Notes under the pieces: model-generated | The model's input: only the letters and a program-made list of their open reading frames with translations | The model's database searches: none | Told to the model about the DNA's origin: nothing | Part shown: positions 1-64,000 of the stretch, piece by piece | How positions within the stretch are numbered: position 1 is the first letter of the stretch | How the letters are laid out: each line of letters starts with the position of its first letter | DNA from: a virus | Length of the DNA: 64,000 bases | Reading direction: 5' to 3' (one strand) | IMG/VR virus record: IMGVR_UViG_3300050120_000210 | Span: 1-64,000 of that record | Program-made: the position numbers and the translations under genes

Positions 1-374
1 CCACACGACTGGTCGATCTCGACGCTGTTGATGTTGAAGCCAGCCGTGACACCGCTCTCAGCAATCGTCACGGTCGGAATTTGATCGAGTGTCGCATAGA
101 GCGACTTGATGGAGCTATCGCCAGCACTCGTGATGAGTTCGTGCTCCGTCGTCATGAAGAGACGGAACTTGTAGGTCGGTTGACGAAGATCGTTCAGCGA
201 GTTGGGAGCGAAGTTGTTCGGATCGTCCAACAGCGTCATCAGAGCCTTGTTTTGCTCCGCGCCGAAAGTCGTCGTTGCTGTGGTGTTGCTGACCGGTTGG
301 GGGTTCGTCGAGTCTGGGTTGGCGCCGGGCGTTGTGCCCCGCGCCGCCGGTTCATCCATGGTTGCCCAAGTCAT
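1..374 (-). CDS. Baseplate hub/tail-associated protein, 5' part (runs off the window)
   Basis: ATG at 374 overlaps the upstream stop (ATGA); frame open to position 1 (MTWATMDEP...TYKFRLF...IAESGVTAGFNINSVEI); follows baseplate genes. Confidence 0.5.
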   Translation of the reverse strand, partial: MTWATMDEPAARGTTPGANPDSTNPQPVSNTTATTTFGAEQNKALMTLLDDPNNFAPNSLNDLRQPTYKFRLFMTTEHELITSAGDSSIKSLYATLDQIPTVTIAESGVTAGFNINSVEIDQSC

Positions 375-676
375 GAACCGATGGCCTTTTTGATTGTCGA
401 GAGTGACGGGATGATGATCGTGCGACCAATATCCAAGTCCCAGATCGGATCGACGATGATGTTCCGGTTCCGCACGGCAAAGACCCACCAGTAGGCAGGG
501 GTGCCGTACTGATCGTTGCTCAGAATATCGGGACGGAACTGATACCGCTTGTTGATGGTGAGCGTCTTGTCATCACCGGCCGATGGGATCGGACGATGGG
601 TATAGTTGGAAATATACCAGCTAGTCTGCGGCGTGGCAGCGTAGGGAGACGACGCGGGGTAATTGATGCGGGTCAT
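371..676 (-). CDS. Baseplate wedge subunit, gp53/LysM-like
   Basis: YQFRPDILSNDQYGTPAYWWVFAVRN motif typical of gp53-like proteins; TAATG coupling to upstream gene. Confidence 0.75.
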   Translation of the reverse strand: MTRINYPASSPYAATPQTSWYISNYTHRPIPSAGDDKTLTINKRYQFRPDILSNDQYGTPAYWWVFAVRNRNIIVDPIWDLDIGRTIIIPSLSTIKKAIGS

Positions 677-1470
677 TAAATCCACCCCGTCGCAGCACCG
701 TTACGCATGAGAGCACCGGTGCGGAATGCATCCAAGCTGAACTCTTTACGCATAGCGGTAGGTGTCTGCTGGACCTGAAGGTCCATGCTGATCGAGAACA
801 GCGCGGGTAGTTTTGCAACACCGCTGGCAGTGTTGACCGTCACCATGTTCATCGACTTGTCGAGCGAATAGCTGTGCGACTTCACGATGACCGGGAGGTT
901 GTTGAACATGTAGTTTCCGTAGCCTTGGAAGATCAGCACGGGAGGCGGAAGACCAGCCTTACCGGCGGCCTTGTCGGTCTCACCGAAATACATCTTGGAG
1001 ACCGTCCGCAGGAAATGCAGACAGGCCAGCGCATAGCGGCCTTCGCGCTGGTTCTGCACGGAGAAGTCTGCGGTGACGCTCAGCGTGACGCTCGGCGTCC
1101 GTGTGTAGGTTTCGATGCTGCCGTTGGTGTGGACCAGTTCGGCCGAGCGATACTCGACGGCCTGCGACACTCCGATGGTCGGAGTGTAGGGGAACATCAT
1201 CCCATCGGTGTCGTAGAGGATCGAGAGGATGTTGTCTGCGGTGCGGTCGCCGTAGACCTGTTGCATCTGCGAGTCGCCGCGCATGGCGCGCAGGCGGACG
1301 CGGGTGTCTGTTGTCGGAGCGATAGGCGTGTCGAGAGAGTCCGTCGTGGTGACGGTGCCTTGACCCATCGGGTCGAAATCCGGGGAAACGATATTCTGTG
1401 GATCAGTCGATGTGGTGATGACTTGCTCACCGCCACGAAAGCTATTCAACAACTGGAAAGATGTAGTCAT
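676..1470 (-). CDS. Baseplate/tail-tube initiator-like protein
   Basis: FPYTPTI, HFLRTVSKMYFG, GLPPPVLIFQGYG.YMFNNLPVIV motifs; directly upstream of gp53-like gene. Confidence 0.65.
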   Translation of the reverse strand: MTTSFQLLNSFRGGEQVITTSTDPQNIVSPDFDPMGQGTVTTTDSLDTPIAPTTDTRVRLRAMRGDSQMQQVYGDRTADNILSILYDTDGMMFPYTPTIGVSQAVEYRSAELVHTNGSIETYTRTPSVTLSVTADFSVQNQREGRYALACLHFLRTVSKMYFGETDKAAGKAGLPPPVLIFQGYGNYMFNNLPVIVKSHSYSLDKSMNMVTVNTASGVAKLPALFSISMDLQVQQTPTAMRKEFSLDAFRTGALMRNGAATGWI

Positions 1471-2000
1471 TCGACTCCCATACCGACACGAACCGCTTCG
1501 TAGAGTTCATGTGTCAGTGTGTCGTCAGTCGTAGCGGAGAGATCGCGGAAGGCGGACCAATCACCGGCCGCCGCAGCGGCCCTCGCGCTTGTGGCGCTGG
1601 CGTCAGTCTCTTCCCGCGTAATCGCTCTCACTTCGGCGTGCTTCAAACCAAACACCTCAGTTCCCTCGTAGGCGGACAAAATCTTCGAGAACTGTTCGAG
1701 CCGATCTTCACCGACGATCATCACACCATCTTCCACGCCATCGGCCGCCATATCGAGGGCAGCCACGAACAGGGTTTTCGCCAGTCGAACTTCCACGTCG
1801 GGGAAGAGCTTTTTGGCGAAGGCGAGTTTCTGTTCAGCCGTGAGCGGATTGCGTGCTTCGTCATGGGTTTCGGAGAGATACAGCCGAGCAACAGCGCCAT
1901 CGCGTTGAGCTTCTTCACGAAGCTTTTCAACAACACGACGGTGCCCGCTGGTCGGGGGATTCAACCGCCCAAAAGCGAAGACTGCTTTCACGTTCTTCAT
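1467..2000 (-). CDS. Cytidylyltransferase-like nucleotidyltransferase (HxGH superfamily)
   Basis: FGRLNPPTSGH, VGEDR and SATSAR motifs as in T4-like phage cytidyltransferases. Confidence 0.75.
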   Translation of the reverse strand: MKNVKAVFAFGRLNPPTSGHRRVVEKLREEAQRDGAVARLYLSETHDEARNPLTAEQKLAFAKKLFPDVEVRLAKTLFVAALDMAADGVEDGVMIVGEDRLEQFSKILSAYEGTEVFGLKHAEVRAITREETDASATSARAAAAAGDWSAFRDLSATTDDTLTHELYEAVRVGMGVE

Positions 2001-2005
2001 GTCCG

Positions 2006-2011
2006 TATTTA
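2006..2011 (-). promoter_or_regulatory. Late promoter TAAATA (representative of a recurring motif)
   Basis: TAAATA recurs just upstream of genes at 2006(-), 15562(-), 19891(-), 19930(+), 22494(+), 24863(-), 24880(+), 31644(-), 36283(-), 38892(-), 39185(-), 40374(-), 46345(-), 47026(+), 53433(+); resembles the T4 TATAAATA late promoter. Confidence 0.7.
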
Positions 2012-2215
2012 TGAGTGAGATTATGTCAGGTGTTAACTATACGCCCAACCTGACGAAATAAGCGAAATCTAAACAACCAGAAGAACCAAATCATCATCGG
2101 AACGAATGATCCGATGGAGAGCGATTCCCTTTGCTACCAAAAAGGTTCGCAGGAAGTCCATTTCATTCAGTGATTTATATTGCTCACAGTATTCATGGAA
2201 GGTTATACATTAAAT

Positions 2216-3085
2216 ATGAGTTCAACCCCCACACCCGCACCAGTAACCGCCAAGATCAAATACATCAACAACAAGGAATTGCTGTCCGAAATCCACAACA
2301 GCAAGAAATCCTTCTGCTCCTTTATTGAACCGGAGCACGCCAACTTCGACACGATTGTTCACAACGTGTCACAGATCACGCCCACGCTGATCGAAGAAGT
2401 CCGGCTGAAGAAATCCAAGCCTCGGGGAAAGCCAGCCATCCCGCTCGACGATCTGCCGCCTGAAGGCATCGTCGTCCGCGTGATGACCTACGAGCACATC
2501 CCCCTCGACCCGGATCGCGTCCGCAAGAGCCGCGTCACCGACCAATCCTACGCCCGCACCAGTTTCCCGCCTTTCAAGCATTACGTCCTGCTGGCCGATG
2601 GCCCGAAGGAAGTTCTTCGTTCGCATTGGAAAGGCGGCTTCGACAACGGCCACTTCATCGCAGATCAGGGCCGGATCAACAACCGACTCGCGATGATGTT
2701 CATGCTGCTGGTCGAACGCTACTCCCGCCGGGGCAACTGGCGTGGCTACACCTACGTCGATGAAATGCGGAGCCAAGCTCTGCTGCAACTCTCCCAGATC
2801 GGCCTTCAGTTCGACGAATCCAAGTCGGACAATCCGTTTGCGTTCTACACGACTGCGATCCGAAATTGCTTCACAAGGGTCCTCAATCTCGAAAAGAAAT
2901 CGCAGAATATTCGCGATGACTTGCTCATCATGAGCGGCGCCTCTCCCTCTTATACGCGTCAGATCGACAACGAACTTGAGTATCGATTCCCCTCGGAGAA
3001 GTCTGGCGAAGCTCCCAAGCGTAGAGGACCGGGCGCTCCCAAGAAAGTCGTGGCCACAACAGCACCATCCGTGATCGACGATTAA
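2216..3085 (+). CDS. gp55: Late-transcription sigma factor, T4 gp55-like
   Basis: YINNKELL, NWRGYTYVDEM, FDESKSDNPFAFYT motifs; upstream of gp47/gp46 as in T4-like phages. Confidence 0.85.
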   Translation: MSSTPTPAPVTAKIKYINNKELLSEIHNSKKSFCSFIEPEHANFDTIVHNVSQITPTLIEEVRLKKSKPRGKPAIPLDDLPPEGIVVRVMTYEHIPLDPDRVRKSRVTDQSYARTSFPPFKHYVLLADGPKEVLRSHWKGGFDNGHFIADQGRINNRLAMMFMLLVERYSRRGNWRGYTYVDEMRSQALLQLSQIGLQFDESKSDNPFAFYTTAIRNCFTRVLNLEKKSQNIRDDLLIMSGASPSYTRQIDNELEYRFPSEKSGEAPKRRGPGAPKKVVATTAPSVIDD

Positions 3086-3147
3086 AATATCGACATCGCG
3101 TTAACCACGATTCTACCTTGCGTGTATTGTTTTAGGACATTTCACGC

Positions 3148-3693
3148 ATGTGCATTCTTCAAGAACGTGCTGCGATCATCAGTAAGATCGTCGAGCACCA
3201 AGACCTACGAGTTAAAACTGCCGCACAAGTTCGTCGGGCGCTGGATTACGCGCTCGACGGTGCAGAGAGCTTCGAAGAACTGGAAGCTGTCGAGAAATCT
3301 ATCATTGGAATCAAGATCGAGAAGTATTGGCTTCGCCAATTCGATTTCCCCATGAAGAAAACCAAGCAGAAATTGGAACGCCTGACTCGGGAAAATCCGG
3401 GTCAGGTGTTTCAAAATACCCTGCTGGATACCGAGATCGCCAACGTCCCGGTCGATCTGAAACACACCATCGGCGACAACTGGATGGTGCCGCTCGAAGC
3501 GGTTGGTCACTGGCTGCTGCTCTTCCAGACGAACATGGAAGGCAAGACCTTCAACCTCGGCCTGTTCAAGGCCGATCCCGAGAACCTCACCAAGGGCGGA
3601 AATCAGGACAAGAAGGTCAACATCTGCGCGAGCGCCAAGGAAACGATCACTTGGATCATCAAGGATGAACCGATTCCCGAGCGCCCAGCATGA
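3148..3693 (+). CDS. NaeI-family type II restriction endonuclease, catalytic domain only
   Basis: LDYALDG...EKSIIGIKIE...DTEIANVPVDLKHT..NWMVPLEAVGHWLL...GLFKA...NQDKK parallels the NaeI endonuclease domain as recalled (DYEIAGVQVDCKFS..WMLPPESIGH...NRDLK). Confidence 0.7.
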   Translation: MCILQERAAIISKIVEHQDLRVKTAAQVRRALDYALDGAESFEELEAVEKSIIGIKIEKYWLRQFDFPMKKTKQKLERLTRENPGQVFQNTLLDTEIANVPVDLKHTIGDNWMVPLEAVGHWLLLFQTNMEGKTFNLGLFKADPENLTKGGNQDKKVNICASAKETITWIIKDEPIPERPA

Positions 3694-4304
3694 AGTATTT
3701 CTTGCCGAACGCTACCCTTCCGCCGGGTCTGACATTGGAAAGCTTGCATAAAGCCATGGCTCAAACTGCGGATGTAGTTTCCCATCTCAATAATGCATTG
3801 TCAGAAAAAGACATGGGTCCGCTCTCGTCCATCATCCAGAGAAACAATTTTTCAGGAATCGTTTCGAATATTTTCACCAAGGCATTGGATACGCATTCTC
3901 CATTCAAGGATAACTCGGATCAGGAATATCCTGATCTCCTGAGTGAGACAGATGGTCTAGAAGTGAAATGCACATTCTCTGCTTCCAAAGGAGCGGAATC
4001 CCACAATGCTCATTCTGGTTGGCACGTCATCGGTAGTTTCGATTTGGTGGATAGTGCATTGGTATGGACGTGCATGAAATTCGCAAATCTTGTTGCATAT
4101 GATTTGCCTGATTCCGATTGGAATTACTGTGGTAGCAAAAGAAACGAAAACGGCAGTCAGCGCACAGAAACATATACCACTAATACGGTTGGTCGTGGGA
4201 AGTTGCTATCTGGTATCTGTTATCTGGATACTGACATGGTCCCCAATTGGCATCGTTGGCGGGGGCTAACGCCGCATATTCGTCAGAGTATTTTGAATGT
4301 TTGA
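3690..4304 (+). CDS. Putative PD-(D/E)xK restriction-type endonuclease
   Basis: YPDL...GLEVK catalytic-like motif; visibly AT-richer than flanks; ATGA-coupled to the NaeI-like gene. Confidence 0.5.
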   Translation: MKYFLPNATLPPGLTLESLHKAMAQTADVVSHLNNALSEKDMGPLSSIIQRNNFSGIVSNIFTKALDTHSPFKDNSDQEYPDLLSETDGLEVKCTFSASKGAESHNAHSGWHVIGSFDLVDSALVWTCMKFANLVAYDLPDSDWNYCGSKRNENGSQRTETYTTNTVGRGKLLSGICYLDTDMVPNWHRWRGLTPHIRQSILNV

Positions 4305-5328
4305 TCCTCTTTTCAAAAAAGCCGTTACGCTTACCGACGTACACTTCGGCCGCCAGAGCAACAGCCCCACGGCGAACCAAGACAATCTCGACTTCATTGA
4401 CTGGTTCATTGAGGAAGCGAAGACGTGGGGCGCCGAACGCTGCATCATGATGGGCGACTGGCACGACAACCGTCACAGCCTGAACGTCCTGACGATGAAC
4501 TACAGCTTGGAGGCGATGAAGAAGCTCAACGACGCCTTCGAAGTCGTTCACTGGGTGCCGGGCAATCACGACCTGTTCTACCGTGACAAGCGCGACGTGA
4601 GCAGCGTCTCGTTCGCCGATCTGCTGCCCAACGTGTCCATCGTCCGCAAGCCGACCACGGTGGCCGGGGTGACCTTCCTGCCGTGGCTGGTGGGCGATGA
4701 GTCCTCCAAGCTTCGGGCGCTGAAGTCTCGCTACATCTTTGGCCACCTCGAACTTGGTGGTTTCATGATGAATGCGAAGGTCGAGATGCCAGAGACGGAT
4801 CACGGTCTGAAGTCCACGACGTTCGTGAACCAAGACTACGTTTTCTCTGGTCACTTCCATATTCGCCAGCAGAAGAACAAGGTCGTCTATACCGGCAACA
4901 TCATGCCCTTCAACTTCTCGGACACATGGGACGAGGATCGCGGGATGATGTTCTTGGAATGGGGCAAGGAACCTTTCTTCAAGGCTTGGCCGGACCAGCC
5001 GCTTTTCCGCACGATGCGTCTGTCCGAGATGCTCGACAAACCGGCTCAACTCCTGAAGCCGCGCATGACCGCTCGCGTCGGGATCGACATCGAAATTTCC
5101 TACGAGGAAGCCCAATTCATTAAAGACAAGTTCCTTGGCGATTACGGTCTTCGGAAGATCGAGTTCGCACATCAAGCCAAAGGCAGCGTGGACGATCAGG
5201 AGTTCACCGGTGAAGTGATCTACCAGACCGTGGATCAAATTGTCGTGGATGGTCTCATGTCGGTGCAGAGCATCGGGATGAAGCCGGAAACACTCGTGCA
5301 AATCTACAAAGAACTGCCAAACCTGTGA
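4297..5328 (+). CDS. gp47: Recombination nuclease, gp47/Mre11/SbcD-like
   Basis: Metallophosphoesterase motifs TDVHFG, GDWHD, GNHD, GHLE, SGHFH. Confidence 0.92.
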   Translation: MFDPLFKKAVTLTDVHFGRQSNSPTANQDNLDFIDWFIEEAKTWGAERCIMMGDWHDNRHSLNVLTMNYSLEAMKKLNDAFEVVHWVPGNHDLFYRDKRDVSSVSFADLLPNVSIVRKPTTVAGVTFLPWLVGDESSKLRALKSRYIFGHLELGGFMMNAKVEMPETDHGLKSTTFVNQDYVFSGHFHIRQQKNKVVYTGNIMPFNFSDTWDEDRGMMFLEWGKEPFFKAWPDQPLFRTMRLSEMLDKPAQLLKPRMTARVGIDIEISYEEAQFIKDKFLGDYGLRKIEFAHQAKGSVDDQEFTGEVIYQTVDQIVVDGLMSVQSIGMKPETLVQIYKELPNL

Positions 5329-5816
5329 CTACTCATATTGAATTTCATTTGGTCCAGTTTCAAGGAAACACCGCCAAGTTAGCAAATGTCGTCTACAATT
5401 ACGACGAAGCGCACGATCTGTGCTACAATTTGAATCTAGAACATAGTAATGATGCAAATCGTTCTGTGTTTCAGGTGTTCGAAACTTCACGGTCGGAGCG
5501 GCGCGGGGGAACCGTTCTATCTAAGAGTGAATATGAAATTTGTTCGGCTGTTAGCCGAAAAGTTCCTATCTGCGATTCCAGTGAATTCAAGTTCATCCCC
5601 GTGTTTTCTACTAACATCAGATTGTGCAAGCTTATTGAAATACACGACGATGGAAGACCAATGTATAATACGACATTAGCCCCCGCATATGAACTGTGTG
5701 CATTTCGAGGGGGTAACAACTGGCAAGTTCAATTTATTGCCAACAAAGCCATTTTGATTGGCTCGAAGGTAGATTTCGATGCTGATTTCTTGTTTCTCAG
5801 AGCATTTGCCGCTTAA
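5325..5816 (+). CDS. Hypothetical protein, AT-rich insert between gp47 and gp46
   Basis: 163-aa ORF, GTGA overlap with gp47 stop, atypical composition. Confidence 0.55.
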   Translation: MTTHIEFHLVQFQGNTAKLANVVYNYDEAHDLCYNLNLEHSNDANRSVFQVFETSRSERRGGTVLSKSEYEICSAVSRKVPICDSSEFKFIPVFSTNIRLCKLIEIHDDGRPMYNTTLAPAYELCAFRGGNNWQVQFIANKAILIGSKVDFDADFLFLRAFAA

Positions 5817-5830
5817 ATTAGAGTTAGTAG

Positions 5831-7894
5831 ATGATTTCGATCAAAAACCTGACGATGAAAAACTTCTTGTCGGTCGGCGCGGTCACACTCGCGCTCAACC
5901 TCGACAAGCATGGGTTGACGTTGGTACTCGGCGCCAACACCGACACGGCTGGTGGCCTGACGCGGAATGGTGCGGGCAAGACGACAGTGCTGCAAGCGAT
6001 CAGCTTCGCGCTCTACGGCAAGCCGCTGTCGAAGATCAAGATTCCGAATCTCATCAATAACGTCAACAACAAGCAGATGTTGGTGACCATCGAGTTCTCG
6101 CGCGGCGACCAGAACTATCGGATCGAGCGTGGACGCAAGCCCGACGTGATGAAATTCTACGTCAACAACCATGAGGTGAAGGACGAAGAGCCGGTCGGCG
6201 GTGAGCAGCAAGGCGAAAACCGCCACACGCAGGAAGAAATCGAACGCATCATCGGCATGAGCCACACAATGTTCAAACACATCGTGGCGCTCAACACCTA
6301 TACCGACCCGTTCCTGCGGATGCCGGTCTCGAACCAACGCGAAGTGATCGAAGAGCTTCTCGGCGTCACGCAAATCAGCACGCGTGCTGAAGTGCTGAAG
6401 AAGCTCATCGGTCAGACCAAAGAAACCATGCGCGACGAACAGGCTGGCCTCAAGGCCACCATCGAAGCGAACACTCGTATCGAGAATGCCATCGTGCAGG
6501 CCGAGACGCTTTCGACCGCATGGCTAACCGAGCATGAGACGACGATCACCGTGCTCGGCGAAGAGATCACGGCGATGAAGGACATCGACTACGAGGCAGA
6601 GATCGTCAAGTTTGACGCCATCGACGCATGGACCACCAAGGAGAAAGAAATCCACGGTGGATTTGATGCGGCCTCGCGCGAAATCTCCCTGCTGACTCGC
6701 GAAATCTCTGCTCTGGAATCCGAAGCCTCCCGTCTGACCAAGGATGCCCACACTGATATCTCGGCCCAAGTTCGGCGCTTCGAGAGCGAGAAGGCTCGTA
6801 AGGAAAAAGACATCGCCAACATGCGTGGCGATGTCGAGACGAAGAAAGCCGAACTGGTCAAGCTTCGCAGCGATATCGAGCTTTCTGGTAAACTGGAATG
6901 CTTCTGCTGCGGCCAAGAGCTTGAAGGCACCGATCATCTGGAAACGGTGCTCGGCAAGATGCACCGCGACGTGGGCCTGCGTGAAAAATCCATCGCCGAT
7001 TTCCAAGCGGCTATCGAAGAACTGACCGCCGAAGTCGCGCACATCGACGAAGAGATCGAACACGTCACCACGGCGGCCGAAACTCGTCGAGTGGACTTCG
7101 AAGCCAAGGCGAAAGCCAAGCTCGATGCGACCAAGGAACCGAAGGGGCGCCTGACGGCCCAAGAGGCTTTGGCGTCGTCGTTTGGCGGGCTCATGAAGAC
7201 GCTCGGTGATCGTCCCGAAGCGTTGTTCTCGACCCGCGACGAAGTCTATCGAGCCAAGCAACTGTTCGACAAATTGGTGCGCGAGGTTGAACTCGAATCC
7301 GCCAAGGAGAACCCGCACGCGAATCAGATTGAGACGTTCCGGGCTACCCTGCAAACGGTGGACTACACTTCCATCAACGATCTCGATGATCTCCACAAGC
7401 ACCAAGATTTCCTGCTGCGGCTGCTGACCAACAAGGACAGCTTCATCCGCAAGAAAATCATCGATCAAAATCTGAACTACCTGAACAGCCGCCTGAACCA
7501 CTATCTGGAAAAGCTCGGGCTGCCGCACGAAGTCCGGTTCCAATCCGATCTCAGCGTGGACATCACGCTGCTCGGCCGGGACTTCGACTTCGAGCAGCTT
7601 TCTCGTGGTGAAATGAACCGCGTCATCATGGCCACCTCGTGGAGCTTCCGCGACGTGTGGGAGAGCCTGAACGAGGGCTTCAACCTGCTGTTCGTGGATG
7701 AGATGCTCGATCAAGGCACCGACGCCCAAGGCGTTGAGGCCGCGCTCAGCATCCTCAAGAGCATGGCGCGTGACCGGAACAAGAACGTGTTCCTCATCAG
7801 TCACCGGGACGATCTGACGGCTCGCATCGACCGCATCCTTCTGGTGCGAAAAGAAAATGGCTTCACGCGCTTCGAGGAAGACGCACTTGTTTGA
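5831..7894 (+). CDS. gp46: Recombination ATPase, gp46/Rad50/SbcC-like
   Basis: Walker A NGAGKT, long coiled coil with CxxC hook (CFCC), LSRGE signature, FVDE Walker B, ISH. Confidence 0.93.
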   Translation: MISIKNLTMKNFLSVGAVTLALNLDKHGLTLVLGANTDTAGGLTRNGAGKTTVLQAISFALYGKPLSKIKIPNLINNVNNKQMLVTIEFSRGDQNYRIERGRKPDVMKFYVNNHEVKDEEPVGGEQQGENRHTQEEIERIIGMSHTMFKHIVALNTYTDPFLRMPVSNQREVIEELLGVTQISTRAEVLKKLIGQTKETMRDEQAGLKATIEANTRIENAIVQAETLSTAWLTEHETTITVLGEEITAMKDIDYEAEIVKFDAIDAWTTKEKEIHGGFDAASREISLLTREISALESEASRLTKDAHTDISAQVRRFESEKARKEKDIANMRGDVETKKAELVKLRSDIELSGKLECFCCGQELEGTDHLETVLGKMHRDVGLREKSIADFQAAIEELTAEVAHIDEEIEHVTTAAETRRVDFEAKAKAKLDATKEPKGRLTAQEALASSFGGLMKTLGDRPEALFSTRDEVYRAKQLFDKLVREVELESAKENPHANQIETFRATLQTVDYTSINDLDDLHKHQDFLLRLLTNKDSFIRKKIIDQNLNYLNSRLNHYLEKLGLPHEVRFQSDLSVDITLLGRDFDFEQLSRGEMNRVIMATSWSFRDVWESLNEGFNLLFVDEMLDQGTDAQGVEAALSILKSMARDRNKNVFLISHRDDLTARIDRILLVRKENGFTRFEEDALV

Positions 7895-8205
7895 TCTACT
7901 GCTTACCGGAAACACCTCTCCGACTCTCGACCTACAATGGGAAAAGGGCGACGTTGGCAATTGGCTGCTTCGCGTGGGCAAGGCACGCAAGGTGGCCCAT
8001 GTCTATCTCAACCCTTGGAGCCCATTGTGGGTCGCCGATGTCCGCGCATGTGACTATTCGGAATCCTTCGTCACAGTAGAAGAAGCCAAGCTTGTTGCGG
8101 AGTTGATGTTCCGGGCATGGCTGGATGAAGTTCTCCACTACGACCATGGTGGTGACATCATAAACTTCGGTGGAGACGGTATCGATTTCGGTTGCTGAGT
8201 TTTCG

Positions 8206-8233
8206 TTGACGAAAACCAGTATTGCAGTAAGGT
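8206..8233 (+). promoter_or_regulatory. Early sigma70-like promoter TCGTTGAC(G/C)A, -10 box 16-17 nt downstream (representative)
   Basis: Similar -35 context at 8206, 9957, 29474, 36309, 40393, 43187, 46405, 56276 (+) and about 15862 (-), each in front of a gene cassette; the -10 is weak at some sites. Confidence 0.7.
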
Positions 8234-8277
8234 GGGTCTTCAACAACGGGCCGGTTCGGCTTTTTAAGGGAGAATCC

Positions 8278-8682
8278 ATGACCTTACAATCCGTGAGCCC
8301 TGCCGTCGTTGACGCCGCCATCGCCAAGCAATGGCAGGCTGACAACGCCGTGCACATCAACCCCGACCCGTATGTGATATACAGCGAGTTCGGCGAACTT
8401 ATGGTGCTTGATCGCGCCGGAAAGCCGCATCCGTTTGCGGACTTTTTCAAGTTCAAGAACACCGATTCTTTCACGGCCGCCGATCACAAGCTGACGGCGT
8501 GGCCGAAACATGACGGTGATGAACTGCTGGTCAACACATCCGCCGCCGTCCAAGGCGCCACCGCCTCGACCGCCGTGTCCCATCCGACTTGGCCGGAAGC
8601 GTTCGAGCATTCCGCATTCGCGATCTGCGGTGCGGCGATGTTCGCCGCGTTCGTCATCGGCATGATAAAAATCGCACGATAG
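8278..8682 (+). CDS. Hypothetical protein with C-terminal transmembrane helix
   Basis: RBS GGGAG before ATG 8278; hydrophobic C-terminus. Confidence 0.6.
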   Translation: MTLQSVSPAVVDAAIAKQWQADNAVHINPDPYVIYSEFGELMVLDRAGKPHPFADFFKFKNTDSFTAADHKLTAWPKHDGDELLVNTSAAVQGATASTAVSHPTWPEAFEHSAFAICGAAMFAAFVIGMIKIAR

Positions 8683-8844
8683 GAGACCCAATGAACAGCA
8701 CCTCGATCCCGATCTCGTGGCCGGACGCCGTCGAGCACATCGCCCACTACGCGCTGATCCCGGTCTGTGTGACCGTGGTCATCATCGTCCTCGTTCGCTG
8801 TGTCACGCACATCGTCACGTCGCTGATCGTCACCAACGCCTAAG

Positions 8845-9162
8845 ATGCTCGGTGATTTCACCATCCATTCGGTAGACCCCCGCGAAGAAGGGTGGTCGCC
8901 GAGCGTGCTGTTCAAGTCGGAGATTCGATTTCGAATCCTCCTGCCGAGCACCATGGATAACTGGATGGCCCGTGTCGTCGCCCGTGACGCCTACGCGAAA
9001 CAGATGGACCCTGACGCCGAAGGCGTGAAGTGGCTCATCACGGAGGAATACGAAGTCTACTGCAATAGCATCACGTTCCTGATTATGGCGCGGATGAACG
9101 AAGACGAGACCTTCGAGAAATTGGTCGGCCGGATCGAAGAGCGGAACGACCGCGATGAATGA
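8845..9162 (+). CDS. Hypothetical protein
   Basis: 105-aa ORF in a tightly packed + strand cassette. Confidence 0.55.
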   Translation: MLGDFTIHSVDPREEGWSPSVLFKSEIRFRILLPSTMDNWMARVVARDAYAKQMDPDAEGVKWLITEEYEVYCNSITFLIMARMNEDETFEKLVGRIEERNDRDE

Positions 9163-9568
9163 TGATCCAGACGGCTTGGGTAAGAAACCCTTACCCATCG
9201 AAGCCACTCGCCATGGCCATTTTACGTGGACGCTCGGCCTGACGGGAGAGCTTGACGAAAATTACGTCTCGCCCCGCGTGGCGCTGCTTCGTATCACCAA
9301 CGATCTGGCTGGGGCGTCGAAGATCAACATGCTCTATGCCTTGGAACGCCGGGGCTATGTCGAAAGCATGGTCATCGACGTGCCGGACTTCCAGATTGGG
9401 GAAGACCTCGTAAAGAAAATGCTGGCCGAGCGTGACATGCCCTCCAACGACAAGTGGACATGCTTTCTCACGACTGGACCAGAGATTGACGTGTCTCCGT
9501 GCCTCGTATTCGCCTTCAAGAGCCAAGTGGATCGGCTGCTGTTCAGCATGGATTGGCCGCGTGATTAA
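9155..9568 (+). CDS. Small-protein paralog family member
   Basis: Ends LVFAFKSQVDRLLFSMDW. Confidence 0.6.
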   Translation: MNDDPDGLGKKPLPIEATRHGHFTWTLGLTGELDENYVSPRVALLRITNDLAGASKINMLYALERRGYVESMVIDVPDFQIGEDLVKKMLAERDMPSNDKWTCFLTTGPEIDVSPCLVFAFKSQVDRLLFSMDWPRD

Positions 9569-9947
9569 GGGGTTCGACGGGATAGGGATTTCGACCAACC
9601 CGACAAAGTTCTTGCCGCCAATCGTGTCGCTGCAACCTCAATACACGAACATGGTCTGGTCGGAAGCATTCAAGATGTTGATGCTGAACGATCTGACGCA
9701 CATCTATCACACGACAGTGACGTTCCACACAGAGGCCCGAGAGAAATTCCAGAAGTTTGTCGATAGTGTGGAATGGCCGGTATTCAAGGATTACTGGACA
9801 GCGTTCTATTGCTTTGACGAGTTTTCCACGCCGGAAACTGAACCGGATTTCAAGGAATATCATCGATTTGCCCCACGCCGGGAAATCATCTTCGCGTTTC
9901 GGCAATTGGTTGATTACACCATGTTCAGGATGATCCACGAAGAGTAG
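9561..9947 (+). CDS. Small-protein paralog family member
   Basis: Ends IIFAFRQLVDYTMFRMIHEE; start uncertain. Confidence 0.5.
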   Translation: MIKGFDGIGISTNPTKFLPPIVSLQPQYTNMVWSEAFKMLMLNDLTHIYHTTVTFHTEAREKFQKFVDSVEWPVFKDYWTAFYCFDEFSTPETEPDFKEYHRFAPRREIIFAFRQLVDYTMFRMIHEE

Positions 9948-10014
9948 CGAATATCGTTGACGAGATTCGGATCAGTAGTATTCTACCAATACTGAAACGA
10001 AGGAGATCGTTCGC

Positions 10015-10671
10015 ATGGTTCGCCCCGCTTTTGACACGACCCTCGCCGATCTCGCCGACATCTCCGTCTCCGTGAACCGGACAACCTCGCAGGCGACCGA
10101 AACCCAGCCCTGCATCGCGACGGTGACGATCCCGGCCCATCTTCTGCAACAAATTCTGACCTGTGCCAGCCTGCACATGTCGGATAACCCCTTCGTGCCG
10201 CGCCCGGAAATCGGCGACTTGGCCGAAGTGATCGCCTCCAACAATGCCGTCGATCAGGACTGGCATTGGGAGATGCGCGACACCATCGAAATCCTGTCGG
10301 CGCGTTGCTCCGTGGCCCAGTCGCCGGACTATCCGCAAAACGGGCTCAACAAGGAACGCAGCGTCGCCAGCGACCGCCAGTTCCGCGCCCTCAAGAAAGG
10401 TTGGGACGAGAAGGCCAAGGTGGAAGCCGAAGCCATCGACTCAAGCACCCCGGAAGGGATGAAGGCTCGCTGGGACGCCCTGAACGTCAAGCCGCTCCGC
10501 GACAAGCAAATCGTCGGCCTGATGGCCACGTTGCTCGAAGGCGAAAAGCCGCAAGGCTTCGCGTGGAATATCGTGGCCCCTCTGTTCGAGAACTACCGCA
10601 AGGAAGCCGCCAAGGCGGCCAAGGGCGCGGAAGCCATCTCGGCCGCTCGCAAGCTGTTGGGCGGCACCTGA
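10015..10671 (+). CDS. Hypothetical early protein
   Basis: AAGGAG RBS, downstream of promoter 9957. Confidence 0.65.
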   Translation: MVRPAFDTTLADLADISVSVNRTTSQATETQPCIATVTIPAHLLQQILTCASLHMSDNPFVPRPEIGDLAEVIASNNAVDQDWHWEMRDTIEILSARCSVAQSPDYPQNGLNKERSVASDRQFRALKKGWDEKAKVEAEAIDSSTPEGMKARWDALNVKPLRDKQIVGLMATLLEGEKPQGFAWNIVAPLFENYRKEAAKAAKGAEAISAARKLLGGT

Positions 10672-10672
10672 G

Positions 10673-11047
10673 ATGCCCCAGACGACATACATCGTGGAAT
10701 GGAACGAAGGGCGTGGCACCAAGGTCCACGTCATCGTCGGCCCGAGCTACGGCGAGTCGGGCTTCTACCGCCAGACCGAAAGCTGGAATGCGTTCCGCAC
10801 GAACGCGCATCGCATCGGCGCGCAGTCCATTCGAGACGGAGATCGTGCAACCCGGTTCCATGTGCGTTGGGGCGGCGATTTCGAAGCCGACATGGAATCC
10901 GAACAGCGAACCATTGACCAGATCATCGCACTGGGTAAGACGCCCAAGCTACCCCGCACGGCGGATTTGCCCCGGATCGAACATGCTGACTGTAAGGCGT
11001 TTTACGCTTTCGTTGGCTACAACACCAAGAAAAGGAAGTTCGGATGA
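10673..11047 (+). CDS. Hypothetical protein
   Basis: Tightly coupled ORF. Confidence 0.6.
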   Translation: MPQTTYIVEWNEGRGTKVHVIVGPSYGESGFYRQTESWNAFRTNAHRIGAQSIRDGDRATRFHVRWGGDFEADMESEQRTIDQIIALGKTPKLPRTADLPRIEHADCKAFYAFVGYNTKKRKFG

Positions 11048-11334
11048 CCATCATCTACAACCGCACCACCGGTCAGTTCGAGGATTCTATCCCGAACAAC
11101 GAACAACACTGGACCGACTGGCTGGCGGCCGGGAATACACCGGAGCGTGGTTCGATGCTCGAAATCTATCTGGAACGCGTGGGCCTCGTGCCCCCGTTCT
11201 GCGTGAAACTGACCGATGCCGAACGACAGGCCATCCAAACTGACGTGCGCGGCTTCTGGAAGAAATGGGCGGCCGAGCACCCCGAGTCGTTCCATCCGAC
11301 CCCGGAACTGTCCACCTTCATCGAAACCGCCTGA
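11044..11334 (+). CDS. Hypothetical protein
   Basis: ATGA-coupled ORF. Confidence 0.6.
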   Translation: MTIIYNRTTGQFEDSIPNNEQHWTDWLAAGNTPERGSMLEIYLERVGLVPPFCVKLTDAERQAIQTDVRGFWKKWAAEHPESFHPTPELSTFIETA

Positions 11335-11335
11335 C

Positions 11336-11683
11336 ATGAGCAACAAAATCGAAATCGATCTCGATGGCCCCGGCCTCGACAACGAGCAGTTCTACGATGA
11401 AGTGCTGGCGCCCGCCCTGCTGAGAATCTCGCAAGAATTGGAATCGCGCGGGCTCGCGTTCCTGTGCACTGCCGAATACAATCCCGGCGAGTTCGGCACC
11501 ACGCTCAACAATCCGGCGACCAAGTGCGATGCCACGCGGATGGGTTACTATGCGATCCGCTCGCACGGCAACATCGACTCCGTCGCCATTCAGTGGGTCC
11601 GCGAGGCCCGAGAGCAGAAACGCGCCCACGGTTCCATCGTGATGAACCAAATGGGATTGGACCCAGACCCGGCCAAACGCTAA
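11336..11683 (+). CDS. Hypothetical protein
   Basis: Coupled ORF starting MSNKIEIDL. Confidence 0.6.
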   Translation: MSNKIEIDLDGPGLDNEQFYDEVLAPALLRISQELESRGLAFLCTAEYNPGEFGTTLNNPATKCDATRMGYYAIRSHGNIDSVAIQWVREAREQKRAHGSIVMNQMGLDPDPAKR

Positions 11684-11692
11684 GGAAGCATC

Positions 11693-12010
11693 ATGATCGT
11701 CCTTCCCATCATATACTACATCGTGTGGGCGCTTCTTGCAGCCTACGGATGGAAGAATTTCTTCCGTGACACGCTTCTCCCCGTTGAAGGAAGCAACGCG
11801 CTGACGCTTGCTTTCTTCTATCTTCTGGGAGTGGGCGGCTTCGTGCTGGGATTCTTGCTCATCCTGCAATGGGTGGAATGGCTGCCGTCGTTCCTCAACA
11901 ACATGGAAAACAACACGAAGTGGTTCGTGCGGATTTTCCTGCTGGTCTGGCCGCCCTATGCCTACGCCCTCGTTTTTCGAGCGTGGCGGAAGCGGCAACG
12001 AATCGTCTAA
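11693..12010 (+). CDS. Membrane protein
   Basis: Three hydrophobic segments; AAGGAAG RBS. Confidence 0.6.
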   Translation: MIVLPIIYYIVWALLAAYGWKNFFRDTLLPVEGSNALTLAFFYLLGVGGFVLGFLLILQWVEWLPSFLNNMENNTKWFVRIFLLVWPPYAYALVFRAWRKRQRIV

Positions 12011-12221
12011 TGCACCATCTCGCAGACTTCCTCGCGCGGGAAGCGGCCTTCATTTCCGGCATCCCTCCGTGGGGCTGGGCGCTGCTACTGTGCCTGCTGA
12101 TCTGGTTGGGAATCACGTCGATGTTTCAGCCGCCCCGCTGATCTCGTAAACGAATTGCAATTACGGTGAGATGCTCCTAATATGGGGGTCTCAGACTTGA
12201 CGGCGTGGGAGTCTCTAGCAC

Positions 12222-12352
12222 GCAGGAATGGTGGAATTTGGGCATACACAGGGGTGTGGGTAAGGACCCTCACTTCGGTTGGGAAACGCGGGCGACCGCC
12301 TCCCGGCTGCCTAACATGCGGGTGTTTGCTGGTTCGAATCCAGCTTCGTGAT
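12222..12352 (+). ncRNA. tRNA-like structured RNA with expanded central domain
   Basis: D-arm-like TGGTGGAATTTGGGCATACAC, perfect T-arm GCTGG-TTCGAAT-CCAGC (12328-12344), imperfect acceptor stem, two extra hairpins in place of an anticodon arm; TTGACG at 12197 upstream. Confidence 0.55.
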
Positions 12353-12397
12353 TGGCATGTGAGTGTCGGAGTGACGCCCGGCTCAAGGATGAGAACT

Positions 12398-12724
12398 ATG
12401 GTGGCGAAAACCTACGACCCGAAAACTATGGCGCTCGCTGCCGAATATCCCTTTGAGGTGATGGTGCAATCTAGCACCGATCCTGTCGGGTCGCGGCAAG
12501 GGTTCGGCGTGAAGCTGGGAGTTTCGAGCCGTGGTTCGGGCAAAGTCAACGATAGCGGGTTCGATAATGCCGTTAGAGAAATGATGGACTGGTGTAACGA
12601 GAATTGCGTTTTCTTCTGGATGCTGGGGCCGGTTCTTCCGATCAAAGTGTTCGAGACGTGGACATACAATTTCGCCTTCGTAGACGAACAAGACGCGATG
12701 TTTTTTAAGCTGCGGTGGCAATGA
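12398..12724 (+). CDS. Small-protein paralog family member carrying an 18-codon copy of the prohead protease motif
   Basis: Ends YNFAFVDEQDAMFFKLRWQ; contains GVKLGVSSRGSGKVNDSG. Confidence 0.65.
   Translation: MVAKTYDPKTMALAAEYPFEVMVQSSTDPVGSRQGFGVKLGVSSRGSGKVNDSGFDNAVREMMDWCNENCVFFWMLGPVLPIKVFETWTYNFAFVDEQDAMFFKLRWQ
12505..12558 (+). repeat. 54-nt direct repeat, copy 1 (copy 2 at 26342-26395)
   Basis: CGGCGTGAAGCTGGGAGTTTCGAGCCGTGGTTCGGGCAA[A/C]GTCAACGATAGCGG, 53/54 identical. Confidence 0.95.
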
Positions 12725-13947
12725 AATCCGAACTGATCCTTATGTTGCAAGAGCGTGGTTTCATCAACCAAGCGACTAACCTTGAGGGGTTGGATGCGCT
12801 GGCGCTTGAGCAGAAAATCACGAGCTACATCGGTTTCGATTTGACCGCCGACAGCTTGCACGTCGGCTCGCTGGTGCAGATCATGTTGCTGCGTCACATG
12901 ACAAAGCTCGGCCACGATCCCTTGATCCTCTTGGGTGAGGCGACCACGCGCATTGGCGATCCGTCCGGCAAGAGCGCGGCAAGGCCGATGCTCACCCGTG
13001 ACCAGATCGAGCACAACCGTCTGGGCATCGAAAAAGTTTTCCGCAAGTTCGTGGACAATCCGACGTTCGTTTCGAACGCCGCATGGTTCGACGATGACAC
13101 GACTCTGTTCGGTTACCTGCACGACTACGGCCCGCATTTTTCCATCAACCGGATGCTCACGTTTGATTCGGTGAAGTCGCGCCTGCGTGGGAACTCGACG
13201 CTGTCGTTCCTTGAGTTCAACTACATGCTCATGCAGGCCATCGACTTCTTCAAGCTGTCTGAAACCATGGACTGCGTGTTGCAGATCGGCGGCTCGGATC
13301 AGTGGGGCAACATCATCAACGGTGTCGAACTGGTTCGTCGAAAGAGCAGCCGTGAGGTGTTCGGGCTGACCACTCCGCTGATGACCAACTCGGCCGGGGA
13401 GAAAATGGGCAAGACCGCCGATGGCGCCATCTGGCTCGACCCGGATAAAACCTCGGCGTTTGAGTTCTGGCAGTTCTGGCGGAACGTGGAAGATGTGAAG
13501 GTCGGAGAGTTCCTTCGCCTGTTCACCGACCTCGATCTCGATGAAATCACGCGTCTGGAAATCCTCGGTGGTCAGGAACTCAACGAGGCCAAGAAAATCC
13601 TCGCGACTGAGGTGACGGCCATGGTCCACGGTAGGGCCACCGCTGCACACGTTGCGCTGCTCACCACGGGCGGTAACGTCGATCCCTGCCCGGATAGTAT
13701 GCCGATGCACATTATCCCGTCAGCGGCCTTCTCTGCGGGCATTACGCTCGCTCAAATCCTTCTCGACAGCAAGTTGGTCACGTCGAAGGGGGAAGCTGAT
13801 CGAATGGCCGCTAACGATGGTGTGAAGATCAACGGGCACATCGTCAACGACGTGCGTGAGGTTCTTCCTCGCCATGCGTTCGAGGACAACAGCTTCCTGC
13901 TCTCCGTGGGCAAGAAGAAGATGATCGCCGTGAAGATCGAGGACTGA
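12721..13947 (+). CDS. tyrS: Tyrosyl-tRNA synthetase
   Basis: YIGFDLTADSLHVGSL (HIGH-type), IGDPSG, QIGGSDQWGNI, KMGKT, C-terminal S4-like domain. Confidence 0.96.
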   Translation: MKSELILMLQERGFINQATNLEGLDALALEQKITSYIGFDLTADSLHVGSLVQIMLLRHMTKLGHDPLILLGEATTRIGDPSGKSAARPMLTRDQIEHNRLGIEKVFRKFVDNPTFVSNAAWFDDDTTLFGYLHDYGPHFSINRMLTFDSVKSRLRGNSTLSFLEFNYMLMQAIDFFKLSETMDCVLQIGGSDQWGNIINGVELVRRKSSREVFGLTTPLMTNSAGEKMGKTADGAIWLDPDKTSAFEFWQFWRNVEDVKVGEFLRLFTDLDLDEITRLEILGGQELNEAKKILATEVTAMVHGRATAAHVALLTTGGNVDPCPDSMPMHIIPSAAFSAGITLAQILLDSKLVTSKGEADRMAANDGVKINGHIVNDVREVLPRHAFEDNSFLLSVGKKKMIAVKIED

Positions 13948-14403
13948 GATGGAAGAACACGATTCCACCGAACAACGTAGCAATTGGCTACAGGAGTTCT
14001 GGGAACGGGTCCTCTATGAGGACCCGTTCTATCAGGTCGGCCCGCTGTTGGGGTTCGGTATTTTCATTCTGCCGATCATCTTCGTGTGGTTCCTGTTGCG
14101 CGATGGGCACTCGCTTCGCAGCCGAGTGATCGGCTTTTGCTGGCTCGCTTTCTGCGCGGGCATCTTCGCATCGTGAGCGACGACGATTGGAAACCTCTGG
14201 ATAGCGTGCCTCGCGATGGCACGCCTTTCGTAGTTCAGACGACCCACACATTTCGGTGGGCGCCTTACAAGGATTTCGGGAAGACCAAAAATCAGATCGG
14301 CAAAGATGCCCAGATGATCGACGGTCAACCGGGACGGTGGCAATATCTCGATATTCGAGGCCACTGGGCTAACACTATTGCACCCAAAGGACTTTGGAAA
14401 AAA

Positions 14404-14654
14404 TGAGCAATTTGCCAGCCCAAAAGGCTGCACAGGACTACCTCAAGAGCATCGAACCGGCCGTGCAATATCACGACGGAGCATCCATCGGAAACATCGT
14501 CAGCGGCTACCGTAAGGACACCGCCGGGGCGTTGAAAGAAGTCACCAGCTATTGCCGCCGCGAGGGGCTGAAGCTCACCGAAGAGCAGATCGACACGTTG
14601 ATCTCTCTGACGCACGCGGCGCTCCCGGCACAGAACGCCTACCGATTGGTATAA
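14404..14654 (+). CDS. Hypothetical protein
   Basis: Last ORF of the coupled + strand run after tyrS. Confidence 0.5.
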
Positions 14655-15007
14655 CGATACGCCCGGCCGATCAGAGTCGGGTGGGCAATCGTCAACAGCA
14701 CAAGGTCGGACTCGTTTTCCAGAAGCACTTTGGTAACGACGACGTTCGTCTTGCGCTGCTGGATGATCTTGAAGCGGCCATACACCATTGCGCGTAGGGT
14801 CGCGAAGAACAGTTGCAGTTCGTTGTAGAGATCGCGCTCGCGCTCACTGATCCAGCGCCCGCCGCCATAGCCCACGACCAATGGTACGTTGATCGTCGGG
14901 CAAACGCGCAGTTCGATGTTGAATCGCGTCTGGCGTACCGGCCGCAGTTTGTCTCGAAGGTTGAGCCGAGCCTTGTGGCCGAATTTCGGCCTACGTTTTT
15001 TTGCCAT
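14639..15007 (-). CDS. Hypothetical basic protein
   Basis: Overlaps resolvase 3' end; ends VLLENESDLVLLTIAHP. Confidence 0.55.
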   Translation of the reverse strand: MAKKRRPKFGHKARLNLRDKLRPVRQTRFNIELRVCPTINVPLVVGYGGGRWISERERDLYNELQLFFATLRAMVYGRFKIIQQRKTNVVVTKVLLENESDLVLLTIAHPTLIGRAYRYTNR

Positions 15008-15536
15008 CTAGCCCACCACTGGACAGAATCTCGATAGGCGCCTTGTTATCGGTGATGAACTGCACGAGGTTGGTGACCACGTATTGCACGCCGCTGGCGG
15101 CCGTATAGACGATGTAGTTCGGTAGGACGAACTCGTCTTTCAGGCGGGCATCGAAGCACGCGGCCCATTCCCGGCGGTTTGCTCTGAAAGCGAGCATCCA
15201 GAAGTCACCCTTATCGACGGCATCAAGGGTCTGGTCGATCCAAGTATCGAGCAGCTTGATCGGCGTCGGGGTGATGAACTGATGATAGGGGAACTCGGCG
15301 TAGAACTTCGATTCCAAAACGAGGAACGGAAGATTGTCGGGCGTGATGATGTCGCCCTTCGACGCTTTGAGTTGGGTGTCGGACAAAATGTCACGACGAT
15401 AGGCGTTCTTACCCCCAGTGAACGCGCCAGAGGTGAAAACTCGTTGGAAACTACCTCCGAAGACACCTTCGAAGAGACGGCACAACTCGCGCTCGCCAGC
15501 GTTGCCCTTGTTCTTGCTACGATTACCGCCTGCCAT
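14991..15536 (-). CDS. Holliday junction resolvase, PD-(D/E)xK type
   Basis: SKNKGNAGERE, GDII, LESKFY motifs; TAAATA upstream. Confidence 0.8.
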   Translation of the reverse strand: MAGGNRSKNKGNAGERELCRLFEGVFGGSFQRVFTSGAFTGGKNAYRRDILSDTQLKASKGDIITPDNLPFLVLESKFYAEFPYHQFITPTPIKLLDTWIDQTLDAVDKGDFWMLAFRANRREWAACFDARLKDEFVLPNYIVYTAASGVQYVVTNLVQFITDNKAPIEILSSGGLDGKKT

Positions 15537-15929
15537 CTGGTCCTCATGGAGTGTGGACCAGTATTTAGCCGGTGTTAATTCGGCTGTAATCTGAGCTTCG
15601 TTTGAGCGATGACCTCGGGGTTGAGCACGAACATGAGACGATCACCATCTTCGGTTTCGATGTCGGCATCCATTTCGATGATCCCGATGATCGGGTGATG
15701 CGTATGTTCGAAAACACGGAAGATCGCCCCGCCGATGTCTTTTTCGAAGGTGCAAGTCCATTCGATGCGACTCGCACCGGGGTAGAACTGTTCAAGTGCT
15801 TCGTGGCTCAGGTTCATATGATTCTCCTCAACTAGAAATACCATGAGTCGAAAATTGGTCAACCAAAGGCTCAATTGAAATTGCGATTCGTGCCGCTCTC
15901 AACGTAATATCTGAGTATAGGAGCAGTGC

Positions 15930-16448
15930 ATGACAGTTGAAGTTCGCGTAATCCCGGCTGGCGTATCAGGTCTTTCGAAGAAAAAGACACAGTCGCAACA
16001 AAAACCCAAAGCCGTTCGGCTGAATCCCAAGGAAACTGCAAAACTCAAGCAGAAAACCAAAGAAAAGATCGTTCCTATTGTTGGACGATATGGAGAAGCC
16101 GTCACCCGCACGGTGACGCGGATGCAATCCGAAAACAAGGCTGAGCACAATCGTCTTACCGACCGCGAAATCCATCGCCAGCTACGGCAGCAGCTTTCGA
16201 CGGCTCATCCGCAAAAGTCTGGCGTCGAAATTGATATTCTGGTAAACCAAGTTTTGCCCACGGTGATGGCTGCCTACCGTGGCCCAGCCGCGCAACCTGC
16301 TCCGGTGCGTTCGGCTGAAGAAGTGGCGGTTTGGACTGCTCGAAACACGGAACGCCGTCGAGTGGTCAAGTCCAATCGTCTGCGTCGTAAGGCCGACCAG
16401 CCAATGTCGAAAGCTGATCGAGCATGGGTCGCGTCCGGCCGTCGATAA
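15930..16448 (+). CDS. Hypothetical basic protein
   Basis: AGGAG RBS; K/R-rich. Confidence 0.55.
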   Translation: MTVEVRVIPAGVSGLSKKKTQSQQKPKAVRLNPKETAKLKQKTKEKIVPIVGRYGEAVTRTVTRMQSENKAEHNRLTDREIHRQLRQQLSTAHPQKSGVEIDILVNQVLPTVMAAYRGPAAQPAPVRSAEEVAVWTARNTERRRVVKSNRLRRKADQPMSKADRAWVASGRR

Positions 16449-16756
16449 CCACCAAGGCCGACAAGCCCGAGATTGATCGTCTCAACGATCTCTTGAAGGC
16501 GGCGGGACTCCGCGCCGAAGTCTTCCATTCTCGATGGCCGGACGATACGCTGCGTGTTGTGTTCCGTCGTATCGTGGCGCCCAAGCCCGGCTATTGGCCG
16601 GACGAGGAAATGGATTACGACACCACCTTCAGCCAAATCGAAGACGTGCGCGGCATGGTCAACGATTTCATCAAACAGAATACAAACTCTCCGGCCTCGG
16701 CCCCGACCAAGTGGTGGAATTTTGAAGCTCTATTTCGACGGCGGCTGCAAGCCTAA
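16424..16756 (+). CDS. Hypothetical protein
   Basis: Overlapping ORF in cassette. Confidence 0.5.
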   Translation: MGRVRPSITTKADKPEIDRLNDLLKAAGLRAEVFHSRWPDDTLRVVFRRIVAPKPGYWPDEEMDYDTTFSQIEDVRGMVNDFIKQNTNSPASAPTKWWNFEALFRRRLQA

Positions 16757-17099
16757 CCCCGGCAAAATGGAAGTCGCTGTGGTGTCGGATGACGGCTCTA
16801 TCAAAGAGCACGCCCGTATCCACGACGGCACCAACAACGAAGCTGAGTGGCTCGCATTCTTGTGGGCCGCGAGCATCGCCATTTCCAAGGGGTTCAACCG
16901 CGCCCCGTTGACGATCCTCGGCGACTCCAAGTTGGTGATCTCGCAGGCACAAGGCGTGTGGCAGGTTAAACAACCCAGCCTCGCCGTTTTCCGCGATGAG
17001 TTCCGAACTATGGAACCTGAGTTCAAGCAACTGCGGCTCGTTCACGTTTTGCGTGGTGTGAACCCTGCCGGACACTACATCGAGGAAGTCAACGGATGA
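16722..17099 (+). CDS. rnhA: Ribonuclease HI-like protein
   Basis: YFDGG..PNPG, TNNEAEW, GDSKLV motifs; TTG start inferred. Confidence 0.85.
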   Translation: MKLYFDGGCKPNPGKMEVAVVSDDGSIKEHARIHDGTNNEAEWLAFLWAASIAISKGFNRAPLTILGDSKLVISQAQGVWQVKQPSLAVFRDEFRTMEPEFKQLRLVHVLRGVNPAGHYIEEVNG

Positions 17100-17256
17100 A
17101 ATATGTGTATGGCGCGCTTTTGCTCATTTCGGTGATCTCGGTCATCTACAGTTTTGCTGGACCGTTCACGCCGAACTCAAAAGTCGTGGCATTCATCGGC
17201 ATCGCCAACGGCGCCATGATCGTCTATGCCCTGCTTTTTCTGCTCGGAAAGCTGAA

Positions 17257-17664
17257 GTGACAGACAAATATTGGATCGTCACGCACGAAGTCCATCCGCC
17301 GCAGTATGCCCTACATGGTTCCGTGGCTCGGCCGGGCATGGCGATATCCGCAGAAGACCCGGTGTCTCATTTCGATAAGATGGTTGACGACATTCGTCTT
17401 GACGCTCATCGCCTTTCGGGTATCAGTCCAACGTTCGTAGATTTCGTAGCCAAGTCTCGTAACATGAAAGATGTTACCTTGCGATGGTGTCTGTTCGATG
17501 GCACTTCGGCATTGGCTTTTGCTATGCTTGTCAGCGGAAAGATAACAGAGCGGGACTGGCCGATAGCTATCGATGAACTGTCAGATGAAGAAAAACTCGT
17601 GGCTTTCTTCGACGTGGTGGTTTCGAACATGTGGACTGAGATAGTGGGGTCTGTGGGTGGATAA
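17257..17664 (+). CDS. Hypothetical protein
   Basis: 135-aa ORF in cassette. Confidence 0.5.
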   Translation: MTDKYWIVTHEVHPPQYALHGSVARPGMAISAEDPVSHFDKMVDDIRLDAHRLSGISPTFVDFVAKSRNMKDVTLRWCLFDGTSALAFAMLVSGKITERDWPIAIDELSDEEKLVAFFDVVVSNMWTEIVGSVGG

Positions 17665-18175
17665 GTTTTGTAAGTTCTGCGGCGTGGTGCATAGCGCCCC
17701 AGAGTATCCGAAGACATGCACAGCGTGTGAGCAGATCACATACGTCAATCCGACACCGGTTGCCGTGTTGCTTCAGCCGGTCACGGGTGCGGATGGGCGG
17801 TTCTCCGGTATCATCGTCGGCAAGCGCGGCATTGAACCCGGCAAGGGCGAATATGGCCTACCGGGTGGCTTCATCGACTGTGGCGATGTGGATGTGATCG
17901 AAGGTGCAAGGCGTGAATTCTGGGAAGAACTCGGCGTCACGGCGCCGCCCGCCAATCGCATGAGCCTCTTCTGGTCGTTCTCGAACACTCGCCAACTGTT
18001 GCTGTTTGTGCGCTCACACCTGACTCTGGACGAAGCCGAAGTCATGGCCGGGTTTACCCCCAACTTCGAATGCCCGGAAATCAGGATCGCCCGCAAGCCG
18101 GAGGCTTTGTGCTTCCCGTCACACACGCGGGCGCTGGCGATGTATTTCGACTGGTTCAACCAGCCCGGCGACTAA
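17657..18175 (+). CDS. Nudix hydrolase with N-terminal zinc ribbon
   Basis: Two CxxC pairs, then Nudix box LPGGFID...GARREFWEELG. Confidence 0.88.
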   Translation: MDKFCKFCGVVHSAPEYPKTCTACEQITYVNPTPVAVLLQPVTGADGRFSGIIVGKRGIEPGKGEYGLPGGFIDCGDVDVIEGARREFWEELGVTAPPANRMSLFWSFSNTRQLLLFVRSHLTLDEAEVMAGFTPNFECPEIRIARKPEALCFPSHTRALAMYFDWFNQPGD

Positions 18176-18372
18176 CATGAACAGAGAAAAAGCCTACGCC
18201 AATCGCGCCACGTTGGATCGGAAGAACCTTGAGCAACTGTATCAAGGTCTCTTAGACGAACTGGTCAACTACAAGCGCGCGGTGGCGAACTATCCGCCCG
18301 ACCGTATGATGAAATACGGCACGCCGTTCATGAACAAAATAGAAGCACGCATCGGGGAAGTCGAACGACTAC

Positions 18373-18696
18373 TCACGACCACCGAAGTTTGAAGTGGAGT
18401 GCTTCGTGAACATCTTCGAACACGAAGCCCGTGGTTCCCAATTTCCATTGACCGTGTAGCTCTTCGACGATCCAGATGATCCGGTCGCCAAGAGCGTTTG
18501 GCTTGACGTGCCGTGGCAATCCCACAGTGCTTCCTTCCAACGTTTCCGACCAACGATCCAGATCAGCTAGGCGCGGCTTTCCTTGAAGCCACCCCGGCCG
18601 ATCCTCTCGCAGACCGATTCGAAGTAGGATCGTGTTGACGTTGTGAAGATAGGAGCCAAAATACTCCACCATCTCGCAAGCGTTATCCACGTTCAT
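18373..18696 (-). CDS. Small-protein paralog family member
   Basis: ATG 18696 overlaps upstream stop; ends GFVFEDVHEALHFKLRWS. Confidence 0.6.
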   Translation of the reverse strand: MNVDNACEMVEYFGSYLHNVNTILLRIGLREDRPGWLQGKPRLADLDRWSETLEGSTVGLPRHVKPNALGDRIIWIVEELHGQWKLGTTGFVFEDVHEALHFKLRWS

Positions 18697-18932
18697 AGAA
18701 GCGGCAAGCCGTTCTTCTCGACCATCTTCACCCGTTCGTCGATCTGGCGAAGGATGCGTTTGCGTTCGTTGAAGCTCAGCGACCACGCCTCTTGACGAGA
18801 CAGGCTTCCCCGCATGTGCCACATGATAGAGTGGACATGGTCGATCAGTTCGTCAGTCTCAGCGCGGAAGCTGCCTAGAAGCTCCTGAAGCTCCCGAAGG
18901 TCTGTAATTCTCAGGAGCCGTTGTCGAAAAAA
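18693..18932 (-). CDS. Baseplate/tail assembly protein, probable -1 frameshift extension of the gp26-like gene
   Basis: WHMRGSLSRQEAWSLSFNER motif; no good start codon of its own; entered via T TTT TTC at 18926-18932. Confidence 0.6.
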   Translation of the reverse strand, partial: FFRQRLLRITDLRELQELLGSFRAETDELIDHVHSIMWHMRGSLSRQEAWSLSFNERKRILRQIDERVKMVEKNGLPLL

Positions 18933-19858
18933 CTTGTCGGATCGAACTCGATCTCCGGCGTCCATTTGTGCTCGCACTTCGCGCACGCTGCATCAACGTG
19001 CTTGTCGATCCCGGCCGAGTTCAGTTCATCGAGTTTCTTTTCGATTTTCTTGACCCACGATTGCGACGTGTTGTTGATGAACTCCGAGATGTTGGCTCGG
19101 TCGGTCACAGCGCCGGTCGGCACTGCCACCGAGATCACGCACGACGAAATAGCGTCGATGTTGATCTTGCTCATTTTCCTGAAGCTCTCGTTCCGAGCAT
19201 CAGCCATGCGCTTGTTCGCGATTTCTTTCTCTTCAGCCGACGAACCGTCCTCGAAGAACACAGCAAGCTCGTCGGCCACGCCTTGCAGGCGTCGAGCCTC
19301 GTTGAAGCTCTCCATGGCTACCAGCGTGGCAGTTTCCAAGTTGTAGGGTCGAAGAGTGACGATGATGTCGTCGGACAGTCGAGCCTCGTTGACCGGATTG
19401 ATGAACGTCATGCGTCCCATCATCGACGGGAGGTGGCAATCGAACACGTTCTCATGCTTGCATTCCGGGCAGATGACTTCGACTTCCATGTTCTCACCGT
19501 AGGTCGCGGCGCGGATGGCGAGAAGGATCACATCGAGATCGGGCGTACTGATGAGGCGCGGGCGGCGGATTGAGGGAACGCACGAGCGAACCAGTTCTTC
19601 CAGAGCCATCCCGCTCATCAGAGCATCCGGTGAACGAAGCAGCAGTTCGTCGGCCGCCTTCATCGGGAAAACCGGTACGTCACCGGCTAGAGTCGGATCG
19701 TAATCTTCTTTCGGCAGAAAGGCTCCCCGCGTCGGCAACGGAACGTGCAATCCCGGCATACGGAAGTAGCCCGCCAGTGGGTTCGAGGAAGCAGCAACCG
19801 GGACGGGTCGGAACAGTTCGGCCTCATTGAAATCGTCTTCGGGAATCTGGTTGGTCAT
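18911..19858 (-). CDS. gp26: Baseplate hub assembly protein, T4 gp26-like
   Basis: NPLAGYFR.P, PMKAADELLL, DLDVILLAIRAATYG, CPEC, C-terminal CAKC..FDPTSFF. Confidence 0.8.
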   Translation of the reverse strand: MTNQIPEDDFNEAELFRPVPVAASSNPLAGYFRMPGLHVPLPTRGAFLPKEDYDPTLAGDVPVFPMKAADELLLRSPDALMSGMALEELVRSCVPSIRRPRLISTPDLDVILLAIRAATYGENMEVEVICPECKHENVFDCHLPSMMGRMTFINPVNEARLSDDIIVTLRPYNLETATLVAMESFNEARRLQGVADELAVFFEDGSSAEEKEIANKRMADARNESFRKMSKINIDAISSCVISVAVPTGAVTDRANISEFINNTSQSWVKKIEKKLDELNSAGIDKHVDAACAKCEHKWTPEIEFDPTSFFDNGS

Positions 19859-19960
19859 GTAATTTCCATCAAGAGTGAGTAATGTGCGAGTATTTAGAGG
19901 CCCATTAACTCCTCAGTTTAAGCACATCCTAAATAAAGGACCATATCATTATTGTAGGTC

Positions 19961-22492
19961 ATGAGCGATATTTCAGCAGAGCAGATGGACGATCTGATTC
20001 AGGCGATGAGCAAGTCGGCTGGGTCACTCGGAAAGATCGCCGACAAGTTCGGAACTAGTAGTTCCGGCAAGGCGAATGCTCGCGATCAACTGCAAAAAGA
20101 CTTCACTGACGCTCGTAAAGAAGATACCAAGCAGACGAAGGATCACTTCGCGGCCATCAAGACGGCTACGTCGGCGGTCAAGACTTATGCCGCCAACATC
20201 CTTGAAATCGCCCTTGTCACTTCGGTCTTCAAGGAGATCATCAAATACGGCACCGAAACGGTAGAGACCTACCGTGACCTGAGTAATCATGGTCAGAGCT
20301 TCGGCGGCAGCATGATTAAGATGTCGCAGGCCGCTGCGTCGGCTGGTCTGCCGCTCAAGACGTTTGCCGAAGCCGTCCGCCACAACTCAGTCGTCTTCTC
20401 GCAGATGGGGCAATCTGGACCGGGTAGCTTCGCGTCTGTTTCCAAGCAGCTTCGTGTTCTCACGGAAAGCTCGGGTCTCTACGGCATGACCGTGAAGGAC
20501 TTGAACGACTTCGCGCTCGACTACATCGACATTCAACGAACGGCCGGTAAGAACGTCTCTGCCACCAGCGCCCAAGGCGTGGCCTCTATCGCAAAGTTCG
20601 CGCTGGGCATCACCGGCATCTCTGACGTGCTCGGCGCTGAGCGCGAAGTCGTGATGGCAAACACCAAGAAGCTGCTCCAAGAAGACACCGTCGTCGCAGC
20701 CCAACGTCTCAATACTGTCAACGGCATGGACGCCTACAACGAAGGTCTGAAGGCGGCCGTGGCCGACTTGGCGGCCCAACCCGGTAAGGGTGGCGAAATG
20801 CTCAGCCAAGGTCTGGCTGAAGCGTTCGGCAACACCGGCGGCGCCCTCTTCACCGACCTCGGCAAAAAACTGAACAGCGTTGGTCAAGGTGGCGCCACCA
20901 TGATCCTCGACGAAGCGAATCAGCGGATCAAAGCCGGTGAAGACGCACACGTCGTGGCCATGCAGACCGTGTCCAAGATGAAGGACGAGCTAACGAATCC
21001 GGCGACCATGGAAAGCCTGCGGATGCTCGCCTCGTTCGGTGGTCCCACGGCCGATACCGCCAAGCAACTCATCGGTATGGCGTCCAGTCTCAAGACCTAC
21101 AATATGCAAGACCTCAAGCGCGCTGAGCAAGCTCGCAAGACGGGTGATGGCTTCACTCAGATGTTTGAGAGCTTCACGAGCGTGATGGATCGCCTGAAGG
21201 GTTCGTTCCTTGATGGCTTCCTGAAGCCGTTCACGGTCTTGGGTAAGATCGATACCACACAGATTTTCAAAAATATCAATGACTTGGGTCCAGTTCTCGA
21301 AGAAATGGGCACCAAGTTCGGTGACTTCGTTTCCAAGCTGTTCACGAAGGAAAACCTAGACACGATGGTGGCGACCATCGGTGAAATTGTCACGCTCGGT
21401 CGGATCGCGGCTCGAACGGGCTCCTTCATTTTCTCGGCGCTGACCAAGGCCATCGGCTTTGTTCATGACAGCTTCATGATCTTCGGCAAGAAAACGGCTG
21501 ACATTGCCACGGGTCTGTCGGTTATCGCTGCATGGTTCTTGGGTAAGTTCTTCATCAAAGCTATCGTCAGTGGCCTTGGTCGCCTCCTTGGCATGGACAA
21601 GGTCGTCACTGTCTCTGGCCGAATTGTCAACGTCAACGGTGCAGTCACCGGCGGCGGTGGCGGCGGAAGTGGTGGCAATCTGTCCAAGGCCGAGAAGGCT
21701 GAAAAAGAAGCCGAAGAGATCAAAACTGCCGCGAAAGGCGCGAAAGCTGCCAAGGCCGTTGCGGCTGCCGAAGAGGCTGCTGCCGTCGCAGGTAAAGCGG
21801 GCGGTAAACTCGGTCTCCTCGGAAAAATGGGCGGGATGCTCGGTGCGCTTCCTCTGTTGGGAAACCTCGGAGGAATGGGCGGCAAACTCATGAGTGGTGG
21901 CGCCCGCCTTGGCGGTAAAGCATTGGGTCGTCTCGGTGGGATGTTGATCCCCGGCGTCGGCGCTGCATTGGACTTTGGTGCTGCGGCCAACGCACACAAA
22001 GAAGGCAATAATCTCGCCGCCGGTCTTTACGGTTTGGGTGGCGGCTTGAATGCGGCTGGCGCCGGATCGGCTCTCACCGGTATCGGTGCTGTAGCGACTC
22101 CATTCTTGGATATGGCTGGCTTCGCTGCCTCTGGCCTTGGCTTGGCGGCCGATGTCACTGGTTTCGGCAAGGGTTGGGGCAAAAAGAAGCCCACGACTGC
22201 TCCTGCTGAAGACGCGAATGCAGAAGGTGCGATGCCAAAGGACGCGGCCATGGCTGGCCCGACTGCTGCACCGACCGGCGGCGCTCCCAGCGTGGTCGAT
22301 GACGATAAACTGCTGCAACTTCGGACGGATGCATTGGTCGATGGCAACGACCAAACCATTGCCGAACTCAAGAAAATCCAAGAAGCTCTGGATCGTCACA
22401 CGGCCATTCTTGCTAGCCAACAAGCACGCAATACTGCGGCTGTTCAGGCGACGACTTCGGCCGTCAAAGCCACTGGGGGCTATGCGTCCTGA
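19961..22492 (+). CDS. Tape-measure-like protein
   Basis: 843 aa, Ala/Gly-rich and helical with hydrophobic segments; late promoter; between gp26 and portal. Confidence 0.6.
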   Translation: MSDISAEQMDDLIQAMSKSAGSLGKIADKFGTSSSGKANARDQLQKDFTDARKEDTKQTKDHFAAIKTATSAVKTYAANILEIALVTSVFKEIIKYGTETVETYRDLSNHGQSFGGSMIKMSQAAASAGLPLKTFAEAVRHNSVVFSQMGQSGPGSFASVSKQLRVLTESSGLYGMTVKDLNDFALDYIDIQRTAGKNVSATSAQGVASIAKFALGITGISDVLGAEREVVMANTKKLLQEDTVVAAQRLNTVNGMDAYNEGLKAAVADLAAQPGKGGEMLSQGLAEAFGNTGGALFTDLGKKLNSVGQGGATMILDEANQRIKAGEDAHVVAMQTVSKMKDELTNPATMESLRMLASFGGPTADTAKQLIGMASSLKTYNMQDLKRAEQARKTGDGFTQMFESFTSVMDRLKGSFLDGFLKPFTVLGKIDTTQIFKNINDLGPVLEEMGTKFGDFVSKLFTKENLDTMVATIGEIVTLGRIAARTGSFIFSALTKAIGFVHDSFMIFGKKTADIATGLSVIAAWFLGKFFIKAIVSGLGRLLGMDKVVTVSGRIVNVNGAVTGGGGGGSGGNLSKAEKAEKEAEEIKTAAKGAKAAKAVAAAEEAAAVAGKAGGKLGLLGKMGGMLGALPLLGNLGGMGGKLMSGGARLGGKALGRLGGMLIPGVGAALDFGAAANAHKEGNNLAAGLYGLGGGLNAAGAGSALTGIGAVATPFLDMAGFAASGLGLAADVTGFGKGWGKKKPTTAPAEDANAEGAMPKDAAMAGPTAAPTGGAPSVVDDDKLLQLRTDALVDGNDQTIAELKKIQEALDRHTAILASQQARNTAAVQATTSAVKATGGYAS

Positions 22493-22530
22493 CTAAATAA
22501 CATCGCACATATCCCGAAATTGGAGTTGCG

Positions 22531-24342
22531 ATGTCTTGGAAGAAACACTTCCGAATTGTGAATACTACCGCGCCCGGCGTCAGTTCTATGGCTGTCGGTT
22601 CCGCTGTGGACGAGAAAGCAAGCGCGGGCACTAGCTCGAAATACGCCAGCTATCTTCCCGAGGTTTACGCCGGGCACCCCAACCGAATCCAACGGTATTA
22701 TCAATACGATGACATGGACCGGGACAGCGATATCAACGCTGCGCTCGACACCATTGCTGACTTCTGCACGCAGTCTGAAGAGCAAAACGAAGAGCCCTTC
22801 GAAATCCTCTACAATGAGGAAGCGAACGAGACCGAAGTCACGCTTATCAAGACAAACTTGAAGCTCTGGGTCAAACTCAACGACTTCAAGCAACGCCTCT
22901 GGCACATTTTCCGTCAGACCGTGAAGAACGGTGACCAGTTCTTCTTGCGCGATCCCGAAACAGCCGAATGGCTGTGGATCGACCATTTCTCCGTGGAAAT
23001 GGTGAAGGTTGACGAGAGCGCAGGCAAGGAAGCCGACGAATACATCGTTCGTGGTCTAGATATCAATCGTCAGGCGAAGTTCGCAACGCGTTCGGCCGAT
23101 CCGTCGCAGTATCGCACACCGTTCGGCACCAGTCTCGTTCCGGGCAGTCGTCCGCAGCAAGGCGGCGGCGGTGGACAAGGTTCGAACGTCTTCCAAATGT
23201 CGGGCTCCAACCGCGATCCGCGCTCTGGTGCGGCCGGGCAGCAACTCACCGAACTCTCCGTGATCGATGCCGATCACATCATCCACTTGTCTCTGTCGGT
23301 GGGCATGGACATCAACTGGCCGTTCGGCGCCTCGATCCTCGAACCGATTTTCAAGACCTACAAGCAAAAGGAACTGCTTGAGGACTCGATCATCATCTAC
23401 CGCGTTCAACGCGCACCGGAACGCCGTATTTTCTACATCGACGTGGGCACGATGCCACCTATTCGCGCCAAAGCGCACATCGAGCAGATCAAGAACGAAA
23501 TCCACCAACGTCGCATCCCGAACCGCACCGGTGGTGGCTCGTCCATCATGGACGCCGCCTACAACCCGTTGACCATCGTCGAAGACTATTTCTTCGCACA
23601 ATCGGCCGAAGGTCGTGGGTCCAAGGTCGAAACTCTAGCCGGTGGCGATAATCTCGGCGAAATCGGTGACTTGACTTTCTTCACGAAGAAGATGGCTCGC
23701 GGCCTTCGTATCCCGTCGTCGTATCTGTCGCTCGGCGACGAGGAAGGCGGCGGTGGGGCTTCCTACAATGACGGCAAGCTGGGTGCGGCCGTGATCCAAG
23801 AGTTCCGCTTCAACAAGTATTGTATGCGACTTCAATCCTTGCTGGCTCCGCAGTTCGACAAGGACTTCAAGCGGTTCCTCAAGGCTAGCGGCATCGAAAT
23901 TGAGCAAAGCCTCTTTGAACTCAAGTTTAACCCGCCGCAGAATTTCACTAAATATCGTCAGATCGAACTCGATACTCAACAGGTCGGCGTTTACCAGCAA
24001 GTTGCTGACAACAAGAAGCTCGCAGAACGCTTCAAGTTTAAGCGATTCCTCAACCTCACGGAAGAGGAAATACTGGAAAACGAGCGTATGTGGTCGGAAG
24101 AAAATGCCGCGAAGCTCAAAAAAGCTGTCGGCAATACTCCCGCTGAGAGCGAGCCCGATGGCGATCTGTCGTCAGTTGGTATCCGTATGCCCGGAGATGA
24201 AGGGCTCGGAGACATGGGCGACTTGGATAACCCGGATGAGGCCGGGCCTGATGGCGGCGCCCCGCCTGATGGCGCCGCTCCTCCGGCTGGTGACCAAGGT
24301 GCGGCGGCTCCTCCGGCAGCGGGTGGGCAACCGCCCCTCTAA
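22531..24342 (+). CDS. gp20: Portal protein
   Basis: LLEDSIIIYRVQRAPERRIFYIDVG, EDYFFA..EGRGSKVETL.GG, GLRIPSSYL. Confidence 0.95.
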   Translation: MSWKKHFRIVNTTAPGVSSMAVGSAVDEKASAGTSSKYASYLPEVYAGHPNRIQRYYQYDDMDRDSDINAALDTIADFCTQSEEQNEEPFEILYNEEANETEVTLIKTNLKLWVKLNDFKQRLWHIFRQTVKNGDQFFLRDPETAEWLWIDHFSVEMVKVDESAGKEADEYIVRGLDINRQAKFATRSADPSQYRTPFGTSLVPGSRPQQGGGGGQGSNVFQMSGSNRDPRSGAAGQQLTELSVIDADHIIHLSLSVGMDINWPFGASILEPIFKTYKQKELLEDSIIIYRVQRAPERRIFYIDVGTMPPIRAKAHIEQIKNEIHQRRIPNRTGGGSSIMDAAYNPLTIVEDYFFAQSAEGRGSKVETLAGGDNLGEIGDLTFFTKKMARGLRIPSSYLSLGDEEGGGGASYNDGKLGAAVIQEFRFNKYCMRLQSLLAPQFDKDFKRFLKASGIEIEQSLFELKFNPPQNFTKYRQIELDTQQVGVYQQVADNKKLAERFKFKRFLNLTEEEILENERMWSEENAAKLKKAVGNTPAESEPDGDLSSVGIRMPGDEGLGDMGDLDNPDEAGPDGGAPPDGAAPPAGDQGAAAPPAAGGQPPL

Positions 24343-24354
24343 GGAGAGTATGAG

Positions 24355-24597
24355 ATGAAGATTTTCGAGTTCGACGCGACCAACGTTGCTACGGGTTACT
24401 ATGACCCGTCCAAGGACGAATACAACAAGCGCCACCTCGATGACACGCGTAAGCCTGTTCTGACGTTGGCCGCATTGAATCGTTTGAAGCGTATGCGTGC
24501 TCTTCGCAAGCTCGAAAAACTGAAGCGTCAAGACCTTCTGGGCGTCATGTATGCCGCACCGGAAGCTGACGCTGGCGGCGGAATGCCCGGCTTCTAA
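24355..24597 (+). CDS. Small head-associated protein
   Basis: DTRKPVLTL..LNRLKRMR; between portal and prohead genes. Confidence 0.65.
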   Translation: MKIFEFDATNVATGYYDPSKDEYNKRHLDDTRKPVLTLAALNRLKRMRALRKLEKLKRQDLLGVMYAAPEADAGGGMPGF

Positions 24598-24830
24598 GTC
24601 TCTACAAACGACCCGGCAATACTGAACAGCATAGCAAATGCGTCGGCCGGGTCGGTCGTTTCTAGCAGCACATATCCCGAAATCCCGCCACCTGTATCTC
24701 GCTCATCCGTCAATTCGGACGCGAACGAAATTGGCCGAGTTCTCAGTGTTTCGAGGAACTCGTTGAAATCATCCAAGAAGTTGTCGGGGTCAGAACAGGC
24801 CAAATTGGCCCTTATTCGAAATCTGCTCAC
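24594..24830 (-). CDS. Small protein on the opposite strand within the head module
   Basis: Own TAAATA at 24863; ends VLLETTDPADAFAMLFS. Confidence 0.5.
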   Translation of the reverse strand: MSRFRIRANLACSDPDNFLDDFNEFLETLRTRPISFASELTDERDTGGGISGYVLLETTDPADAFAMLFSIAGSFVET

Positions 24831-24933
24831 GAAAAATGCCAGTTTTTGCAGTTATCAAACAGTATTTACGCACGATTACTAAATACTTCACAGATGCTTG
24901 AGCGGCGTCGTAGCAATCATAGGGAGACTATCA

Positions 24934-25932
24934 ATGCGTTCTATTTTGGAAAAGGCTTTTGTTGCTCTGCTCAACGAAGAGCACGACAAAGCTGAAGAAC
25001 TGTTTCACAAGTTCATCGTCGAGCGGGCACGTCAGATTCACGAATCCAATCGTGCAGGCGACGATTACGTTCTGGACGAAAACTGGAACGACGAAATCAC
25101 GACCGAATCCTACTTCACCGAAGATGATCTGACCGACATCGAAGGCGAAGGCGAGGGTGAAGATCACGCCGAAGGCGGCGAAGAGATGGGCGGCGACGAG
25201 TTCGGTGCTGACGCTGCTGGTGAAGAACCGGCCGCAGACGAGTTCGGCGCTGAAGCCGGTGGCGAAGGCGACATGGACGGTATGGGCGAGCCCGACGAAC
25301 ATGCTGACGAAACCCCGGAAGAGCAGATCGAAGACCTGCGCGACCAACTCGAAAAGCTGACCGCAGAATTCGAAGCCATGATGGACGCCATCGGTGACGA
25401 AGGCGGCATGGACGACGGCGAAGACGCTGGTGAGTTCGGCGACGAGCCCAAGGACGATGAGTTCTCTGGCGCTGACGACACCGAAACCAACGACGAAATG
25501 GCCGACCACGTCGAAGACGACATGGACGACGCAGGCGAAAAGCCCGCCATGGAAAGCGACGAAGGCGACGAGGAATACGACGACATCACCGAGTCCATCA
25601 TTGATGAACTGGAAAAGGTCACTGTCTCCCTCGACGACGGCAAGGAAATCGGCACCGGCAAGGGTTTCACCCAGAACCGTGGCGCCGCCATCCCGCAGAA
25701 GAGCAAGGACGCCCGTCAGGGTGGTGCTCCGATCAAGGTGAAGCAAGACGCCCACAAGGGCTTCGAGCGTGAGACCGCCCCCGGCGTCGAAACCATGAAG
25801 CCCCGCCGCAACAACGTCTCCAAGGCCAACGCTGCTCTGAGCCGCGTGTCCAAGGAAGGCGACAAGTCGGCCGAGATCAACAAGCTGTCTTCGGAGAACG
25901 GCAACACCAAGTCGCCGCTCGAAGGTCAGTAA
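24934..25932 (+). CDS. Acidic prohead core protein
   Basis: Very D/E/G-rich; upstream of the prohead protease; late promoter 24880. Confidence 0.65.
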   Translation: MRSILEKAFVALLNEEHDKAEELFHKFIVERARQIHESNRAGDDYVLDENWNDEITTESYFTEDDLTDIEGEGEGEDHAEGGEEMGGDEFGADAAGEEPAADEFGAEAGGEGDMDGMGEPDEHADETPEEQIEDLRDQLEKLTAEFEAMMDAIGDEGGMDDGEDAGEFGDEPKDDEFSGADDTETNDEMADHVEDDMDDAGEKPAMESDEGDEEYDDITESIIDELEKVTVSLDDGKEIGTGKGFTQNRGAAIPQKSKDARQGGAPIKVKQDAHKGFERETAPGVETMKPRRNNVSKANAALSRVSKEGDKSAEINKLSSENGNTKSPLEGQ

Positions 25933-25964
25933 TACGAATTCGCTACTGAGTAAGGCACTGCAAC

Positions 25965-26600
25965 ATGTCCATGTTTCTTTCTGAACGTCTGACTTTCGAC
26001 CAAGCCCAGATCATCGTTGAATCGATGAACGAGGGTGAGGGCGATAACGCCAAGAAGAAACTGTTCATGTCCGGTGTCTTTATTCAGGGCGGCGTTCGCA
26101 ACCTGAACCAGCGTGTCTATCCCGTCCGTGAAATCTCAAAGGCTGTTGAAAACGTCAACGACATCCTCACCAAAGGTGAGAGTGTTCTTGGTGAACTCGA
26201 CCATCCCGAAGAACTGACGATCAATCTCGACCGTGTTTCCCACATGATTACTAAGATGTGGATGGACGGCAATACTGGGATGGGCAAGCTGCAAATTCTC
26301 CCGACCCCGCTCGGAGAAATCACCCGCACGTTGCTGGAAAGCGGCGTGAAGCTGGGAGTTTCGAGCCGTGGTTCGGGCAACGTCAACGATAGCGGCGAAG
26401 TCTCGGACTTCGAAATTATTACTGTCGATATCGTTGCACGCCCCAGCGCCCCCAATGCCTACCCGAAGCCGGTCTACGAAGCACGTAACAGTCGTCGTGG
26501 CGCCGTCATCGAAGACCTCGCCCGAGCGGTGTCGAATGATCCCAAGGCACAGAAGCATCTCCACAAGGAGCTTCTGACGTGGATCAACAACCTAAAGTAA
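25965..26600 (+). CDS. gp21: Prohead protease
   Basis: NLNQRVYP, GELDHP, LGVSSRGSG, DIVARPSAPNA. Confidence 0.95.
   Translation: MSMFLSERLTFDQAQIIVESMNEGEGDNAKKKLFMSGVFIQGGVRNLNQRVYPVREISKAVENVNDILTKGESVLGELDHPEELTINLDRVSHMITKMWMDGNTGMGKLQILPTPLGEITRTLLESGVKLGVSSRGSGNVNDSGEVSDFEIITVDIVARPSAPNAYPKPVYEARNSRRGAVIEDLARAVSNDPKAQKHLHKELLTWINNLK
26342..26395 (+). repeat. 54-nt direct repeat, copy 2 (inside the gp21 active-site region)
   Basis: 53/54 identical to 12505-12558. Confidence 0.95.
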
Positions 26601-26618
26601 CCAAAGGAGAATCATCCT

Positions 26619-27872
26619 ATGGATAAAACACTCGCTGAACTTCTTGAAAGCACCGGCCTCTCTTCGGAGATCGTCGAAAGCTTGCAGGAAGCCTTCGCTA
26701 AGAAGGTGGCCGAAGCCAACGAAGCGGCAGAAATGTCGATTCGTGAAGAGTTTGCTCGTCGTTATGAACACGACAAGAGCCAACTGGTTGAAGCCATGGA
26801 CCGTATGCTCACGGATGTGGTCACCAAGCAAGAAGAATCCAAGGCGGCAGAAGTGGCTCAATTCGTTGAAGCCCGTGATGCCTTCCGCACTGCTGTGTCG
26901 GAATCCCGCCAACACTACAAGACCAAGCTCAAGGAACATGTTGCACTTACTCGCAACTTCGCCGTTGAGCAACTGAGCAAGGAAGCTAGTGCTCTGCAAG
27001 CCGAGCGCCGTTCGATCAAGGAAGCCAAGATTCAAATCAAGGCCGAACTGAACAAGCTGCGTGAAGCCGCTGCAAAGCAACAGAACGACCGTCTGAAGAA
27101 GATTGATGAATTCGTTGTCCGTCAGGTCACGAAGGAACTCAAGGAATTCTCGGAAGATCACCGCGCTCTGGTCGAAACTCGCGTCAAGCTGGTTTCCGAA
27201 AGCCGTAACAAGCTGAAGGAAATGCAGACGAAGTTCATCAAGCACTCGGCCCTCAAGGTTGAGACGATGGTGAATGAGTCGCTGAAGCGCGAAATGACTC
27301 AGCTACACGAAGACCTCGAACGCAATCGCCAGAACATGTTCGGCCGTCGCATCTTCGAAGCCGTCGCTGCTGAATACATGACGAGCTACCTCGCCGAAGG
27401 AACGGAAGTCCGTAAACTGCAAACGATGCTGGAAGGCAAGTCTGCGGAACTGACCGATGTCAAGTCTAAGCTCAGCGAAGTTGAGCAAAAGACCGAAGTT
27501 GCACGCCGCAAGGCTGCACTGGCCGAGGATCGCGCCCTCCGTTCCCAAACCATGAGCGAGCTTCTGTCTAACCTTCGTGGTGACAAGCGCGCGGTCATGG
27601 AAGGCATGTTGGAGACTATCAAAACACCGAATCTCCGCACCGCCTTCACCAAACTCCTCCCGGTTGTTGTCAACGAGAACACCCGTACCCAAGCAGCTAC
27701 CCCCAACGGGGCAAAGAAGCTGATGGAGGAACGCGCCCCCGAAAAGCGTGTCGTCACCCATACCGGTGACCAACGCATCAACCGTCTTCACGAATCGGCT
27801 CAGGTCGAATCGGAAGTCGAAACCGATTCTGATCTGGCCCAAGTCGTTCGACTGGCCGGTATCCAGAAGTAA
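26619..27872 (+). CDS. gp22: Prohead scaffold protein, gp22-like
   Basis: Coiled coil, REEFARRYEHDK, FGRRIFEA; between protease and capsid. Confidence 0.8.
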   Translation: MDKTLAELLESTGLSSEIVESLQEAFAKKVAEANEAAEMSIREEFARRYEHDKSQLVEAMDRMLTDVVTKQEESKAAEVAQFVEARDAFRTAVSESRQHYKTKLKEHVALTRNFAVEQLSKEASALQAERRSIKEAKIQIKAELNKLREAAAKQQNDRLKKIDEFVVRQVTKELKEFSEDHRALVETRVKLVSESRNKLKEMQTKFIKHSALKVETMVNESLKREMTQLHEDLERNRQNMFGRRIFEAVAAEYMTSYLAEGTEVRKLQTMLEGKSAELTDVKSKLSEVEQKTEVARRKAALAEDRALRSQTMSELLSNLRGDKRAVMEGMLETIKTPNLRTAFTKLLPVVVNENTRTQAATPNGAKKLMEERAPEKRVVTHTGDQRINRLHESAQVESEVETDSDLAQVVRLAGIQK

Positions 27873-27892
27873 AAACAAGGAGTCATACTCAA

Positions 27893-29107
27893 ATGAATAA
27901 GCTTTTTGAATCTCAGTGGCAAGCCACTAAGAAGGCCCTGTGCGAAGGTGCAGACCTCAAGAAGAACGCAGACGGTTCGCCGAACACGACCAAGCAAAAG
28001 GTCATGGAAACGGTTCTCGAAAACACCCGTCGTGAACTGAAGCTGCTGGAATCGGCCACCGCCGGTGCCACCAACGCCGCTTCCGTTGCAACCCTGAACA
28101 AGGTCATCCTGCCGGTCATCCGCCGTGTCATGCCGACCGTGATCGCGAACGAAATCATCGGCGTTCAGCCGATGACCGGCCCGGTCGCTCAAATCCACAC
28201 CCTGCGCGTCCGTTACGCTGATACCGTTCCGACCGCTGGTGGTGGTGTTTCGGCTGGTAACGAAGCCCTGTCGCCGTTCGACATCGCCCGTTTCTACTCG
28301 GGTAACGAGAACGTCAACACCCCCAAGGCTGCTGCTACGCCTGCTCTGGAAGGTCGTCCGGGTAACCGCATGTCCATCCAAATCCTGAAGGAAGTCGTCG
28401 AAGCCAAGACCCGCAAGCTCTCCGCTCGCTGGACCTTCGAAGCCGCTCAGGACGCCCAAGCTCAGCAGGGCATCGACATCGAAGCCGAAATCATGGCCGC
28501 ACTGGCTCAGGAAATCACCGCAGAAATCGACCAAGAAATCTTGGTTTCCCTGCGTGCTCTTCCGGGTGCAGCTACTTCGACCTTCAAGCAGGACGACGTG
28601 TCCGGCACCCCGACCTTCGTCGGCGACGTGCACGCTGCTCTGGCCATCCTGATTAACCGTCAGGCCAACCTCATCGCTTCGCGCACCCGTCGCGGCGCCG
28701 GTAACTGGGTTGTCGTCTCCCCGACTGCACTCACGATCCTGCAATCCGCAACGACCTCCGCTTTCGCTCGCACGACCGAAGGCGTGTTCGAGGCTCCGAC
28801 CAACACCAAGTTCGTCGGCACCCTGAACAACTCGATGCGCGTTTACGTTGACCAGTATGCATCCGACGCGACTCCGGTCCTCGTCGGCTACAAGGGCAAC
28901 GAAATGGACGCAGCGGCATTCTACTGCCCCTACGTTCCGCTGACCTCTTCCGGCGTCGTCATCGACCCGAACACGATGGAACCCGTCGTGTCGTTCATGA
29001 CTCGTTACGGCTACATCGAACTGTCCAACACTGCGTCGTCGCTCGGCAACGCAGCGGACTTCCTCGGTCTGGTTGCTATCGACACCGCCACCCTGTCGTT
29101 CATCTAA
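27893..29107 (+). CDS. gp23: Major capsid protein
   Basis: IRRVMPTVIANEIIGVQPMTGP, KTRKLSARWTFEAAQD, AFYCPYVPL, TRYG. Confidence 0.97.
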   Translation: MNKLFESQWQATKKALCEGADLKKNADGSPNTTKQKVMETVLENTRRELKLLESATAGATNAASVATLNKVILPVIRRVMPTVIANEIIGVQPMTGPVAQIHTLRVRYADTVPTAGGGVSAGNEALSPFDIARFYSGNENVNTPKAAATPALEGRPGNRMSIQILKEVVEAKTRKLSARWTFEAAQDAQAQQGIDIEAEIMAALAQEITAEIDQEILVSLRALPGAATSTFKQDDVSGTPTFVGDVHAALAILINRQANLIASRTRRGAGNWVVVSPTALTILQSATTSAFARTTEGVFEAPTNTKFVGTLNNSMRVYVDQYASDATPVLVGYKGNEMDAAAFYCPYVPLTSSGVVIDPNTMEPVVSFMTRYGYIELSNTASSLGNAADFLGLVAIDTATLSFI

Positions 29108-29139
29108 GCTTCGGCTTAGGGACCACGGACCCAAAGAGA

Positions 29140-29170
29140 CCCCCGCAGGAAACTGCGGGGGTTTTTCTTT
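29140..29170 (+). terminator. Rho-independent terminator after the capsid gene
   Basis: CCCCCGCAG-GAAA-CTGCGGGGG then a T-tract. Confidence 0.9.
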
Positions 29171-29534
29171 GTCGGGAACCACCCGATGCACCATGTGTTT
29201 ATCGGCCCATGGGCGTTAGTAACAATCAGCGTGTCATGCGGGAACCGCAAGGTGATCTGCAACCGGTCTCTGAAGAGGCGGCGAGCAACGACGTGGGTCT
29301 CACGCAGGAAGAACGTGACCTACTGAGCAGTATCATAGATGATGTTCTAGATATGCCGATACCCTCTTACGAAGTAGACATCGATAGCTTCGGCGGTCTC
29401 CCCAAACTCCGTTAGTCGATTTACGTTCCCTCAATTTTCAAATATTTTCAGCATCCCGGCATCTTGTTTTTCGTTGACGAGATTGATCGCTAGGGTAGAT
29501 TACAAGCTGAAGCTTTTTGACGGGAGGGTATATT

Positions 29535-29951
29535 ATGACTGTAGCCATTGAAGCCGCGCCGGTATGGACGCGCGACAGCCATATGTCGGTCTCCCAACTC
29601 GCCAACGAAGGCGCCTACAAGACCAAGCTGCCTTACCCGGATCGGGTTCATGAACCCGCCGTGCTCCGCAAGCGCGCCAAGGAACTGACGCCGGATGAAC
29701 TGGCGAGCATTCCCACGGTGCTGGCCGAGTTCGAGGCGGCCAAAATCGCCGAGCGGGCCGCACGCATGGCCTACAGCGACGACAACGGCCGCCTGCTGGA
29801 TCAGATGCGGGTCGATCTCGAAGCCGAGCACGGTATGACGGGTCACCCCAAGGCCGCCATGCTGTGGGCCAAGGCGTGCGAAGATGGGCATTCCGCCGGT
29901 ATCGGCGAGGTGTGCTCCGTCTATGAAAACCTCGTCGATCTGGCGAAGTGA
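29535..29951 (+). CDS. Hypothetical early protein
   Basis: GGAGG RBS, downstream of promoter 29474. Confidence 0.65.
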   Translation: MTVAIEAAPVWTRDSHMSVSQLANEGAYKTKLPYPDRVHEPAVLRKRAKELTPDELASIPTVLAEFEAAKIAERAARMAYSDDNGRLLDQMRVDLEAEHGMTGHPKAAMLWAKACEDGHSAGIGEVCSVYENLVDLAK

Positions 29952-30382
29952 TGGGAAGTCTATCTCGTAAGATCGCCCGGCGAAATCTGCCGAAACAACG
30001 TCGGAGCAGTGACACCGTCCATTGGCCGGTGGAGCATCGGCGGGAGAAACTTGTGGCGTATCTCCCGCCGACTGCGTCCATGTCGGACACCATCTCTAAG
30101 TATGCCCACAGGGACGGAGAGACGCCGCTGGACGCCTATGCGCGAGGCGTGGGCTACGCCGGTCCCAAAATGCCGGACAAGGGCCAGAAGGACGGCTCCT
30201 GCAACGTCACGGCCTGTCAGCTTCCACTCGTGGATATGCCGCAGTGGACGATGACCGACCATGGCATGGGCGGCGGCACCGATGGCAAGCTCTACTATTG
30301 CGGGTCCTGTGCCATGAAGTTCCACGACGCGGATCGAGAGTTCGGAGAGCCGCTGCGATGCACGTTGGAGGTGCCCGCCTGA
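29948..30382 (+). CDS. Hypothetical protein with Cys motifs
   Basis: GSCNVTACQ...YYCGSCA. Confidence 0.6.
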   Translation: MMGSLSRKIARRNLPKQRRSSDTVHWPVEHRREKLVAYLPPTASMSDTISKYAHRDGETPLDAYARGVGYAGPKMPDKGQKDGSCNVTACQLPLVDMPQWTMTDHGMGGGTDGKLYYCGSCAMKFHDADREFGEPLRCTLEVPA

Positions 30383-30450
30383 CAGCCGCCGTTCAGGATC
30401 ACTAGGTTAGCATCCATACTTTCAACGGAGAAGCCCGCAAGGCGCCACGC

Positions 30451-30738
30451 ATGGCTAAGTCAAAAGTTGTTAAGTTTGAGACACTCGGCCGCCCCATTGG
30501 CTCTGAAGCTAAACGCTTCGAGTTCATCAATTACGCCAACGAGCATAAGAGCGCCGTGGCGTCGCTCTTCGGTCGAAGCTGCGGGCGGGTCGATTTCATT
30601 TTCCCCGTGCTGGTCGGCCGGATGACCGCCGACGATGCCGAGCGACTTGCGGAAATGCTGCTGTTGTCCGCCAAGGAAGCCCGAGAGGGCAAGCTTGCCA
30701 AGGATGATGCCGCTACTGCCCCATACGTGGGAGCCTAA
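30451..30738 (+). CDS. Hypothetical protein
   Basis: ORF followed by a terminator. Confidence 0.55.
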   Translation: MAKSKVVKFETLGRPIGSEAKRFEFINYANEHKSAVASLFGRSCGRVDFIFPVLVGRMTADDAERLAEMLLLSAKEAREGKLAKDDAATAPYVGA

Positions 30739-30744
30739 AAAGGT

Positions 30745-30782
30745 GAAAGCCCCCGGTGGCGAGACCGAGGGCTTTCGTTTTT
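30745..30782 (+). terminator. Terminator between convergent units
   Basis: GAAAGCCC...GGGCTTTC stem followed by a T-tract. Confidence 0.7.
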
Positions 30783-30824
30783 CCGGGGGAGGGAGTTTGA
30801 GCGGCGGCTCCCCGGTAAGTTGGC

Positions 30825-31604
30825 TTATTCTCCGTAGAGACTAAGGATTTCTTCGATCACGGGGTGACGTTCCACGTCACCAGCTTGAAAGTTGATAACC
30901 TCCATCGACTGGCTACCGCGCATTTTGAGACGCTCGGTAAAGTCCTTGAGGCCGTTGGAGACGAAACCACGGTCGTGTTGGGCCAAGTCGCCCGTGACGA
31001 ACATGCGGCAATTGTCACCGATGCGGGTGAGAACCATCTTCATTTGATTCTCGTTGGTGTTCTGCATTTCGTCGGCGAGGACGATGCAATTCTTCATGGT
31101 CCGGCCGCGCATATAAGCGAGCGGGGCGATCTCGATGATCTCTTCTTCCATCATCTTCACGATCTGGACGGGGGAGTAGTGTTCCTTGAACACATCCATG
31201 ATCGGAATGACCCACGGCGCCATCTTGTCGATCAGCGTGCCCGGCAGGAAGCCGTGCTGCTCATCCACGGACACTGCCGGACGGGTCAGGATGATTTTGG
31301 TCACCAAACCTTCTTGCAGCGCCTTGATGGCGTATTGGGTGGCCAGAAGAGTCTTGCCGCAGCCTGCCGGACCCATCGCGAAAACGATGTGCTTCGACTG
31401 GTCGTGCAGAGCATCGACGTAATCTTCTTGAGCCAGATTGCGGGGGATTAGTTCCACGCGCTTGCGACGAGTTTTTGATGCCTCATCGAAATCGACAATA
31501 TTATCGCGCCCACGGCGATTGGAACGAAAATCGGGAGAGTTGCGCTCTTCCCGAGGATTGGGCTTGTTGGAACGCTTAGCGTTCCGGGCGAGGTGTCTTG
31601 CCAC
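30825..31604 (-). CDS. phoH: PhoH-family ATPase
   Basis: GPAGCGKT, GFLPG, LAYMRGRT, ADEMQN, TGDLAQ, RHP. Confidence 0.95.
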   Translation of the reverse strand: MARHLARNAKRSNKPNPREERNSPDFRSNRRGRDNIVDFDEASKTRRKRVELIPRNLAQEDYVDALHDQSKHIVFAMGPAGCGKTLLATQYAIKALQEGLVTKIILTRPAVSVDEQHGFLPGTLIDKMAPWVIPIMDVFKEHYSPVQIVKMMEEEIIEIAPLAYMRGRTMKNCIVLADEMQNTNENQMKMVLTRIGDNCRMFVTGDLAQHDRGFVSNGLKDFTERLKMRGSQSMEVINFQAGDVERHPVIEEILSLYGE

Positions 31605-32002
31605 TTCAGCCTCCGTTGGTGGTTGAATTTAACCGCTCAAAGGTATTTAGGGGTGGCCCTCTCCCAATGTGGTGGGTCTTTTTAAGTGCGGTGTTTGAGC
31701 TATACAGAACAGCGCCACGAGACATCAGTAAGCAATCTCCTTTTACTGTCCTAATCGTAGCTTCCGCGAGATTTGTAGTAAATAAATGCTTCGCAATCCC
31801 AGCGAATACCTGTGGAAAAATCTTCACAGATCAAAGAAAATTGATATGGCAAGCTGCTGGGTCGTGTCGCTGATCGCGATCACGAAAATGTAAGTTCATC
31901 GGTGATGAAAAACAGGCTTAGCTCATCTGGCGAAGGCGGCGGCGACCCCCGCCCCCCTCGGTGAGACGCAAGTCTCCCAAAACTGCTCGCCGCCTTCGCG
32001 CC

Positions 32003-32554
32003 TTACAATCCCCAGTGGGTGTTGCAGCGAGCCTCATAGAGATCGCCCGCTCCCACTTCGATCTGTTCGCCGTTCGGGGATTTCTTGTGGGTCTTCGGCG
32101 CGGGTTGAGCGCACACGGTGCAGTTGGCCTGAAGCTTCTTCACTTCGTCGGCCATAGCGATCAGTCGAGCGGTGACGTTGAACGGTTCACCCTGCCAATC
32201 CATGTCTAGTCCGCTGACCACCACATCGGTGCCGGTCGCGAGCAACTGACGAACTTGTTCGACCACATCACCATGGAAATGTGGTTCTTGGAAAAACTGA
32301 ACCTCGTCGATGCAGACCATATCGGCGTCGGCCGCCAGAAGATCGATTTGATCCCAACTGGTGATCGCTTTGGCTTCAGTCGCCAATTTGTCGTGCGAGA
32401 CGATCTTGGTCGCAGAATAGCGATCATCCAGAGCCGGTTTAACGACCAGCACGGCTTTGCTCCACAGATTGCGAGCAACGATGATGCGCTTAAGGATTTC
32501 GGTGGTCTTGCCCGCATACATGGGGCCGCAGATGACCGTCAGGTGGCCATACAT
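32003..32554 (-). CDS. tdk: Thymidine kinase
   Basis: GPMYAGKT, IDEVQF, SGLDMD, C-terminal Cys zinc site, YEARC. Confidence 0.93.
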   Translation of the reverse strand: MYGHLTVICGPMYAGKTTEILKRIIVARNLWSKAVLVVKPALDDRYSATKIVSHDKLATEAKAITSWDQIDLLAADADMVCIDEVQFFQEPHFHGDVVEQVRQLLATGTDVVVSGLDMDWQGEPFNVTARLIAMADEVKKLQANCTVCAQPAPKTHKKSPNGEQIEVGAGDLYEARCNTHWGL

Positions 32555-32558
32555 GGGG

Positions 32559-32732
32559 TTAGGCATCCAATAGCTGGCAAAGTGCAGCACGAAGCTTCAC
32601 GGCCTCTGGGCTGCCTTCAGGAGCCCTCGTAAGGGCGTCACGAAGTGCCTGTCCGGCTTCGCGCAACACGACAGCCGTCCGGCGCTCGCGTTCGAGTTCG
32701 AGCAGTTGTTCGTCTATGCTCTTACGCCGCAT
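32559..32732 (-). CDS. Small helical protein (57 aa, below the ORF-track cutoff)
   Basis: MRRKSIDEQLLELERERR...LCQLLDA fills the gap between the HAD gene and tdk. Confidence 0.5.
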   Translation of the reverse strand: MRRKSIDEQLLELERERRTAVVLREAGQALRDALTRAPEGSPEAVKLRAALCQLLDA

Positions 32733-33330
32733 CACGTTCGCTCCGAACGATGGCGTCGAACACGTTGTGCCAGCTTTTCACCCGACGAAGATCGGCGGGA
32801 AAATCAGGCAGATTGATCGTGGTCAGATCGTTGTAGGGACGTTCGAGCAGGAACGCCTTGTGGCCAAGCGCCGCCCCTGCGAATGCATGACCCGCGTTGT
32901 CTTCGACCCACCATGTGGGTTGGAACTTGCTCAGATAGTCCACCTTGGGCTTCAGGAGCCCCGTGCAGTGGACATCGAGCCACGGGATGCCAAAGGCTTC
33001 CTCTAGGTTCTTACGGCGACAGGCGGTCACTTCCGGGCCATCCACGCATGACGAGATCGCCACGAACTGGTGACCCATCTTGTGCAGGACCGGGATCACA
33101 GCGAGAGCGTCTTCTTCGGGCGGAATGGTTCCGAAGAACTCGGGGTTGGTCGAAAACTCGATCACGAGTTCATCGACATGATCGCGATGGCAACCAATCG
33201 CATCCTGAATAGAGCCACCGTCACGAATGGATTGCGTGAGAGTGTAACCCTTCTCTTCGACAGCCCACTTCTGGAACGCATCAGCGAACTTCAGAATGGT
33301 GTCGTCAATGTCGGTCAGAATGATTGCCAC
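32722..33330 (-). CDS. HAD-family 5'(3')-nucleotidase-like protein
   Basis: ILTDIDDTIL motif I, WVEDN motif IV. Confidence 0.8.
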   Translation of the reverse strand: MAIILTDIDDTILKFADAFQKWAVEEKGYTLTQSIRDGGSIQDAIGCHRDHVDELVIEFSTNPEFFGTIPPEEDALAVIPVLHKMGHQFVAISSCVDGPEVTACRRKNLEEAFGIPWLDVHCTGLLKPKVDYLSKFQPTWWVEDNAGHAFAGAALGHKAFLLERPYNDLTTINLPDFPADLRRVKSWHNVFDAIVRSERDAA

Positions 33331-33389
33331 GAATATCTTCCACGTTTGAAAATGGGTAGAAAGGGCGGCCCGAATAGACCGCCCTCACA

Positions 33390-33833
33390 TCACGCTGCGC
33401 TGTAGACGCCGTCCGAGATGTTCTTATCGACGACCTTCTGCGCGAGGCGCGACAGCCAGATGTCCATGGCTTCGGCGACTTGAGGCCGGTATTTTTCCAT
33501 GTAGTGCTGGACGACTTCTTGGTCAGAGGCGCCCGCGAAACCGTTCTTCACGCAGACACCCTTCATCACGTCGATGATGACGTTGGCGTTGATCTGATGC
33601 GTGGTGTTCACGCGATCCACGACACCAGCCTTTTCGAAGCTGGCCATGTTGCCAGTGACATCGGCCCAGCCCTTGACGGCGGTGTTGACGCCCTTCGCCG
33701 GGCGGCGGGTCATCTCGATGACGAGGAACGGACGGTTCCGCAGATACCGTTCAGTGCGAGGGATTTGGACCGCGTCGGCGGGTGCATTCGGATCGGCGGC
33801 AACTTTAGATTTCGTGGTCAAAATAATCTCCAA
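33390..33833 (-). CDS. Hypothetical protein
   Basis: 147-aa ORF in the replication cluster; start uncertain. Confidence 0.55.
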   Translation of the reverse strand: MEIILTTKSKVAADPNAPADAVQIPRTERYLRNRPFLVIEMTRRPAKGVNTAVKGWADVTGNMASFEKAGVVDRVNTTHQINANVIIDVMKGVCVKNGFAGASDQEVVQHYMEKYRPQVAEAMDIWLSRLAQKVVDKNISDGVYSAA

Positions 33834-34025
33834 AAATAATCAAGCAGTCAGATTAGGGAAGCCATACGGCCTAGTGAGCCGATCTTCTTTCTCTCTGGCG
33901 AACCTCTTACAAATAGCAGTGATCTCGTCTTTGGCGGTAATTCTTTCGACTCTATAGTCCGTGTATCGAACCGTCACTGAGCCGTCGTCATGGTGGTCAA
34001 TATAGTGCACCGGGACTGGACGCAT

Positions 34026-34973
34026 TTACTTGCCCTGTGCAACGTGCGTGAGTTCCACGAGGCAGGCGGCGAGGTTTATCTCGGCGTCGGCGACATGGGC
34101 ATGGTTCACCAAGGCCCGGCGAATCACGAGCAGGGCCTCGTCTTGTTGGTCTTCACCTGCACCCCAGAGATCGAGGTTGCGATAGAAGTAGCGGAAGATG
34201 TCGGGATATTCTTCCAACTGAGCCTGCGAGACGATCAGTTTCCGAGCCTCGGTGAAACGTCGGGCCTTGAACAGCGCCGCCATCTCCAAGAGATAGTCCT
34301 TGCCATCGGTTTGCTCTTCAGCCGAAGGCGGGGCCGCCAGCTTGCCAGCTTGAGTGTGTTGCTGAAGCAGACCGATGCACTTGCGAAGATCGGGATAGGT
34401 GATCGACACATAGCCGAGCAAATCTTCGATCTCGAAGCTCACGTTCTCTCGTGTCAGGATTTCCCCAGCACGCGCCGTATATTCGTCCCGGTCGAGAGCC
34501 GAGAACTTCATTTCCTGCACGCGCGAATGGATCGCCGGAGCGATGCGGTTCGGGTGGTTGCAAGTCAGGATGAAGCGGCAGCTTGCCTCGAATTTCTCCA
34601 TCTCACCACGCAGGAAGCGTTGCGAAAGGGGGCTGAGACTGTCGGCTTCGTCGAGAAGGACGTATTTGAAACCTGTGTCGTTCAGCGCATAGGTCGAGGC
34701 GAAATTGACGATCTGGGCTTGGACTTCGTCGATCTTCCGCGCCCGGCTCGCATTGATTTCGAGAATGTCACCCTTCGGGATGCCCAGCATTCGAAGCAGG
34801 AGTTTGGCGAGCGAAGTTTTGCCGGTGCCGGGCTTCCCAGACAGCAAGATGTGCGGAAGGGCGCCATCGGCAACCCACTCCGCAACCTTCTTACGTTGGG
34901 TGTCGTCCTGCCAGACGTATTCGTCCGGGCTGATCGGCCGATAGACTTCGACCCACAACTTCACGCTCATCAA
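34026..34973 (-). CDS. gp44: Clamp loader AAA+ subunit, gp44/RFC-like
   Basis: LWVEVYRP, GKPGTGKT, INAS, LDEAD, FILTCN, PDLR. Confidence 0.92.
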   Translation of the reverse strand: MMSVKLWVEVYRPISPDEYVWQDDTQRKKVAEWVADGALPHILLSGKPGTGKTSLAKLLLRMLGIPKGDILEINASRARKIDEVQAQIVNFASTYALNDTGFKYVLLDEADSLSPLSQRFLRGEMEKFEASCRFILTCNHPNRIAPAIHSRVQEMKFSALDRDEYTARAGEILTRENVSFEIEDLLGYVSITYPDLRKCIGLLQQHTQAGKLAAPPSAEEQTDGKDYLLEMAALFKARRFTEARKLIVSQAQLEEYPDIFRYFYRNLDLWGAGEDQQDEALLVIRRALVNHAHVADAEINLAACLVELTHVAQGK

Positions 34974-35014
34974 AATCTCGCAATCGAATATGGTTTACCA
35001 AATATGGTTAAGGC

Positions 35015-35413
35015 TTACCACCGCTTGGGCGCGACGCTAATTTCTTTTTTCGCATCGGGTGCGATTTCCGAGTCCGGCTTCTCGTCACTCACGACCAGAG
35101 CCGCCTCGGGATAGTCGATCCGCCAGACATCGACTTCGCCGTCTGCGAGTTCGATGGTGATGCGATTGGTCCACCGGCCGTGTTCGACCAGCACCCATTC
35201 ACCGACGCTGATGTCCTCGACATCGGCTCCGACAGCCCAAACCTTCGCCCAGCGGGCACGAATGCCACGGTTGGTCATGTTGTCGTCGAGAACAATGAGA
35301 CCACCCTTGGTGACTCGGTCGCCACGGTCGATTTCAGTGACGAAGACCTTGCCCTTATAGGGCTTGAAGGCACTAGCCTTGATACGAGTAGCAGACGTAG
35401 AGTAATTGGACAT
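35015..35413 (-). CDS. groES: Co-chaperonin GroES-like
   Basis: TKGGLIVLD mobile loop, VWAVGADVEDISVGEWVL. Confidence 0.8.
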   Translation of the reverse strand: MSNYSTSATRIKASAFKPYKGKVFVTEIDRGDRVTKGGLIVLDDNMTNRGIRARWAKVWAVGADVEDISVGEWVLVEHGRWTNRITIELADGEVDVWRIDYPEAALVVSDEKPDSEIAPDAKKEISVAPKRW

Positions 35414-35473
35414 GAAATACCTTCAGAAACAATATACTCAAAATACTGTCTGAGGCTGTCAGAAGTCAAAATG

Positions 35474-35500
35474 AAAAAGGCTGACCCGAAGGCCAGCCTT
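35474..35500 (-). terminator. Terminator after the holin-like gene
   Basis: AAGGCTG...CAGCCTT stem with a T-tract on the minus strand. Confidence 0.7.
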
Positions 35501-35525
35501 AAACTTGTTTCTCTCGTGAGAAATC

Positions 35526-35888
35526 TTACTTCTTGGGGAACATCGCGGCTGCGGCGGCGGCGGCAGCTTCTTGAGCCGTCTCCACTTTCGCGGCCTTCTT
35601 CGTGGCGGCATCAGCTTCAGCGGCGATGACAGCAGTCTTGACATCGTCTTCGCCAGCTTTGGCGGCGCCGAAGTCCTTCATAGCTTCCATCAACGCTTCT
35701 GCGGCGTTGTGATCCTTCGTGAAGACCATGATCGCGCCTGCGAGGGCGCCACCGACCGAAACGATCAGCGCGGCTTGATTGGGGTCGAGAGACATGCCCG
35801 TAGAGGCGAGCAAGGTGACGGCACCCACCCAAGTGGAACGCTCAGCGAGACGGGCGAGAACCCAATCTAGAATAACAGAGAAGTCCAT
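35526..35888 (-). CDS. Holin-like membrane protein
   Basis: RLAERSTWVG followed by two short hydrophobic helices; late unit. Confidence 0.55.
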   Translation of the reverse strand: MDFSVILDWVLARLAERSTWVGAVTLLASTGMSLDPNQAALIVSVGGALAGAIMVFTKDHNAAEALMEAMKDFGAAKAGEDDVKTAVIAAEADAATKKAAKVETAQEAAAAAAAAMFPKK

Positions 35889-35900
35889 TGTGTGTTGTCC

Positions 35901-36260
35901 TTAGTTGTCCCGATCCTCGATTTTTCTTTTCCGGGGCGGGGTCGGGGCCGCTTCGGACTGTTTGGCCTCCGGGGCAGCGTCAAGCTTCGGGAGATGCTTC
36001 GCCGCTGCTTCCGCAGGGCTAACAAACACTTCACTCGAAATGTCTCGTAGGGCGACTTGCTTCACAGCCTTGGGGTTCGAAGCATAGTATTCCTGTGCAA
36101 CTTGCTCGCGACGCTTAACGATTTCGCCACGGGCGCCAAGAATGTCTCCGCGCGCGTTCATCGAAGCGTTTCCAAGCGCAATTGCTTTTTCATTCTTCGA
36201 GATCAACTGGCTCATGTCGAGCGTGTGACCGCGCATTGTTCTAACCTTCATGTAATTCAC
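35901..36260 (-). CDS. Hypothetical late protein
   Basis: ALGNASMNARGDILG motif; TAAATA upstream. Confidence 0.65.
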   Translation of the reverse strand: MNYMKVRTMRGHTLDMSQLISKNEKAIALGNASMNARGDILGARGEIVKRREQVAQEYYASNPKAVKQVALRDISSEVFVSPAEAAAKHLPKLDAAPEAKQSEAAPTPPRKRKIEDRDN

Positions 36261-36342
36261 TCCAATGACATGTGTATGCTGTTATTTATCTTGGCTCCCG
36301 GCATTTCGTTGACGAGATCGGAAAAATTGGCTAGAGGGCGTC

Positions 36343-36627
36343 ATGGTTGCGAGTCTCGAAGACAATCGGCGGAAGACCCTGTCGGCGCTCGCCCGGACCT
36401 TGGGAAGACGCCCGTTTTCTGTCATCATTCCGATACTGCCCACCGTCGAGCTTCGTTACGCGAAGGAGCAAGAATGCGAACAGTTCATTGCTGATTCGTG
36501 CAAGCACGGGCTCTGGGCGTTCACGCTGTGGGATTCCGATGAGGATCGGATCAACCAGACCATCAGGATCACTTACTATTTCGAAGATGAACGCGACGCG
36601 ATCCACTTCAAGATGCGGTTTTCATGA
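36343..36627 (+). CDS. Small-protein paralog family member
   Basis: Ends YYFEDERDAIHFKMRFS; promoter 36309. Confidence 0.65.
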   Translation: MVASLEDNRRKTLSALARTLGRRPFSVIIPILPTVELRYAKEQECEQFIADSCKHGLWAFTLWDSDEDRINQTIRITYYFEDERDAIHFKMRFS

Positions 36628-36851
36628 GTTGGCTAGTGAAACGCGAGGGGCAGCGAGTTCGCCCCGTAGATTTCAACAACGTGCCGCACACGCTCGTCGA
36701 AATCAGCCACGGCCGCAGTATGGATGCCGAAAACCAGTGGCTAGCTGAAAACACCACTAAAATGTGGGCGAGGACGCGCTTCGAGCATCATGTGATCTAC
36801 ATGTTCGAGAACGACACAGAGGCCCTGCATTTCAAGATGCGGTTCGGTTAA
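36624..36851 (+). CDS. Small-protein paralog family member
   Basis: Ends IYMFENDTEALHFKMRFG. Confidence 0.65.
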   Translation: MSWLVKREGQRVRPVDFNNVPHTLVEISHGRSMDAENQWLAENTTKMWARTRFEHHVIYMFENDTEALHFKMRFG

Positions 36852-37174
36852 GGGAACGCCATCTTCAGCATGTAGAGAGCGTGTTCATCAATGATGCAGT
36901 GATGGGAAACGCAAAGAGAGAAGAAATCTTGGTCGCGCTTGTCGTTTACCCAATAAGGCAGCCTGACGCCCATACGTCGAACTTGAAAGAACAATTCCCC
37001 GTCAAATACGTCTTTGCCAACCCCAAATCGGTCGGGGATTACACTTGTGCGTCGTCCTCGGTGAGGTTTTGTCCACGCGACAGCGAGGGCCAATTTCGCA
37101 TTACGCGATTTGGATTCGTAAATCTCTGACAGTTCGCCGATGAGGAACTGTCCGTCGTTGAATACGTCAATCAT
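36848..37174 (-). CDS. Hypothetical protein
   Basis: ATGA-coupled to the DnaE fragment. Confidence 0.5.
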   Translation of the reverse strand: MIDVFNDGQFLIGELSEIYESKSRNAKLALAVAWTKPHRGRRTSVIPDRFGVGKDVFDGELFFQVRRMGVRLPYWVNDKRDQDFFSLCVSHHCIIDEHALYMLKMAFP

Positions 37175-37698
37175 TTCAGGAAATCGTGCACGTCCAAGCC
37201 GTAACGGATTGGATCGATTTTATGGACGCCGATCAGGAAAAGCACGTAGCTCGCGACGCTTGATCCCCGACCAACTCCCCAGACGATCTTGTTCGCTCGG
37301 AAATGATCCACGAGGAACATCATCAGTTGGAGAAGCGGCACAAGGCCGCGTTCCTCGAACAAGTTCATCTCGACATTCACTCGATCACGGCAAACGTCGT
37401 CCTTGCACATTTCTTCCAAGAGGAAACGGCGAACGTCGATGCGTTGAATGTCATCCGAGATGAACCACGTCGCGGCCCGATGCGCGTGTTCTTCTTCGGG
37501 AGTGCGTTCCATAGGACCGGGCGACTGGACAAGATATTCCGTCTTGTCGAACTCGCTGCACCACCGATTATACTCGTCAACCAGCGGGCCGCCTTCGATG
37601 AGCAGTGTCGAAATGTCGATGCCTTTCAGCACCAAATCGGAGACAATGTCCGGCTGCACGACGGTGCGGCCCCAAGCGTCAACGGTCCTAGCGATCAT
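37171..37698 (-). CDS. dnaE: DNA polymerase III alpha (DnaE) split-subunit fragment
   Basis: RVNVEMNLF...IVWGVGRGSSVASYVLFLIGVHKIDPIRYGL; only 175 aa. Confidence 0.8.
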   Translation of the reverse strand: MIARTVDAWGRTVVQPDIVSDLVLKGIDISTLLIEGGPLVDEYNRWCSEFDKTEYLVQSPGPMERTPEEEHAHRAATWFISDDIQRIDVRRFLLEEMCKDDVCRDRVNVEMNLFEERGLVPLLQLMMFLVDHFRANKIVWGVGRGSSVASYVLFLIGVHKIDPIRYGLDVHDFLK

Positions 37699-37713
37699 GG
37701 GTGGTTTCCGAGA

Positions 37714-38427
37714 TTAGTCGTCTTCACCCTTACTCTTACCACCATCAATGACCGTTGGCCTAAATTCTGGTCGAACAATTTTGCCGCTGGTCTCAGTCGT
37801 CTTCTTTGGCTTGTCCAAGAAGTCGAAATTGAACGCCCATGCAGGTTTCACCGTCAGGTCCGCGTCCTCCGGCGGCAGCACGTCGAGCGTGGAGCCGTCA
37901 TCGCGATCCCACCACGGCTTGTCGAAATAGGTCCGTTCACCAACCCAGTCGGCGATCCTCGGTAGAACGGCGCTGGAATCACCCACGAAGGTGAACTGAA
38001 GTCCAAGCGAATTGTCGGACTTCACCTTCACGGGGCCGAAAGCCATGGCGGCGCCAGCGAGCGCCTGAAGTTTTGCTTGGAAAATGGCAGCCAAGTGCTG
38101 GTCGTCCGGCTCTTCCGGCGTCACCACGAGGACATTACCCACACGGGTGTGACCCACTTCTTCGTCGATGAACATCTGAATGGCAGCGGAGTTCTCATGA
38201 GAGAACACGATGCTCTTGCTGATGACGTTGTCCAACCACCAGCGCATCTTGTTGAAGGCTCGCTCGATGTGGTTTTCTTCGGCGGTGTCCATCGGAATGA
38301 ACTCCATCTCGAACTTGAGCGTGCTTGGCACGAGGATGTTTTCGATTACTCGAACAATTTTGATCTCAAAGACAAAGTGGGTGTAGATTTCGGGGGAGAA
38401 ATCGTCGTCATCATCGTCTTCCATCAC
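37714..38427 (-). CDS. Hypothetical protein
   Basis: 237 aa; PEEPDD, PWWDRDD. Confidence 0.65.
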   Translation of the reverse strand: MMEDDDDDDFSPEIYTHFVFEIKIVRVIENILVPSTLKFEMEFIPMDTAEENHIERAFNKMRWWLDNVISKSIVFSHENSAAIQMFIDEEVGHTRVGNVLVVTPEEPDDQHLAAIFQAKLQALAGAAMAFGPVKVKSDNSLGLQFTFVGDSSAVLPRIADWVGERTYFDKPWWDRDDGSTLDVLPPEDADLTVKPAWAFNFDFLDKPKKTTETSGKIVRPEFRPTVIDGGKSKGEDD

Positions 38428-38852
38428 TTGTCCTTATCGTCTTCATCCGGCCTGTCGTGCTGCGGGAAGTGCGGTTGCTGTTGTGGGGGAGTTGAGGTTT
38501 TGGTGAGCGTAAGGCGCTCGCGGCCGATCTTCCGACGATTGACCATGCGCTCGTCTTTTTCGTCATCGACTTTCTTGCGACGATGTTCCTGTGCGAGATC
38601 GGGTTCGGTTTCGATGATCTCGGGGAACATCTTCTGGCGCTCTTGGAACATCATTTTCAGCACACGATCTCGGCGTTCGGCTTCGATAGCTCCGATCATC
38701 GCGTAGAGTTGGCCCGACATATCGCCAGACATGCTGAAACGAGCGGCCCAACCAAGGCGCCTCGAAAGCTCTCCTTGGCGGTTGAGCAACTCATCGTCGC
38801 TCATCGCAGACGGGTTGAAACCGGGAATATCGAACATGCTTGTGTATACCAA
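38424..38852 (-). CDS. Hypothetical protein
   Basis: Coupled ORF under TAAATA 38892. Confidence 0.6.
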   Translation of the reverse strand: MVYTSMFDIPGFNPSAMSDDELLNRQGELSRRLGWAARFSMSGDMSGQLYAMIGAIEAERRDRVLKMMFQERQKMFPEIIETEPDLAQEHRRKKVDDEKDERMVNRRKIGRERLTLTKTSTPPQQQPHFPQHDRPDEDDKDK

Positions 38853-38908
38853 CTTCAGACCGAGGAACCAATATTCCTACGAGCGTCTAAGTATTTATGT
38901 GAGGCGTT

Positions 38909-39166
38909 TTAGGACTTTGGGCGTTTCGGTAGAGGTTTCACGAAAGCTGGATTGGTCACGCGGTAGTGAGTTCCACAGCAAGAGCAGTAGAAATCGAAGT
39001 ATCGAAAAATCATTCCAGTCATGTGAATGTCAGACACATTGCCGCATTCGCAGCTAAACCGCATTGGCCCCAAGGCCATATTGGTCTGTTGTGTTGGAAC
39101 TGCTTTTGGCTTGCGGCCGGGAAAGTCGATGATCTCCATAACGCATACGCTTAGTGGTTTACCCAC
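38909..39166 (-). CDS. Small zinc-ribbon protein
   Basis: CECG and CSCCG; start uncertain. Confidence 0.55.
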   Translation of the reverse strand: MGKPLSVCVMEIIDFPGRKPKAVPTQQTNMALGPMRFSCECGNVSDIHMTGMIFRYFDFYCSCCGTHYRVTNPAFVKPLPKRPKS

Positions 39167-39225
39167 ATCTCACTATTGTGAAAATATTTAGATCGCGACG
39201 GAGAGGAGATAAGTGCCACGAGAGA

Positions 39226-40368
39226 TCAATTCGTCTTGGTTAAAGATGCAGTAAAATCACTGACATAGGCGTTACTGTCGGTGTTATTGAAGACAGTGAT
39301 GTGGTGACCAACCGTCACGCCGGACGTTCCGTAGCCTCCGAAGACAAAAAACACGGTGTCTCCGTTGTTCACGGTAACTGTCGTGGAGGTGTTCCCCGTG
39401 AGCATCGCCCCGGCCACAGAGCCATTCACATAGACTTGGAACTGCTCTCCGGTGTCCATGGCGGTGCCGGAGGTGATAAGCAAGGTGATCGGCTGGTTCA
39501 CACCGTTGACGGTCTGTGTGGTGCTCGTAGCGGCAATCGACGTGCCGGGCAGCGTGGTATCGTCCGTGGGTCCACTGGCGCCGAAACTGCTCCAAGCCAT
39601 TGGACCCAATGTCACATCCGGCGTGATCGCAGAGAATTGTCCGCCGAAGAAGTCTGAGAAGTTGATTGTTCCAGAGGTTGGGATACGAGAGTTCGTCGGC
39701 GTATCCGCGACGTAGCTGCCACCGCGATAGTAATTTTTCAACTTGATGGGCGTCGGGCCACCGAACTCAGTCTGAAGGTCTTTGAGGTGGATTTCGGCGA
39801 AAAACTTGAAGCTGACAAGTTTGAAACTAGCGTCTGAGTTGTCAGCGGACGGATTAGAACCACCCGTGCCGAGCCCAACATCAAGTTGGCGGCGATTGAA
39901 GCGACAGCGCACCCGAACGTTCAAGGCGCTGGGGGCGACCCAATAAGGACGCAGGGTATAAGCAGTTCCGGGGTTCCAAGTGCTGGTGTCGTAGGATGAT
40001 AGATTTCCCGAACTGCTCTGGAAACCGGGGCCGGAAGTTGATCCAGTCATGCTGATCGCCGATCCGGCGGTGACGTTGATGAAGCCCGGCTTGACGAACG
40101 AATCGGCACCGGAGTCGAGCTTGATGACCACCAGTTCGAGAGTGTATCGGCGGCCTGCCGTGGTCGTCAGGAGTTGTTTGTAGCTGACGGTGGGAGAATA
40201 GGTCGCGTTGCTCTGATAACTGCCGCCAGAGAACGCACCCTCGGCGCCGTTGGTATAGTCATGCGGTGTGCCCGTGTTTGCTTCACCGGTTGCGTCCAAT
40301 GGAATTGGACCAGTCCATGAAGGAGCATCCATTGTGCCCGGAAAAAACGGCGGGAGCGTAGTAGTCAT
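39226..40368 (-). CDS. Virion structural / tail-fibre-adhesin-like protein
   Basis: T/S/G-rich; internal LQTEFGG..IKLKNYYRGG...IPTSGTINFSDFFG motif seen in tail-fibre accessory proteins; late promoter. Confidence 0.6.
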   Translation of the reverse strand: MTTTLPPFFPGTMDAPSWTGPIPLDATGEANTGTPHDYTNGAEGAFSGGSYQSNATYSPTVSYKQLLTTTAGRRYTLELVVIKLDSGADSFVKPGFINVTAGSAISMTGSTSGPGFQSSSGNLSSYDTSTWNPGTAYTLRPYWVAPSALNVRVRCRFNRRQLDVGLGTGGSNPSADNSDASFKLVSFKFFAEIHLKDLQTEFGGPTPIKLKNYYRGGSYVADTPTNSRIPTSGTINFSDFFGGQFSAITPDVTLGPMAWSSFGASGPTDDTTLPGTSIAATSTTQTVNGVNQPITLLITSGTAMDTGEQFQVYVNGSVAGAMLTGNTSTTVTVNNGDTVFFVFGGYGTSGVTVGHHITVFNNTDSNAYVSDFTASLTKTN

Positions 40369-40455
40369 GCCAATATTTATGACGGCTTTTCGTTGACCAA
40401 AGTGAGGTCTGGTTCTATTCTATAAATCGACCACAGCCTTGAATGGAGAAGGGCG

Positions 40456-41508
40456 ATGCAAGTTCGATCTGCCGACCGCCAAGTCCTTCTCACGAGGGAC
40501 GTATTTCGCGAAGGCGTGTTCGCCCGCGATGGCCACAAATGCGTGTTCTGCGACAAACCGGCCGTAGACGCCCATCACATCCTCGAACGACGCCTATTCG
40601 TCTCGCCCGGCGAGCAAGGCGGCTACTTCATGAACAACGGTGCGTCGGTGTGTGGCGAGCATCACATGGCCTGTGAGATGACCACCATCTCCGTAGAGGA
40701 CGTGCGAATCGCCTGCGGGATCACCAAGCCCGTGATCCCTGCCCATCTCTATTCGGACCATGTTTACGATAAATGGGGCAACGTCGTACTGCCCGATGGC
40801 CGCCGCCTGAAGGGCGAACTGTTCAACGACGCCAGCGTTCAAAAGGTGTTGGGCATGGGCGGCGTGCTCGATCTCTTCACGCATTGGGTGAAATACCCCC
40901 GGACCCATCATCTGCCTTGGTCGGAAGGTCTGACCGAAGATGACCGGATGCTCGACACGCTCGATCACTATCGCGGCAAGCGCGTGATTGTGACTGAGAA
41001 GATGGATGGTGAAAACACCACCATGTATCAGGACTACATCCACGCCCGCAGCTTGGATGGTCGAAATCATTCCTCGCGCAACTGGGTCAAGAACTATTGG
41101 GGCCAGATTTGCGGTGACATTCCCGTGGACTGGCGGCTGTGCGGCGAGAACCTCTTCGCCAAGCATTCGATCACCTACGATGCCCTGCCGACGTATTTCA
41201 TGGGTTTCTCGATGTGGAATGACCGCAACGAGTGCCTGTCGTGGGACGAAACCATCGAATGGTTCACCCTGCTCGGTGTCACGCCGGTGCCAGTGCTGTT
41301 CGACGGCATCTTCGACGAGGCAAAAATCAAGGCGTTGTTCAACGTCAAGGATTGGGAACATCGCGAGGGCTATGTCCTGCGGATCGCCGATGGGTTTACC
41401 TATGGCGAGTTCCGCACTTCGGTATCGAAGTTCGTTCGGAAAAATCATGTCCAAACTGTGAAGCATTGGATGCACGGCAAGCCTGTTGAACAGAATGGGC
41501 TAGCCTGA
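40456..41508 (+). CDS. HNH domain fused to RNA ligase
   Basis: N-terminal RDGHKCVFC..DAHHI..NGASVCGEHH; C-terminal KYPRT, TEKMDGEN (motif I), GENL, REGYVLR. Confidence 0.8.
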   Translation: MQVRSADRQVLLTRDVFREGVFARDGHKCVFCDKPAVDAHHILERRLFVSPGEQGGYFMNNGASVCGEHHMACEMTTISVEDVRIACGITKPVIPAHLYSDHVYDKWGNVVLPDGRRLKGELFNDASVQKVLGMGGVLDLFTHWVKYPRTHHLPWSEGLTEDDRMLDTLDHYRGKRVIVTEKMDGENTTMYQDYIHARSLDGRNHSSRNWVKNYWGQICGDIPVDWRLCGENLFAKHSITYDALPTYFMGFSMWNDRNECLSWDETIEWFTLLGVTPVPVLFDGIFDEAKIKALFNVKDWEHREGYVLRIADGFTYGEFRTSVSKFVRKNHVQTVKHWMHGKPVEQNGLA

Positions 41509-42215
41509 TGGACCTGAACGCTCTCGAACTCCGTGTGAAGAAAAAAGTCTCGGTGCTCTATCACGAGAAACACCCGGAACCGGGTGTGATCGTCGATGTC
41601 CCCGATTTCGACGCACGGATGGGTCGCCTACGGGCTTTCCAGCGGAACCTACGCGGCCATCGCGAGATCATGACGGCGCGGAAGAAGCGCGCCGATTACG
41701 TGGCCAGTCAGGTTGCCGTGCTGTGGGAACTTTCCCGCGCTCTGGCGGATGGAAAGCGTATCATGGCGTTCGACGTGGAACGCACGCTGTCGGAGATCAC
41801 GCAAGAAGTCGGCGTGACGACCTTCCGTCGTGGCGAAGGTTTTCGATCCTTCAACTTCCGAGTCGAAGGGGCGCCCAAGCGCGCCATGTCCTTTGCTTTT
41901 GGCAACTCCGATGTGATGCCGTGGGAAGAGATGAAACGCCGCCTCATGCTGGAAGGTGAACAGTCGGATTTCTATGTCGGCCATAGCATCGCGACCGACT
42001 TCGAGCATCTGAAGAGCAAGGGTCTACGCCTGCCGTTCCGGCCGATCATGGACACGTTCCATGCTTCCTGTCTCGTAGAGGAACGGGAGGGTGGCAAGCT
42101 GGGCGAACTCTGTGAATATCTTGGTGTGGACGCCAGTCGGCCGCACGGCGGTGGCAACGATGCTCGATACAATATGGAACTAGCCCTCGCCATGGTCGAT
42201 GCCTATGTCTCTTGA
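41508..42215 (+). CDS. DEDDh 3'-5' exonuclease
   Basis: AFDVE, GHSIATD, MDT, HGGGND. Confidence 0.8.
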   Translation: MDLNALELRVKKKVSVLYHEKHPEPGVIVDVPDFDARMGRLRAFQRNLRGHREIMTARKKRADYVASQVAVLWELSRALADGKRIMAFDVERTLSEITQEVGVTTFRRGEGFRSFNFRVEGAPKRAMSFAFGNSDVMPWEEMKRRLMLEGEQSDFYVGHSIATDFEHLKSKGLRLPFRPIMDTFHASCLVEEREGGKLGELCEYLGVDASRPHGGGNDARYNMELALAMVDAYVS

Positions 42216-42881
42216 AGCGGCACAGTCTCGCTGCGACACCCTGAACATGCTGTTCAAGATGTATGAGATCAATTTGGTCTCGTCCTACAAGGACAGCGCC
42301 AGACGGCCATGGCGCCTTTCGGTCTCGAAAAACAAAACCGAGAAGCTGTTCACACTGACGACGGGCAACGGCCCGCAAATTCGGTTCTTCTGGTCGGGGA
42401 CGCAGATGGAAAACTACGCCCACCGACTCATTCGTCTCGTGCAGTCTCGTGCCGATGCTGAATGATCGTCGTATCCCCACCGGCGACGAGCACGAGCGTA
42501 TTCGAGCGTGCAATGAACGCCTGACTCCTTTGGGTCTCAAGGCGTTTTTCTTTTCGAAAGATGGCCCAAATGGATCACGCCGCCCGTTCCGGTTGACGCG
42601 CAATGGGCGGACGGATTCAATGCGCTACTTCACGACCATCGACGCTCTGGAAAGATATACCGACCGGGTGTTCACCGAGCAGGATCAAGTTCAAAAACTG
42701 AACGTCTTGCTGAAGATGTTCGATACCGGATACAAAACACAGATCATTTGGAAAAGTAACAAGTGCGAATATGAACTGAGTCCATCGGCTTCATATTCCG
42801 GGCGACCGAAAATGACCTTTCTATCTATTCGACAGTTGCTTGCGCGGGCTCAACGAATGATGGAAGAGCATCAAAAACTCG

Positions 42882-43181
42882 ATGTCTGATTGTGAACTCT
42901 GCACCCGAGAACTCGTGCTCGGCCCGAGTATCGACGAACACCACCTGATTCCCAAACTGAAGGGCGGGAAACGTGGACCGACCGTGATTATCCACAAGGT
43001 CTGTCACGCGAAAATCCACTCGATTTTCACGGAATCCGAGCTTGCCCGCATCTACAACACCATCGAAAAGCTTCTAGAACACCCAGAAATAGAGAAATTC
43101 GTTAAATGGGTTTCTAAGAAGCATCCCGAGTTTTATGAGTCGAGCCGAGAGAGTAACGGCAAGCGTCGGAAGCGACGCTAA
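42882..43181 (+). CDS. Small HNH endonuclease
   Basis: CELC..EHHLIPK..GG..HKVCHAKIH. Confidence 0.8.
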   Translation: MSDCELCTRELVLGPSIDEHHLIPKLKGGKRGPTVIIHKVCHAKIHSIFTESELARIYNTIEKLLEHPEIEKFVKWVSKKHPEFYESSRESNGKRRKRR

Positions 43182-43242
43182 TTTGGTTGACCCCTTCGAA
43201 ATCTGTGGGATACTCAAGTTCTAGTCCGCAGCGGAGGTCCCC

Positions 43243-43683
43243 ATGAAAGTCGCCATTTACCAGATGACCGTTGGTGCCCTCCGCAACCGCTACGATGACG
43301 CCGGTCGCAGGCTCGTCGATGAAGCCGCTGGCATCGTCCTTCGCGGCGTGGCCGAAAATCGCTACGTCTACAGCGGTCGCGTGAAGTTCGACGATCCGAT
43401 GATCGGCGAGGGCGATGCCCGTCAGCATGACTGGGCCGTCGCCATGGAGAAGGCGTTCTACGCCACTCAGAACGATTGCGCTGAGACCGGTCGTTGGACC
43501 GGCAACGAAAGCACCATCTATTCGGCCGCCGAGCGCCAGCGTTCGACCATGGTCGGCGACATCTTCGTCTATGGCGAAGACGCGTGGGTCGTGGCTTCCT
43601 GCGGCTTCAAGAAACTTCCGGCTCCGGTCGGCAAGGCGTTGGTTGAGGGCGCGAAGCCCGGCAACGCCATGGACGACATGTAG
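43243..43683 (+). CDS. Protein with YodL-like C-terminal domain
   Basis: RSTMVGDIFV..AWVVASCGF; promoter 43187, GGAGG RBS. Confidence 0.5.
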   Translation: MKVAIYQMTVGALRNRYDDAGRRLVDEAAGIVLRGVAENRYVYSGRVKFDDPMIGEGDARQHDWAVAMEKAFYATQNDCAETGRWTGNESTIYSAAERQRSTMVGDIFVYGEDAWVVASCGFKKLPAPVGKALVEGAKPGNAMDDM

Positions 43684-43694
43684 GAGAACCAGAC

Positions 43695-44027
43695 ATGACC
43701 ACGCGCAAGAAAATCATCTTCGGCTTCGCCACGTTCTACCTCGTGTGCGGCCTGACCGTCTCGTCCCTGCTCGCCTACGCTCTGCCCGCGACGAGCATCT
43801 CCGGTCGGCTCTATCTGATCGTCATCTGGCCAGCGATGGTTTCGGCTGGCAGTTTCCACACGCCTACCCCGCCGATCCCGGCGTGGTGCTTCAGCTTCTC
43901 CGGCGGCAAGGAACTCGATCAATGGATTCCCTTCGCGGGTCTGATGCTGGGCATGGCGATCTTTTTGGTCCTGCTGTTCACCGGCAAGATCAAAATCGGC
44001 AACGGTCTGCGTATCCGTAGCAAGTGA
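43695..44027 (+). CDS. Membrane protein
   Basis: Three hydrophobic segments. Confidence 0.6.
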   Translation: MTTRKKIIFGFATFYLVCGLTVSSLLAYALPATSISGRLYLIVIWPAMVSAGSFHTPTPPIPAWCFSFSGGKELDQWIPFAGLMLGMAIFLVLLFTGKIKIGNGLRIRSK

Positions 44028-45118
44028 CCGACCTTCTCAACGATTTCGCTGCGGCGGCCGAGAAGGAAAAGCACCTCCAATGCTATCGGGGGCTGATCCG
44101 CCGAGCGCGCCCCTATACGCTCGATGACGACGCCACTGCGTTGATTACGGAACTGGCGTCCGGCCCGACGATCAACGACAAGCTGTCGATCTATCGCATC
44201 CTCGCCCGTCTCCCGTTTGACGTGGTCTGGCTCGAACTGAACTACGATGCCCGCTACTACGCCCGCGTGGCGCTGGGCACATCGGTCGGTGAGAAGCCCA
44301 AGGATGTTCCCGACCGCATGGGCTGGCTCATGGAGCGCGTCACAGACACGGTGTGGCGAGCGACCACCATCATCCGATATGGTAAGGGCGTGACCGAGAG
44401 TGGCCGCCAAGTCGATACCTTCGGCTGCACCCATGTCATCTCGACGGAAGGCCCCCTAGAGTTCCGCTCGTTCGTCCGAGACCCTGTCCTGCGTCAAGCG
44501 GTCAAAGAGATCAACGAACCCGAACCCGACCGCGAAGCGTCCATGATCGCGGCGCTGATGTGGGGTTTCGGTGAGAGCGCGAACACGGCGGTCCATAACG
44601 GCCAAAAGATGATGCACATCGGCCTGCCGAGCCACCTCAACAAATCCAACGCCGTTGATCTGCCCGCCTCGTGGGAACCCATGATGGAGAAGGTCAGCAA
44701 GGGTGTGACAAGCGTGAAGCTCGCCCGCACCAAAGAGTTCATGATGACCTCGGCGGTTGAGCTTCAGGGCGACCTTCGTTTTCTGATGGCGGCGTTGGCT
44801 ACCCTCAACGAAGTGCCGATCACTTATGCCGATTTCAAGCCGAAGGGCTCGCGCCGCATCGGCGGCGGCATCAAGGAATATCTGGTCAACCGCATCGTGA
44901 CCATCGCCATCCCGAAGAAATATGGCCGCACCAACAAAGTCATGAAGATGCTTCGTCTGGCCGAAGTGCGGATGCGGCGCCACGAGGTGTCCGGCTACTG
45001 GAAGCGTGTGCGCTTCGGTGACGGCCGGGTCGAACGTCGGTGGATCAATGAATATATGCGCGGTGACGCCGGACTGGGTTTCGTGCGGCAAGAACGCGAA
45101 GTCGTGGAGTCCAAGTGA
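44024..45118 (+). CDS. Hypothetical protein
   Basis: 364 aa; basic C-terminus RRHEVSGYWKR...WINEYMRGD. Confidence 0.65.
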   Translation: MTDLLNDFAAAAEKEKHLQCYRGLIRRARPYTLDDDATALITELASGPTINDKLSIYRILARLPFDVVWLELNYDARYYARVALGTSVGEKPKDVPDRMGWLMERVTDTVWRATTIIRYGKGVTESGRQVDTFGCTHVISTEGPLEFRSFVRDPVLRQAVKEINEPEPDREASMIAALMWGFGESANTAVHNGQKMMHIGLPSHLNKSNAVDLPASWEPMMEKVSKGVTSVKLARTKEFMMTSAVELQGDLRFLMAALATLNEVPITYADFKPKGSRRIGGGIKEYLVNRIVTIAIPKKYGRTNKVMKMLRLAEVRMRRHEVSGYWKRVRFGDGRVERRWINEYMRGDAGLGFVRQEREVVESK

Positions 45119-45885
45119 TGCTCGAATCAACTTTCAACCGTGGCCTGCTGTGGACCTATTGGAAGACCGCACACGCCCAATTGGGCGTGGCCCTCGGTGA
45201 TAGAGGCCAAGACGAGTTCAATACGATCCTTGCGGCCTATAAAGCCAAGGGTCGGAAGTATCATGGCATCAAGCATCTGGTGCACGGGCTTGACATGATC
45301 CGTCAAATCCAACGGTCGCTGCTGGATTTGGGAACCAGTTTCGCGCGCATTGGTCCCAGCGTGGACATGCAACCGCAAACCGGTCTCACGTTCCGTGAGA
45401 TGGCGCTGCTGGTGCTCGCGTTTTTCTATCACGACATCATCTACGACGTGTCTCGTAAGGACAACGAAGTGATGAGCGCCAAGCGGGCGCGAGAATATCT
45501 GTCGGCGTTCCTGCGCGAGGACGAACTCCTGCGGATCGACGTTTTGATCCATGCGACGGCCGACCATCAGAACTCCGACGTGACCGACCCACTGTGGCCG
45601 CTTATGAACGACGGCGATCTCGCGATCATGGCGGCGAAGCGGCCGATCTACGAGCAGTATGGGAAGAAGGTTTGGCAGGAATATCGCGCCATCGTCAAAC
45701 GCCTGCCGTTCGTGACGGGGCGGGCGGACTTCATCAAGAAGTTCGGCTCAAAGCCCATCTTCCGCACGGAGTTCATGATGGGTCGCAAAGAAGAGATCGC
45801 GAAAGAAAATCTCTTTTGGGAATATGCTCGTCTAGTCAAAGAGGCCGACGAGTTGATGGCAGCCCACGCGAATGGCGCCCCGTAA
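45115..45885 (+). CDS. HD-superfamily phosphohydrolase
   Basis: RKYHGIKH, FYHDIIYD, DNE, DGDLAI, EY motifs. Confidence 0.8.
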   Translation: MMLESTFNRGLLWTYWKTAHAQLGVALGDRGQDEFNTILAAYKAKGRKYHGIKHLVHGLDMIRQIQRSLLDLGTSFARIGPSVDMQPQTGLTFREMALLVLAFFYHDIIYDVSRKDNEVMSAKRAREYLSAFLREDELLRIDVLIHATADHQNSDVTDPLWPLMNDGDLAIMAAKRPIYEQYGKKVWQEYRAIVKRLPFVTGRADFIKKFGSKPIFRTEFMMGRKEEIAKENLFWEYARLVKEADELMAAHANGAP

Positions 45886-45927
45886 AGGGCGCCACCACGT
45901 AGTCATATGCCATTCTTGCTCAGTCGC

Positions 45928-46314
45928 TTAGGCAGCGGCGGGAGCGGCAACCATCGCCGCCTTGGCTTCGAAAGCCAGAGCGTCGATTTCGGCCTTGAAC
46001 GCTGCGACCATGCGGTCCAGCGCGTCAATCGCCATCGGGGTCAGAACGGTGCCTGCGGGCACGTAGTGTGCGAGCGCAGCGGAAATGGCGGGGGTGATGG
46101 CAGTCAGGCCGACATCCAGAGCCGCCTTCATGGCCGTGTCACCCATATCAACTGCGTTGGACGCAGCTTGCTTCAGGTCGGGCAGGATGGCGTTGATTGC
46201 ATCATGCAGGGGCGCGGGGAGGTGATTCACGAGGGCCACGGCGTCGGCTTCGATCTTGGCAGCAGCGTCAGAGAAGCTGAGCTTGCCATGCAGGACTTCA
46301 GTAAGGATGGACAT
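45928..46314 (-). CDS. Ala-rich hypothetical late protein
   Basis: GGAG RBS, TAAATA 46345. Confidence 0.6.
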   Translation of the reverse strand: MSILTEVLHGKLSFSDAAAKIEADAVALVNHLPAPLHDAINAILPDLKQAASNAVDMGDTAMKAALDVGLTAITPAISAALAHYVPAGTVLTPMAIDALDRMVAAFKAEIDALAFEAKAAMVAAPAAA

Positions 46315-46451
46315 ATTGGGTCTCCAAAGGAATGGTTATGACCCTATTTATCTCGCCATTCCGAGCAGCCGTTCGTAAGGGCAAAATCGTTAATTAGTGA
46401 CTCGTTGACCAGATCAGCGGTATGGTGAAGGCATTCAAATGAGCTATTTCG

Positions 46452-47045
46452 ATGCCCAAACCCATTCAAAAAAGCAAAATCCAGTTCGCTCTTCGTGCGG
46501 CCGACAAAACATATTGGGACGGCCGTAGTCGCCGAAGATTGCGTCACGGCGCCATGGCCGCATGGTATCCGAAACTGAGCGCAGTGCCGACTTTTTGGTC
46601 TACTCAGAAAAAAGCGGCCTCGCAGTGGAAGAAGTATGAGCTTGAGCGACTATGCGGTGAAGATGTGCCGCCGCTGCACTTGGTTCAATACAAGCTGGAA
46701 GCCGTCGAGACGAACGAGATCATTCTCCAAGTCAGTTTCGCCGACACGGTCTACGAGCGCATCAAGCGCGCGCATGGCCTAGATTTCTCGCAAGCGTTCC
46801 TGAAGGTCACCAAGGAATGTGACTCGAAACGAGAGCAAATCGAAGAATATAAGTATGCGTTCCGCCGTCGCGGCGCGACGAAAACCATCATCGAAGAACA
46901 AATGCCGGAAGCGATCTCTTATGGCTTTGTCACCATCGTGAAATCTGAACGAGACTGGGTCTACGCACGAATGTTGCTCGGAAGCCAGTTCACGGAACAC
47001 TGGGAAATGGCTCCGTTCTATGATATAAATACGCCACTCGGCTAA
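46452..47045 (+). CDS. Hypothetical protein
   Basis: Downstream of promoter-like 46405. Confidence 0.55.
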   Translation: MPKPIQKSKIQFALRAADKTYWDGRSRRRLRHGAMAAWYPKLSAVPTFWSTQKKAASQWKKYELERLCGEDVPPLHLVQYKLEAVETNEIILQVSFADTVYERIKRAHGLDFSQAFLKVTKECDSKREQIEEYKYAFRRRGATKTIIEEQMPEAISYGFVTIVKSERDWVYARMLLGSQFTEHWEMAPFYDINTPLG

Positions 47046-47088
47046 TGTCAGCCGAGCTTAGGAGGTTGTCTATGTCACTGCGGGACGC

Positions 47089-47919
47089 TTGACGCGCCGG
47101 TTCGAAACTTTCTGCGAGACGCGAGGGATTTCGTTCCACCACGAGGATCACGTTCGATCCTATGATTCCACGACGCTGTTCTGCCCGGCGGGTATGCAGC
47201 AGTTCAAATCCCAGTTCCGAGACCCCAACTACCGGGGAACCGTCTCGAACATTCAGGGATGTCTACGCCTCAATGATCTCGATGAGATCGGCGACGGCAC
47301 CCACCTACTCCACTTCGACATGATGGGCTTGTTCTCCTTCCGCGAACTCAGCGTTCAGGATGCGGTGAACTTTTGGTTCGATTTCCTTGAAGAGATCGGC
47401 CTACGTCCAGACACGGTCACGATCCACCCAGATCGTATGGAGGAGTGGCGCGGGCTCTACGACGGCCGCAACGTCATCGTGAAGCCCGATGTGGAATGCA
47501 TCTGGTCGGACGGTGAAATCGGCGGCTATTGCACCGAGTTCTACATCGACGGTGTCGAGATCGGGAACATCGTCAACACCAACGGCGATTGCATCGACGT
47601 GGGCTTCGGCCTTGACCGTCTGTTGTTGTTCCTCGGAGATATCCCACCAGACAGGATCACCGTGCTCCAACGCGGGATCGGCCAGATTATCAAGTCGGGT
47701 TTCGTGCCGGGCAATAAGCAACAGGGCTACACCCTTCGGCGCCTGTTGCGACTTCTAGTGCGTGAGGGAGGCGATCTAGATCATCCGTTCTTCGAAGAAG
47801 AGCGGGTCCGGCAAAATCTTTTGAGAGAAAAGTTTGAGCGCCTGTCGCCCAAACATGGGGACAAACCACCAGAGTGGTGGATGGACACCCACGGTATCGA
47901 GGTATCCGACTTCAGGTAA
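47089..47919 (+). CDS. alaS: Truncated alanyl-tRNA synthetase (catalytic core only)
   Basis: TLFCPAGMQQFK, QGCLR..DL, HFDMMGLFSF, EIGNIV, IDVGFGLDRL, GYTLRRLLR; 276 aa, no editing or C-Ala domain. Confidence 0.85.
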   Translation: MTRRFETFCETRGISFHHEDHVRSYDSTTLFCPAGMQQFKSQFRDPNYRGTVSNIQGCLRLNDLDEIGDGTHLLHFDMMGLFSFRELSVQDAVNFWFDFLEEIGLRPDTVTIHPDRMEEWRGLYDGRNVIVKPDVECIWSDGEIGGYCTEFYIDGVEIGNIVNTNGDCIDVGFGLDRLLLFLGDIPPDRITVLQRGIGQIIKSGFVPGNKQQGYTLRRLLRLLVREGGDLDHPFFEEERVRQNLLREKFERLSPKHGDKPPEWWMDTHGIEVSDFR

Positions 47920-48130
47920 GGTATCGGCTCCGGTTAGCATCGTTCTGACCGGAGTCGTATCCCCGACCAAACTCGGAAGCCAGTGCGGCGTTCAACGCGG
48001 CGGCTGTGCGCTGAGCCTGAGCTTCCAGCGGAACCGACAGTTCGAGGCCAATGTGCTTCCCGTGATAGAGGATGCACCAGCGCCCAGCGTCGTTTCGATC
48101 AGTGGTATAAGGCTCGCTCATACCCCTTAT

Positions 48131-48388
48131 TTATATCGGCTTAGAACCCTTCCGCAGGCCCTTCAGGGCCTCAGTCACAATTGCCGCACCTACTGGGTCC
48201 ACTGGCATCTCCGGCACTTTCTCGGGATCGCAGTTGAGGCCCATTTCCTCAAGTTGGCGGCGGACGATCAAGAAGTCCTGACCCCACCACGCGTCATCAC
48301 CCTCGATACCGCGCTCGACCATGCTGAAGATCAGAGACCAGACGGAGTTGCGGAACTCTTCGTATGAAAGTTCAGTTTTCTTCGTCAT
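48131..48388 (-). CDS. Hypothetical protein
   Basis: Part of a coupled minus-strand run. Confidence 0.5.
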   Translation of the reverse strand: MTKKTELSYEEFRNSVWSLIFSMVERGIEGDDAWWGQDFLIVRRQLEEMGLNCDPEKVPEMPVDPVGAAIVTEALKGLRKGSKPI

Positions 48389-49157
48389 ATTTCGCCTTCT
48401 CCTTGACGATGGCTTCGACCATGAACTTCCCGAGCATGGTGTAACCGTTTTCGTTGAAGTCCTGCGATCCGGCGCCGGGCGTCGGCATCAGTGCCTTGCG
48501 AAGGGCGTTCATGCCCATGAACACTTGCCACAGGTTCAGAAGGTCTTCGAGATTTTGCTCCCTCTGCGCGTCGGACATATCGCGTCTACCAAGCATCGGA
48601 TTGAGTTGATTCTTCAGAGGCCAGATGGGCATTTCGCCAGTATTGAAAATGCGGCCCATTTCCTCTCGCAAAGTCCAAATATGATGCTGGTTTTCTTCGT
48701 TCTCGGCGCCAATATGGATCGCGATCTCAGAATCAAGTGCATGAAACTTATCGCGTTTCATGGCGATGCTTTGTCCGACCGTGGTGGGCATGTCGGCGCC
48801 CCACGAGTCGATGGGCATGTCCTTCAACATCTGAAACGCGTCTTCACGGATCATCCATTGAAAATAGTTCGGCGGAAACTCGGGGTTGTCGTCTTCCTCT
48901 TTGACGAGACCGACGCCGATAGACAGAGCAGAATTGAAGAACCGCTCTTCCTCTCCTTCATCGAAATCGACCCAACCGTAATCGTTGTATTTCCCCTTGG
49001 TGAGAATGGTGATCGGCTGGAACAGATCGAACGCACGATATAGCGATGAGTTACCCGACTCTTTCTGAGGTGTGAGTTTGATCGCCATGATGCGAACCGG
49101 CTCGGGATACACAATCGCAAGACCGGTCAGCCCACAAGTTTCATGCCAGCAACCCAT
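48372..49157 (-). CDS. Hypothetical protein
   Basis: MGCWHETCGLTGLAI...GKYNDYG. Confidence 0.65.
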   Translation of the reverse strand: MGCWHETCGLTGLAIVYPEPVRIMAIKLTPQKESGNSSLYRAFDLFQPITILTKGKYNDYGWVDFDEGEEERFFNSALSIGVGLVKEEDDNPEFPPNYFQWMIREDAFQMLKDMPIDSWGADMPTTVGQSIAMKRDKFHALDSEIAIHIGAENEENQHHIWTLREEMGRIFNTGEMPIWPLKNQLNPMLGRRDMSDAQREQNLEDLLNLWQVFMGMNALRKALMPTPGAGSQDFNENGYTMLGKFMVEAIVKEKAKYDEEN

Positions 49158-49501
49158 TACGTCCTCATCTTTTCTAGAAGTTCGCCGTGCTCTCTGGCGC
49201 GACGAAGGCGGTGCATCAGGAGATTTTCGTATTCGTGAAACGGAAGCCCCAAACGCTCATACATCGGCCGCAACTTGTTCTGCGCTCGTTCGAAGTGATG
49301 ATTATACCATAGCGCGAGAACTTCGCCACGAGTGGGGTTATCGACTGCCGCGAGGTTCGTCAAACCGTCTGTGTATTTGATGAAGTGCTGAATTGTCTTA
49401 CGCGCGGCGGCATCGTTGTTCGCCAACTTGAGAGCGGCGACCAACAGACGGCTCGCGCGTGAAGTCGTCGAGAAATAGTGCTCGTCGAGGGTGACCGTCA
49501 C
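49157..49501 (-). CDS. Hypothetical protein
   Basis: GTGA overlap with the 2H gene stop. Confidence 0.5.
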   Translation of the reverse strand: MTVTLDEHYFSTTSRASRLLVAALKLANNDAAARKTIQHFIKYTDGLTNLAAVDNPTRGEVLALWYNHHFERAQNKLRPMYERLGLPFHEYENLLMHRLRRAREHGELLEKMRT

Positions 49502-49878
49502 CTGAAGACTTTCGGCTCCATGTTGACTTTCCAGCCCACCGCGAAAGGTGTCCACCCACATTCGGCAATTACCTTGTTGCTGTCCACGGGCTTCCGCCCA
49601 GCCTCGCGGTCGATGGACCATGTGATATGATAGGTGCCCCCGATGGGACGCTCCACGGAGCCGTTGATCCGAACGATCAACGCTTGAACACCCAGACCAT
49701 CGTCGGCGAACCCAATGATTTCGGCTTCAACTTCGTCGGGTGTGGCCAGTGTCGTCAGATCACCAAGCTCGGCGGTGACATGATGCGCGATGACATCGGG
49801 ATAGGCAGGCGCGATCATGCTCAGGAGACGATCCCGATCCGATCCGGCGAGTTCCCATCCAGAATAAGCCATTGGCAC
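49498..49878 (-). CDS. 2H phosphoesterase / cyclic phosphodiesterase
   Basis: Two HxT motifs, AHHVTA and TYHITW; KPVDSN. Confidence 0.7.
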   Translation of the reverse strand: MPMAYSGWELAGSDRDRLLSMIAPAYPDVIAHHVTAELGDLTTLATPDEVEAEIIGFADDGLGVQALIVRINGSVERPIGGTYHITWSIDREAGRKPVDSNKVIAECGWTPFAVGWKVNMEPKVFR

Positions 49879-49936
49879 CTCCCAAGTGAAGCACCAACAT
49901 ATCGCGGAAGTCGATTTTGTCTACCAAATAAGTGGT

Positions 49937-50143
49937 TTACGACTTCTTCTCTTCGGCAACCTCTTCGTCGGCCTTGTCTTTCTTTTTGGTCTTGGTTTTC
50001 TTATTGATGCGGACCCGAACGTGCACGAATCGGAAAATCCGAGCGATGGCCGCGATAATCAAGAAACAGGCCACGAAGTGCCAGAAACCGCCGGACACGC
50101 TATAGGTGACCAACCATTCTACGAGTTCTTTGATCGCTTCCAT
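49937..50143 (-). CDS. Small membrane protein
   Basis: Hydrophobic helix then a basic tail. Confidence 0.5.
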   Translation of the reverse strand: MEAIKELVEWLVTYSVSGGFWHFVACFLIIAAIARIFRFVHVRVRINKKTKTKKKDKADEEVAEEKKS

Positions 50144-50658
50144 CAGGCGGCAACCACGTCGGCTTCAACCCCATCGGGGATGAGCCCGTCGAAAAGATAA
50201 ACGACCGGCTGCCAGTTCTTGGATTCCTCTTCGAGGATTTCGGCGATCACTGACCATTTGCCCTGAGCCAATCCGGCGCCGATCAGAGGAAGAGCCATGG
50301 CCACCGGCGGCGAGAAATCGAAAGACTTGATCGACTTGGCGTGTTCGTCGATTTTCTTCATCGCTTCGCGCAATCCTGCGTAGCTGACGTAGACGACGCC
50401 CGGCTCGCGGCCGTAGAACTCTTGCGAGATGACGTTGACGACGGTCTTGGCCAGAGCGGCGCTCGGAACCCAGATCACTTCACCGACCTTGAGACCCTGA
50501 TCCTCGTAGACCTTGCGGTAATCCGAGAACACTTTCTCGTCGGCATCGCGCAGCAGCTTGGCGACCCCGGAGCCCATGACACCTTGGGCGTTGCACCCTT
50601 GAATGATGAACTTCTCTTCCGCCTTGAGCAGATCACCGTGCTTGTAGATGATTTTCAT
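50143..50658 (-). CDS. Macrodomain ADP-ribose hydrolase
   Basis: GDLL, QGCNAQGVMGSGVA, PLIGAGLAQGKW. Confidence 0.88.
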   Translation of the reverse strand: MKIIYKHGDLLKAEEKFIIQGCNAQGVMGSGVAKLLRDADEKVFSDYRKVYEDQGLKVGEVIWVPSAALAKTVVNVISQEFYGREPGVVYVSYAGLREAMKKIDEHAKSIKSFDFSPPVAMALPLIGAGLAQGKWSVIAEILEEESKNWQPVVYLFDGLIPDGVEADVVAA

Positions 50659-50996
50659 TTTCCGTCCTCGATCTCGGCCATCTTGCGTTTGAACCAAGCG
50701 TCCTGCTTGGCATGTTTCCGGCGGAAATGCAGTCGCATAGCTTGCCGCATGTCCCATCCATCGATGTAACCGCAGAAAACGGCCACGAACATCAATCCGG
50801 CGCCCTGCCACCACGGGATGATTTTACCGTCGAGCGCCGACGCATAGATCGTCAAGAAGGCGGCGCCGCCAACGACCAAGCTCCATTTCATCCGCCAGAG
50901 GTTCCAGAAAATGAACCAGATGATCGTCCACGCGACGATCTGAATCTCTTGTAGGAGATTGAAGTGGATTTTCGTAGGTTCCGTCACGTCTGTCAT
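50655..50996 (-). CDS. Membrane protein
   Basis: Three hydrophobic segments. Confidence 0.55.
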   Translation of the reverse strand: MTDVTEPTKIHFNLLQEIQIVAWTIIWFIFWNLWRMKWSLVVGGAAFLTIYASALDGKIIPWWQGAGLMFVAVFCGYIDGWDMRQAMRLHFRRKHAKQDAWFKRKMAEIEDGK

Positions 50997-51280
50997 TACC
51001 ACGCCTTGGCAGGGGCTTGCTTCGATAGTACCCAACGCACCTCGCTATTGGACCATCGGGCGTAGAAGTACCCTTTTCCCTCGTCGTCCAACAGGGCTTT
51101 CTCGGCATCAGTAAGGTCTTGATGCTTCAGACCCATCCGGCCTTCGCGATAGACCACCGCATCGTCGGCCAGCATGTCGTAGACAACCTTGACGACATAG
51201 GTTGCTTCTTCACGAGCACGGCGCTCTTTTTCTTCCGTGATGGTTTTTGGCCGGGCGGCCCAGTTGATGCGTTGGGTCAT
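50996..51280 (-). CDS. Hypothetical protein
   Basis: Coupled ORF starting MTQRINW. Confidence 0.5.
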   Translation of the reverse strand: MTQRINWAARPKTITEEKERRAREEATYVVKVVYDMLADDAVVYREGRMGLKHQDLTDAEKALLDDEGKGYFYARWSNSEVRWVLSKQAPAKAW

Positions 51281-51738
51281 GACTTTCCCGATTGGAGGCG
51301 AGCCCGAATCTTCGTCAGGCGAGAACAAAACTCGCGCTCGGTCAACACGGTTTCACGCGCATCATTTTTGCCGATTGCATGGGTCAGGTTGGACGAACCG
51401 GTCGCCAGTAGCGCCCGACGAAACCCGTCGTTCTCTGCCAATGCGTCGAACGCATCATCCAACAGAGTTTGATATTCGTCGCCGTGACGATCAAAGGCGA
51501 CACCGGCCCACCAAAGGGTCTGTCGCTGTTTCCACGCCTTGTTGCGTTTCTGGCCACGACGTTTCGCGGCGAGACCGACGAGCTTGCAGACTTCGACTTG
51601 GATGTGGACCTTGTCGAACTTGAACGCCTGAACCAGTCCTTCCATGGAGTTGCACTCCACCCCTCGGAAGACGAAGGGATGTGGGGAGAAATTGCTCAGT
51701 TTGTCTGCGGGCCAGCCTTTGCCCGAGCCAATGTCCAT
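51277..51738 (-). CDS. NADAR protein, T4 gp30.3-like
   Basis: LSNFSPHPF..GVECNSMEG.VQA.K...TLWW.G...NDGFRRALLAT...TVLTEREF. Confidence 0.8.
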   Translation of the reverse strand: MDIGSGKGWPADKLSNFSPHPFVFRGVECNSMEGLVQAFKFDKVHIQVEVCKLVGLAAKRRGQKRNKAWKQRQTLWWAGVAFDRHGDEYQTLLDDAFDALAENDGFRRALLATGSSNLTHAIGKNDARETVLTEREFCSRLTKIRARLQSGKS

Positions 51739-52059
51739 TATGAGTCCGCCTTGACCAAGAAACGATCTGCGGCCACTGCACGGACCATGCCAGAAAAGAA
51801 TGGCGTCATGAACTCGACGGCAAGAGCGTGGGCCTTGCCGACCATGTAGCTATCGACGATCTCTCCCGAATACGAACCGATCATCCCGATCATGGCATCG
51901 TCTTCGTTGGCCGAATGCTCGGGATTGAAGCGTGCACGACGGCCGATCCACGCCTTAGCCTGTTCTTCGGTCTCGGCTACTGGAACGATCTCGGAAGACA
52001 TGATTTCGCTTTCGGAAAATCTCGTATGCGAAAACATTTACGACCATATAATCTAATGG

Positions 52060-52548
52060 TCAAGTTGCTTCGCCTGCTACCACTGCCTGTTGAACGCGAG
52101 CACGCAGCCTATACATATTGTAGATGTATTCCCACTCGGTCAGCGTTGTCCGTGTTGGATCATGATGTCCAATAACGTGGGTCAACAAGTCCACGCCAGT
52201 CTCGAACAAAGACTGGCGGAAGATTGGGTTTTGATCGAAGCAGGCATCGTAACCGCGTTCGATCAAGGTATGGAATTCACGAGACAATCTCGGATATGCC
52301 TTACCTCTCCACCACAGGGTTTGGGTATCTCGCCAGTCGTTCCCAACCTGTCCGACTTTGTAGGCTCTGTAGCCCACAAGAACTGCGATCATTTCTTGTT
52401 CTTCAAGCCCTTCGAACTTGAGAGATTGCAGCCAGCCTTCGATCCCGCCGCACTGAACGCCATCCATGACGAAGGGATATGACGCGAAGTTAGAAAGCGC
52501 CTTTCCGAGCCCGCCATTTCGGGAACCAAGATCGAGAATTGCAGTCAT
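52060..52548 (-). CDS. Second NADAR protein, T4 gp30.3-like
   Basis: LSNFASYPFVMDGVQCGGIEGWLQSLK...TLWWRG...QNPIFR...TTLTEWEY. Confidence 0.82.
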   Translation of the reverse strand: MTAILDLGSRNGGLGKALSNFASYPFVMDGVQCGGIEGWLQSLKFEGLEEQEMIAVLVGYRAYKVGQVGNDWRDTQTLWWRGKAYPRLSREFHTLIERGYDACFDQNPIFRQSLFETGVDLLTHVIGHHDPTRTTLTEWEYIYNMYRLRARVQQAVVAGEAT

Positions 52549-52747
52549 CTAGCCACCTCTAGAAACAAGATAGCCCCCATCTATTGTGGGGTCAAAATTC
52601 AACATTATGATAACCGACGATTTCATGCGGGTGCCGGTTTTCCATTAACAACCTTGAACTTTTTTCTTGACGAACGGTTGACAGCAAATGCAGGCCAAGT
52701 TACTTGCTGAAATCCCTACCGCTGCTTTCCAACAGGAGTGCCCTTAT

Positions 52748-53335
52748 ATGCAGCAATCGGAAGGCGGAAACGCCCAATTCAAGACTGAGATGGCCGTGAG
52801 CATGTTCAATGCTTACGCGGCCAACAACCACGTCGCCGCCACGGAAATTCCGGGTCTCATGGCGACCTTCTCCAAGGAACTGGACGTTCTGATGAACGTG
52901 GCGGCCCCCGCCACCGAACTGGAAAAGAAGGAACCTGCGGTCGCGATCCGCAAGTCCGTCACCCCGGATCACATCATCGACCTGTTCACCGGCCGCAAGT
53001 TCAAGTCCCTGAAGCGTTACCTCCGCACGTCGCACAACATGACGCCGGAGCAGTATCGCGCCTACTGGAACCTGCCGAAGGACTACCCGATGGTCGCCCC
53101 GGCCTACGCGCAACGTCGTTCCGACCTCGCGAAGTCCATGGGTCTCGGCCAAGGTGGGCGCCAGCCCGCCAAGACGGCTCCCGCCGCCGCTGAAGCGCCG
53201 AAGGCTCCCAAGGCCGCCGCCCCCAAGAAGGCCGCTGCCCCGAAAGCTCCGAAAGCCGCCAAGGCCCCGAAGGCTCCCGCTGCTGCCGCCGCTCCGGCTG
53301 AAGCTCCGGCCGCGTCGGAAACCGTCGCTTCCTAA
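52748..53335 (+). CDS. mucR: Ros/MucR-family regulator with Ala/Lys/Pro-rich tail
   Basis: PAVAIRKSVTPD..GRKFKSLKR.LRT..MTPEQYR..W.LP.DYPMVAPAYA..RS.LAKSMGLG; AGGAG RBS. Confidence 0.92.
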   Translation: MQQSEGGNAQFKTEMAVSMFNAYAANNHVAATEIPGLMATFSKELDVLMNVAAPATELEKKEPAVAIRKSVTPDHIIDLFTGRKFKSLKRYLRTSHNMTPEQYRAYWNLPKDYPMVAPAYAQRRSDLAKSMGLGQGGRQPAKTAPAAAEAPKAPKAAAPKKAAAPKAPKAAKAPKAPAAAAAPAEAPAASETVAS

Positions 53336-53361
53336 GCGCCAGTTTCGATCCTACCAAGACA

Positions 53362-53392
53362 GAGGCCGCCGGGGTGACTCGGCGGCCTTTTT
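53362..53392 (+). terminator. Terminator after mucR
   Basis: AGGCCGCCG...CGGCGGCCT then a T-tract. Confidence 0.85.
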
Positions 53393-53490
53393 CGTGCCTG
53401 AAATTATATTTGGACTTTGCTTACGGCCGTGCTAAATAGAATCTAACAGTGGGAACAAACTCACTGGCCATACACATAGAAGGATTTTCT

Positions 53491-54645
53491 ATGGCCCATA
53501 TCACCCGTGCGCGGGAACATGACATTTGCGTCTTCATTGGACGCTTTCAACCCTTGCACGCTGGACATATGGGCGTGATTCTCAAGGCGTTGGAATACGC
53601 CGAGTTCCTCTTCATTCTCATCGGCTCTGCCAACGTCGCCCGTCGTCCTGACGCCAATCCCTTTTTCGCGGCCGAACGCATCGAGATGCTGCTCGCGTCT
53701 CTGCCGCCAGAGGCGCGCGAGCGAGTGATCTTCATTCCCATGGAAGATAGTGACTACGAAACTATCGATTGGGTGAATGCGGTCAACCGCGCCGTGACGA
53801 CCGAAGCGATCAAGATCATGGGCAAGCTCGATTCGAGCATCAGCCTGATCGGCCACTCCAAAGACCACACGTCTTTCTACCTGAAGCTCTTCCCGCAGTG
53901 GAACACTATCGACGTGGTGTCTTCTCGTCCCCTCGACGCGACCATACTGCGGAATCAGTTCTTCACGGGCAACACGGCTGTCGTCGATAACATGTTCCGC
54001 TACGCCGTGGAAAACCAAGACATCCCGCTAGGCGCCATCAACTGGCTGCGAGACTTCCAAAAACTGGATGTCTATGGCGAACTCGTCGAAGAGATGGAGT
54101 TCTATCGATCCTGTCACGCCCGTTGGGATGCGGAATCGTGGCCTGCGAGCCGCAACACTGTCACCGGTGATGCTCTGATTCTGCAATCCAACCATGTCCT
54201 GCTGATCCAGCGCGGTGAGTTCCCTCAGAAGGGAACGTGGGGTATGCCCGGCGGCCACACCAATACGAACGAAACTGTTGCCGATTCTGCGCTGCGCGAA
54301 GGCTACGAAGAGACCGGCATCAAAGTGCCCAAGATCGTTTTCGAAAAGGCGTTCGTCGGCAAAGACTATTTCGATGCTCCCCGCCGCGATCCGCGTGGCC
54401 GGTATATCGGACACGTCTTCATGTATCACTTGCAACCTTCGGCGCCGTCCTACGACACCACCAAGTCGCCTGTGGAGAACCGTCGCCGGGTGAAGGACGC
54501 GTTGTCTCTGCCGAAGGTGAAGGGCATGGACGACGCCATGGGTGCCAAGTGGTGGCACCTCGACGACCTCAAGCGGTCTGAGATGTTCTTGGACCACTAT
54601 TCCATCATTCGCAAAATGACTGCCCAGTTCGGGAAGGGAAATTAA
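53491..54645 (+). CDS. nadM: Bifunctional NMN/NaMN adenylyltransferase and Nudix ADP-ribose pyrophosphatase
   Basis: FIGRFQPLHAGH, NPF..ER, GHSKD.TSFYL; Nudix box MPGG...ALREGYEETG; RDPRGR; DDA..AKW. Confidence 0.92.
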   Translation: MAHITRAREHDICVFIGRFQPLHAGHMGVILKALEYAEFLFILIGSANVARRPDANPFFAAERIEMLLASLPPEARERVIFIPMEDSDYETIDWVNAVNRAVTTEAIKIMGKLDSSISLIGHSKDHTSFYLKLFPQWNTIDVVSSRPLDATILRNQFFTGNTAVVDNMFRYAVENQDIPLGAINWLRDFQKLDVYGELVEEMEFYRSCHARWDAESWPASRNTVTGDALILQSNHVLLIQRGEFPQKGTWGMPGGHTNTNETVADSALREGYEETGIKVPKIVFEKAFVGKDYFDAPRRDPRGRYIGHVFMYHLQPSAPSYDTTKSPVENRRRVKDALSLPKVKGMDDAMGAKWWHLDDLKRSEMFLDHYSIIRKMTAQFGKGN

Positions 54646-54646
54646 A

Positions 54647-56008
54647 ATGGACTTCGCGAAACGCGCACATGACCACAGCTTCCACATCGACCCCATCGTG
54701 CGGTCGCTGTTCGACACCGATTTCTACAAGCCGCTGATGCACCAGTTCATCTGGTCGCGCCACCCGAACACGCAGGTTACGTTCGGCGTGACCAACCGCA
54801 CGAAAGACGTGCCGCTCGCCGATATCATCGACGAGGGCGAACTGCGTGAGCAACTCGACCATGTCAAGTCGCTGACCTACACGAAATCGGAACTCATCAA
54901 CCTGAAAGGCCAGTCCTACTACGGTCAAGAGGGCATCTTCCGGCCGGGTTACATCGACTTCCTGCGGACCTTCCGCATGGGCGACTATAATCTCGAACGC
55001 GAGCGCGCGTTCAACGGCGGCGTGGGCTACGACACCGGCCAGTTCCGGTTGGAGTTCGACGACAAGTGGACGCACAGCAGCCCTTGGGAACTGCACTCGC
55101 TGACCGTCGTCAATGAACTTCGCAACCGGGCGCTCATGAAGTCGATGAGCAAGTCCGAACTGGACATCATGTATGCCCGCGCCAAGGTGAAGCTATACGC
55201 CAAGCTGAAGGCTCTGGCCGACGACCCGGCCCTCGAAGGCATCAGCGTCTCCGACTTCGGCACCCGCCGTCGCCATTCGTTCCTCTGGCAGGAATATGTC
55301 GTGCAGATGATGGCCGAAGTTCTCGGAGACCGGTTCGGCGGCACCTCGAACGTCTTCCTCGCCATGAAGCATGGTTTCGAAGCGCGGGGCACCAACGCGC
55401 ACGAACTGCCGATGGTCTACGCGGCTCTGGCCAAGAACGATGAAGAACTCGCGCAGGCGCCCTACAAGCTGTGCCACGACTGGGAGGCCGATGTTCGCGG
55501 CCCGCTGCAAATCATGCTGCCCGACACTTTCGGCACCACGGGGTTCCTGAAGAACGCCCCGCACGGCATGGCTGACTGGGCGGGTGCGCGCCCGGACTCC
55601 AAGAAAGCCAAACCCGCCATCGAAGAACTGATCGCTTACTGGGAATACCATTCCAAGGACCCGAAAACGAAGTTGGTCATCCCGAGCGATGGCCTCGACG
55701 TTCGTGTCCCCGGCTATGAGCCGCAGGGCGAAGACATCCCGACCATCTATCGCGAGTTCAAGGGCCGTGTTCGGATGTCGTTCGGTTGGGGAACGCTGGC
55801 GACCAATGACTTCGTCGGCTGCCATCCGAATCAAGCCGACTACATGAAGCCCGTCAGCCTCGTGTGCAAGGTGAAGTCGGCCGAAGGTCGCCCGGCGGTC
55901 AAGCTGTCGGACAACTACAACAAGGCCACTGGCCCCGCTGAAGAGATCGAACGCTATCGCCGCGTCTTCGGTATCGAAGGGCTGGCTGGCGTCCCGGTCA
56001 CCGTCTGA
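54647..56008 (+). CDS. pncB: Nicotinate phosphoribosyltransferase
   Basis: DTDFYK, DFGTRRRHS, GTSNV, GTNAHE, LPDTFGT, RPDS, SDGL, SFGWGT, KLSDN. Confidence 0.93.
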   Translation: MDFAKRAHDHSFHIDPIVRSLFDTDFYKPLMHQFIWSRHPNTQVTFGVTNRTKDVPLADIIDEGELREQLDHVKSLTYTKSELINLKGQSYYGQEGIFRPGYIDFLRTFRMGDYNLERERAFNGGVGYDTGQFRLEFDDKWTHSSPWELHSLTVVNELRNRALMKSMSKSELDIMYARAKVKLYAKLKALADDPALEGISVSDFGTRRRHSFLWQEYVVQMMAEVLGDRFGGTSNVFLAMKHGFEARGTNAHELPMVYAALAKNDEELAQAPYKLCHDWEADVRGPLQIMLPDTFGTTGFLKNAPHGMADWAGARPDSKKAKPAIEELIAYWEYHSKDPKTKLVIPSDGLDVRVPGYEPQGEDIPTIYREFKGRVRMSFGWGTLATNDFVGCHPNQADYMKPVSLVCKVKSAEGRPAVKLSDNYNKATGPAEEIERYRRVFGIEGLAGVPVTV

Positions 56009-56018
56009 GGAAAGAAAC

Positions 56019-56264
56019 ATGCATACCAAAGTCGAACGCAAGTTCACCCTCGACGAAGCGGACATCAAAGCCATCGTGGCGGCTCATCTGAGCACGCTCG
56101 GCGATCTTTCTGTCTCGCCGGAACAAGTCATCATCCACATCAAGGACAGCACGCCGTATGGCGGGGGAGGTGATGATGGAAAGCCTGCCGTGCTCACGGT
56201 GACGGCAGTTATCGAAGAACCGCCCGGCCCGTTTCTGCTGTCAGCGCATAGGACTCGCCGGTAA
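56019..56264 (+). CDS. Hypothetical protein
   Basis: GAGG RBS; inside the NAD cluster. Confidence 0.5.
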   Translation: MHTKVERKFTLDEADIKAIVAAHLSTLGDLSVSPEQVIIHIKDSTPYGGGGDDGKPAVLTVTAVIEEPPGPFLLSAHRTRR

Positions 56265-56327
56265 GGCGATTATCGTTGACCAAATCAATATTCAAGATAG
56301 CCTCTGAATAGAGGCAGAAGGATCAAA

Positions 56328-56966
56328 ATGAACAAGATTGCAATCAAGCAAGGGACCGACATTCTGGGTTCCATCGACCAGCAGGTTGACTTTGGCGACG
56401 ACGGCAAGCTGCCGGTCGCCGGTGGCAAGGCCACGGTCGAACCCACCAATCGTGTGGGCAAGAAGTTTCGGCGCGCGTTCAAATCGCAGGATTGGCACCC
56501 GGCCGACCACGGTTCGTTCGCCAGTCAACACGGCGTGGCCCCCTTCACGATGATTAAGTTGGGTGGTCTCGATCAAGTCGCGTGGACGGATCACTGCGTG
56601 CAGGGCACCGAAGGCGCCGAGTTCCTCCCCGGCCTCGATCTGCCAAACACCGTACTGGTCGTCCGCAAGGGCATGAACCGGATGATCGACAGTTACTCGG
56701 CGTTCTTCGAGAACGATGGCACGACGCCGACCGGCCTGAACGGCGCGCTGGCCGAACTCGGAATCAAGCGCATCTTCCTGACTGGTTTGGCCCGCAACTT
56801 CTGCGTTGCCTTCACGGCGCTGGATGCCATTCGGCTTGGTTACGAAGTCTTCATCTTCGAAGACGCCGTCGCCTCGATCCAAGATGGCTCGGACGAGGCT
56901 ATGACCGAAAAACTACTCGCCGCTGGCGTGAAGCTCATCACCACGGCCGACATCGAGGGGATTTGA
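56328..56966 (+). CDS. pncA: Nicotinamidase
   Basis: IDQQVDF, QDWHP.DH, W.DHCVQGT.GA, RKG..DSYSAF, GLARNFCV. Confidence 0.93.
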   Translation: MNKIAIKQGTDILGSIDQQVDFGDDGKLPVAGGKATVEPTNRVGKKFRRAFKSQDWHPADHGSFASQHGVAPFTMIKLGGLDQVAWTDHCVQGTEGAEFLPGLDLPNTVLVVRKGMNRMIDSYSAFFENDGTTPTGLNGALAELGIKRIFLTGLARNFCVAFTALDAIRLGYEVFIFEDAVASIQDGSDEAMTEKLLAAGVKLITTADIEGI

Positions 56967-56967
56967 G

Positions 56968-57618
56968 ATGACCGAATCGTTCGAAAGCAAATTCACCAAA
57001 ATCGGTGACGTGACGCTTCCCTACTATGCGGGAACCCGCGTCATGATGCTCCCGGTCATCATCGGCAACGAGGCCAGCATTCCCGATCTGCTGGCCGGTG
57101 AATGGAAGGCGACCTTCCATGAACTGTCCGAACTCGCCAATCCCGCCCACAAGGGCAAGGTTGGTTACCTGACCATCGACGAGAAAATTGTTCAACCTGC
57201 CAAGACCCATCGCCGCGAAGGCAAACACGTCGATGGCGTGTTCCAAGGCAGCACCGGTAGCTGGGGCGGCGGTGGAGGATGGGGCTCCGTGGGCAACGGT
57301 ATGATTACCGTCGCCTCGCACCCCGGTTGTCGTGCGTGGAACCAAACCTTCATCGGTCGCACCGGATACGAAGGCGAATGCGATCACCTCGCCGACCAGT
57401 GCGAAGGTGAAGGCACGCTGTTTGGCGCCGGTGAAGTGTTCTGGGTGGATGGATTGTGCGTCCATGAGTCGGTGGCCATGACGCGGCCGACTCCGCGCCA
57501 GTTCGTGCGACTCTCGCTGCCGTCGAATGCGGCGTGGTTCGAGGGCTACACAGAAAATCCGCTGGGCGTGCTTCCCACCGGCCCGATCCTCCCGCGCCGT
57601 TCGTTCATGGACGCCTGA
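56968..57618 (+). CDS. Putative Fe(II)/2OG-oxygenase-like (DSBH) protein
   Basis: HVDG ... VHES ... RQFVR spacing suggests HxD...H...R. Confidence 0.45.
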   Translation: MTESFESKFTKIGDVTLPYYAGTRVMMLPVIIGNEASIPDLLAGEWKATFHELSELANPAHKGKVGYLTIDEKIVQPAKTHRREGKHVDGVFQGSTGSWGGGGGWGSVGNGMITVASHPGCRAWNQTFIGRTGYEGECDHLADQCEGEGTLFGAGEVFWVDGLCVHESVAMTRPTPRQFVRLSLPSNAAWFEGYTENPLGVLPTGPILPRRSFMDA

Positions 57619-57620
57619 AT

Positions 57621-57932
57621 ATGACGGCTCCCGCACTTCATTCCTTTGAATATGCGCTGGTGGTGGTGTCTCAACGCCTGCTGCCGTCCGCATATCCGAC
57701 TGAAGTTGCGCGGGAGCTTTCCACCGTGCTCAACCGAGAAGTCAGCATCCCGCAAGTCGTGCTCTCGCTGAACCGGCTTGAGGAAAATGGCTTCGTGGTC
57801 ACCACGATCAGCGAAGCCCGGCCCGTTCGCGGTGGCCGTAAGCGGCGGATGATCTATGTCACGAAGTCCGGCGCGGATGCTGCGGTTCAGACGCGTGATT
57901 TCTACAATAACCTTCAGTTCGAGAAGGACTAA
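57621..57932 (+). CDS. PadR-family winged-helix regulator
   Basis: AYPTEVAREL...VS..QV..SLNRLEENGFV...RGGRKRRMIYVT..G. Confidence 0.75.
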   Translation: MTAPALHSFEYALVVVSQRLLPSAYPTEVARELSTVLNREVSIPQVVLSLNRLEENGFVVTTISEARPVRGGRKRRMIYVTKSGADAAVQTRDFYNNLQFEKD

Positions 57933-57935
57933 AAA

Positions 57936-59705
57936 ATGAAGATCAAGATCGCCGTCGTGCAATTCAATCCCAAGGTGGGAGCACTGGAAGACAACGCCGC
58001 CCGGATGCTCGGACTGTATTCGGCCGCCGCCGTGTCCGGCGCCGATCTCGTCGTGTTCCCCGAATGCGCGCTCACTGGCTATCCGCTGGAAGACCTCGTG
58101 TTGCGTCACAGCTTCATGGACGCCGTGGTCGTGGAATCGAAGGCGTTCATCGACGCGGTTTATGCCACCGGCCTGAAAGCATCCGTGATCTTTGGTACGC
58201 CCATCCACGGTGTGGCCATCAACGGCGATGATCGGTCGGGCAATGGCGCCATCCTGTTTGATCCCACCACGGGCAAATGGGAATCGGTTCTCAAATACGA
58301 ACTGCCGAATTACGGCGTGTTCGACGAGAAGCGCATTTTCCAACGCGGCGAAGACCCGATCCATACCATTGAATGGCGTGGCAAGAAAATCGGCCTGATG
58401 ATCTGCGAAGACGCGTGGTTCTCGACCGTCACGAATCGGCTCTACACGGATGACGCCGTCTTCCTCATCTCGATCAACGGTTCGCCGTTCGAGTCCGGCA
58501 AGAACGTCATCCGCCACAACGTCGTCAAGGAACGGATGAACGAAACCGGCCTGCCGTTCCTCTACGTGAACATGGTCGGTGGACAAGACGAACTGGTGTT
58601 CGACGGTGGGTCTTTCCTCTACGACAGCAACGGTCTGCAAGAGGCTCCCTACTTCGAAGATGGTCTCTTCTTTTTCGACACAGAAATCACCGAAGAGAAA
58701 CGATCCCAGTCGATGTCGTGGGGTGATCCGCCACCTCCGGCAATCATGACCTTCACCGACTTCCCAACCATCGTTCCCACCGGCATCGGCGCGATCTACC
58801 AAGCCTGCGTGCTCGGTCTGCGGGACTACGTGACCAAGCAGGGTTTCAAGAGCGTCTTGCTGGGATATTCCGGCGGGGTGGACTCCGGTATCGTCGCCGC
58901 CATGGCCTGCGATGCTCTGGGTCACGAGAACGTTCTGTTGGTCCGTCTACCCTCCAATTTCTCATCGGACGGTTCGCTCACCGACGCCGCTGATGGGGCC
59001 AAGCGGCTCGGTGCGGCGATGCGGACGATCTACATCGAAGGGATCGTCAACGAACTGCGGCGGTCCTACACCACGGCGACATACGGTCATGACGAAAACG
59101 CGCCGGGTGCTTCACAGTTGGACAAGCACCTCGAAGGTGTGGCCGACGAGAACATCCAAGCTCGCGCTCGCGGGACCGTCCTGATGGCCATCAGCAATCA
59201 GGAAGGCCATATGCTCTTGACCACCGGCAACAAGTCGGAAGTCAGCGTGGGCTATTCGACGCTCTACGGCGACATGTCGGGCGGCTTCAATCCGATCAAG
59301 GATTGCTACAAGGTCACGGTCTGGGACCTCTGCCGCTGGCGGAACGCCTTGACCGCTCAGCAAATCCGCGACTTCGGGTTCATGGGCGCGGCGACGGAGG
59401 TTGTGCCGGAAGCAATCATCGTCAAGCCGCCGTCCGCCGAACTTCGGCCGGACCAACAAGACAGTGACAGCCTTCCCGCCTATCCGATTCTCGACGCGAT
59501 GCTGAAGGCGATGATCGAAGACGAACTTAGCGTCAACGAGATCGTTGACAAGCTGGGTCTTGATATCGACTTGGTCAAACGCATCCGGCGACTGGTGGAC
59601 AACGCAGAATACAAGCGCCGTCAAGCGGCGCCGGGCGTGAAGATCACCAGCAAGATTCACGGCCGGGATCGTCGCTACCCCATCGTCAACGCGTGGAGGA
59701 ACTGA
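57936..59705 (+). CDS. nadE: Glutamine-dependent NAD+ synthetase
   Basis: Nitrilase triad FPE / K..LPNYGVFDEKR / ICED; synthetase SGGVDS, ENIQARARG, TGNKSE, TLYGD, PSAEL, EYKRRQ. Confidence 0.95.
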   Translation: MKIKIAVVQFNPKVGALEDNAARMLGLYSAAAVSGADLVVFPECALTGYPLEDLVLRHSFMDAVVVESKAFIDAVYATGLKASVIFGTPIHGVAINGDDRSGNGAILFDPTTGKWESVLKYELPNYGVFDEKRIFQRGEDPIHTIEWRGKKIGLMICEDAWFSTVTNRLYTDDAVFLISINGSPFESGKNVIRHNVVKERMNETGLPFLYVNMVGGQDELVFDGGSFLYDSNGLQEAPYFEDGLFFFDTEITEEKRSQSMSWGDPPPPAIMTFTDFPTIVPTGIGAIYQACVLGLRDYVTKQGFKSVLLGYSGGVDSGIVAAMACDALGHENVLLVRLPSNFSSDGSLTDAADGAKRLGAAMRTIYIEGIVNELRRSYTTATYGHDENAPGASQLDKHLEGVADENIQARARGTVLMAISNQEGHMLLTTGNKSEVSVGYSTLYGDMSGGFNPIKDCYKVTVWDLCRWRNALTAQQIRDFGFMGAATEVVPEAIIVKPPSAELRPDQQDSDSLPAYPILDAMLKAMIEDELSVNEIVDKLGLDIDLVKRIRRLVDNAEYKRRQAAPGVKITSKIHGRDRRYPIVNAWRN

Positions 59706-59865
59706 TGGCCAGATTGACCGGCTTGGGGAAGGCCATCGTGTTTGTTGGCGGGGCGGTGACCATCGTGTTTTTTATGACGTTGGTGGTCCAAACTCACGGC
59801 CATAAACCAGACGCCAGTAGTGCTCTGTGGTTTATGAGCGGCATGATAAACGCAGCGGGTTGACC

Positions 59866-60249
59866 ATGAGCAAATCAAAAAACTGGCCAGCCAACGACGC
59901 ACCGATGGACTTCGAAAGCTTGACCAAGCCCCTCGTCCGGGCAATGCGTTTCGCCTACAAGCTGCGGCGCCAGAATCGCGACAAGGACATCCCGTGGACT
60001 GGGCCGGAAATCGGCGAGCGTGAGCGGGCAACGTGCCTGTCACCGTCCACCCAACTGTCGTCCGAGAACATGATCTATTCGGAAGACGAACAGGGCCGCG
60101 ACGGTCTCGAAGAGATCATCGGGCTGGCGCTTCGCATCGGCATCGAGCAGGGTCGTCGGATCACCATGGGAAGCCCGGAGATCAAGATGATGGAGACCCA
60201 GCTTCTTCTCTGGAAGCATGGCGTCCCGTTCAAAGACTTCAATGTCTGA
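59866..60249 (+). CDS. Hypothetical protein
   Basis: Coupled ORF downstream of nadE. Confidence 0.55.
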   Translation: MSKSKNWPANDAPMDFESLTKPLVRAMRFAYKLRRQNRDKDIPWTGPEIGERERATCLSPSTQLSSENMIYSEDEQGRDGLEEIIGLALRIGIEQGRRITMGSPEIKMMETQLLLWKHGVPFKDFNV

Positions 60250-60559
60250 CGATCACATTCTGGTCGAAGTCACGATCAAGCGGCGGCAACATGCAAAGCT
60301 TTTTCGGTGGCTGGACAAGAACACACCCGGATGGTCATTGGGGCTACGTCCCGAGCGTGTGGACTATTACTACGAAATCGTCGAAGAATACGACTTCGAC
60401 GAACCCGAGCAGTTGATCGAATACCTGCGCGGCTCTCACAAGCGCGGCCTGATGAACAGCATGAAGACAGATCGACCCTTGATCTGGCTGACACCGGAGC
60501 AAGGCGTCGTCATGAAGCTGTTCTGGGAAGGCGATTGCCAGCTTTACAAGTCGCCCTAG
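60242..60559 (+). CDS. Hypothetical protein
   Basis: Overlapping ORF; ends PEQGVVMKLFW. Confidence 0.5.
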   Translation: MSDDHILVEVTIKRRQHAKLFRWLDKNTPGWSLGLRPERVDYYYEIVEEYDFDEPEQLIEYLRGSHKRGLMNSMKTDRPLIWLTPEQGVVMKLFWEGDCQLYKSP

Positions 60560-60909
60560 GCGAGCATTTTCGCGAAAATCAATGCCTGTTCGAAGGCTTC
60601 GCGGTCGCCGGTGAACTCGATGTTCTGGACGACGGTCATGCTTTGTCGGCTGTTCGGAGAGGCCATCACGAAGCGTGTGCGATTCGCATTCAGAACCAAA
60701 TGGGTGGGGTAGCCTTTGGGCAGATCAAAGCTGATCCGCCAGTTCTCTGACCAGATGAGACCGGCCGGAAGTCGATGTTCGAAAGGATCGGCGACGATGC
60801 ACATGACGCGCACGCCGCCGATGTTTTCCATGAACCCGCCGCGCGCCATCTGGTCCCCGGCTGACACGAGGTTCAGCATAAGAACCAGATCGGCGGACGA
60901 CGGGTTCAT
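60556..60909 (-). CDS. Hypothetical protein, paralog of 63435-63794
   Basis: Both have W.I/L.F.L and end F/LTGDRE. Confidence 0.55.
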   Translation of the reverse strand: MNPSSADLVLMLNLVSAGDQMARGGFMENIGGVRVMCIVADPFEHRLPAGLIWSENWRISFDLPKGYPTHLVLNANRTRFVMASPNSRQSMTVVQNIEFTGDREAFEQALIFAKMLA

Positions 60910-60911
60910 TT

Positions 60912-61622
60912 TTAGGCCGCCGGATCGTCGGCGAGATCGGCCTTATACTTCGCGAACATGCTGTGCGAAATTTTCTGGAAGAGCGCACCCAGCCGACGAT
61001 AGAGACGCGTAATCGGATCGTTGATGAGCGTCCACACGCCTGAGAACGGCCAGTAGGACATCCAGAAAATGATCCGACCTTTGTTCTTGTCGGCCGAAGG
61101 CGGGAAGTCCCGCAGTTCGAAGCTCTGGTTGGAGGCATAATGTTGGAACAGTGCCTTGTCGAATCCAGCGGGCTTCACATTCAGGCGGGCAACCTCGGCC
61201 TTGTAGCTTTCCTCGTTGGCCTCGGTGCGTGCGGTCGAACCGCGACCCAGAGGATACTTGTCGCTCGCGGCGCGAGTGGCCACCGTCAAGCGGAAAGCAT
61301 CGGCGCGTTCTTCGAATTCGGCGCGCATCTTTTCGTATTTGTCACGGGCGCGGAGGACGTAGAAGAACCACTTCACGAAGCCCCAGACGATGCCGATCAG
61401 CACGTAGGCGCCAATGTCGATGGCCAGATCAACGGGGTGGGAGATCACCCACGGAAGCAGGCGTTTGTCGCCAAAGGCCACGAAGACGCCAATGGTGATG
61501 AGCACGGTCATCAGGGCGCCGACTGCCTTCTCATTCTCGATGAGGTAGAGCAGGAAAAGCGAAGGGAAGAGCAGCGCGCACCAGAACCACGGCGTGCCGA
61601 AGAGGAGAAAGGCAAAAATCAT
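60912..61622 (-). CDS. Membrane protein
   Basis: Several TM helices; KGRIIFWMSYWPFS.VWTLINDP. Confidence 0.65.
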   Translation of the reverse strand: MIFAFLLFGTPWFWCALLFPSLFLLYLIENEKAVGALMTVLITIGVFVAFGDKRLLPWVISHPVDLAIDIGAYVLIGIVWGFVKWFFYVLRARDKYEKMRAEFEERADAFRLTVATRAASDKYPLGRGSTARTEANEESYKAEVARLNVKPAGFDKALFQHYASNQSFELRDFPPSADKNKGRIIFWMSYWPFSGVWTLINDPITRLYRRLGALFQKISHSMFAKYKADLADDPAA

Positions 61623-61682
61623 GGGTGTCCCCCGTTGAATTTAACCAAGCCTAACGCGGCTTTTGGGGATTTGCAAGATGGT

Positions 61683-62687
61683 TTACGAAATGACGAAACC
61701 CTCGTTGGACGCGTTCAATATTCGCTGACCAAGCCAGTGAACGTCCTTAACGTTCAGCGAATTACCGATAGCTTTGTAACGGACGGTGTCCGAAGCCATT
61801 CCTCGGCCGAACGGCACGAGTGTGTGATTGTCGGGCATTCCCATAAGCCGCTCGCACTCCAACGGCGATAGCTGACGGACATGCGGTGAGACTCCGTCGT
61901 CGATCAATGCAAAAGCCTTGTCAGAGCCCCCAGTAGAGGCGCGGAGGCAATTGGCCACCTCGTCACCGATCTCAAGCTCTTCGCCGTCTACGCGCCCTCT
62001 GAAGGCTACTGTGAACGCGCGCGATCCAGAGCGAGCTTCAAGAGCAGCGGCAAGTGCTTTCCGCGAGCGATCAGGTGTTGGTAGAGCTTCTGTGCCCGAC
62101 CTTTCTTCAAAAAGTATCCTCCGTGGATCGGCCCCGTCTCTAGGACAGGCCACAAGGAAGACGCGCTCGCGTCGTTGCGGAACTCCTGAGTGTTTGGCGT
62201 CAAGGAGCCGCCAAGCGATGTTTCGACGGGGTCCAGACACACAACCAGCGTGCGTCCATCCTTCCCCTGCTGGGACCAGCGGAGTGTCTTCTCCGGCCAA
62301 CGCTGCAAGTAGGCATCCAAAGGCATTGTTTTTGTCACTCAAAATTCCCTTCACGTTCTCGAAGCAGACGAACGGAGGGTTGATGTCGTCAGCCAAATTA
62401 CAGAAGCTCAGTGTCAGGGCGCCACGGGGATCGGCCGCGCCAGCGCGCCTACCGGCCAGAGAGAACGCCTGACAGGGAGTCGATCCCCACAGGATATCCA
62501 CCTTGTCGGCCCATTCTTTCCCGTCGATCTTGGTCAAGTCCCCAAGGTCCGGCACATGCGGCCAACGATAGGCTAGAACAGCCTTGGGGAACGGTTCGAT
62601 CTCGGAGAAAGCCACAGGCGTGAAGCCAAGCGGCTCCCACGCCAGAGAGACCGCATCAACGCCGCTGCATACGGTGAGGTAGCGCAT
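61683..62687 (-). CDS. dcm: DNA cytosine-C5 methyltransferase (alpha polypeptide)
   Basis: Motif I VCSGV, GSTPCQAFS, FENVKG, PQRRER, LSPLECERLMG, YKAIGNS. Confidence 0.92.
   Translation of the reverse strand: MRYLTVCSGVDAVSLAWEPLGFTPVAFSEIEPFPKAVLAYRWPHVPDLGDLTKIDGKEWADKVDILWGSTPCQAFSLAGRRAGAADPRGALTLSFCNLADDINPPFVCFENVKGILSDKNNAFGCLLAALAGEDTPLVPAGEGWTHAGCVSGPRRNIAWRLLDAKHSGVPQRRERVFLVACPRDGADPRRILFEERSGTEALPTPDRSRKALAAALEARSGSRAFTVAFRGRVDGEELEIGDEVANCLRASTGGSDKAFALIDDGVSPHVRQLSPLECERLMGMPDNHTLVPFGRGMASDTVRYKAIGNSLNVKDVHWLGQRILNASNEGFVIS
62006..62338 (-). CDS. Nested out-of-frame beta polypeptide of the methyltransferase, M.EcoHK31I-beta-like
   Basis: LTPNTQEFRNDASASSLWPVLETGPIHGGYFL...RGKHLPLLLKLAL in an alternate frame starting just after the ENV motif. 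Confidence 0.65.
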   Translation of the reverse strand: MTKTMPLDAYLQRWPEKTLRWSQQGKDGRTLVVCLDPVETSLGGSLTPNTQEFRNDASASSLWPVLETGPIHGGYFLKKGRAQKLYQHLIARGKHLPLLLKLALDRARSQ

Positions 62688-62688
62688 C

Positions 62689-63369
62689 TTAGGACAGACT
62701 TTTCCCTTGCTTATGTTTGCGCTCTTTTGGGAGTTGATCCAAAAGGTCGTTGACCAATGTCTGGCGATACCGAATAGCGTCGTTCATCGCTGCACTGGCG
62801 TCCGTATCCAGATAGTATCTCGTGACGCGCAGGAGCATTTCTTGCTGATGCAAAAGATAGTTGTCCAATTTGCTTTGATCCGCGATATCATCATCGGGCA
62901 GAAGTTGGATGACGTTGCACGTAGGAATTTCCACCACGCGCTTTGCAGGCTTAGGACGATAGGCGGCCATAATTGGATGTCCGTCATCCATATATTGTCG
63001 GGTAACTTGTTCTTCGATCCGACTGAGTTCGTCTTTGTTGCTGCCCGGCGATGGGTAAATCATCGCATATGCGATTTCGGCTGGGTCAATTTTCTGCTTC
63101 GCCATCGGGTCGGATCGTCCACAAGTGAGGTGACGTTGAATACGCCCACCCATTCCCTGCGTAGATTCGATACATTGGCCAACGTAGAAAACGCGCCGAG
63201 TTGCATCGGCGAGAGCATAAACCCCGGCCTTCTTAATATCGGGATGATGAAGGGCCGTGAGTTTGAAATTTTGCTTATTGGCGAAGTCCCGCTTCAAGTC
63301 ACCAACGGGCATCGGGGCTTCTAAAGAGACTTTATTTTCAGTCTCCGCCGAATCTGTAATCTTGACCAA
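62689..63369 (-). CDS. GIY-YIG nuclease
   Basis: GVYAL...FYVGQ...RIQRHL; AT-richer; directly upstream of dcm. Confidence 0.7.
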   Translation of the reverse strand: MVKITDSAETENKVSLEAPMPVGDLKRDFANKQNFKLTALHHPDIKKAGVYALADATRRVFYVGQCIESTQGMGGRIQRHLTCGRSDPMAKQKIDPAEIAYAMIYPSPGSNKDELSRIEEQVTRQYMDDGHPIMAAYRPKPAKRVVEIPTCNVIQLLPDDDIADQSKLDNYLLHQQEMLLRVTRYYLDTDASAAMNDAIRYRQTLVNDLLDQLPKERKHKQGKSLS

Positions 63370-63434
63370 TCTAATACGCTCATCGAAAGATAATGAGCCA
63401 TTAGTAACAGTTCATATTTTCGTTTACCATATTT

Positions 63435-63794
63435 TCAGGAGATGTGGTCTTCATCGTCCCAATCGCAGGCGCTCATCATCAGGATCGTCATGTCCCGCAT
63501 GAATTCCCGGTCGCCGGTGAGGGATGGGGTGAACATCTCGAACTGATTGGCGAAGGCCGTGAAGATGTTCTCTGGGTCGGACTCTTCGACCGGTTCACGT
63601 AGATTGAAACCCAACGTCCAGCCCTGCCCAACGAGCATATACCGCTCGAACCCGGCCCAATGGCTGTTGACATACAGATAGAGATGAACGCCGCCCAGCA
63701 CGAGCATTTCGCGGCTATGTGGCGATGTCCGCGAGAACAGCGTCTCGCAAACCTTGAGAACGAACTCGGGCGTGGTTTCGGCAAAGGCGATCAC
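63435..63794 (-). CDS. Hypothetical protein, paralog of 60556-60909
   Basis: GWTLGFNL...LTGDREF. Confidence 0.55.
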   Translation of the reverse strand: MIAFAETTPEFVLKVCETLFSRTSPHSREMLVLGGVHLYLYVNSHWAGFERYMLVGQGWTLGFNLREPVEESDPENIFTAFANQFEMFTPSLTGDREFMRDMTILMMSACDWDDEDHIS

Positions 63795-64000
63795 AGCGGC
63801 ATCCGCCGTTGTTTCGTCATTCTTGCGGCCCCGACTTCATTCGATGTTCGAACGCCTAGCACAGTGCTACCACACAAAAACTGATCTATGTTAGTCATAT
63901 GCTTTGGGTGTTATCTGCCAGCAAAAATATGTTCGATTCCAAACATACGGAGAAGCGTCAGGTCTCTATCGATGGCTTCTCGATTTGCCACTTCAATTCC

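Follow-up and report, generated by a model that had tools for sequence, protein, structure and literature searches.

It is clear that an uncultured T4-like megaphage carries a restriction endonuclease gene of the NaeI family between its late sigma factor gene and the genes for its recombination nuclease, and judged from its sequence this nuclease is apparently intact, methylase-less and active. The phage DNA holds no copy of GCCGGC, and the loss of this site is a trait of the sub-clade to which the phage belongs, one that permits the methylase-free gene and was not caused by it. The protein adds a further member to a known family; new are the arrangement, in which a pair of methylase-less nucleases occupies a recurrent slot beside the Mre11/Rad50 genes, the recognition of the gp55-gp47 junction as an insertion hot spot with nuclease swapping, and the contrast in sites between the carriers of MvaI- and BcnI-like genes at that junction.

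The window, by which we mean the whole 64-kb stretch of DNA that was analysed, is the first part of one 149,124-bp record. Since this record is linear, lacks a terminal repeat and has a CheckV completeness of 26%, it is a fragment of a T4-like megaphage and not a whole genome; a preliminary description of the window had spoken of the whole genome, of which the record covers only ~26% by the CheckV estimate. The sole sequencing run in which the locus was found is a peat metagenome, the probable source of the phage. The nearest relative (G001, locus L009) is a 39.6-kb fragment whose gp46 is 87% identical, the other best relatives are the complete phages G002 (578 kb) and G003 (500 kb), and the cultured relatives, at ~40% identity, are Sinorhizobium phage Phosso and Agrobacterium phage Atu_ph07. 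The genes under discussion are collected in Table 1.

Table 1. Genes of the phage record that bear on the nuclease slot (positions are those of the window)
Feature	Position	Strand	Evidence
gp55-like late sigma factor, conserved upstream flank	2180-3085	+	phrog_12791 'sigma factor for late transcription', E 1.5e-77
Solitary NaeI-family endonuclease, catalytic (Endo) domain alone, 181 aa	3148-3693	+	ATG ORF; Pfam, fold, residues
ORF204, second restriction-fold (PD-ExK) nuclease, unclassified family, 204 aa	3690-4304	+	Motif, fold
gp47, Mre11/SbcD-like nuclease subunit, conserved downstream flank	4297-5328	+	Metallophos matches
ORF163, low-GC insert between gp47 and gp46	5325-5816	+	GC 42%, GC3 43%
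gp46, Rad50/SbcC-like ATPase subunit	5831-7894	+	AAA_23, SMC_N matches
Solitary C5 cytosine DNA methylase, sole cytosine methylase in the record	61683-62687	-	PF00145, E 1.8e-41

The preliminary description had read the 181-aa product as the NaeI endonuclease domain without the C-terminal Topo/effector domain, and profile and fold both bear this out. The Pfam family NaeI (PF09126) is matched with an E-value of 3.2e-19 and a score of 69.7 bits (cut-off 25) over profile positions 15-157 of 288, which is the catalytic half; the phage protein stops at the equivalent of position 157, and the Topo/effector domain is missing. The gene was recovered again by a six-frame search of the record, and a phmmer search of the PDB returned NaeI alone (1ev7/1iaw), at 22-24% identity. 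The structural comparison with NaeI that had been suggested as a check gave the same answer: an AlphaFold model, built with a homologue alignment as input, reached a pLDDT of 97, and its top Foldseek matches were the NaeI chains 1iaw/1ev7 (E 2.7e-12 to 8e-11, TM 0.76 over the query), the next family following only at E > 1e-2. On this model the protein is predicted to have the EcoRV-branch PD-(D/E)XK fold of the NaeI Endo domain. Residues E58, D94, D103 and K105 align with E70, D86, D95 and K97 of NaeI, which we take to be the catalytic set of that enzyme in this numbering; the four do not vary among close homologues and are conserved to at least 90% across 35 family members, and together with the motifs WMVP and NQDKK they are invariant in homologues down to ~40% identity. 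A symmetric homodimer, formed via helices 34-56 and 71-78, is predicted with a score of 0.63 against 0.02 for the best of three controls (100% contact agreement between runs, partner pLDDT 88); of the proteins solved as pairs 20 of 30 scored this high, as did 1 of 23 solved as single chains, and because the NaeI dimer has already been solved the homodimer score may merely reflect likeness to NaeI and not binding.

Some 310 relatives of the family were found among the 1.8 billion representatives searched. The closest are all 150-200 aa long, the two-domain NaeI-type forms (260-330 aa) being more distant from the phage protein, and the closest homologues (P0002-P0004) share 59-66% and 45% identity with it. 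Short NaeI-like genes (162-187 aa) adjoin C5 methylases in Leptolyngbya (L007) and at the loci L004 and L003, a pairing which implies that NaeI homologues consisting of the catalytic domain only serve as ordinary restriction enzymes, so that loss of the effector domain should give a plain type IIP enzyme and not inactivity. Lacking the second, effector (Topo/CAP-like) domain, the phage protein is not type IIE and would be expected to cleave in simple type IIP fashion, without activation by another copy of its site. It is improbable, in our estimation, that the protein is an inactive relic or has taken on another function, such as nicking or structure-specific cleavage in aid of gp46/47 recombination. 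Such a role would suit a gene that adjoins those for a recombination nuclease, has lost its effector domain and is dispensable in relatives, but the invariance of the catalytic residues and of both motifs, the confident NaeI-like model, the presence of short homologues in canonical restriction-modification (R-M) pairs and the symmetry of the predicted dimer, as for a palindrome cutter, all argue for a working enzyme. No NaeI-like gene was found in the cultured-phage collection, by near-identity and protein searches, or in a single-protein scan of viral contigs.

The position of the gene between gp55 and gp47, as first described, holds, with the addition that a further ORF, ORF204, separates it from gp47. 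Synteny of the gp55-like gene extends over 70 related loci and Atu_ph07; gp47 is 61-86% identical to its counterparts in relatives and is annotated in Atu_ph07 as a 'recombination-related endonuclease', and gp46 shares ~40% identity with those of Phosso and Atu_ph07. In about 60 of the 70 related loci gp55 and gp47 lie 10-160 bp apart, and the junction is likewise tight in Atu_ph07, whereas here it holds an insert of 1.2 kb with two genes. Overlaps of 4-8 bp join the NaeI-like gene, ORF204, gp47 and ORF163, the start of ORF204 overlapping the NaeI-like stop and its end overlapping the start of gp47. A search for plus-strand terminators between 1900 and 8300 found none, and a promoter scan at the locus did not rise above the level of chance. 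Given the overlaps and the lack of a terminator, the NaeI-like gene is predicted to be co-transcribed with gp47 and gp46.

The second gene of the insert has no match in Pfam, PHROG or NCBIfam, and no relative of it was found in viral contigs; its roughly 100 homologues are mostly bacterial fusions with an N-terminal XRE-type HTH. The invariant motif P81-D82...E91-x-K93 and a model with a pLDDT of 91, for which Foldseek ranks NaeI 1ev7 first (E 6e-4, prob 1.0), followed by EcoRV, SfiI, BglI and PvuII, point to a restriction-enzyme fold. The possibilities that ORF204 supplies the missing Topo domain or a methylase were ruled out by this motif and fold and by the lack of a winged helix. At 45% GC and 45% GC3 (the 0.7th percentile of the record), against ~70-76% GC3 in its neighbours, ORF204 is compositionally foreign and therefore looks like a recent arrival, while the NaeI-like ORF, with a GC3 of 67%, near that of its neighbours, looks resident. 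Between gp47 and gp46, ORF163, for which there was no family match, nothing in the ESM Atlas and no relative among 86 loci, is a further recent insertion into the operon of the recombination nuclease.

The absence of GCCGGC is far beyond chance. Where a manual count had found no site and rough arithmetic had predicted a few tens, exact counting gives no copy in the window, for which dinucleotide shuffles predict 27.8 +/- 5.2, and none in the whole record, for which the expectations are 64 (order 1), 105 (order 2) and 97 (maximal-order Markov). Codon resampling that left the proteins and the codon usage unchanged predicts 83 +/- 9 sites in the 133 ORFs, and none is seen. The spelling GCC-GGC was used for 0 of 262 Ala-Gly pairs, with 46 expected, from which it follows that the purge was made by synonymous choice. 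The earlier caution that other palindromes are also missing was correct, even understated: 26 of the 64 palindromic hexamers are absent from the record, among them CGATCG (0/116), CCGCGG (0/79) and GTCGAC (0/74), as against 33 of the 4032 non-palindromic hexamers, most of which either include CCWGG or differ by one base from an absent palindrome. CCWGG itself occurs 0 times, with ~248 expected. Among other features of the composition of the record, RGATCY and SAGCTS are missing although GATC is normal (1022), GTAC is depleted (39 vs 240), and GGCGCC, CGGCCG and TGGCCA are over-represented about twofold.

The relatives that lack the gene show how its relation to the purge should be read. G002 holds 0 copies of GCCGGC and 718 of the reversed word CGGCCG, G003 holds 4 and 111, and the nearest relative, with another nuclease in the slot, holds 0 and 45; a NaeI-type gene was sought in all three with the Pfam model and a family profile and none was found, the positive controls being the present record (E 8e-20) and G006 (E 8e-61). 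The preliminary description had proposed that the phage protects itself from its carried enzyme by site loss. Equal depletion in relatives without the gene, which it had itself set against that proposal, is what emerged when those relatives were checked, and self-protection from the carried enzyme does not account for the absence. Because the purge is lineage-wide and embraces 26 palindromes, it either predates the NaeI-like gene or is independent of it, and in this high-GC sub-clade it is most simply explained by host restriction. Non-temperate dsDNA phages are known to eliminate orthodox type II palindromic sites completely or nearly so (Rusinov et al., 2018; PMC6286503), an avoidance like that seen here which accounts for the absence without the gene; that survey credits host R-M systems and does not cover solitary endonucleases borne by phages. 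Phage-type loci that do have a NaeI homologue are all GCCGGC-free (L002, 0/10; L005, 0/5; G006, 0 against 32 CGGCCG). More distant relatives do not all share the purge: Phosso (469 kb) carries 154 GCCGGC and 86 CGGCCG, and Atu_ph07 (490 kb) has neither word. The lesson is that relatives must be examined before the absence of a site is taken as adaptation to a nuclease that the phage carries.

With no GCCGGC in its carrier, the enzyme would be harmless to that carrier if NaeI specificity has been kept. Restriction enzymes at 22-24% identity often differ in specificity. Ten palindromes are missing both from the record and from the locus of a phage with a related gene (L002), a pattern that fits GCCGGC or at least nine other palindromes, and any of the ten would therefore fit self-immunity as well as GCCGGC does. 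That GCCGGC is the target of the NaeI-like enzyme stands, in our judgement, at about even odds. Differences between close relatives are also seen: AGCGCT is missing from this record alone (0/38, against 13/12, 55/47 and 60/43 in G001, G002 and G003), and KGCGCA (GGCGCA/TGCGCC 0/125 plus TGCGCA 0/61) is missing from the record and from G002 and present in G001 and G003. AGCGCT and KGCGCA are candidate targets of lineage-specific nucleases such as ORF204, or of host systems.

As had been noted at the outset, no methylase adjoins the NaeI-like gene, the one cytosine methylase of the record lying 58 kb off, and a linked cognate methyltransferase, the criterion for a type II R-M system, was not found within the operon; nor does the record hold a gene of the N4/N6 family PF01555. 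The N-terminal motifs of the distant C5 methylase resemble those of M.HhaI and M.HaeIII. Compared with the methylases that flank short NaeI-like genes it is 24-28% identical, through shared motifs only, and those in L004 and L007 are 50% identical to each other; the candidacy of this gene as cognate partner is unsupported, the identity being confined to the common motifs. Because the record is only 26% complete, the rest of the genome could encode a cognate methylase or an inhibitor. A separated R-M system acting in superinfection exclusion, with its methylase either in this C5 gene or in the unsequenced 74%, has some precedent, in that such systems are documented in prokaryotes (PMC3488263); C5 methylases partner short NaeI-family genes in bacteria, one C5 methylase does lie in the window, and in a related locus (L006) an N6_N4 methylase is found two genes upstream of the NaeI-like gene. 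We nevertheless regard such a system as highly improbable, for a site-free genome leaves a cognate methylase nothing to protect, none is present within the operon, and the one available is just 24-28% identical to the family's flanking methylases.

The same slot is filled in a variety of ways in related phages. In the nearest relative it holds (L009, 7136-8526) a 266-aa MvaI-like endonuclease (PF15515, E 8e-26; PDB 2oa9, E 1.5e-13) and an unrelated 200-aa ORF, whose named ESM Atlas look-alikes, with weak scores, are only restriction families (DpnI, Bsp6I, PvuII). L008 has a BcnI-like gene (PDB 2odh, E 3.5e-8), and L001 (1405-2340) a 311-aa protein in which a NaeI catalytic domain is fused to an Eco29kI/GIY-YIG nuclease domain; a gene of this fusion type, 99-100% identical, is split in L002 (9989-10785) by a frame-breaking deletion of 139 bp. 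The order before gp47 in L006 is the N6_N4 methylase, an unknown ORF, the NaeI-like gene and a small ORF. The slot of Phosso contains a glycosyltransferase and a small ORF, and that of Atu_ph07 is empty. The Eco29kI family (PF09517) had no match in G000-G004. Three further observations were made in these relatives: a third gene of the MvaI/BcnI family lies outside the slot in G003 (G003:C1:387100-387702), the first 140 kb of which is CCWGG-free; gp55 of L008 (2890-5676), a single ORF of 928 aa, is interrupted in frame by two inserts of ~1 kb; and gp55 of L012 has one such insert (~6102-7132). The gp55 inserts of L008 and L012 look like inteins in the late sigma factor.

In each of these phages the site that corresponds to the carried nuclease is missing or nearly so. 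The carrier of the MvaI-like gene (G001) has CCWGG at 0/74 and CCSGG at 116/119, whereas the carrier of the BcnI-like gene (G004) has CCWGG at 35/47, CCSGG at 2/33 and normal CCGG, and in the L001/L002 lineage CCGCGG, the Eco29kI site, and GCCGGC are both absent. The rule that emerges is one of compatibility, solitary nucleases occurring only in DNA that lacks their sites, and is not proof of cause. The contrast between CCWGG-free and CCSGG-poor carriers makes this rule of gene-site compatibility testable across metagenomes.

What the NaeI-like enzyme does for the phage can be framed in terms of two principal readings. The one we prefer, at an even chance, is that of an active, homodimeric and methylase-free type IIP-like enzyme of the NaeI family that cuts host or rival DNA and feeds the gp46/47 nuclease. 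The gene would be an accessory one, inserted together with ORF204 into the otherwise tight gp55-gp47 junction and transcribed through into gp47 and gp46. The phage would tolerate the enzyme since its DNA had previously been purged, by synonymous recoding, of GCCGGC and about 25 other palindromes. The enzyme would then make double-strand breaks in unmodified DNA that bears the site, be it the host chromosome, plasmids or co-infecting phages, and the gp46/47 exonuclease would resect the broken ends. It is plausible that the enzyme acts against the DNA of the host or of competitors, given that the gene has the orientation of gp47/gp46 and is translationally coupled with them, and that the MvaI- and BcnI-like genes of the slot go with CCWGG-free and CCSGG-poor DNA, respectively. 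The identity of the victims is putative, Phosso with its 154 GCCGGC being a possible one, and the cooperation with gp46/47 is suggested by adjacency alone.

The second reading, possible although on the unlikely side, is that the NaeI-like gene and ORF204 form a selfish mobile nuclease cassette, comparable to the seg and mob genes, that spreads between co-infecting relatives by way of its gp55 and gp47 flanks, possibly cutting genomes without the cassette and bringing the phage little or no benefit. The gene is dispensable, most relatives having an empty slot and the homologue in L002 being broken, and the empty slots and this decay suit a selfish element no less well than they suit a useful weapon. 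Also consistent with a cassette are the presence/absence polymorphism at this one intergenic junction, with gp55 and gp47 10-160 bp apart in most loci, the unrelated nuclease genes at the identical place in the nearest relative, whose gp46 is so similar, the foreign composition of ORF204, and the ~1-kb in-frame gp55 inserts of L008 and L012, a sign of mobile-element traffic; the promoter-less cassettes of T4, which are read from upstream, match the arrangement here. The preliminary description had called the enzyme domesticated, a term that is doubtful for a gene which lies in such a hot spot and behaves as a swappable cassette. Several observations nevertheless count against the cassette. There are 0 copies of GCCGGC in G001 and G002 and, of the 4 in G003, none falls in its gp55-gp47 locus (L011, 169893-191944), so that a NaeI-type 6-bp specificity cannot drive homing within the clade. 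The families concerned are orthodox type II enzymes from bacterial R-M pairs and not known homing families, and the near-native GC3 of the NaeI-like ORF, with homologues conserved at 59-66%, suggests long residence under purifying selection.

To return to an offensive role, it can be extended to the whole clade, although we consider the extension doubtful. The gp55-gp47 junction would be an exchangeable weapon slot, and methylase-free enzymes of NaeI, MvaI, BcnI and Eco29kI type, with the new PD-ExK family, circulating between co-infecting phages, would drive the clade-wide palindrome purge, not host R-M alone. The missing sites would then mirror the nuclease repertoire of the clade as a whole, and differences between sister phages, such as the absence of AGCGCT only here, would point to the target of ORF204.

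Restriction enzymes are textbook host defences, lethal without a methylase. The phage is able to keep two restriction-type nucleases in tandem without one because its own DNA offers no target, and if the enzymes are active they would be offensive tools against host or rival DNA that require no marking of self. In that case the locus would also be a natural supply of single-domain restriction enzymes of compact size (181 aa), together with one nuclease family as yet unclassified.

Comparison with better known systems is instructive. R.NaeI of Lechevalieria (Nocardia) aerocolonigenes is a type IIE enzyme that cuts GCC^GGC (PDB 1ev7, 1iaw; PF09126). The phage protein resembles it in the fold of the Endo domain, in the E...D...D-x-K catalytic residues and in the predicted dimerisation by the same domain, and differs in having no CAP-like Topo domain, in its identity of 22-24%, in the lack of an adjacent methylase of M.NaeI type, in being phage-borne and in its target, which is only putative. 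The short NaeI enzymes of bacteria (160-190 aa), such as that of Leptolyngbya cf. ectocarpi LEGE 11479 (L007), are closer in their single domain, length and motifs, at 33-38% identity, but they adjoin a C5 methylase of cognate type, whereas the phage relies on site absence. In T4 the breakdown of host DNA begins with cuts by EndoII (denA), followed by the gp46/47 exonuclease, and T4 marks its own DNA by hydroxymethyl-cytosine and not by the absence of sites. The likeness here is that a nuclease gene shares an operon with gp47 and gp46; EndoII, however, belongs to another nuclease family, and cooperation with gp46/47 is putative in the present phage. Chloroviruses such as PBCV-1 also encode type II restriction enzymes, which are thought to break down the host's DNA at an early stage of infection, but each of these genes invariably has a companion methylase next to it, and methylation shields the DNA of the virus (PMC7019647), whereas here, where there is no methylase, protection would come from site absence. 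Many of the free-standing endonucleases of T4 are promoter-less cassettes read from upstream genes, and SegH and Hef are reported to replace mobC and mobE in T4 relatives (PMC2988022). The present genes are like the seg and mob genes of T-even phages in lying between conserved genes, in their presence/absence polymorphism and in the swapping of unrelated nucleases at one site; the seg and mob products, unlike those described here, belong to the GIY-YIG or HNH type and have long degenerate targets, which lie in the neighbouring gene of phages with the empty site, whereas the family here is type II and its canonical 6-bp site is missing or nearly so in close relatives. Site avoidance, viral restriction enzymes and free-standing endonucleases are each known themes, and the methylase-less pair of nucleases described here is a variation on them.

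What the first reader, a model, noticed from the sequence alone, without database searches (positions are those of the whole stretch)
12222..12352. tRNA-mimic RNA with two extra hairpins replacing the anticodon arm, upstream of tyrS
Seen: a class-II-like D arm (TGGTGGAATTTGGGCATACAC) and a perfect T arm (GCTGG TTCGAAT CCAGC) about 78 nt apart. Between them lie hairpin GGGGTG-T-GGGT-AAGG-ACCC-T-CACTTC and hairpin GGTTGGGA..GCGG-GCGA-CCGC..TCCCGGCT with a GNRA tetraloop. The acceptor stem pairs 5 of 7, no CCA is encoded, and TTGACG lies 25 nt upstream. It is too short for tmRNA and has no 7-nt anticodon loop. Inference: a ncRNA keeping the tRNA elbow, such as a decoy for anticodon nucleases or tRNA-sensing defences, a processing signal, or a regulator of the tyrS unit.
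Basis: partly seen in the sequence, partly recalled or inferred. Interest (0 to 1): 0.75.

Follow-up and report, generated by a model that had tools for sequence, protein, structure and literature searches.

The report
tRNA-Leu-derived RNA heading phage tyrS operon
A giant soil phage carries a conserved 131-base RNA that keeps the outer shape of a leucine tRNA but has three hairpins where the decoding arm should be, sitting in the leader of the phage's own tyrosyl-tRNA synthetase operon; it is a real structured RNA that almost certainly cannot decode, and its job (processing signal, regulator or decoy) is still open.

Summary
Bases 12222-12352 form a tRNA frame: a 7-position acceptor stem with 5 Watson-Crick pairs, a class-II D arm and a perfect T arm. 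The frame encloses two long hairpins.

ARAGORN at default settings and Rfam call nothing here. I could reach only one other copy, in IMG/VR contig 3300009177_000068. There the element is 93% identical, against 72-78% for the flanking genes. All 7 substitutions in stems keep pairing (P=0.0002), and 4 pairs change on both sides.

The frame is closest to phage tRNA-Leu(UAA). Hairpin 1 aligns with the Leu anticodon arm, but the UAA sits in a 6-nt loop on an 11-bp stem. The discriminator is U and no CCA is encoded, whereas the phage's tRNA-Val and tRNA-Asn genes encode CCA.

The element lies between a conserved promoter-like site and ORF108, whose stop overlaps the tyrS start. The 5' leader is 34/35 identical and can pair with the ORF108 Shine-Dalgarno region.

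Best reading, at 0.4: a non-decoding tRNA-shaped module cut out by tRNA-processing enzymes. Rivals are a TyrRS-binding operator and a trans-acting decoy.

The scan had earlier noted tRNA mimics in other phages.

The parts
12155..12183 (+). Promoter-like site, TTGCAA-N17-TAATAT.
   Evidence: Read. The hexamers and the 17-nt spacing are kept in the second contig (TTGCAT-N17-TATGAT), while the spacer between them has diverged. The site scores 8 of 12, below the scan tool's 9-of-12 threshold. It is unverified.
12187..12221 (+). Conserved 5' leader. Bases 12187-12200 are complementary to the ORF108 Shine-Dalgarno region.
   Evidence: The leader is 34/35 identical between the two contigs. RNAalifold predicts 12 invariant pairs between 12187-12200 and 12383-12397. 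The duplex energy of -18.6 kcal/mol is reached by 4% of shuffled leaders and 3% of genomic 35-mers, so the support is weak.
12222..12228 (+). Acceptor stem, 5' strand (GCAGGAA).
   Evidence: It pairs 5 of 7 with 12345-12351. Pair 3-70 changes from A-U to G-C in the second contig. The strand resembles the T4 tRNA-Leu acceptor GCGAGAA.
12231..12249 (+). Class-II, Leu-type D arm: 3-bp stem, G13.A22, and a loop carrying the GG of the elbow.
   Evidence: It aligns almost base for base with phage tRNA-Leu D arms. The stem is invariant; the loop has one substitution and one 1-nt deletion.
12251..12276 (+). Hairpin 1: an 11-bp stem with a U.U mismatch and a 6-nt loop, UAAGGA. It is the homologue of the tRNA-Leu(UAA) anticodon arm.
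   Evidence: Two pairs change on both sides: G-C to A-U and G-U to C-G. MAFFT places its UAA under the UAA anticodon of the phage tRNA-Leu genes.
12278..12307 (+). Hairpin 2: a lower stem of 7-8 bp, an internal loop, then 4 bp closed by the GNRA loop GCGA.
   Evidence: In the lower stem U-G becomes C-G. In the inner stem G-C becomes U-A (in alignment A2 this pair is offset by a gap).
12306..12322 (+). Hairpin 3: 4 bp with the 7-nt loop CUAACAU. It is either anticodon-arm-like or the homologue of the variable arm.
   Evidence: ARAGORN reads it as the anticodon arm of tRNA-Val(AAC) once 12251-12305 is deleted. The covariance model aligns real tRNA anticodon arms to it. It is invariant, so there is no covariation test. 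It overlaps the base of hairpin 2 by 2-3 nt, and an alternative register exists.
12328..12344 (+). T arm: GCUGG-UUCGAAU-CCAGC.
   Evidence: Read. It is a perfect 5-bp stem with a canonical T loop. Only loop position 60 varies.
12345..12352 (+). Acceptor stem 3' strand (UUCGUGA) plus the discriminator U. No CCA follows.
   Evidence: Read. The phage's tRNA-Val(GAC) and tRNA-Asn(GUU) genes do encode CCA.
12365..12382 (+). Trailer hairpin, 5 bp with an 8-nt loop, just before the Shine-Dalgarno sequence. It is not a terminator because no U run follows.
   Evidence: U-G becomes C-G in the second contig, and two loop positions vary. No terminator-like site is found between the element and ORF108.
12385..12724 (+). 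Shine-Dalgarno AAGGA (12385-12389) and ORF108 (12398-12724), a small protein of unknown function.
   Evidence: Only one homologue was found, 53% identical and 79 aa long. There are no Pfam or PHROG hits. Its stop overlaps the tyrS ATG (ATGA) in both contigs.
12721..13947 (+). tyrS, a bacterial-type tyrosyl-tRNA synthetase with the C-terminal S4-like domain.
   Evidence: PF00579 matches at 4e-70 and PF22421 also matches. The closest cellular relatives are Caulobacterales, at about 50% identity.

Best explanation
The element is a non-decoding, tRNA-shaped RNA derived from a phage class-II tRNA-Leu(UAA) gene.

It keeps the parts that tRNA-handling enzymes read: the acceptor/T-arm stack and the D-loop/T-loop elbow. 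Its anticodon loop has been closed into an 11-bp hairpin, and the variable region has grown into two further hairpins.

It is transcribed from a conserved promoter-like site as the first part of the ORF108-tyrS transcript.

The most likely working, which is inferred and not shown, has three steps:
1. RNase P cuts at 12221/12222.
2. A 3' tRNA-processing nuclease (RNase Z or RNase E) cuts near 12352.
3. This releases a stable RNA of about 131 nt, sets the 5' end of the tyrS-operon mRNA, and removes the 35-nt leader that can otherwise pair with the ORF108 ribosome-binding site.

Because the ORF108 stop overlaps the tyrS start, this would tie TyrRS output to tRNA-processing activity. What the released RNA does afterwards is unknown.
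For: Shown:
- The RNA is real and constrained. It is 93% identical between two contigs whose flanking genes are 72-78% identical.
- No stem substitution breaks a pair (P=0.0002).
- Both-sided changes occur in the acceptor, hairpin 1 and hairpin 2.
- The frame is Leu-type. The best matches of model R1 outside the family are all tRNA-Leu genes: T4 tRNA-Leu at 23.9 bits, and the L148, L141 and L133 Leu genes at 27-32 bits. The alignment with these genes agrees.
- It does not look like a decoding tRNA. ARAGORN at default settings and Rfam tRNA both miss it. The UAA sits in a 6-nt loop. G1.A72 and G4.G69 are kept in both copies. The discriminator is U73. No CCA is encoded, whereas the phage's tRNA-Val and tRNA-Asn genes encode it.
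- It belongs to the operon. The conserved block begins at the promoter-like site, while the gene upstream differs between the two contigs. There is no terminator before ORF108. The ATGA overlap between ORF108 and tyrS is present in both contigs.
- It is not coding in the second contig.

Suggestive:
- The leader is 34/35 identical.
- A 12-bp leader:Shine-Dalgarno pairing is predicted.
- The mean predicted probability that the Shine-Dalgarno bases are unpaired rises from 0.40 in the full transcript to 0.72 after a cut at 12353.

Precedent:
- Plant mitochondrial t-elements set mRNA ends through RNase P and RNase Z (PMC1920247).
- In more distant huge phages, tyrS lies directly behind tRNA arrays.
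Against: - There are no transcript data.
- Only two sequences exist. Hairpin 3, the D stem, the T stem and the leader:Shine-Dalgarno helix are invariant and therefore untested by covariation.
- The leader:Shine-Dalgarno duplex is only marginally better than chance (p about 0.03-0.04).
- The thermodynamic minimum-energy fold does not form the acceptor and D stems. The tRNA-like fold is about 5 kcal/mol above it.
- A pure processing signal would not need three conserved inner hairpins.
- The two acceptor mismatches may weaken RNase P recognition.
- The phage encodes a PF01743 nucleotidyltransferase, so the missing CCA is not proof against charging.
Confidence: 0.4

Rival explanations
1. A cis-acting operator. 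The tRNA-shaped leader is bound by the phage TyrRS, or by another tRNA-binding protein, as a tRNA mimic. Binding stabilises the closed leader:Shine-Dalgarno form and represses ORF108 and the coupled tyrS. This would be feedback control like the E. coli thrS operator.
For: - The element heads the tyrS operon, and the whole 5' UTR, not only the tRNA part, is about 93% conserved.
- The hairpin 1 loop contains G-U-A-A, the core of a tRNA-Tyr anticodon loop. It sits beside a long second arm.
- From my own knowledge of the 1H3E structure, bacterial TyrRS reads the anticodon stem plus the long variable arm with its C-terminal domain. The phage enzyme has that domain (PF22421).
- One ARAGORN deletion variant of the second contig reads hairpin 1 as tRNA-Tyr(GUA).
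- A pairing that masks the Shine-Dalgarno sequence is predicted.
Against: - The frame is Leu-type, not Tyr-type.
- The discriminator is U, not the A73 that bacterial TyrRS needs.
- The GUA sits in a 6-nt loop without a U33.
- Host Caulobacterales tyrS loci and 34 other phage tyrS loci have no such leader, so it is not a general tyrS device.
- The element lies 45 nt from the Shine-Dalgarno sequence, unlike the thrS operator.
- The single Tyr call is 1 of 77, and ARAGORN proved permissive in this test.
Confidence: 0.2
2. A trans-acting tRNA mimic. After release, the stable tRNA-shaped RNA acts as a decoy or sponge for a host factor that reads the tRNA elbow or acceptor, for example a tRNA-targeting defence nuclease. 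Its position before tyrS only reflects the clustering of translation genes. This does not exclude the processing step of the main explanation.
For: - The elbow and acceptor are kept while decoding features are lost.
- Oversized tRNA-Leu-framed genes that standard finders miss also lie inside tRNA arrays of unrelated phages, at L134:4950-5073 and L141:2175-2295.
- T4 rnaC (139 nt) has a similar layout with a perfect T arm. It is a stable RNA of unknown function (PMC9697503).
Against: - No target is known.
- The strong conservation of the 35-nt leader and of the trailer is not explained by a released RNA alone.
- The other oversized elements share only the tRNA-Leu frame, so they may be unrelated.
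- Anticodon nucleases need an anticodon loop, which hairpin 1 lacks.
Confidence: 0.2
3. A working decoding tRNA. Either it is tRNA-Val(AAC), with a 55-nt two-hairpin insert between positions 26 and 27 that is kept or spliced out, or it is an odd tRNA-Leu(UAA).
For: - Deleting 12251-12305 leaves exactly 76 nt, which ARAGORN at default settings calls tRNA-Val(AAC) with U33, A37 and a 5-nt variable loop.
- This is the dominant solution in a deletion scan: 111 of 156 positives in the window and 75 of 77 in the second contig.
- From my own knowledge, A35, C36 and G45 are tRNA-Val identity elements, and they are present.
- The phage encodes a PF01743 (CCA-adding type) enzyme.
Against: - The Leu-type class-II D arm does not fit a class-I tRNA-Val.
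- The deletion test is permissive. Other oversized elements gave many different 'tRNAs' in the same test.
- The second contig's version fails ARAGORN at default settings even after deletion.
- No group I intron signal is found and no bulge-helix-bulge motif is visible. The insert is fully taken up by two self-contained hairpins that covary.
- The acceptor mismatches G1.A72 and G4.G69, the U73 discriminator and the missing CCA all argue against charging.
- By inference, an insert at 26/27 would sit where the ribosome contacts the D stem.
Confidence: 0.08
4. A decaying tRNA-Leu pseudogene with no present function.
For: - The acceptor mismatches, the missing CCA and the lost anticodon loop look like decay.
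- Only two genomes carry it. The 561-kb relative lacks it.
Against: - It is more conserved than the neighbouring protein genes.
- All stem substitutions are compensated, and the mismatches themselves are conserved.
Confidence: 0.04

Closest known systems
Class-II tRNA-Leu(UAA) genes of T4-like and other large phages (Rfam RF00005)
   Same: - The acceptor sequence type, U8-G9 and the 3-bp D stem with a GGAAUUGG-type loop are shared.
- The T arm and the start of the anticodon stem are shared.
- The UAA lies at the homologous place.
- These genes are the best matches of model R1 outside the family.
   Different: - The anticodon loop is closed into an 11-bp hairpin with a 6-nt loop.
- There are two further hairpins where one variable arm is expected.
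- The discriminator is U73 instead of A73, and there are two acceptor mismatches.
- No CCA is encoded.
- Rfam and ARAGORN at default settings do not call it.
Plant mitochondrial t-elements (Forner et al. 2007, PMC1920247), and by analogy mascRNA-type tRNA-like processing signals
   Same: It is a tRNA-shaped, non-decoding structure placed next to an mRNA, where cuts by RNase P and RNase Z would define the mRNA ends.
   Different: The kingdom and the enzymes differ. Cleavage is not shown here. The inner hairpins are far more elaborate and are conserved.
Phage T4 rnaC (species 1 RNA, 139 nt)
   Same: - It is a stable small RNA of a T4-type phage, encoded with the tRNA genes.
- It has a similar length and a terminal stem enclosing two hairpins.
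- It has a perfect T arm with a UUCGAAU loop.
- Its function is unknown (PMC9697503).
   Different: - It has no D arm.
- There is no sequence similarity beyond the T arm: R1 gives 7.8 bits for the T arm only.
- It lies in a tRNA cluster, not in an mRNA leader.
E. coli thrS translational operator (a tRNA-anticodon-arm mimic controlling its own synthetase; from my own knowledge)
   Same: A tRNA-like RNA sits in the leader of an aminoacyl-tRNA synthetase operon, with possible control at the ribosome-binding site.
   Different: - Here the whole tRNA frame is kept and the anticodon loop is lost, the reverse of thrS.
- The frame is Leu-type although the enzyme is TyrRS.
- An extra ORF lies in between.
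tRNA-like module inside this phage's GOLLD RNA, and bacterial YrlA/Y RNAs
   Different: The host RNA and the topology differ. In YrlA the ends emerge from the anticodon side. There is no Rfam match to either.

Membership tests
Canonical tRNA (Rfam RF00005 / ARAGORN) | A cloverleaf that scores above the family threshold. | tested here: not met
   ARAGORN at default settings finds 0 genes in the window. Rfam gives no tRNA match even at E<=10 on 12000-12600. Only ARAGORN in intron mode at 95% threshold makes a call, an unconvincing 'Pro(GGG) with intron'.
Canonical tRNA (Rfam RF00005 / ARAGORN) | A 5-bp anticodon stem with a 7-nt loop directly after position 26. | tested here: not met
   The hairpin that follows position 26 has 11 bp and a 6-nt loop. 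A 7-nt loop exists only in hairpin 3, 55 nt further on.
Canonical tRNA (Rfam RF00005 / ARAGORN) | T arm, D arm and the elbow nucleotides U8, A14, G18-G19, U54-U55-C56 and G53-C61. | tested here: met
   Read. They are invariant in both copies.
Class-II tRNA-Leu | A Leu-type D arm and acceptor. | tested here: met
   Alignment A5. R1's best hits outside the family are tRNA-Leu genes.
Class-II tRNA-Leu | The A73 discriminator needed by LeuRS (from my own knowledge) and a usable anticodon loop. | tested here: not met
   U73 is present in both copies, and the UAA lies in a 6-nt loop.
tmRNA | A tRNA-Ala-like end plus a tag reading frame and pseudoknots, about 350 nt in all. | tested here: not met
   ARAGORN's tmRNA search and Rfam are both negative. 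The element is 131 nt.
T-box riboswitch (RF00230) | Stem I with a specifier loop, the conserved T-box sequence, and an antiterminator or Shine-Dalgarno switch. | tested here: not met
   There is no Rfam match at E<=10 and no terminator.
Intron-containing tRNA | A group I intron core, or a bulge-helix-bulge motif at the junctions. | tested here: not met
   There is no Intron_gpI match. At 55 nt the insert is too short. It consists of two closed hairpins whose pairs covary, which leaves no junction helix.
t-element / tRNA-like processing signal | A tRNA-shaped structure adjoining an mRNA on the same transcript. | tested here: met
   There is no terminator between the element and ORF108, and the promoter-like site upstream is conserved.
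t-element / tRNA-like processing signal | Actual cleavage by RNase P and RNase Z at its ends. | not testable with these tools
thrS-type synthetase operator | Specific binding of the cognate synthetase, with repression of translation. | not testable with these tools
   Only indirect hints exist: the GUAA in the hairpin 1 loop and the predicted Shine-Dalgarno pairing.
T4 rnaC (species 1 RNA) | Sequence or model homology. | tested here: not met
   With filters off, R1 matches only the T arm of rnaC, at 7.8 bits.

The most novel reading that the evidence does not exclude
The whole 210-nt leader (12187-12397) is a new kind of control device for a phage aminoacyl-tRNA synthetase operon.

In this reading, a tRNA-Leu-derived mimic sets whether a 5' anti-Shine-Dalgarno segment keeps the ORF108-tyrS ribosome-binding site shut. 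The mimic would act through how it is handled: cut by RNase P, or bound by TyrRS or another tRNA-binding factor. The phage would then couple synthetase output to the state of the host's tRNA-processing or charging machinery.

The oversized tRNA-Leu-framed genes in other phages (L132 type, L134, L141) might be members of the same unrecognised class of six-way-junction tRNA mimics.
Probability: 0.15. Interest if true: 0.8.

Novelty: new variant of a known kind. Interest (0 to 1): 0.55.

Why it matters
Phage tRNA look-alikes are turning up repeatedly, but almost none has a known job. This one is unusually tractable for three reasons:
- It has a clear ancestry, from tRNA-Leu(UAA).
- Its architecture is supported by covariation.
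- It has a fixed place at the head of an operon whose product, TyrRS, is itself a tRNA-binding enzyme.

If it is a processing or regulatory device, it would be the first tRNA-mimic leader described for a phage synthetase gene. It would also show how giant phages wire their own translation genes into host tRNA metabolism.

If it is a decoy, it gives a defined RNA to test against defences that target tRNAs.

It also shows that standard tRNA finders miss a set of oversized tRNA-framed genes in phage genomes.

Tried and rejected
**Known families**
- Rfam found nothing at gathering thresholds over the whole window. At E<=10 on 12000-12600 it gave only two chance hits outside the element.
- The ARAGORN tRNA and tmRNA searches at default settings found nothing.

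**Protein-coding reading**
- The 180-codon frame 12182-12724 is not kept in the second contig. There, single-base indels occur and the homologous ORF starts at the equivalent of 12398.

**Repeated motif or mobile insert**
- The leader and promoter motifs are unique in the 149-kb record.
- An nhmmer hit at 38151-38086 (E=0.07) lies inside a 237-codon ORF and was dismissed as chance.

**Inheritance with tyrS from the host**
- No match was found in 80 tyrS loci from genome contigs, mostly Caulobacterales.

**More homologues**
- No homologue in the GenBank phage collection, by blastn on the element.
- The closest phage TyrRS there is 46% identical, by tblastn.
- Four DNA patterns on IMG/VR and one on JGI metagenomes returned only the one known contig.
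- Model R1 found nothing in the 561-kb relative, nothing in two other related contigs, and nothing in 34 other phage tyrS loci apart from ordinary tRNAs.

**Transcript evidence**

**'Delete 55 nt and get tRNA-Val' as proof of an intron**
- A deletion scan showed that ARAGORN accepts many different solutions once the acceptor, D and T arms are present. I treat this result as weak.

**TTGACG as a -35 box**
- No -10 element lies at 16-18 nt.

**Leader:trailer pairing beyond the Shine-Dalgarno region**
- Four trailer substitutions have no compensating change in the leader.

**ORF108 as a clue to function**
- It has no Pfam or PHROG family.
- It has one distant paralogue hint, next to tRNA-Val.

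Full report
**Setting.** The window is the first 64 kb of a 149-kb IMG/VR viral record that CheckV rates as 26% complete. It is therefore a fragment of a very large phage. The TyrRS of a 561-kb contig is 60% identical to this phage's enzyme.

The finding lies in a 256-nt gap between an ORF ending at 12141 and a 108-codon ORF that starts at 12398. That ORF's stop overlaps the ATG of a bacterial-type tyrS at 12721-13947, which matches PF00579 at 4e-70 and PF22421. The same ATGA overlap occurs in the only related contig.

**Observation.**
- acceptor GCAGGAA/UUCGUGA, with 5 of 7 pairs and the mismatches G1.A72 and G4.G69;
- U8 and G9;
- a 3-bp D stem whose loop carries the GG of the elbow;
- hairpin 1 (12251-12276);
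- hairpin 2 (12278-12307), with a GCGA tetraloop;
- a perfect T arm with loop UUCGAAU;
- discriminator U, with no CCA.

ARAGORN at default settings and Rfam find nothing, even at E<=10.

It has a 7-nt loop with U and A at the positions of U33 and A37, and it lies exactly 5 nt before the T stem.

**Is it real?** A protein-guided search found one related contig, IMGVR_UViG_3300009177_000068.
- The whole gap is conserved there.
- The 131-nt element is 93% identical, and the 35-nt leader is 34/35 identical.
- The flanking coding DNA is 72-78% identical, ORF108 is 53% identical in protein, and the gene immediately upstream is not homologous at all.
- Sixteen columns differ in the element. Seven lie in stems and none breaks a pair.
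- Pairs 3-70 of the acceptor and two pairs of hairpin 1 change on both sides. The inner stem of hairpin 2 also changes, from G-C to U-A.
- Slid controls give no such changes.
- Random placement of the substitutions breaks 6.4 pairs on average. Zero broken pairs has P=0.0002.

The D stem, hairpin 3, the T stem, the leader and the Shine-Dalgarno region never vary. They are constrained in sequence but untested as pairs.

The frame that runs through the element in the window is not kept in the second contig.

**What it derives from.** I built a covariance model, R1, from the two copies.
- Its best matches outside the family are all class-II tRNA-Leu genes: T4 tRNA-Leu at 23.9 bits, ahead of tRNA-Ser at 16.6 bits, and tRNA-Leu genes of other large phages at 27-32 bits.
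- In a MAFFT alignment with eight phage tRNA-Leu genes, positions 1-34 align nearly base for base. The UAA in the loop of hairpin 1 falls under the UAA anticodon. The sequence just before the T stem aligns with the 3' side of the Leu variable arm.

So hairpin 1 is the anticodon arm, lengthened from 5 bp with a 7-nt loop to 11 bp with a 6-nt loop (UAAGGA). Either hairpin 2 or hairpin 3 is the variable arm, and the other is an addition.

**Is it a decoding tRNA?** Deleting 12251-12305 leaves exactly 76 nt, which ARAGORN at default settings calls tRNA-Val(AAC). The second contig's version passes only at a lowered threshold.

A deletion scan shows this is the dominant solution for both copies. The same scan shows the test is permissive, because other oversized elements yield many different 'tRNAs'.

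Several points argue against a tRNA-Val:
- A Leu-type class-II D arm does not belong to a class-I tRNA-Val.
- The insert is two closed, covarying hairpins with no group I or bulge-helix-bulge features.
- The acceptor mismatches are kept in both copies, and the discriminator is U.
- The phage's tRNA-Val(GAC) and tRNA-Asn(GUU) genes encode CCA, while this element does not.

The phage does encode a PF01743 nucleotidyltransferase, so the CCA argument is not conclusive. I rate decoding at about 0.08.

**Context and likely working.**
- The conserved block begins at a promoter-like pair: TTGCAA-N17-TAATAT at 12155-12183, and TTGCAT-N17-TATGAT in the relative. The spacer between the hexamers has diverged. 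The site is below the scan tool's threshold.
- There is no terminator between the element and ORF108. The element is therefore the first part of the ORF108-tyrS transcript.
- RNAalifold pairs the first 14 nt of the leader (12187-12200) with 12383-12397, which cover the Shine-Dalgarno AAGGA and the bases up to the AUG.
- This duplex is only marginally better than chance, at p about 0.03-0.04. The mean predicted probability that the Shine-Dalgarno bases are unpaired rises from 0.40 in the full transcript to 0.72 after a cut at 12353.
- The near-perfect conservation of the leader does ask for an explanation.
- In more distant huge phages, tyrS lies directly behind arrays of ordinary tRNA genes. 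A tRNA-derived element at this place therefore has a natural origin.
- Neither host-type tyrS loci, mostly Caulobacterales, nor 34 other phage tyrS loci, nor the 561-kb relative carry it.

Taken together, my best reading is a non-decoding tRNA-shaped module. RNase P and a 3' tRNA nuclease would cut it out of the operon precursor, as happens with plant mitochondrial t-elements (PMC1920247). This would release a stable RNA of about 131 nt and free the mRNA from its anti-Shine-Dalgarno leader. Every step after 'conserved tRNA-shaped RNA in the operon leader' is inference.

**Rivals.**
- A TyrRS-binding operator is attractive because hairpin 1 shows G-U-A-A next to a long arm, the surface that bacterial TyrRS reads. 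But the frame is Leu-type and the discriminator is U.
- A trans-acting decoy is compatible with processing. It fits three things: this phage's second CCA-less tRNA look-alike inside GOLLD, T4's rnaC (function still unknown according to PMC9697503), and other oversized tRNA-framed genes.
- Simple decay is contradicted by the conservation.

**Limits.**
- Only two sequences could be reached.
- The minimum-energy fold differs from the tRNA-like fold by about 5 kcal/mol.

**Verdict.** This is a genuine, conserved, tRNA-Leu-derived RNA with a new inner architecture, placed in the leader of a phage tyrS operon. It is a new variant of the known kind 'phage tRNA-like RNA / t-element'. Its function is open.

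Noticed in passing
L132:2608-2722 (+); same sequence in L138, L144, L147, L151: A 115-nt tRNA-Leu-framed gene. Its 5-bp 'anticodon stem' encloses about 47 nt (two hairpins) in place of a 7-nt loop. ARAGORN at default settings misses it; Rfam tRNA scores 39.9 bits. Three group I introns lie in the same locus.
   Followed up: partly
L141:2175-2295 (-): A 121-nt element with a perfect 7-bp acceptor, an encoded ACCA and a Leu-type D arm. Three hairpins precede the T arm, one of them with a T-loop-like UUCGAUU. It lies 9 nt upstream of tRNA-Leu(UAG). Neither ARAGORN nor Rfam calls it.
   Followed up: partly
L134:4950-5073 (-): A 124-nt element between tRNA-His and tRNA-Thr in an 18-tRNA array. Its minimum-energy fold is itself an acceptor, a 3-bp D arm, three hairpins and a T arm. 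Neither ARAGORN nor Rfam calls it.
   Followed up: partly
L145:5827-5949 (-): A tRNA-Leu-framed element whose D loop is split by a 28-nt AT-rich insert and whose anticodon region is odd. ARAGORN does not call it.
   Followed up: no
window 12482-12568 (ORF108 residues 29-57): ORF108 carries a 29-residue insert that is absent from its only homologue. An earlier first-reader note says 12505-12558 is a 53/54 copy of 26342-26395 in the prohead protease gene. I did not check that copy.
   Followed up: partly
G000:C1:105392-105445 (outside the window): A weak match (E=0.06) to the C-terminal motif of ORF108, about 280 nt downstream of tRNA-Val(GAC). ORF108 may belong to the expanded small-protein family noted elsewhere in this genome.
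   Followed up: no
G000:C1:140932-141300 (outside the window): A PF01743 (CCA-adding / poly(A) polymerase family) domain at 97 bits in a 389-codon frame. The 561-kb relative has one too.
   Followed up: no
window 12261-12266: The hairpin 1 loop, UAAGGA, contains the same AAGGA as the ORF108 Shine-Dalgarno sequence and is complementary to the 3' end of 16S rRNA. In the relative the loop is UAAGGC. It could be a ribosome standby site or decoy, or simply a remnant of the Leu anticodon loop.
   Followed up: no
L135:251-375 and L143:1587-1711: An element of about 150 nt ending in a T arm plus CACCUCC-A-CCA, a tmRNA-like 3' end. It is far shorter than a tmRNA, and ARAGORN does not call it.
   Followed up: no

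Follow-up and report, generated by a model that had tools for sequence, protein, structure and literature searches.

Break-induced, recombination-dependent replication was first described in T4 (PMC3678771). Template switching at microhomologies yields templated insertions (PMC3678771, PMC2621351, PMC8421209). The 54-nt element described here resembles templated insertions of the MMBIR or FoSTeS type in being a short copy from within the same genome whose donor is intact, and, on its putative breakpoints, in what would be 2-nt microhomologies at both junctions together with a small target duplication. The setting is also T4-like, T4 being the phage to which the first description of break-induced replication belongs. 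It differs from the MMBIR or FoSTeS cases in that the mechanism is deduced from one product.

The element also touches on the sensing of prohead proteases by CBASS (Hobbs and Kranzusch 2026, PMC12991175). T4 gp21 triggers CBASS; this requires its active site and the cutting of an I/LxE-type loop in the CD-NTase. The statement in the first-pass annotation that prohead proteases can act as triggers of defence is well founded. The enzyme family, of the T4 gp21 type, is the same as that of the gene copied here. In CBASS, however, activation is by an active enzyme cleaving the CD-NTase loop, whereas the fragment here is neither enzyme nor substrate and nothing in the analysis links the small gene that carries it to a defence. 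The template and variable repeats of DGRs likewise consist of two near-identical short repeats, one of them in a protein-coding gene. In contrast to these, the pair described here shows one difference in 54 nt with no adenine-specific pattern, and no reverse transcriptase was found in the contig.

The window, the whole 64-kb stretch of DNA that was analysed, is the first part of a 149,124-bp IMG/VR contig. Given a CheckV completeness of ~26% at this length, the contig is a fragment of a very large phage, a T4-like soil megaphage. A T4-type head module comprising portal, S77 prohead protease and gp23-type capsid protein is present in the window, as identified from Pfam and PHROG:

22531-24342, portal gene (PF07230)
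25965-26600, plus strand, intact gene for an S77 (T4 gp21-type) prohead protease of 211 aa (PF03420, E = 1e-27; phrog_207, E = 4e-59; 5JBL, E = 4e-16)
27893-29107, gp23-type capsid protein gene (Pfam/PHROG)

Compared as DNA, the protease gene has its closest matches in the protease genes of Sinorhizobium phage Phosso and Agrobacterium phage Atu_ph07, and related IMG/VR contigs are up to 543-608 kb long. One such relative, G001 (607,744 bp), has a 146-nt terminal overlap (1-146 against 607599-607744, 98.6%), which would fit a complete megaphage genome assembled as a circle. A 344-aa ORF with no Pfam or PHROG match (24898-25932) lies between the portal gene and that of the protease and, judged by its position, may encode a prohead core or internal protein.

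Positions 12505-12558 of the window are identical to 26342-26395 at 53 of 54 positions on the same strand, as found both by a repeat search and by self-BLASTN (E = 2e-20). When short-word self-BLASTN was run across the 149,124-bp contig, this pair was the sole strong self-match. The two copies and the genes around the first of them are as follows:

12398-12724, plus strand, recipient small gene, 108 aa, with an AAGGA Shine-Dalgarno 8 nt upstream and a stop overlapping the tyrS start (ATGA)
12505-12558, plus strand, 54-nt copy of the segment around the protease active site, translated as residues 37-54 of the small protein
12721-13947, plus strand, phage tyrosyl-tRNA synthetase gene (tyrS; PF00579, E = 4e-70; phrog_9270), its start overlapping the stop of the small gene
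26342-26395, plus strand, source of the copy within the prohead protease gene, with the codons for G127-G144 and thus for the catalytic Ser133

Codon phase is equal in both copies, the encoded peptides being GVKLGVSSRGSGKVNDSG versus GVKLGVSSRGSGNVNDSG, and the longest exact run within the tract is 39 nt. The sole difference is AAA (Lys) in the small gene versus AAC (Asn) in the protease gene. Since nine of the ten aligned proteases, the window's own among them, have Asn at this position, the Lys is derived and the change arose in the small-gene copy. The match in the same strand and frame at a distance of ~13.8 kb, from which the first-pass annotation had started, was therefore reproduced by the repeat search as well as by the whole-contig self-BLASTN.

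The copied segment is the most conserved part of the S77 proteases among the homologs examined, with VKLGVSSRGSG invariant in all ten of the aligned sequences. The donor scores 97 bits against PF03420, where the cut-off is 27. In an alignment to T4 gp21 (PDB 5JBL) its Ser133 falls on position 140, and His80 and Ser133 lie opposite two alanines of the 5JBL chain. From the alignment these two alanines would be the inactivating substitutions H85A and S140A; H85 and S140 are the catalytic residues of T4 gp21, and H85A/S140A is a catalytically dead construct (PMC12991175). The donor gene, with its PF03420 match, thus has a His and a Ser at the positions of H85 and S140. The copied fragment spans the catalytic Ser133 only, the catalytic His80 being 47 residues upstream of the copied stretch, and with neither the catalytic His nor the herpesvirus-protease-like fold it is not an active S77 protease. 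The conservation of the segment across the S77 homologs, taken together with its absence from the ortholog of the recipient, points clearly to the protease gene as the source of the 54 nt. On this evidence the proposal that a fragment of a core gene had been captured into a small gene, with the protease as donor, held up.

The sole ortholog of the small gene that was found is on a 39.5-kb IMG/VR contig (L005), in which the gene order matches that of the window: conserved leader, small gene and overlapping tyrS. It encodes 79 aa and the segment is absent, so that an ortholog without the insert, which the earlier reading had recommended looking for, does exist. No further orthologs beyond L005 were returned from the IMG/VR proteins, a set of 5.8 billion proteins, a set of 1.8 billion representatives or the JGI metagenomes. 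In the other megaphages that carry tyrS (L132-L140) the genes upstream of it differ. Comparison of the window with L005 gave a dN/dS of 0.16 for the small gene (dS about 1.1-1.16) and of 0.11 for tyrS, and the value of 0.16 argues that the small gene is a real coding gene under purifying selection. The ATGA stop/start overlap is seen in both phages, at 12721-12724 in the window and 4237-4240 in L005, and the small protein and the phage tyrosyl-tRNA synthetase are probably produced jointly.

The small gene belongs to an expanded small-protein family with the C-terminal motif DA..FK(L/M)RW, of which there are about six copies in the 149-kb contig and roughly twenty in the complete 608-kb relative, G001. 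The family proteins are about 60-110 aa in length, have a W(C/L)xxN helix as well as the C-terminal motif and are found only in these megaphages. Family sites lie at 36343-36851 and 18379-18498 (minus strand) in the window and at about 69.2, 105.2, 119.9 and 143.5 kb of the contig, in addition to the sites in G001. The first of these is a tandem pair:

36343-36627 and 36624-36851, plus strand, two tandem paralogs of the small-gene family with no captured snippet (repeat family D1)

No Pfam or PHROG model matches the family members. Searching the PDB by fold with the small protein gave only weak ferredoxin-like matches, the look-alikes in BFVD are uncharacterised jumbo-phage proteins, for example from Atu_ph07, BcepSauron and PA5oct, and those in the ESM Atlas are unnamed viral clusters. 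A further hit among the 1.8 billion representatives, P0003 (4,352 aa), was rejected as a repetitive unrelated protein with a spurious, multi-repeat score.

Compared with its 79-aa ortholog the small protein has an additional 29 residues (29-57), among which residues 37-54 are the protease copy:

12482-12568, plus strand, 29 codons absent from the ortholog (residues 29-57), in the loop between strand 1 and the second helix

In the family alignment this is the position of a loop that varies from 0 to about 30 residues, which agrees with the first placing of the copy in the variable part of a paralog-family gene. The AlphaFold2 model, calculated from an 11-member family alignment, has a mean pLDDT of 66.5, with a core that reaches a mean pLDDT of 90 in its best stretches and with residues 28-52 below 50; the order of the elements is helix, strand, loop, helix, strand, strand, helix. 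The 11-sequence alignment was needed for a usable core, as a two-sequence alignment gave a pLDDT of 35. The copied peptide is therefore predicted to be a loop insertion that is unfolded or disordered.

The age of the copy can be judged from the protease genes of relatives. The nearest protease gene in the collections, L006, has 94.3% nucleotide identity to that of the window and differs from it at three synonymous sites within the 54 nt (26354, 26357 and 26363). At all three the copy in the small gene has the base of the window, confirming the earlier remark that the synonymous sites are identical. The states of the window look derived, as L008 and L009 share the L006 state at 26357 and 26363, with only L009 sharing it at 26354. 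Because the copy differs from its donor at only one of 54 positions and has three synonymous states that L006 lacks, it was made, or last homogenised, after the split from this 94%-identical relative, and is far younger than the split from the L005 phage (dS about 1.1).

The same agreement at synonymous sites with the phage's own protease gene would be expected if an older insertion had been kept identical to the donor by repeated gene conversion, that is by concerted evolution, and heavy recombination is a feature of T4-like phages (PMC3678771). At 54 nt, and exactly matched over no more than 39 nt at a stretch, the tract is, however, a poor substrate for homologous exchange, and the insert is found in no relative. 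Crossing-over between direct repeats 13.8 kb apart would, moreover, delete the portal gene and other essential genes, which would make maintained identity costly. We regard an origin of this kind as distinctly unlikely.

The insert is bracketed by a short direct repeat:

12500-12506, plus strand, GGGTTCG, left member of a 7-nt direct repeat at the insertion junction
12557-12563, plus strand, GGGTTCG, right member of the repeat, also at the insertion junction and offset from the left one by exactly 57 nt (19 codons)

Removal of one 57-nt unit leaves an open frame of 89 aa, in which ...SRQGF is joined to DNAV..., and the loop length of this collapsed form resembles that of the family member P0004 (89 aa), a protein that is absent from IMG/VR. 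On the putative breakpoints, the sequence common to donor and recipient would amount to only 2 nt at either end, CG on the left and GG on the right, which is a weak microhomology. The remaining 10-11 residues of the loop have no match of at least 12 nt anywhere in the 149-kb contig. The 57-nt unit, and a history in two steps, are what we infer from these features, because the sole ortholog is distant (dS about 1.1) and is shorter by 29 codons and not by 19.

It seems likely that the 54 nt are a recent templated insertion, produced by microhomology-mediated template switching or synthesis-dependent break repair, and that they are probably neutral, with no function for the peptide. Two features expected of a templated insertion were found, in that the insert is absent at the orthologous site in L005 and the donor is intact. 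The ancestor would have carried a loop about 10 residues longer than that of L005. While replication or the repair of a break was under way, an end of DNA within the small gene may then have primed on the protease gene, 13.8 kb away, through a microhomology of 2 nt; 54 nt would have been copied before a return to the small gene a few bases upstream of the point of exit. The product of such an event would be an in-frame insertion of 57 nt (19 codons), made up of the 54-nt protease copy and a 3-nt target duplication, with the GGGTTCG direct repeat bracketing the inserted unit. The insert would have persisted since the surface loop that holds it, in a small accessory protein, is disordered and of variable length, and since the native frame of the fragment is free of stops. 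The placement in the loop and the open frame would together leave the small gene unbroken, as well as the translation of tyrS, if the stop and start are coupled, as we infer. The inserted peptide itself is most likely without function. The copied piece is a conspicuous one, holding the catalytic serine of an essential gene, and its choice may be a coincidence or may mean more.

Preservation of the frame need not point to selection for the peptide. The other two sense frames of the 54-mer contain the stops TAG and TGA, and the native frame alone is open. With a stop-free native frame and purifying selection on the small gene, an in-frame copy is what would be left by survivorship, with no function needed. 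Given this purifying selection, and the probable dependence of tyrS translation on the small gene through the stop/start overlap, the only frames able to survive would be the native one or two of the three antisense frames. Among the options in the first-pass annotation, that of neutral recombination debris fits the evidence best.

The insert is known from a single metagenomic contig, and none of the searchable IMG/VR records contained the junction sequences, in a search that may omit the genome's own and very near records. These points would also be consistent with an artefact, either an error of assembly or a chimera from in-vitro amplification, for example by multiple-displacement amplification. 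A typical read, however, would be longer than the insert, which is flanked on both sides by unique sequence of one and the same gene, and the homologies at the junctions (2-7 nt) are far below the k-mer sizes of assemblers. The copy is, in addition, one base off its donor, in frame and in the length-variable loop of the family, and an artefact appears highly improbable.

Other cases were sought in the contig, the family and the relatives. Short-word self-BLASTN of the 149-kb contig, the check for further core-gene snippets that had been put forward at the outset, gave no others, and the variable regions of the family members had no protein-level match to genes outside the family. Three relatives were compared with themselves by self-BLASTN, these being G001 (complete, 608 kb), G004 (complete, 543 kb) and 240 kb of G002, and in this 1.39 Mb no clear core-gene fragment was seen inside an unrelated gene. 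The self-matches in the three were tRNA genes, palindromic hairpins, within-gene repeats and a few dispersed non-tRNA repeats, the last comprising, in G004, several that are 36-80 nt long and, in G002, a single inverted pair of 76 nt. In G004 (L145-L146), repeats of 70-80 nt with 89-100% identity and no ARAGORN tRNA call are present at about 96.6-104.4 kb and also at 106.5 and 163.1 kb; these could be a tRNA-like or other small structured-RNA family. The first-pass annotation had taken a one-off with no parallels and no phenotype as counting against its reading, and as far as can be told from sequence a one-off is what the insertion is. The case by itself matters little. It does provide a clean and dated example of a large phage in which part of one gene has been grafted into another, at a loop, with neither gene broken. 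The many small accessory genes of giant phages could plausibly gain new loops and peptides through such grafts.

A function for the peptide has nevertheless to be weighed, given what the fragment is. With the copy in place, the loop would show 18 residues of the protease active-site region and might act as a decoy or competitor for a host sensor or a phage partner. In favour of this, prohead proteases do trigger CBASS (PMC12991175), no part of the protease is more conserved than the fragment, and the loop is an exposed one in a gene kept under purifying selection. What the CBASS system described there senses, however, is proteolytic activity, through cleavage of an I/LxE-type loop and 'not simply complex formation' (PMC12991175), and, as Glu is missing from the 18 copied residues, they hold no I/LxE (or xxE) motif. 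The fragment is also without the catalytic His80 and the fold, and its loop is modelled as disordered. The single change since copying alters the peptide (N to K). As a one-off, moreover, the copy is missing from the only ortholog and has no clear parallel in the family or the relatives, while a counter-defence element would be expected to be recurrent and conserved in its lineage. We therefore consider it very unlikely that the loop acts in this manner, and the peptide decoy that had been suggested earlier is not borne out.

To our knowledge there is no sensor that binds this S77 protease epitope directly. It is most improbable that the copy has been kept as a mimic, whether as a decoy epitope for a direct-binding sensor or as a competitor that delays assembly of the protease. 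Were mimicry true, the small-protein family in its expanded form would serve as a scaffold on which captured peptides are displayed, and a decoy would represent a new anti-defence principle.

As the nucleotide match is near-perfect, the repeat might instead serve at the level of nucleic acid, as an RNA guide or antisense, a decoy protospacer, a homing-site copy or a DGR repeat pair. Both copies are, however, sense in genes on the same strand, so that the mRNAs are not complementary; this rejects an antisense or guide function, including the RNA-level guide against the protease mRNA offered in the first reading. The repeat search found no flanking CRISPR-like repeats, and the 149-kb contig, amounting to some 26% of the genome, has no RVT_1 (PF00078) match. 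In a DGR the essential catalytic segment would have to be the 'variable' repeat, and the change of one of 11 adenines is not DGR-like; a DGR pair was rejected from the lack of PF00078 in the contig together with the single difference. A nucleic-acid device of any of these types is extremely unlikely.

Upstream of the small gene the two phages are alike over a further stretch:

12186-12397, plus strand, conserved non-coding leader that holds a putative tRNA-like RNA (12222-12352), 88% identical to L005

The small gene begins just 3' of this leader, in keeping with its original description as lying directly behind a tRNA-like RNA. The identity between the window and L005 is 88% in the leader; it is 73-76% across the small gene, and in sequence farther upstream it is 50%. 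No credible tRNA or RNA family was identified in the leader with ARAGORN or with Rfam, the latter at the gathering threshold and at E up to 10. The leader (3790-4000 in L005) is also more conserved than the surrounding coding DNA (88% versus 73-78%), which fits the presence of a structured tRNA-like RNA. It terminates in a hairpin just 5' of the Shine-Dalgarno, in which a C-to-T change in one arm of the stem converts a G-C pair to G-U.

Follow-up and report, generated by a model that had tools for sequence, protein, structure and literature searches.

A predicted deamidating NAD+ salvage operon of probable NARP2-type descent in a T4-like megaphage of alphaproteobacteria

The window analyzed here, a stretch of 64,000 nucleotides, is part of a 149-kb record of a T4-like megaphage whose host group is the alphaproteobacteria; the fragment is ∼26% complete. 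Four intact genes, nadM-Nudix, pncB, pncA and nadE, lie on the plus strand in one co-oriented block, with three small additional ORFs interspersed among them. These ORFs were absent from an earlier note on this DNA. The features of the locus, in window positions, are as follows.

50143-52548, minus strand: divergent neighbors acting on ADP-ribose, comprising two gp30.3/NADAR-family genes (52060-52548 and 51277-51738) and a macro-domain gene (50143-50814)
52688-53335, plus strand: mucR, encoding a Ros/MucR-family protein (PF05443, E=2.5e-39), directly upstream of the cluster
53364-53392, plus strand: terminator-like hairpin, GGCCGCCG / CGGCGGCC followed by T5, read from the sequence
53433-53438, plus strand: TAAATA, a late-promoter-like motif of the T4 type
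53447-53496, plus strand: two-hairpin 5′ leader (MFE −15.7 kcal/mol, z −3.2)
53491-54645, plus strand: nadM-Nudix, N-terminal NMN/NaMN adenylyltransferase plus ADP-ribose pyrophosphatase (Nudix) domain
54647-56008, plus strand: pncB, nicotinate phosphoribosyltransferase, starting 1 nt after the nadM stop
56019-56264, plus strand: 81-aa ORF with no assigned function, RBS GAGGAAAG, not conserved in related clusters
56328-56966, plus strand: pncA, nicotinamidase
56968-57618, plus strand: 216-aa phrog_8970 protein, a variable insert outside the core pathway
57618-57932, plus strand: 104-aa ORF whose ATG overlaps the preceding stop (ATGA)
57936-59705, plus strand: nadE, two-domain glutamine-dependent NAD+ synthetase

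The earlier note had described four intact, co-oriented enzymes with catalytic motifs, and this was confirmed by matches to Pfam, NCBIfam and PDB entries together with residue alignments. Whether the phosphoribosyltransferase belongs with PncB or with NAMPT, a point which that note had left to HMM and phylogenetic analysis, was settled in favor of PncB. The protein scored 380.5 bits against NCBIfam NF003704 (cut-off, 379) and was placed inside the PncB clade, with phage NAMPTs as a distant outgroup on a very long branch (support, 100%). It carries NAPRTase_N (PF17767, E=1.8e-17) and NAPRTase domains, the N-terminal domain not being NAMPT_N, and matched PDB 1YBE with E=4e-138. It grouped with PncB of the Sphingomonadales (support, 96), and also with that of Caulobacter, and its nearest relatives (P0001-P0006) were 74 to 91% identical. 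No NAMPT was found in the whole 149-kb record (∼26% complete), in which pncB was the only NAPRTase-family gene. By sequence, the enzyme is a true PncB, and a preference for nicotinate is predicted.

NadM-Nudix contains the Pfam domains CTP_transf_like and NUDIX, both of which were covered by a match to PDB 2QJO (E=8e-53). A single chain carries the HxGH (H23AGH26) and TxxR (T151ILR154) motifs and an intact Nudix box (residues 255 to 277, G255-G277). Translation likely starts at ATG 53491, which has an AAGGA RBS, rather than at GTG 53449. The top NCBIfam score of 281 bits was well under the equivalog cut-offs, and NadM-Nudix is, therefore, regarded as a divergent member. NaMN specificity cannot be read from the sequence; NadM is the only candidate present for an NaMN adenylyltransferase between PncB and NadE, and it may act on NaMN. 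Archaeal NadM enzymes accept both NMN and NaMN, and in Acinetobacter a bifunctional NadM is paired with a fused NAD synthetase (both from PMC3376133).

PncA matched the Acinetobacter nicotinamidase (PDB 2WT9, E=2e-45), with the D17/K114/C159 triad and the D55/H57/H89 metal site kept in the alignment; its score of 172 bits against NF008623 was slightly below the cut-off of 174. NadE scored 610 bits against NF010588 (cut-off, 479) and 609 bits against phrog_36784, and exhibits a nitrilase-like E43/K132/C157 glutaminase triad and an S312GGVDS P-loop. The phrog_8970 protein is predicted to adopt a double-stranded beta-helix fold like that of Fe(II)/2OG dioxygenases; H87xD89 is invariant and H166 near-invariant, and the ORF was missing from related clusters. 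The 104-aa ORF gave a weak PadR-like winged-helix match (PF03551, E=0.032, below the cut-off), and no relative was found for it in the PDB. On the minus strand, an ORF at 56938-57693 was discarded as noncoding in view of its low GC3 and Arg-rich product, the plus-strand ORF being the one that matches phrog_8970.

A late-type TAAATA before nadM-pncB, reported previously for this locus, was supported by intergenic enrichment and by position. Across the 149-kb record, 22 of 43 copies were intergenic, compared with an intergenic fraction of 7.9% (p=1e-13), and copies were located 18 to 37 nt upstream of the portal gene and others, as well as upstream of nadM in related loci. Judged by this motif alone, transcription of the operon seems to be driven by a late promoter of the T4 type. 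A sigma70-like promoter proposed at 56276 was rejected; it has a good −35 element (TTGACC) but no acceptable −10 element and was not called by a promoter scan. The terminator-like hairpin at 53364-53392 probably closes mucR, setting this gene apart from the NAD operon.

The leader consists of one hairpin at 53447-53466, with the loop AACAAA, and another at 53475-53493, which holds the GGA of the Shine-Dalgarno sequence in its loop and the AUG in its 3′ arm. A covariance model, R1, was used in which the family is defined by a G-AUAGA-C-loop hairpin, a linker and an SD-in-loop hairpin directly before the start codon. This model matched the window leader with 20.4 bits (E=0.0013 in 24 kb), the sole significant match there. 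Both hairpins are correctly placed, but AACAAA stands where the family has G-AUAGA-C, and the AUAGA loop is also missing from the leaders of two close relatives, L004 and L005. The window leader is best read as a diverged copy of an uncatalogued two-hairpin RNA found ahead of nadM and nampt across many phages. Rfam scans of this leader and two canonical leaders returned no family. Pairing of the AUAGA loop with the start region to form a pseudoknot was also weighed, but the bases needed for it were not consistent from locus to locus, and the idea was abandoned.

Co-occurrence of pncA, pncB, nadM and nadE, for which the earlier note had suggested a survey of phage genomes, was detected in six further IMG/VR contigs (L004, L005, L006, L009, L029 and L038). 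The window gene order was kept in five of the six, and protein identity was only 34 to 64%. The related loci were recovered by searches with alignments as the query; a single PncB protein as the query returned none, and megablast of the NAD cluster against GenBank phages gave no match. Among the phage genomes surveyed, the route was confined to very large phages. In all seven contigs nadM heads the operon and is translationally coupled to pncB, and the L006 cluster forms a tight operon with intergenic gaps of 4 to 13 nt. A mucR gene lies upstream in five related clusters, and the NADAR-family gene corresponding to 52060-52548 adjoins the cluster in L004, L005, L009 and L038 also. Together, the two NADAR genes and the macro-domain gene give the operon an ADP-ribose-linked context. 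PADLOC, run on all of the cluster proteins, gave only a weak match to the Nudix domain.

A NAMPT with the NAMPT_N domain directly follows NadM-Nudix in 27 other phage loci, which is the NARP2 layout, whereas PncB takes that place in the window clade. The NadM proteins linked to PncB fall on one side of a single branch in an unrooted tree (SH-aLRT 94; 0 of 500 shuffles as low), and the leader specific to NadM appears to be retained in this lineage. As PncB sits in the NAMPT slot and the PncB-linked NadMs form one group, the module would descend from a NARP2-type nadM-nampt pair in which, within one lineage of alphaproteobacterial megaphages, a seemingly host-like PncB replaced NAMPT in place, with PncA and NadE as further additions. 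The direction of this exchange is taken from the unrooted tree and is provisional to that extent, and the phages with PncB might be no more than close relatives of one another.

Depletion of NAD+ is among the commonest bacterial means of halting a phage, and phages have three proven routes for reversing it. The operon probably encodes a nearly self-contained deamidating NAD+ salvage of the Preiss-Handler type, descended from NARP2 and serving the upkeep of NAD+, including against NADases. In this compact nicotinamide-to-NAD+ cassette, PncA would deamidate nicotinamide to nicotinate, PncB would combine nicotinate with PRPP, yielding NaMN, the NadM domain would adenylylate NaMN to NaAD and NadE would amidate NaAD to NAD+ with glutamine. 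The Nudix domain would split ADP-ribose into AMP and ribose-5-phosphate, which host Prs could convert to PRPP. No PRPP synthetase (Pribosyltran_N) was found in the window, as had been noted before, or in the whole 149-kb record (∼26% complete); hence, the step from ADP-ribose to PRPP needs the host. By analogy, the operon would maintain or replenish NAD+ in the infected cell, also when defenses cleave it, and may fit hosts that deamidate nicotinamide fast or that have no salvage of their own. The earlier note had presented this rebuilding of NAD+ as a candidate third phage NARP route. Its enzymology was upheld by the PncB clade and by the absence of NAMPT, Adps/Prs and PnuC from the record, but the label could not stand, as NARP3 is already the name of a PnuC and NadR system that restores NAD+ from nicotinamide riboside (Sci Adv 2026, PMC13464706).

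A role as metabolic cargo, supplying NAD+ to a large, slowly replicating, NAD-needy phage or complementing a salvage-less host with no selection by NADase defenses, has to be weighed against a counter-defense role. NARP2 raises or over-produces NAD+ even without a defense system, according to its authors (bioRxiv 10.1101/2024.02.11.579819), and a plain metabolic role would, therefore, explain the genes equally well. The restriction of the route to very large phages points the same way, as does the lack of an NAPRTase-family gene in a Caulobacter vibrioides control genome. A study of "NAD-jumbo phages" (PMC11662467) reports NAD pathways in 174 of 668 jumbo phages, alongside numerous genes that consume NAD and pathways that complement those of the host. 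On the other hand, the NadM-Nudix backbone is common to NARP2, a proven counter-defense system (bioRxiv 10.1101/2024.02.11.579819), the substrate of the Nudix domain is a product of NAD cleavage and the adjacent NADAR and macro-domain genes suggest conflict over ADP-ribose. The two roles are compatible with each other, and the exclusively metabolic account, while possible, seems rather doubtful.

Other alternatives concern the order of the steps. In a Francisella-type order, NadE would be an NMN synthetase converting NaMN to NMN, NadM would adenylylate NMN and NaAD would never be made. NadM enzymes use NMN effectively, the phage NadM appears to derive from NMN-using NARP2 partners and in Francisella NadD is replaced by NadM together with NadE as NMN synthetase (PMC3376133). 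No two-domain glutamine-dependent NadE was found described there as an NMN synthetase, however, and Acinetobacter couples a conventional fused NAD synthetase to its bifunctional NadM; the phage NadE reaches 610 bits on an NAD+ synthase equivalog (NF010588), and Bordetella-type operons join NadM to the same two-domain NadE. This order is, hence, considered improbable. It is similarly unlikely that the cluster depends on host NadD for NaAD, with an NMN-specific NadM and the phage giving the flanking steps and ADP-ribose hydrolysis. Such dependence would accord with the unreadable specificity of NadM, with the reliance of the operon on host Prs and with the requirement for an NaMN adenylyltransferase in every bacterial host for de novo synthesis. 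The position of nadM at the head of all seven operons, coupled translationally to pncB, and the existence of bacterial pncB-nadE-nadM operons argue instead for a role of NadM within the route.

If the self-contained salvage operon works as read, the deamidated branch of NAD synthesis is also used by phages. It would be a case of pathway construction, one enzyme of an anti-defense pair having been exchanged for three host-type enzymes, and would predict hosts or defenses for which the amidated routes fall short. A bolder and only tentative proposal is that the operon is a fourth, deamidating NAD+ reconstitution pathway, in which NAMPT was exchanged for PncB, and PncA and NadE were gained, in one alphaproteobacterial megaphage lineage. 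This rebuilt NARP2 pair would pass NADase-released nicotinamide through nicotinate, with NadM retuned to NaMN. NAD+ would then be rebuilt where hosts deamidate nicotinamide fast or NAMPT-based salvage fails, and the lost leader loop in the sub-lineage would mark a parallel regulatory change. In the literature searched, no experimental test of a phage deamidating route or of its role in counter-defense was found.

The closest known system is NARP2, formed by Nampt and a bifunctional Nmnat/Nudix enzyme in Vibrio phage KVP40 (Osterman et al., bioRxiv 10.1101/2024.02.11.579819). Both systems have NadM-Nudix as the first gene with the phosphoribosyltransferase directly next and nicotinamide plus PRPP as inputs, and their leaders probably belong to one RNA family. 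The NARP2 phosphoribosyltransferase is, however, a Nampt (NAMPT_N; PF18127 and PF04095), whereas the window has the Nmnat partner next to a PncB with NAPRTase_N and no NAMPT in the 149-kb record. The window also adds PncA and NadE, its predicted intermediates are deamidated (NA, NaMN and NaAD) and its route costs more ATP, plus glutamine. NARP1 (Adps and Namat) also restores NAD+ but, unlike the window, uses ADPR-PP as a substrate. The Prs-like Adps (Pribosyltran_N) of NARP1 and the PnuC (NMN_transporter) and NadR kinase of NARP3 were not found in the 149-kb record, which is ∼26% complete.

Similar enzymes are combined in bacteria (loci L089-L097), as pncA-pncB-nadE-nadM in Bordetella and as pncB-nadE-nadM in Polaromonas, Rhodoferax and Peristeroidobacter, and the Pseudomonas salvage I operon is pncA-pncB-nadE. 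The Bordetella operon has the same four enzyme families, including NadM-Nudix and the two-domain NadE. The bacterial NadM operons differ from that of the phage in gene order, and their proteins are only 26 to 39% identical; as the phage PncB groups with those of the Sphingomonadales and Caulobacter, the operon of the phage was not copied from a bacterial one with NadM.

The general concept has been published before on the basis of genomes. Complete Preiss-Handler clusters of "NAD-jumbo phages", such as pncB-nadD-nadE in Kuafu_71, have been described (Microbiome 2024, PMC11662467), with counter-defense suggested from genomes only. Like the operon in the window, these are clustered, phage-borne deamidated routes in very large phages. 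The window differs in having NadM-Nudix rather than NadD, a NadE of the fused glutamine-dependent type, an alphaproteobacterial rather than a gut Bacteroidota host and a probable descent from the NARP2 backbone; it also has PncA and, therefore, nicotinamide as its entry point. Sinorhizobium phage Phosso and Agrobacterium phage Atu_ph07 encode a PncB 51% identical to that of the window; in Phosso, NadE, PncB, Nudix, NMNAT and an isochorismatase-like gene lie inside 6 kb, and the 735-kb phage LR756501 groups PncB, NadE, PnuC, NadR and a PncA-like gene. No description of these three sets as a pathway was found in the literature searched. Unlike the window, they use nonorthologous parts (an NH3-type single-domain NadE and separate Nudix and NMNAT proteins) in other layouts. 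The same route appears to have been assembled recurrently in other giant phages, namely Phosso, LR756501 and Kuafu_71 (PMC11662467). What the present locus contributes is a defined architecture, a proposed evolutionary link to NARP2 and seven natural versions of the operon.

The region spanning positions 53433 to 59705 contained seven ORFs, all on the + strand, of which four encoded NAD-metabolism enzymes. The locus, including its upstream neighbors, was arranged as follows.

50143-52548, - strand: macro-domain gene and two genes of the gp30.3/NADAR family, divergent from mucR and the NAD operon
52688-53335: Ros/MucR-family gene with an Ala/Pro/Lys-rich tail, immediately 5′ of the NAD operon
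53364-53392: terminator-like hairpin closing mucR
53433: TAAATA, late-promoter-like
53447-53496: two-hairpin leader, a diverged copy, between TAAATA and the nadM start codon
53491-54645, + strand: NadM-Nudix fusion (Pfam CTP_transf_like and NUDIX domains)
54647-56008, + strand: PncB (NAPRTase_N and NAPRTase domains)
56019-56264, + strand: 81-aa ORF matching no family
56328-56966, + strand: PncA (alignment to Acinetobacter nicotinamidase 2WT9)
56968-57618, + strand: phrog_8970 protein, between pncA and nadE
57618-57932, + strand: ORF with a sub-threshold PadR-like match
57936-59705, + strand: two-domain, glutamine-dependent NadE (NF010588)

The earlier note had described four intact, co-oriented NAD enzymes, and this description was confirmed and extended by the domains, scores and catalytic residues detected. 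The closest solved structure for NadM-Nudix was Synechocystis NadM (2QJO; E=8e-53), with both domains covered, and the H23xGH26, T151xxR154 and Nudix box motifs were intact. The nadM ORF opens with a GTG at 53449, but translation more likely starts at an ATG (53491) that follows an AAGGA ribosome-binding site. PncB scored 380.5 bits against NCBIfam NF003704 (cut-off, 379), its closest solved structure being Agrobacterium nicotinate phosphoribosyltransferase (1YBE; E=4e-138). PncA retained both the D17/K114/C159 triad and the D55/H57/H89 metal site of 2WT9, while NadE scored 610 bits against its family model (cut-off, 479) and contained an E43/K132/C157 triad and an SGGVDS loop. The three small ORFs exhibited no conservation in related clusters and were treated as inserts rather than as pathway members. 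The phrog_8970 protein has more than 450 phage and bacterial homologues, with H87xD89 invariant and the distal His, H166, near-invariant; its structure model, a confident one (pLDDT 90), has a double-stranded beta-helix fold and weakly resembled Fe(II)/2OG dioxygenases of that fold, and it is probably a small enzyme of this type inserted between pncA and nadE.

The question of PncB versus NAMPT, also raised in the earlier note, was settled clearly in favor of PncB by the N-terminal NAPRTase_N domain and by tree placement. In a maximum-likelihood tree, a very long branch led to the NAMPTs as an outgroup, whereas the window protein grouped, with good support, with PncBs from Sphingomonadales and from other phages. 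Phage and alphaproteobacterial PncBs were interleaved within this group, suggestive of repeated exchange with hosts. The 27 phage genes located directly after NadM-Nudix elsewhere formed a single sequence cluster, and NAMPT_N was detected by Pfam in 4/4 of those scanned.

When IMG/VR was scanned with a PncB alignment, PncB relatives were detected at 35 loci, and the contigs carrying many of these loci were 240 to 578 kb long. NadE was located within ∼2 kb of PncB in 28 of these loci and was mostly of the single-domain type, the two-domain type being present in the window's clade and a few others. The complete four-gene set was found in six further contigs (L004, L005, L006, L009, L029 and L038), with the order NadM-Nudix, PncB, PncA, NadE in five; the PncA-like gene of L009 was very divergent. 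Intergenic gaps between the four genes were 4 to 13 nt in L006. Protein identities were only 34 to 64%, and maintenance of the gene order despite this divergence argues for selection on the four-gene set. A second scan, performed with NadM-Nudix, yielded 45 phage loci, in which the following gene was NAMPT (the NARP2 layout) in 27 and PncB in loci from 8 contigs (one contig twice). In an unrooted NadM tree, one branch (SH-aLRT, 94) had all of the PncB-linked NadMs on the same side (0/500 shuffles as low). Full-length bacterial NadM-Nudix relatives were gamma- or betaproteobacterial, with identities of ≤38%, and no alphaproteobacterial relative was found. The simplest reading of these sequences is that NadM would be the phage lineage's own NARP2 gene, with one lineage having swapped NAMPT in place for a host-like PncB and having gained PncA and NadE. 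The direction of this swap and its single origin are inferences, given an unrooted tree and phages that may be close kin.

Operons of the form pncB-nadE-nadM were detected in Betaproteobacteria, including Bordetella, Polaromonas and Rhodoferax, and in Peristeroidobacter (L095 and L096 in Bordetella, the other loci being L089, L093, L094 and L097), and NadE was always of the two-domain type. An upstream pncA, giving a single pncA-pncB-nadE-nadM block, was detected only in Bordetella tumbae (L095). The proteins of these operons were 26 to 39% identical to the phage proteins and their PncBs formed a distant clade, indicating that these operons are analogous to the phage one but did not give rise to it; they provide a cellular precedent for NadM-Nudix in a deamidated route. 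Both NMN and NaMN are substrates of archaeal NadM, the bifunctional NadM of Acinetobacter is paired with a conventional fused NAD synthetase, and the NadE partnering Francisella NadM is an NMN synthetase (PMC3376133), so that two orders of steps are possible for the phage route. While the Francisella pairing makes it possible that the phage NadM operates with a NadE acting as an NMN synthetase, the phage NadE is a high-scoring fused NAD+ synthase and, hence, the order NaMN to NaAD to NAD+, in which NadM would accept NaMN, is favored.

The late-type TAAATA noted before nadM-pncB was supported by wider analyses. In the 149-kb record, 22 of 43 copies were intergenic compared to an intergenic fraction of 7.9% (p=1e-13). 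The motif, found for example at record positions 19930, 22494 and 24880, often read CTAAATA or ATAAATA. It preceded the portal gene, among others, by 18 to 37 nt and was also present upstream of nadM in related loci. This enrichment and recurrence support a T4-type late promoter element, which TAAATA probably represents in this phage, and the NAD operon is likely to be expressed late. A sigma70-like promoter previously placed at 56276 was rejected, as an acceptable −10 was absent and the promoter scan did not call it. A perfect 6-bp hairpin (56300-56315; GCCTCT GAAT AGAGGC) was observed just 5′ of the pncA Shine-Dalgarno, within the operon's only sizeable intergenic gap.

In the leader RNA, as observed across phage loci, a linker joined two hairpins: the first had an invariant G-AUAGA-C loop, and the second, just 5′ of the start codon, had the Shine-Dalgarno in its loop. 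Copies were present directly 5′ of nadM, with a second copy 5′ of NAMPT, in many phage loci (L039-L083; e.g., L043:7945-8003 and L043:9480-9533). The covariation score was 0.72 for 28 sequences, in which hairpin 1 but not hairpin 2 was partly selected by the search pattern, as against 0.20 for shuffles (0/500 reaching the observed score) and ≤0.18 for slid controls. A covariance-model search of 1.19 Mb gave 50 matches, 50/50 on the gene strand; strong matches (E < ∼0.01) immediately preceded either nadM or the NAMPT gene that follows it, with a few weak matches elsewhere. No matching family was found in Rfam. The window copy folds into two hairpins (−15.7 kcal/mol; z, −3.2) and was the sole significant match in 24 kb (20.4 bits; E=0.0013). 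Its loop 1 is AACAAA, and the AUAGA loop was likewise absent from L004 and L005, its closest relatives.

The gene content of the window was that of a phage: besides portal and major head proteins, it encoded an SbcC-like nuclease, a tyrosyl-tRNA synthetase (12715-13947), an RNA ligase (40456-41508) and a second, stand-alone Nudix protein (17657-18175). The parent IMG/VR record is linear (149 kb; CheckV completeness, 26%); as contigs with the same cluster reach 561 and 578 kb, the source is probably a megaphage. We infer an alphaproteobacterial host from the upstream Ros/MucR gene, from the closest named cellular PncBs (Sphingomonadales and Caulobacter; 57 to 59% identity) and from 51% identity to the PncBs of Sinorhizobium phage Phosso and Agrobacterium phage Atu_ph07. 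MucR was upstream of the cluster in five of the six four-gene contigs, and the nearest NADAR gene kept its position in four related contigs. The two NADAR genes and the macro-domain gene indicate a locus devoted to ADP-ribose and NAD. PRPP synthetase, PnuC, NAD-dependent ligase and NAPRTase-family genes other than PncB were not found in the 149-kb (26% complete) record.

The deamidating pathway proposed in the earlier note remains credible as a putative route, but it is not a third NARP and, in outline, is not new. NARP1 consists of Adps and Namat and NARP2 of Nampt and Nmnat (bioRxiv 10.1101/2024.02.11.579819), while NARP3 consists of PnuC and NadR (PMC13464706); phage PncA, PncB and NadE go unmentioned in both papers. 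Complete salvage or Preiss-Handler pathways were reported in 2024 for 174 of 668 gut jumbo-phage genomes, including a pncB-nadD-nadE cluster, and countering of NAD+ depletion was suggested without experiments (PMC11662467). Experiments on a phage deamidating route were not found in the literature searched. Other published phage genomes carry the route without remark. Genes for an NH3-type NadE, PncB, Nudix, NMNAT and an isochorismatase-like protein are grouped in Phosso, and Atu_ph07 encodes PncB as well as a distant two-domain NadE. The NAD island of a published 735-kb megaphage (LR756501.1, 421500-433500), whose record lacks annotation, holds PncB, an NH3-type NadE, PnuC, NadR, a PncA-like gene and a TonB-dependent receptor-like gene. 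Among 50,697 GenBank phage records, PncB matched 13, NadE 27 and PncA 11, several being doubtful as phage; in these records, the deamidating route is rare, and only very large phages carry it. An anti-defense role may be proposed by analogy, and the four-gene operon is readily testable. Compared to NARP2, the backbone of NadM-Nudix followed by a PRTase is kept, while PncB occupies the NAMPT slot and PncA and a glutamine-dependent NadE are added. What is new is this defined architecture and its conservation in seven megaphage contigs, the likely late expression of the operon, and retention of the leader 5′ of nadM through the putative change from NAMPT to PncB, with loss of the conserved loop in the window's sub-lineage.
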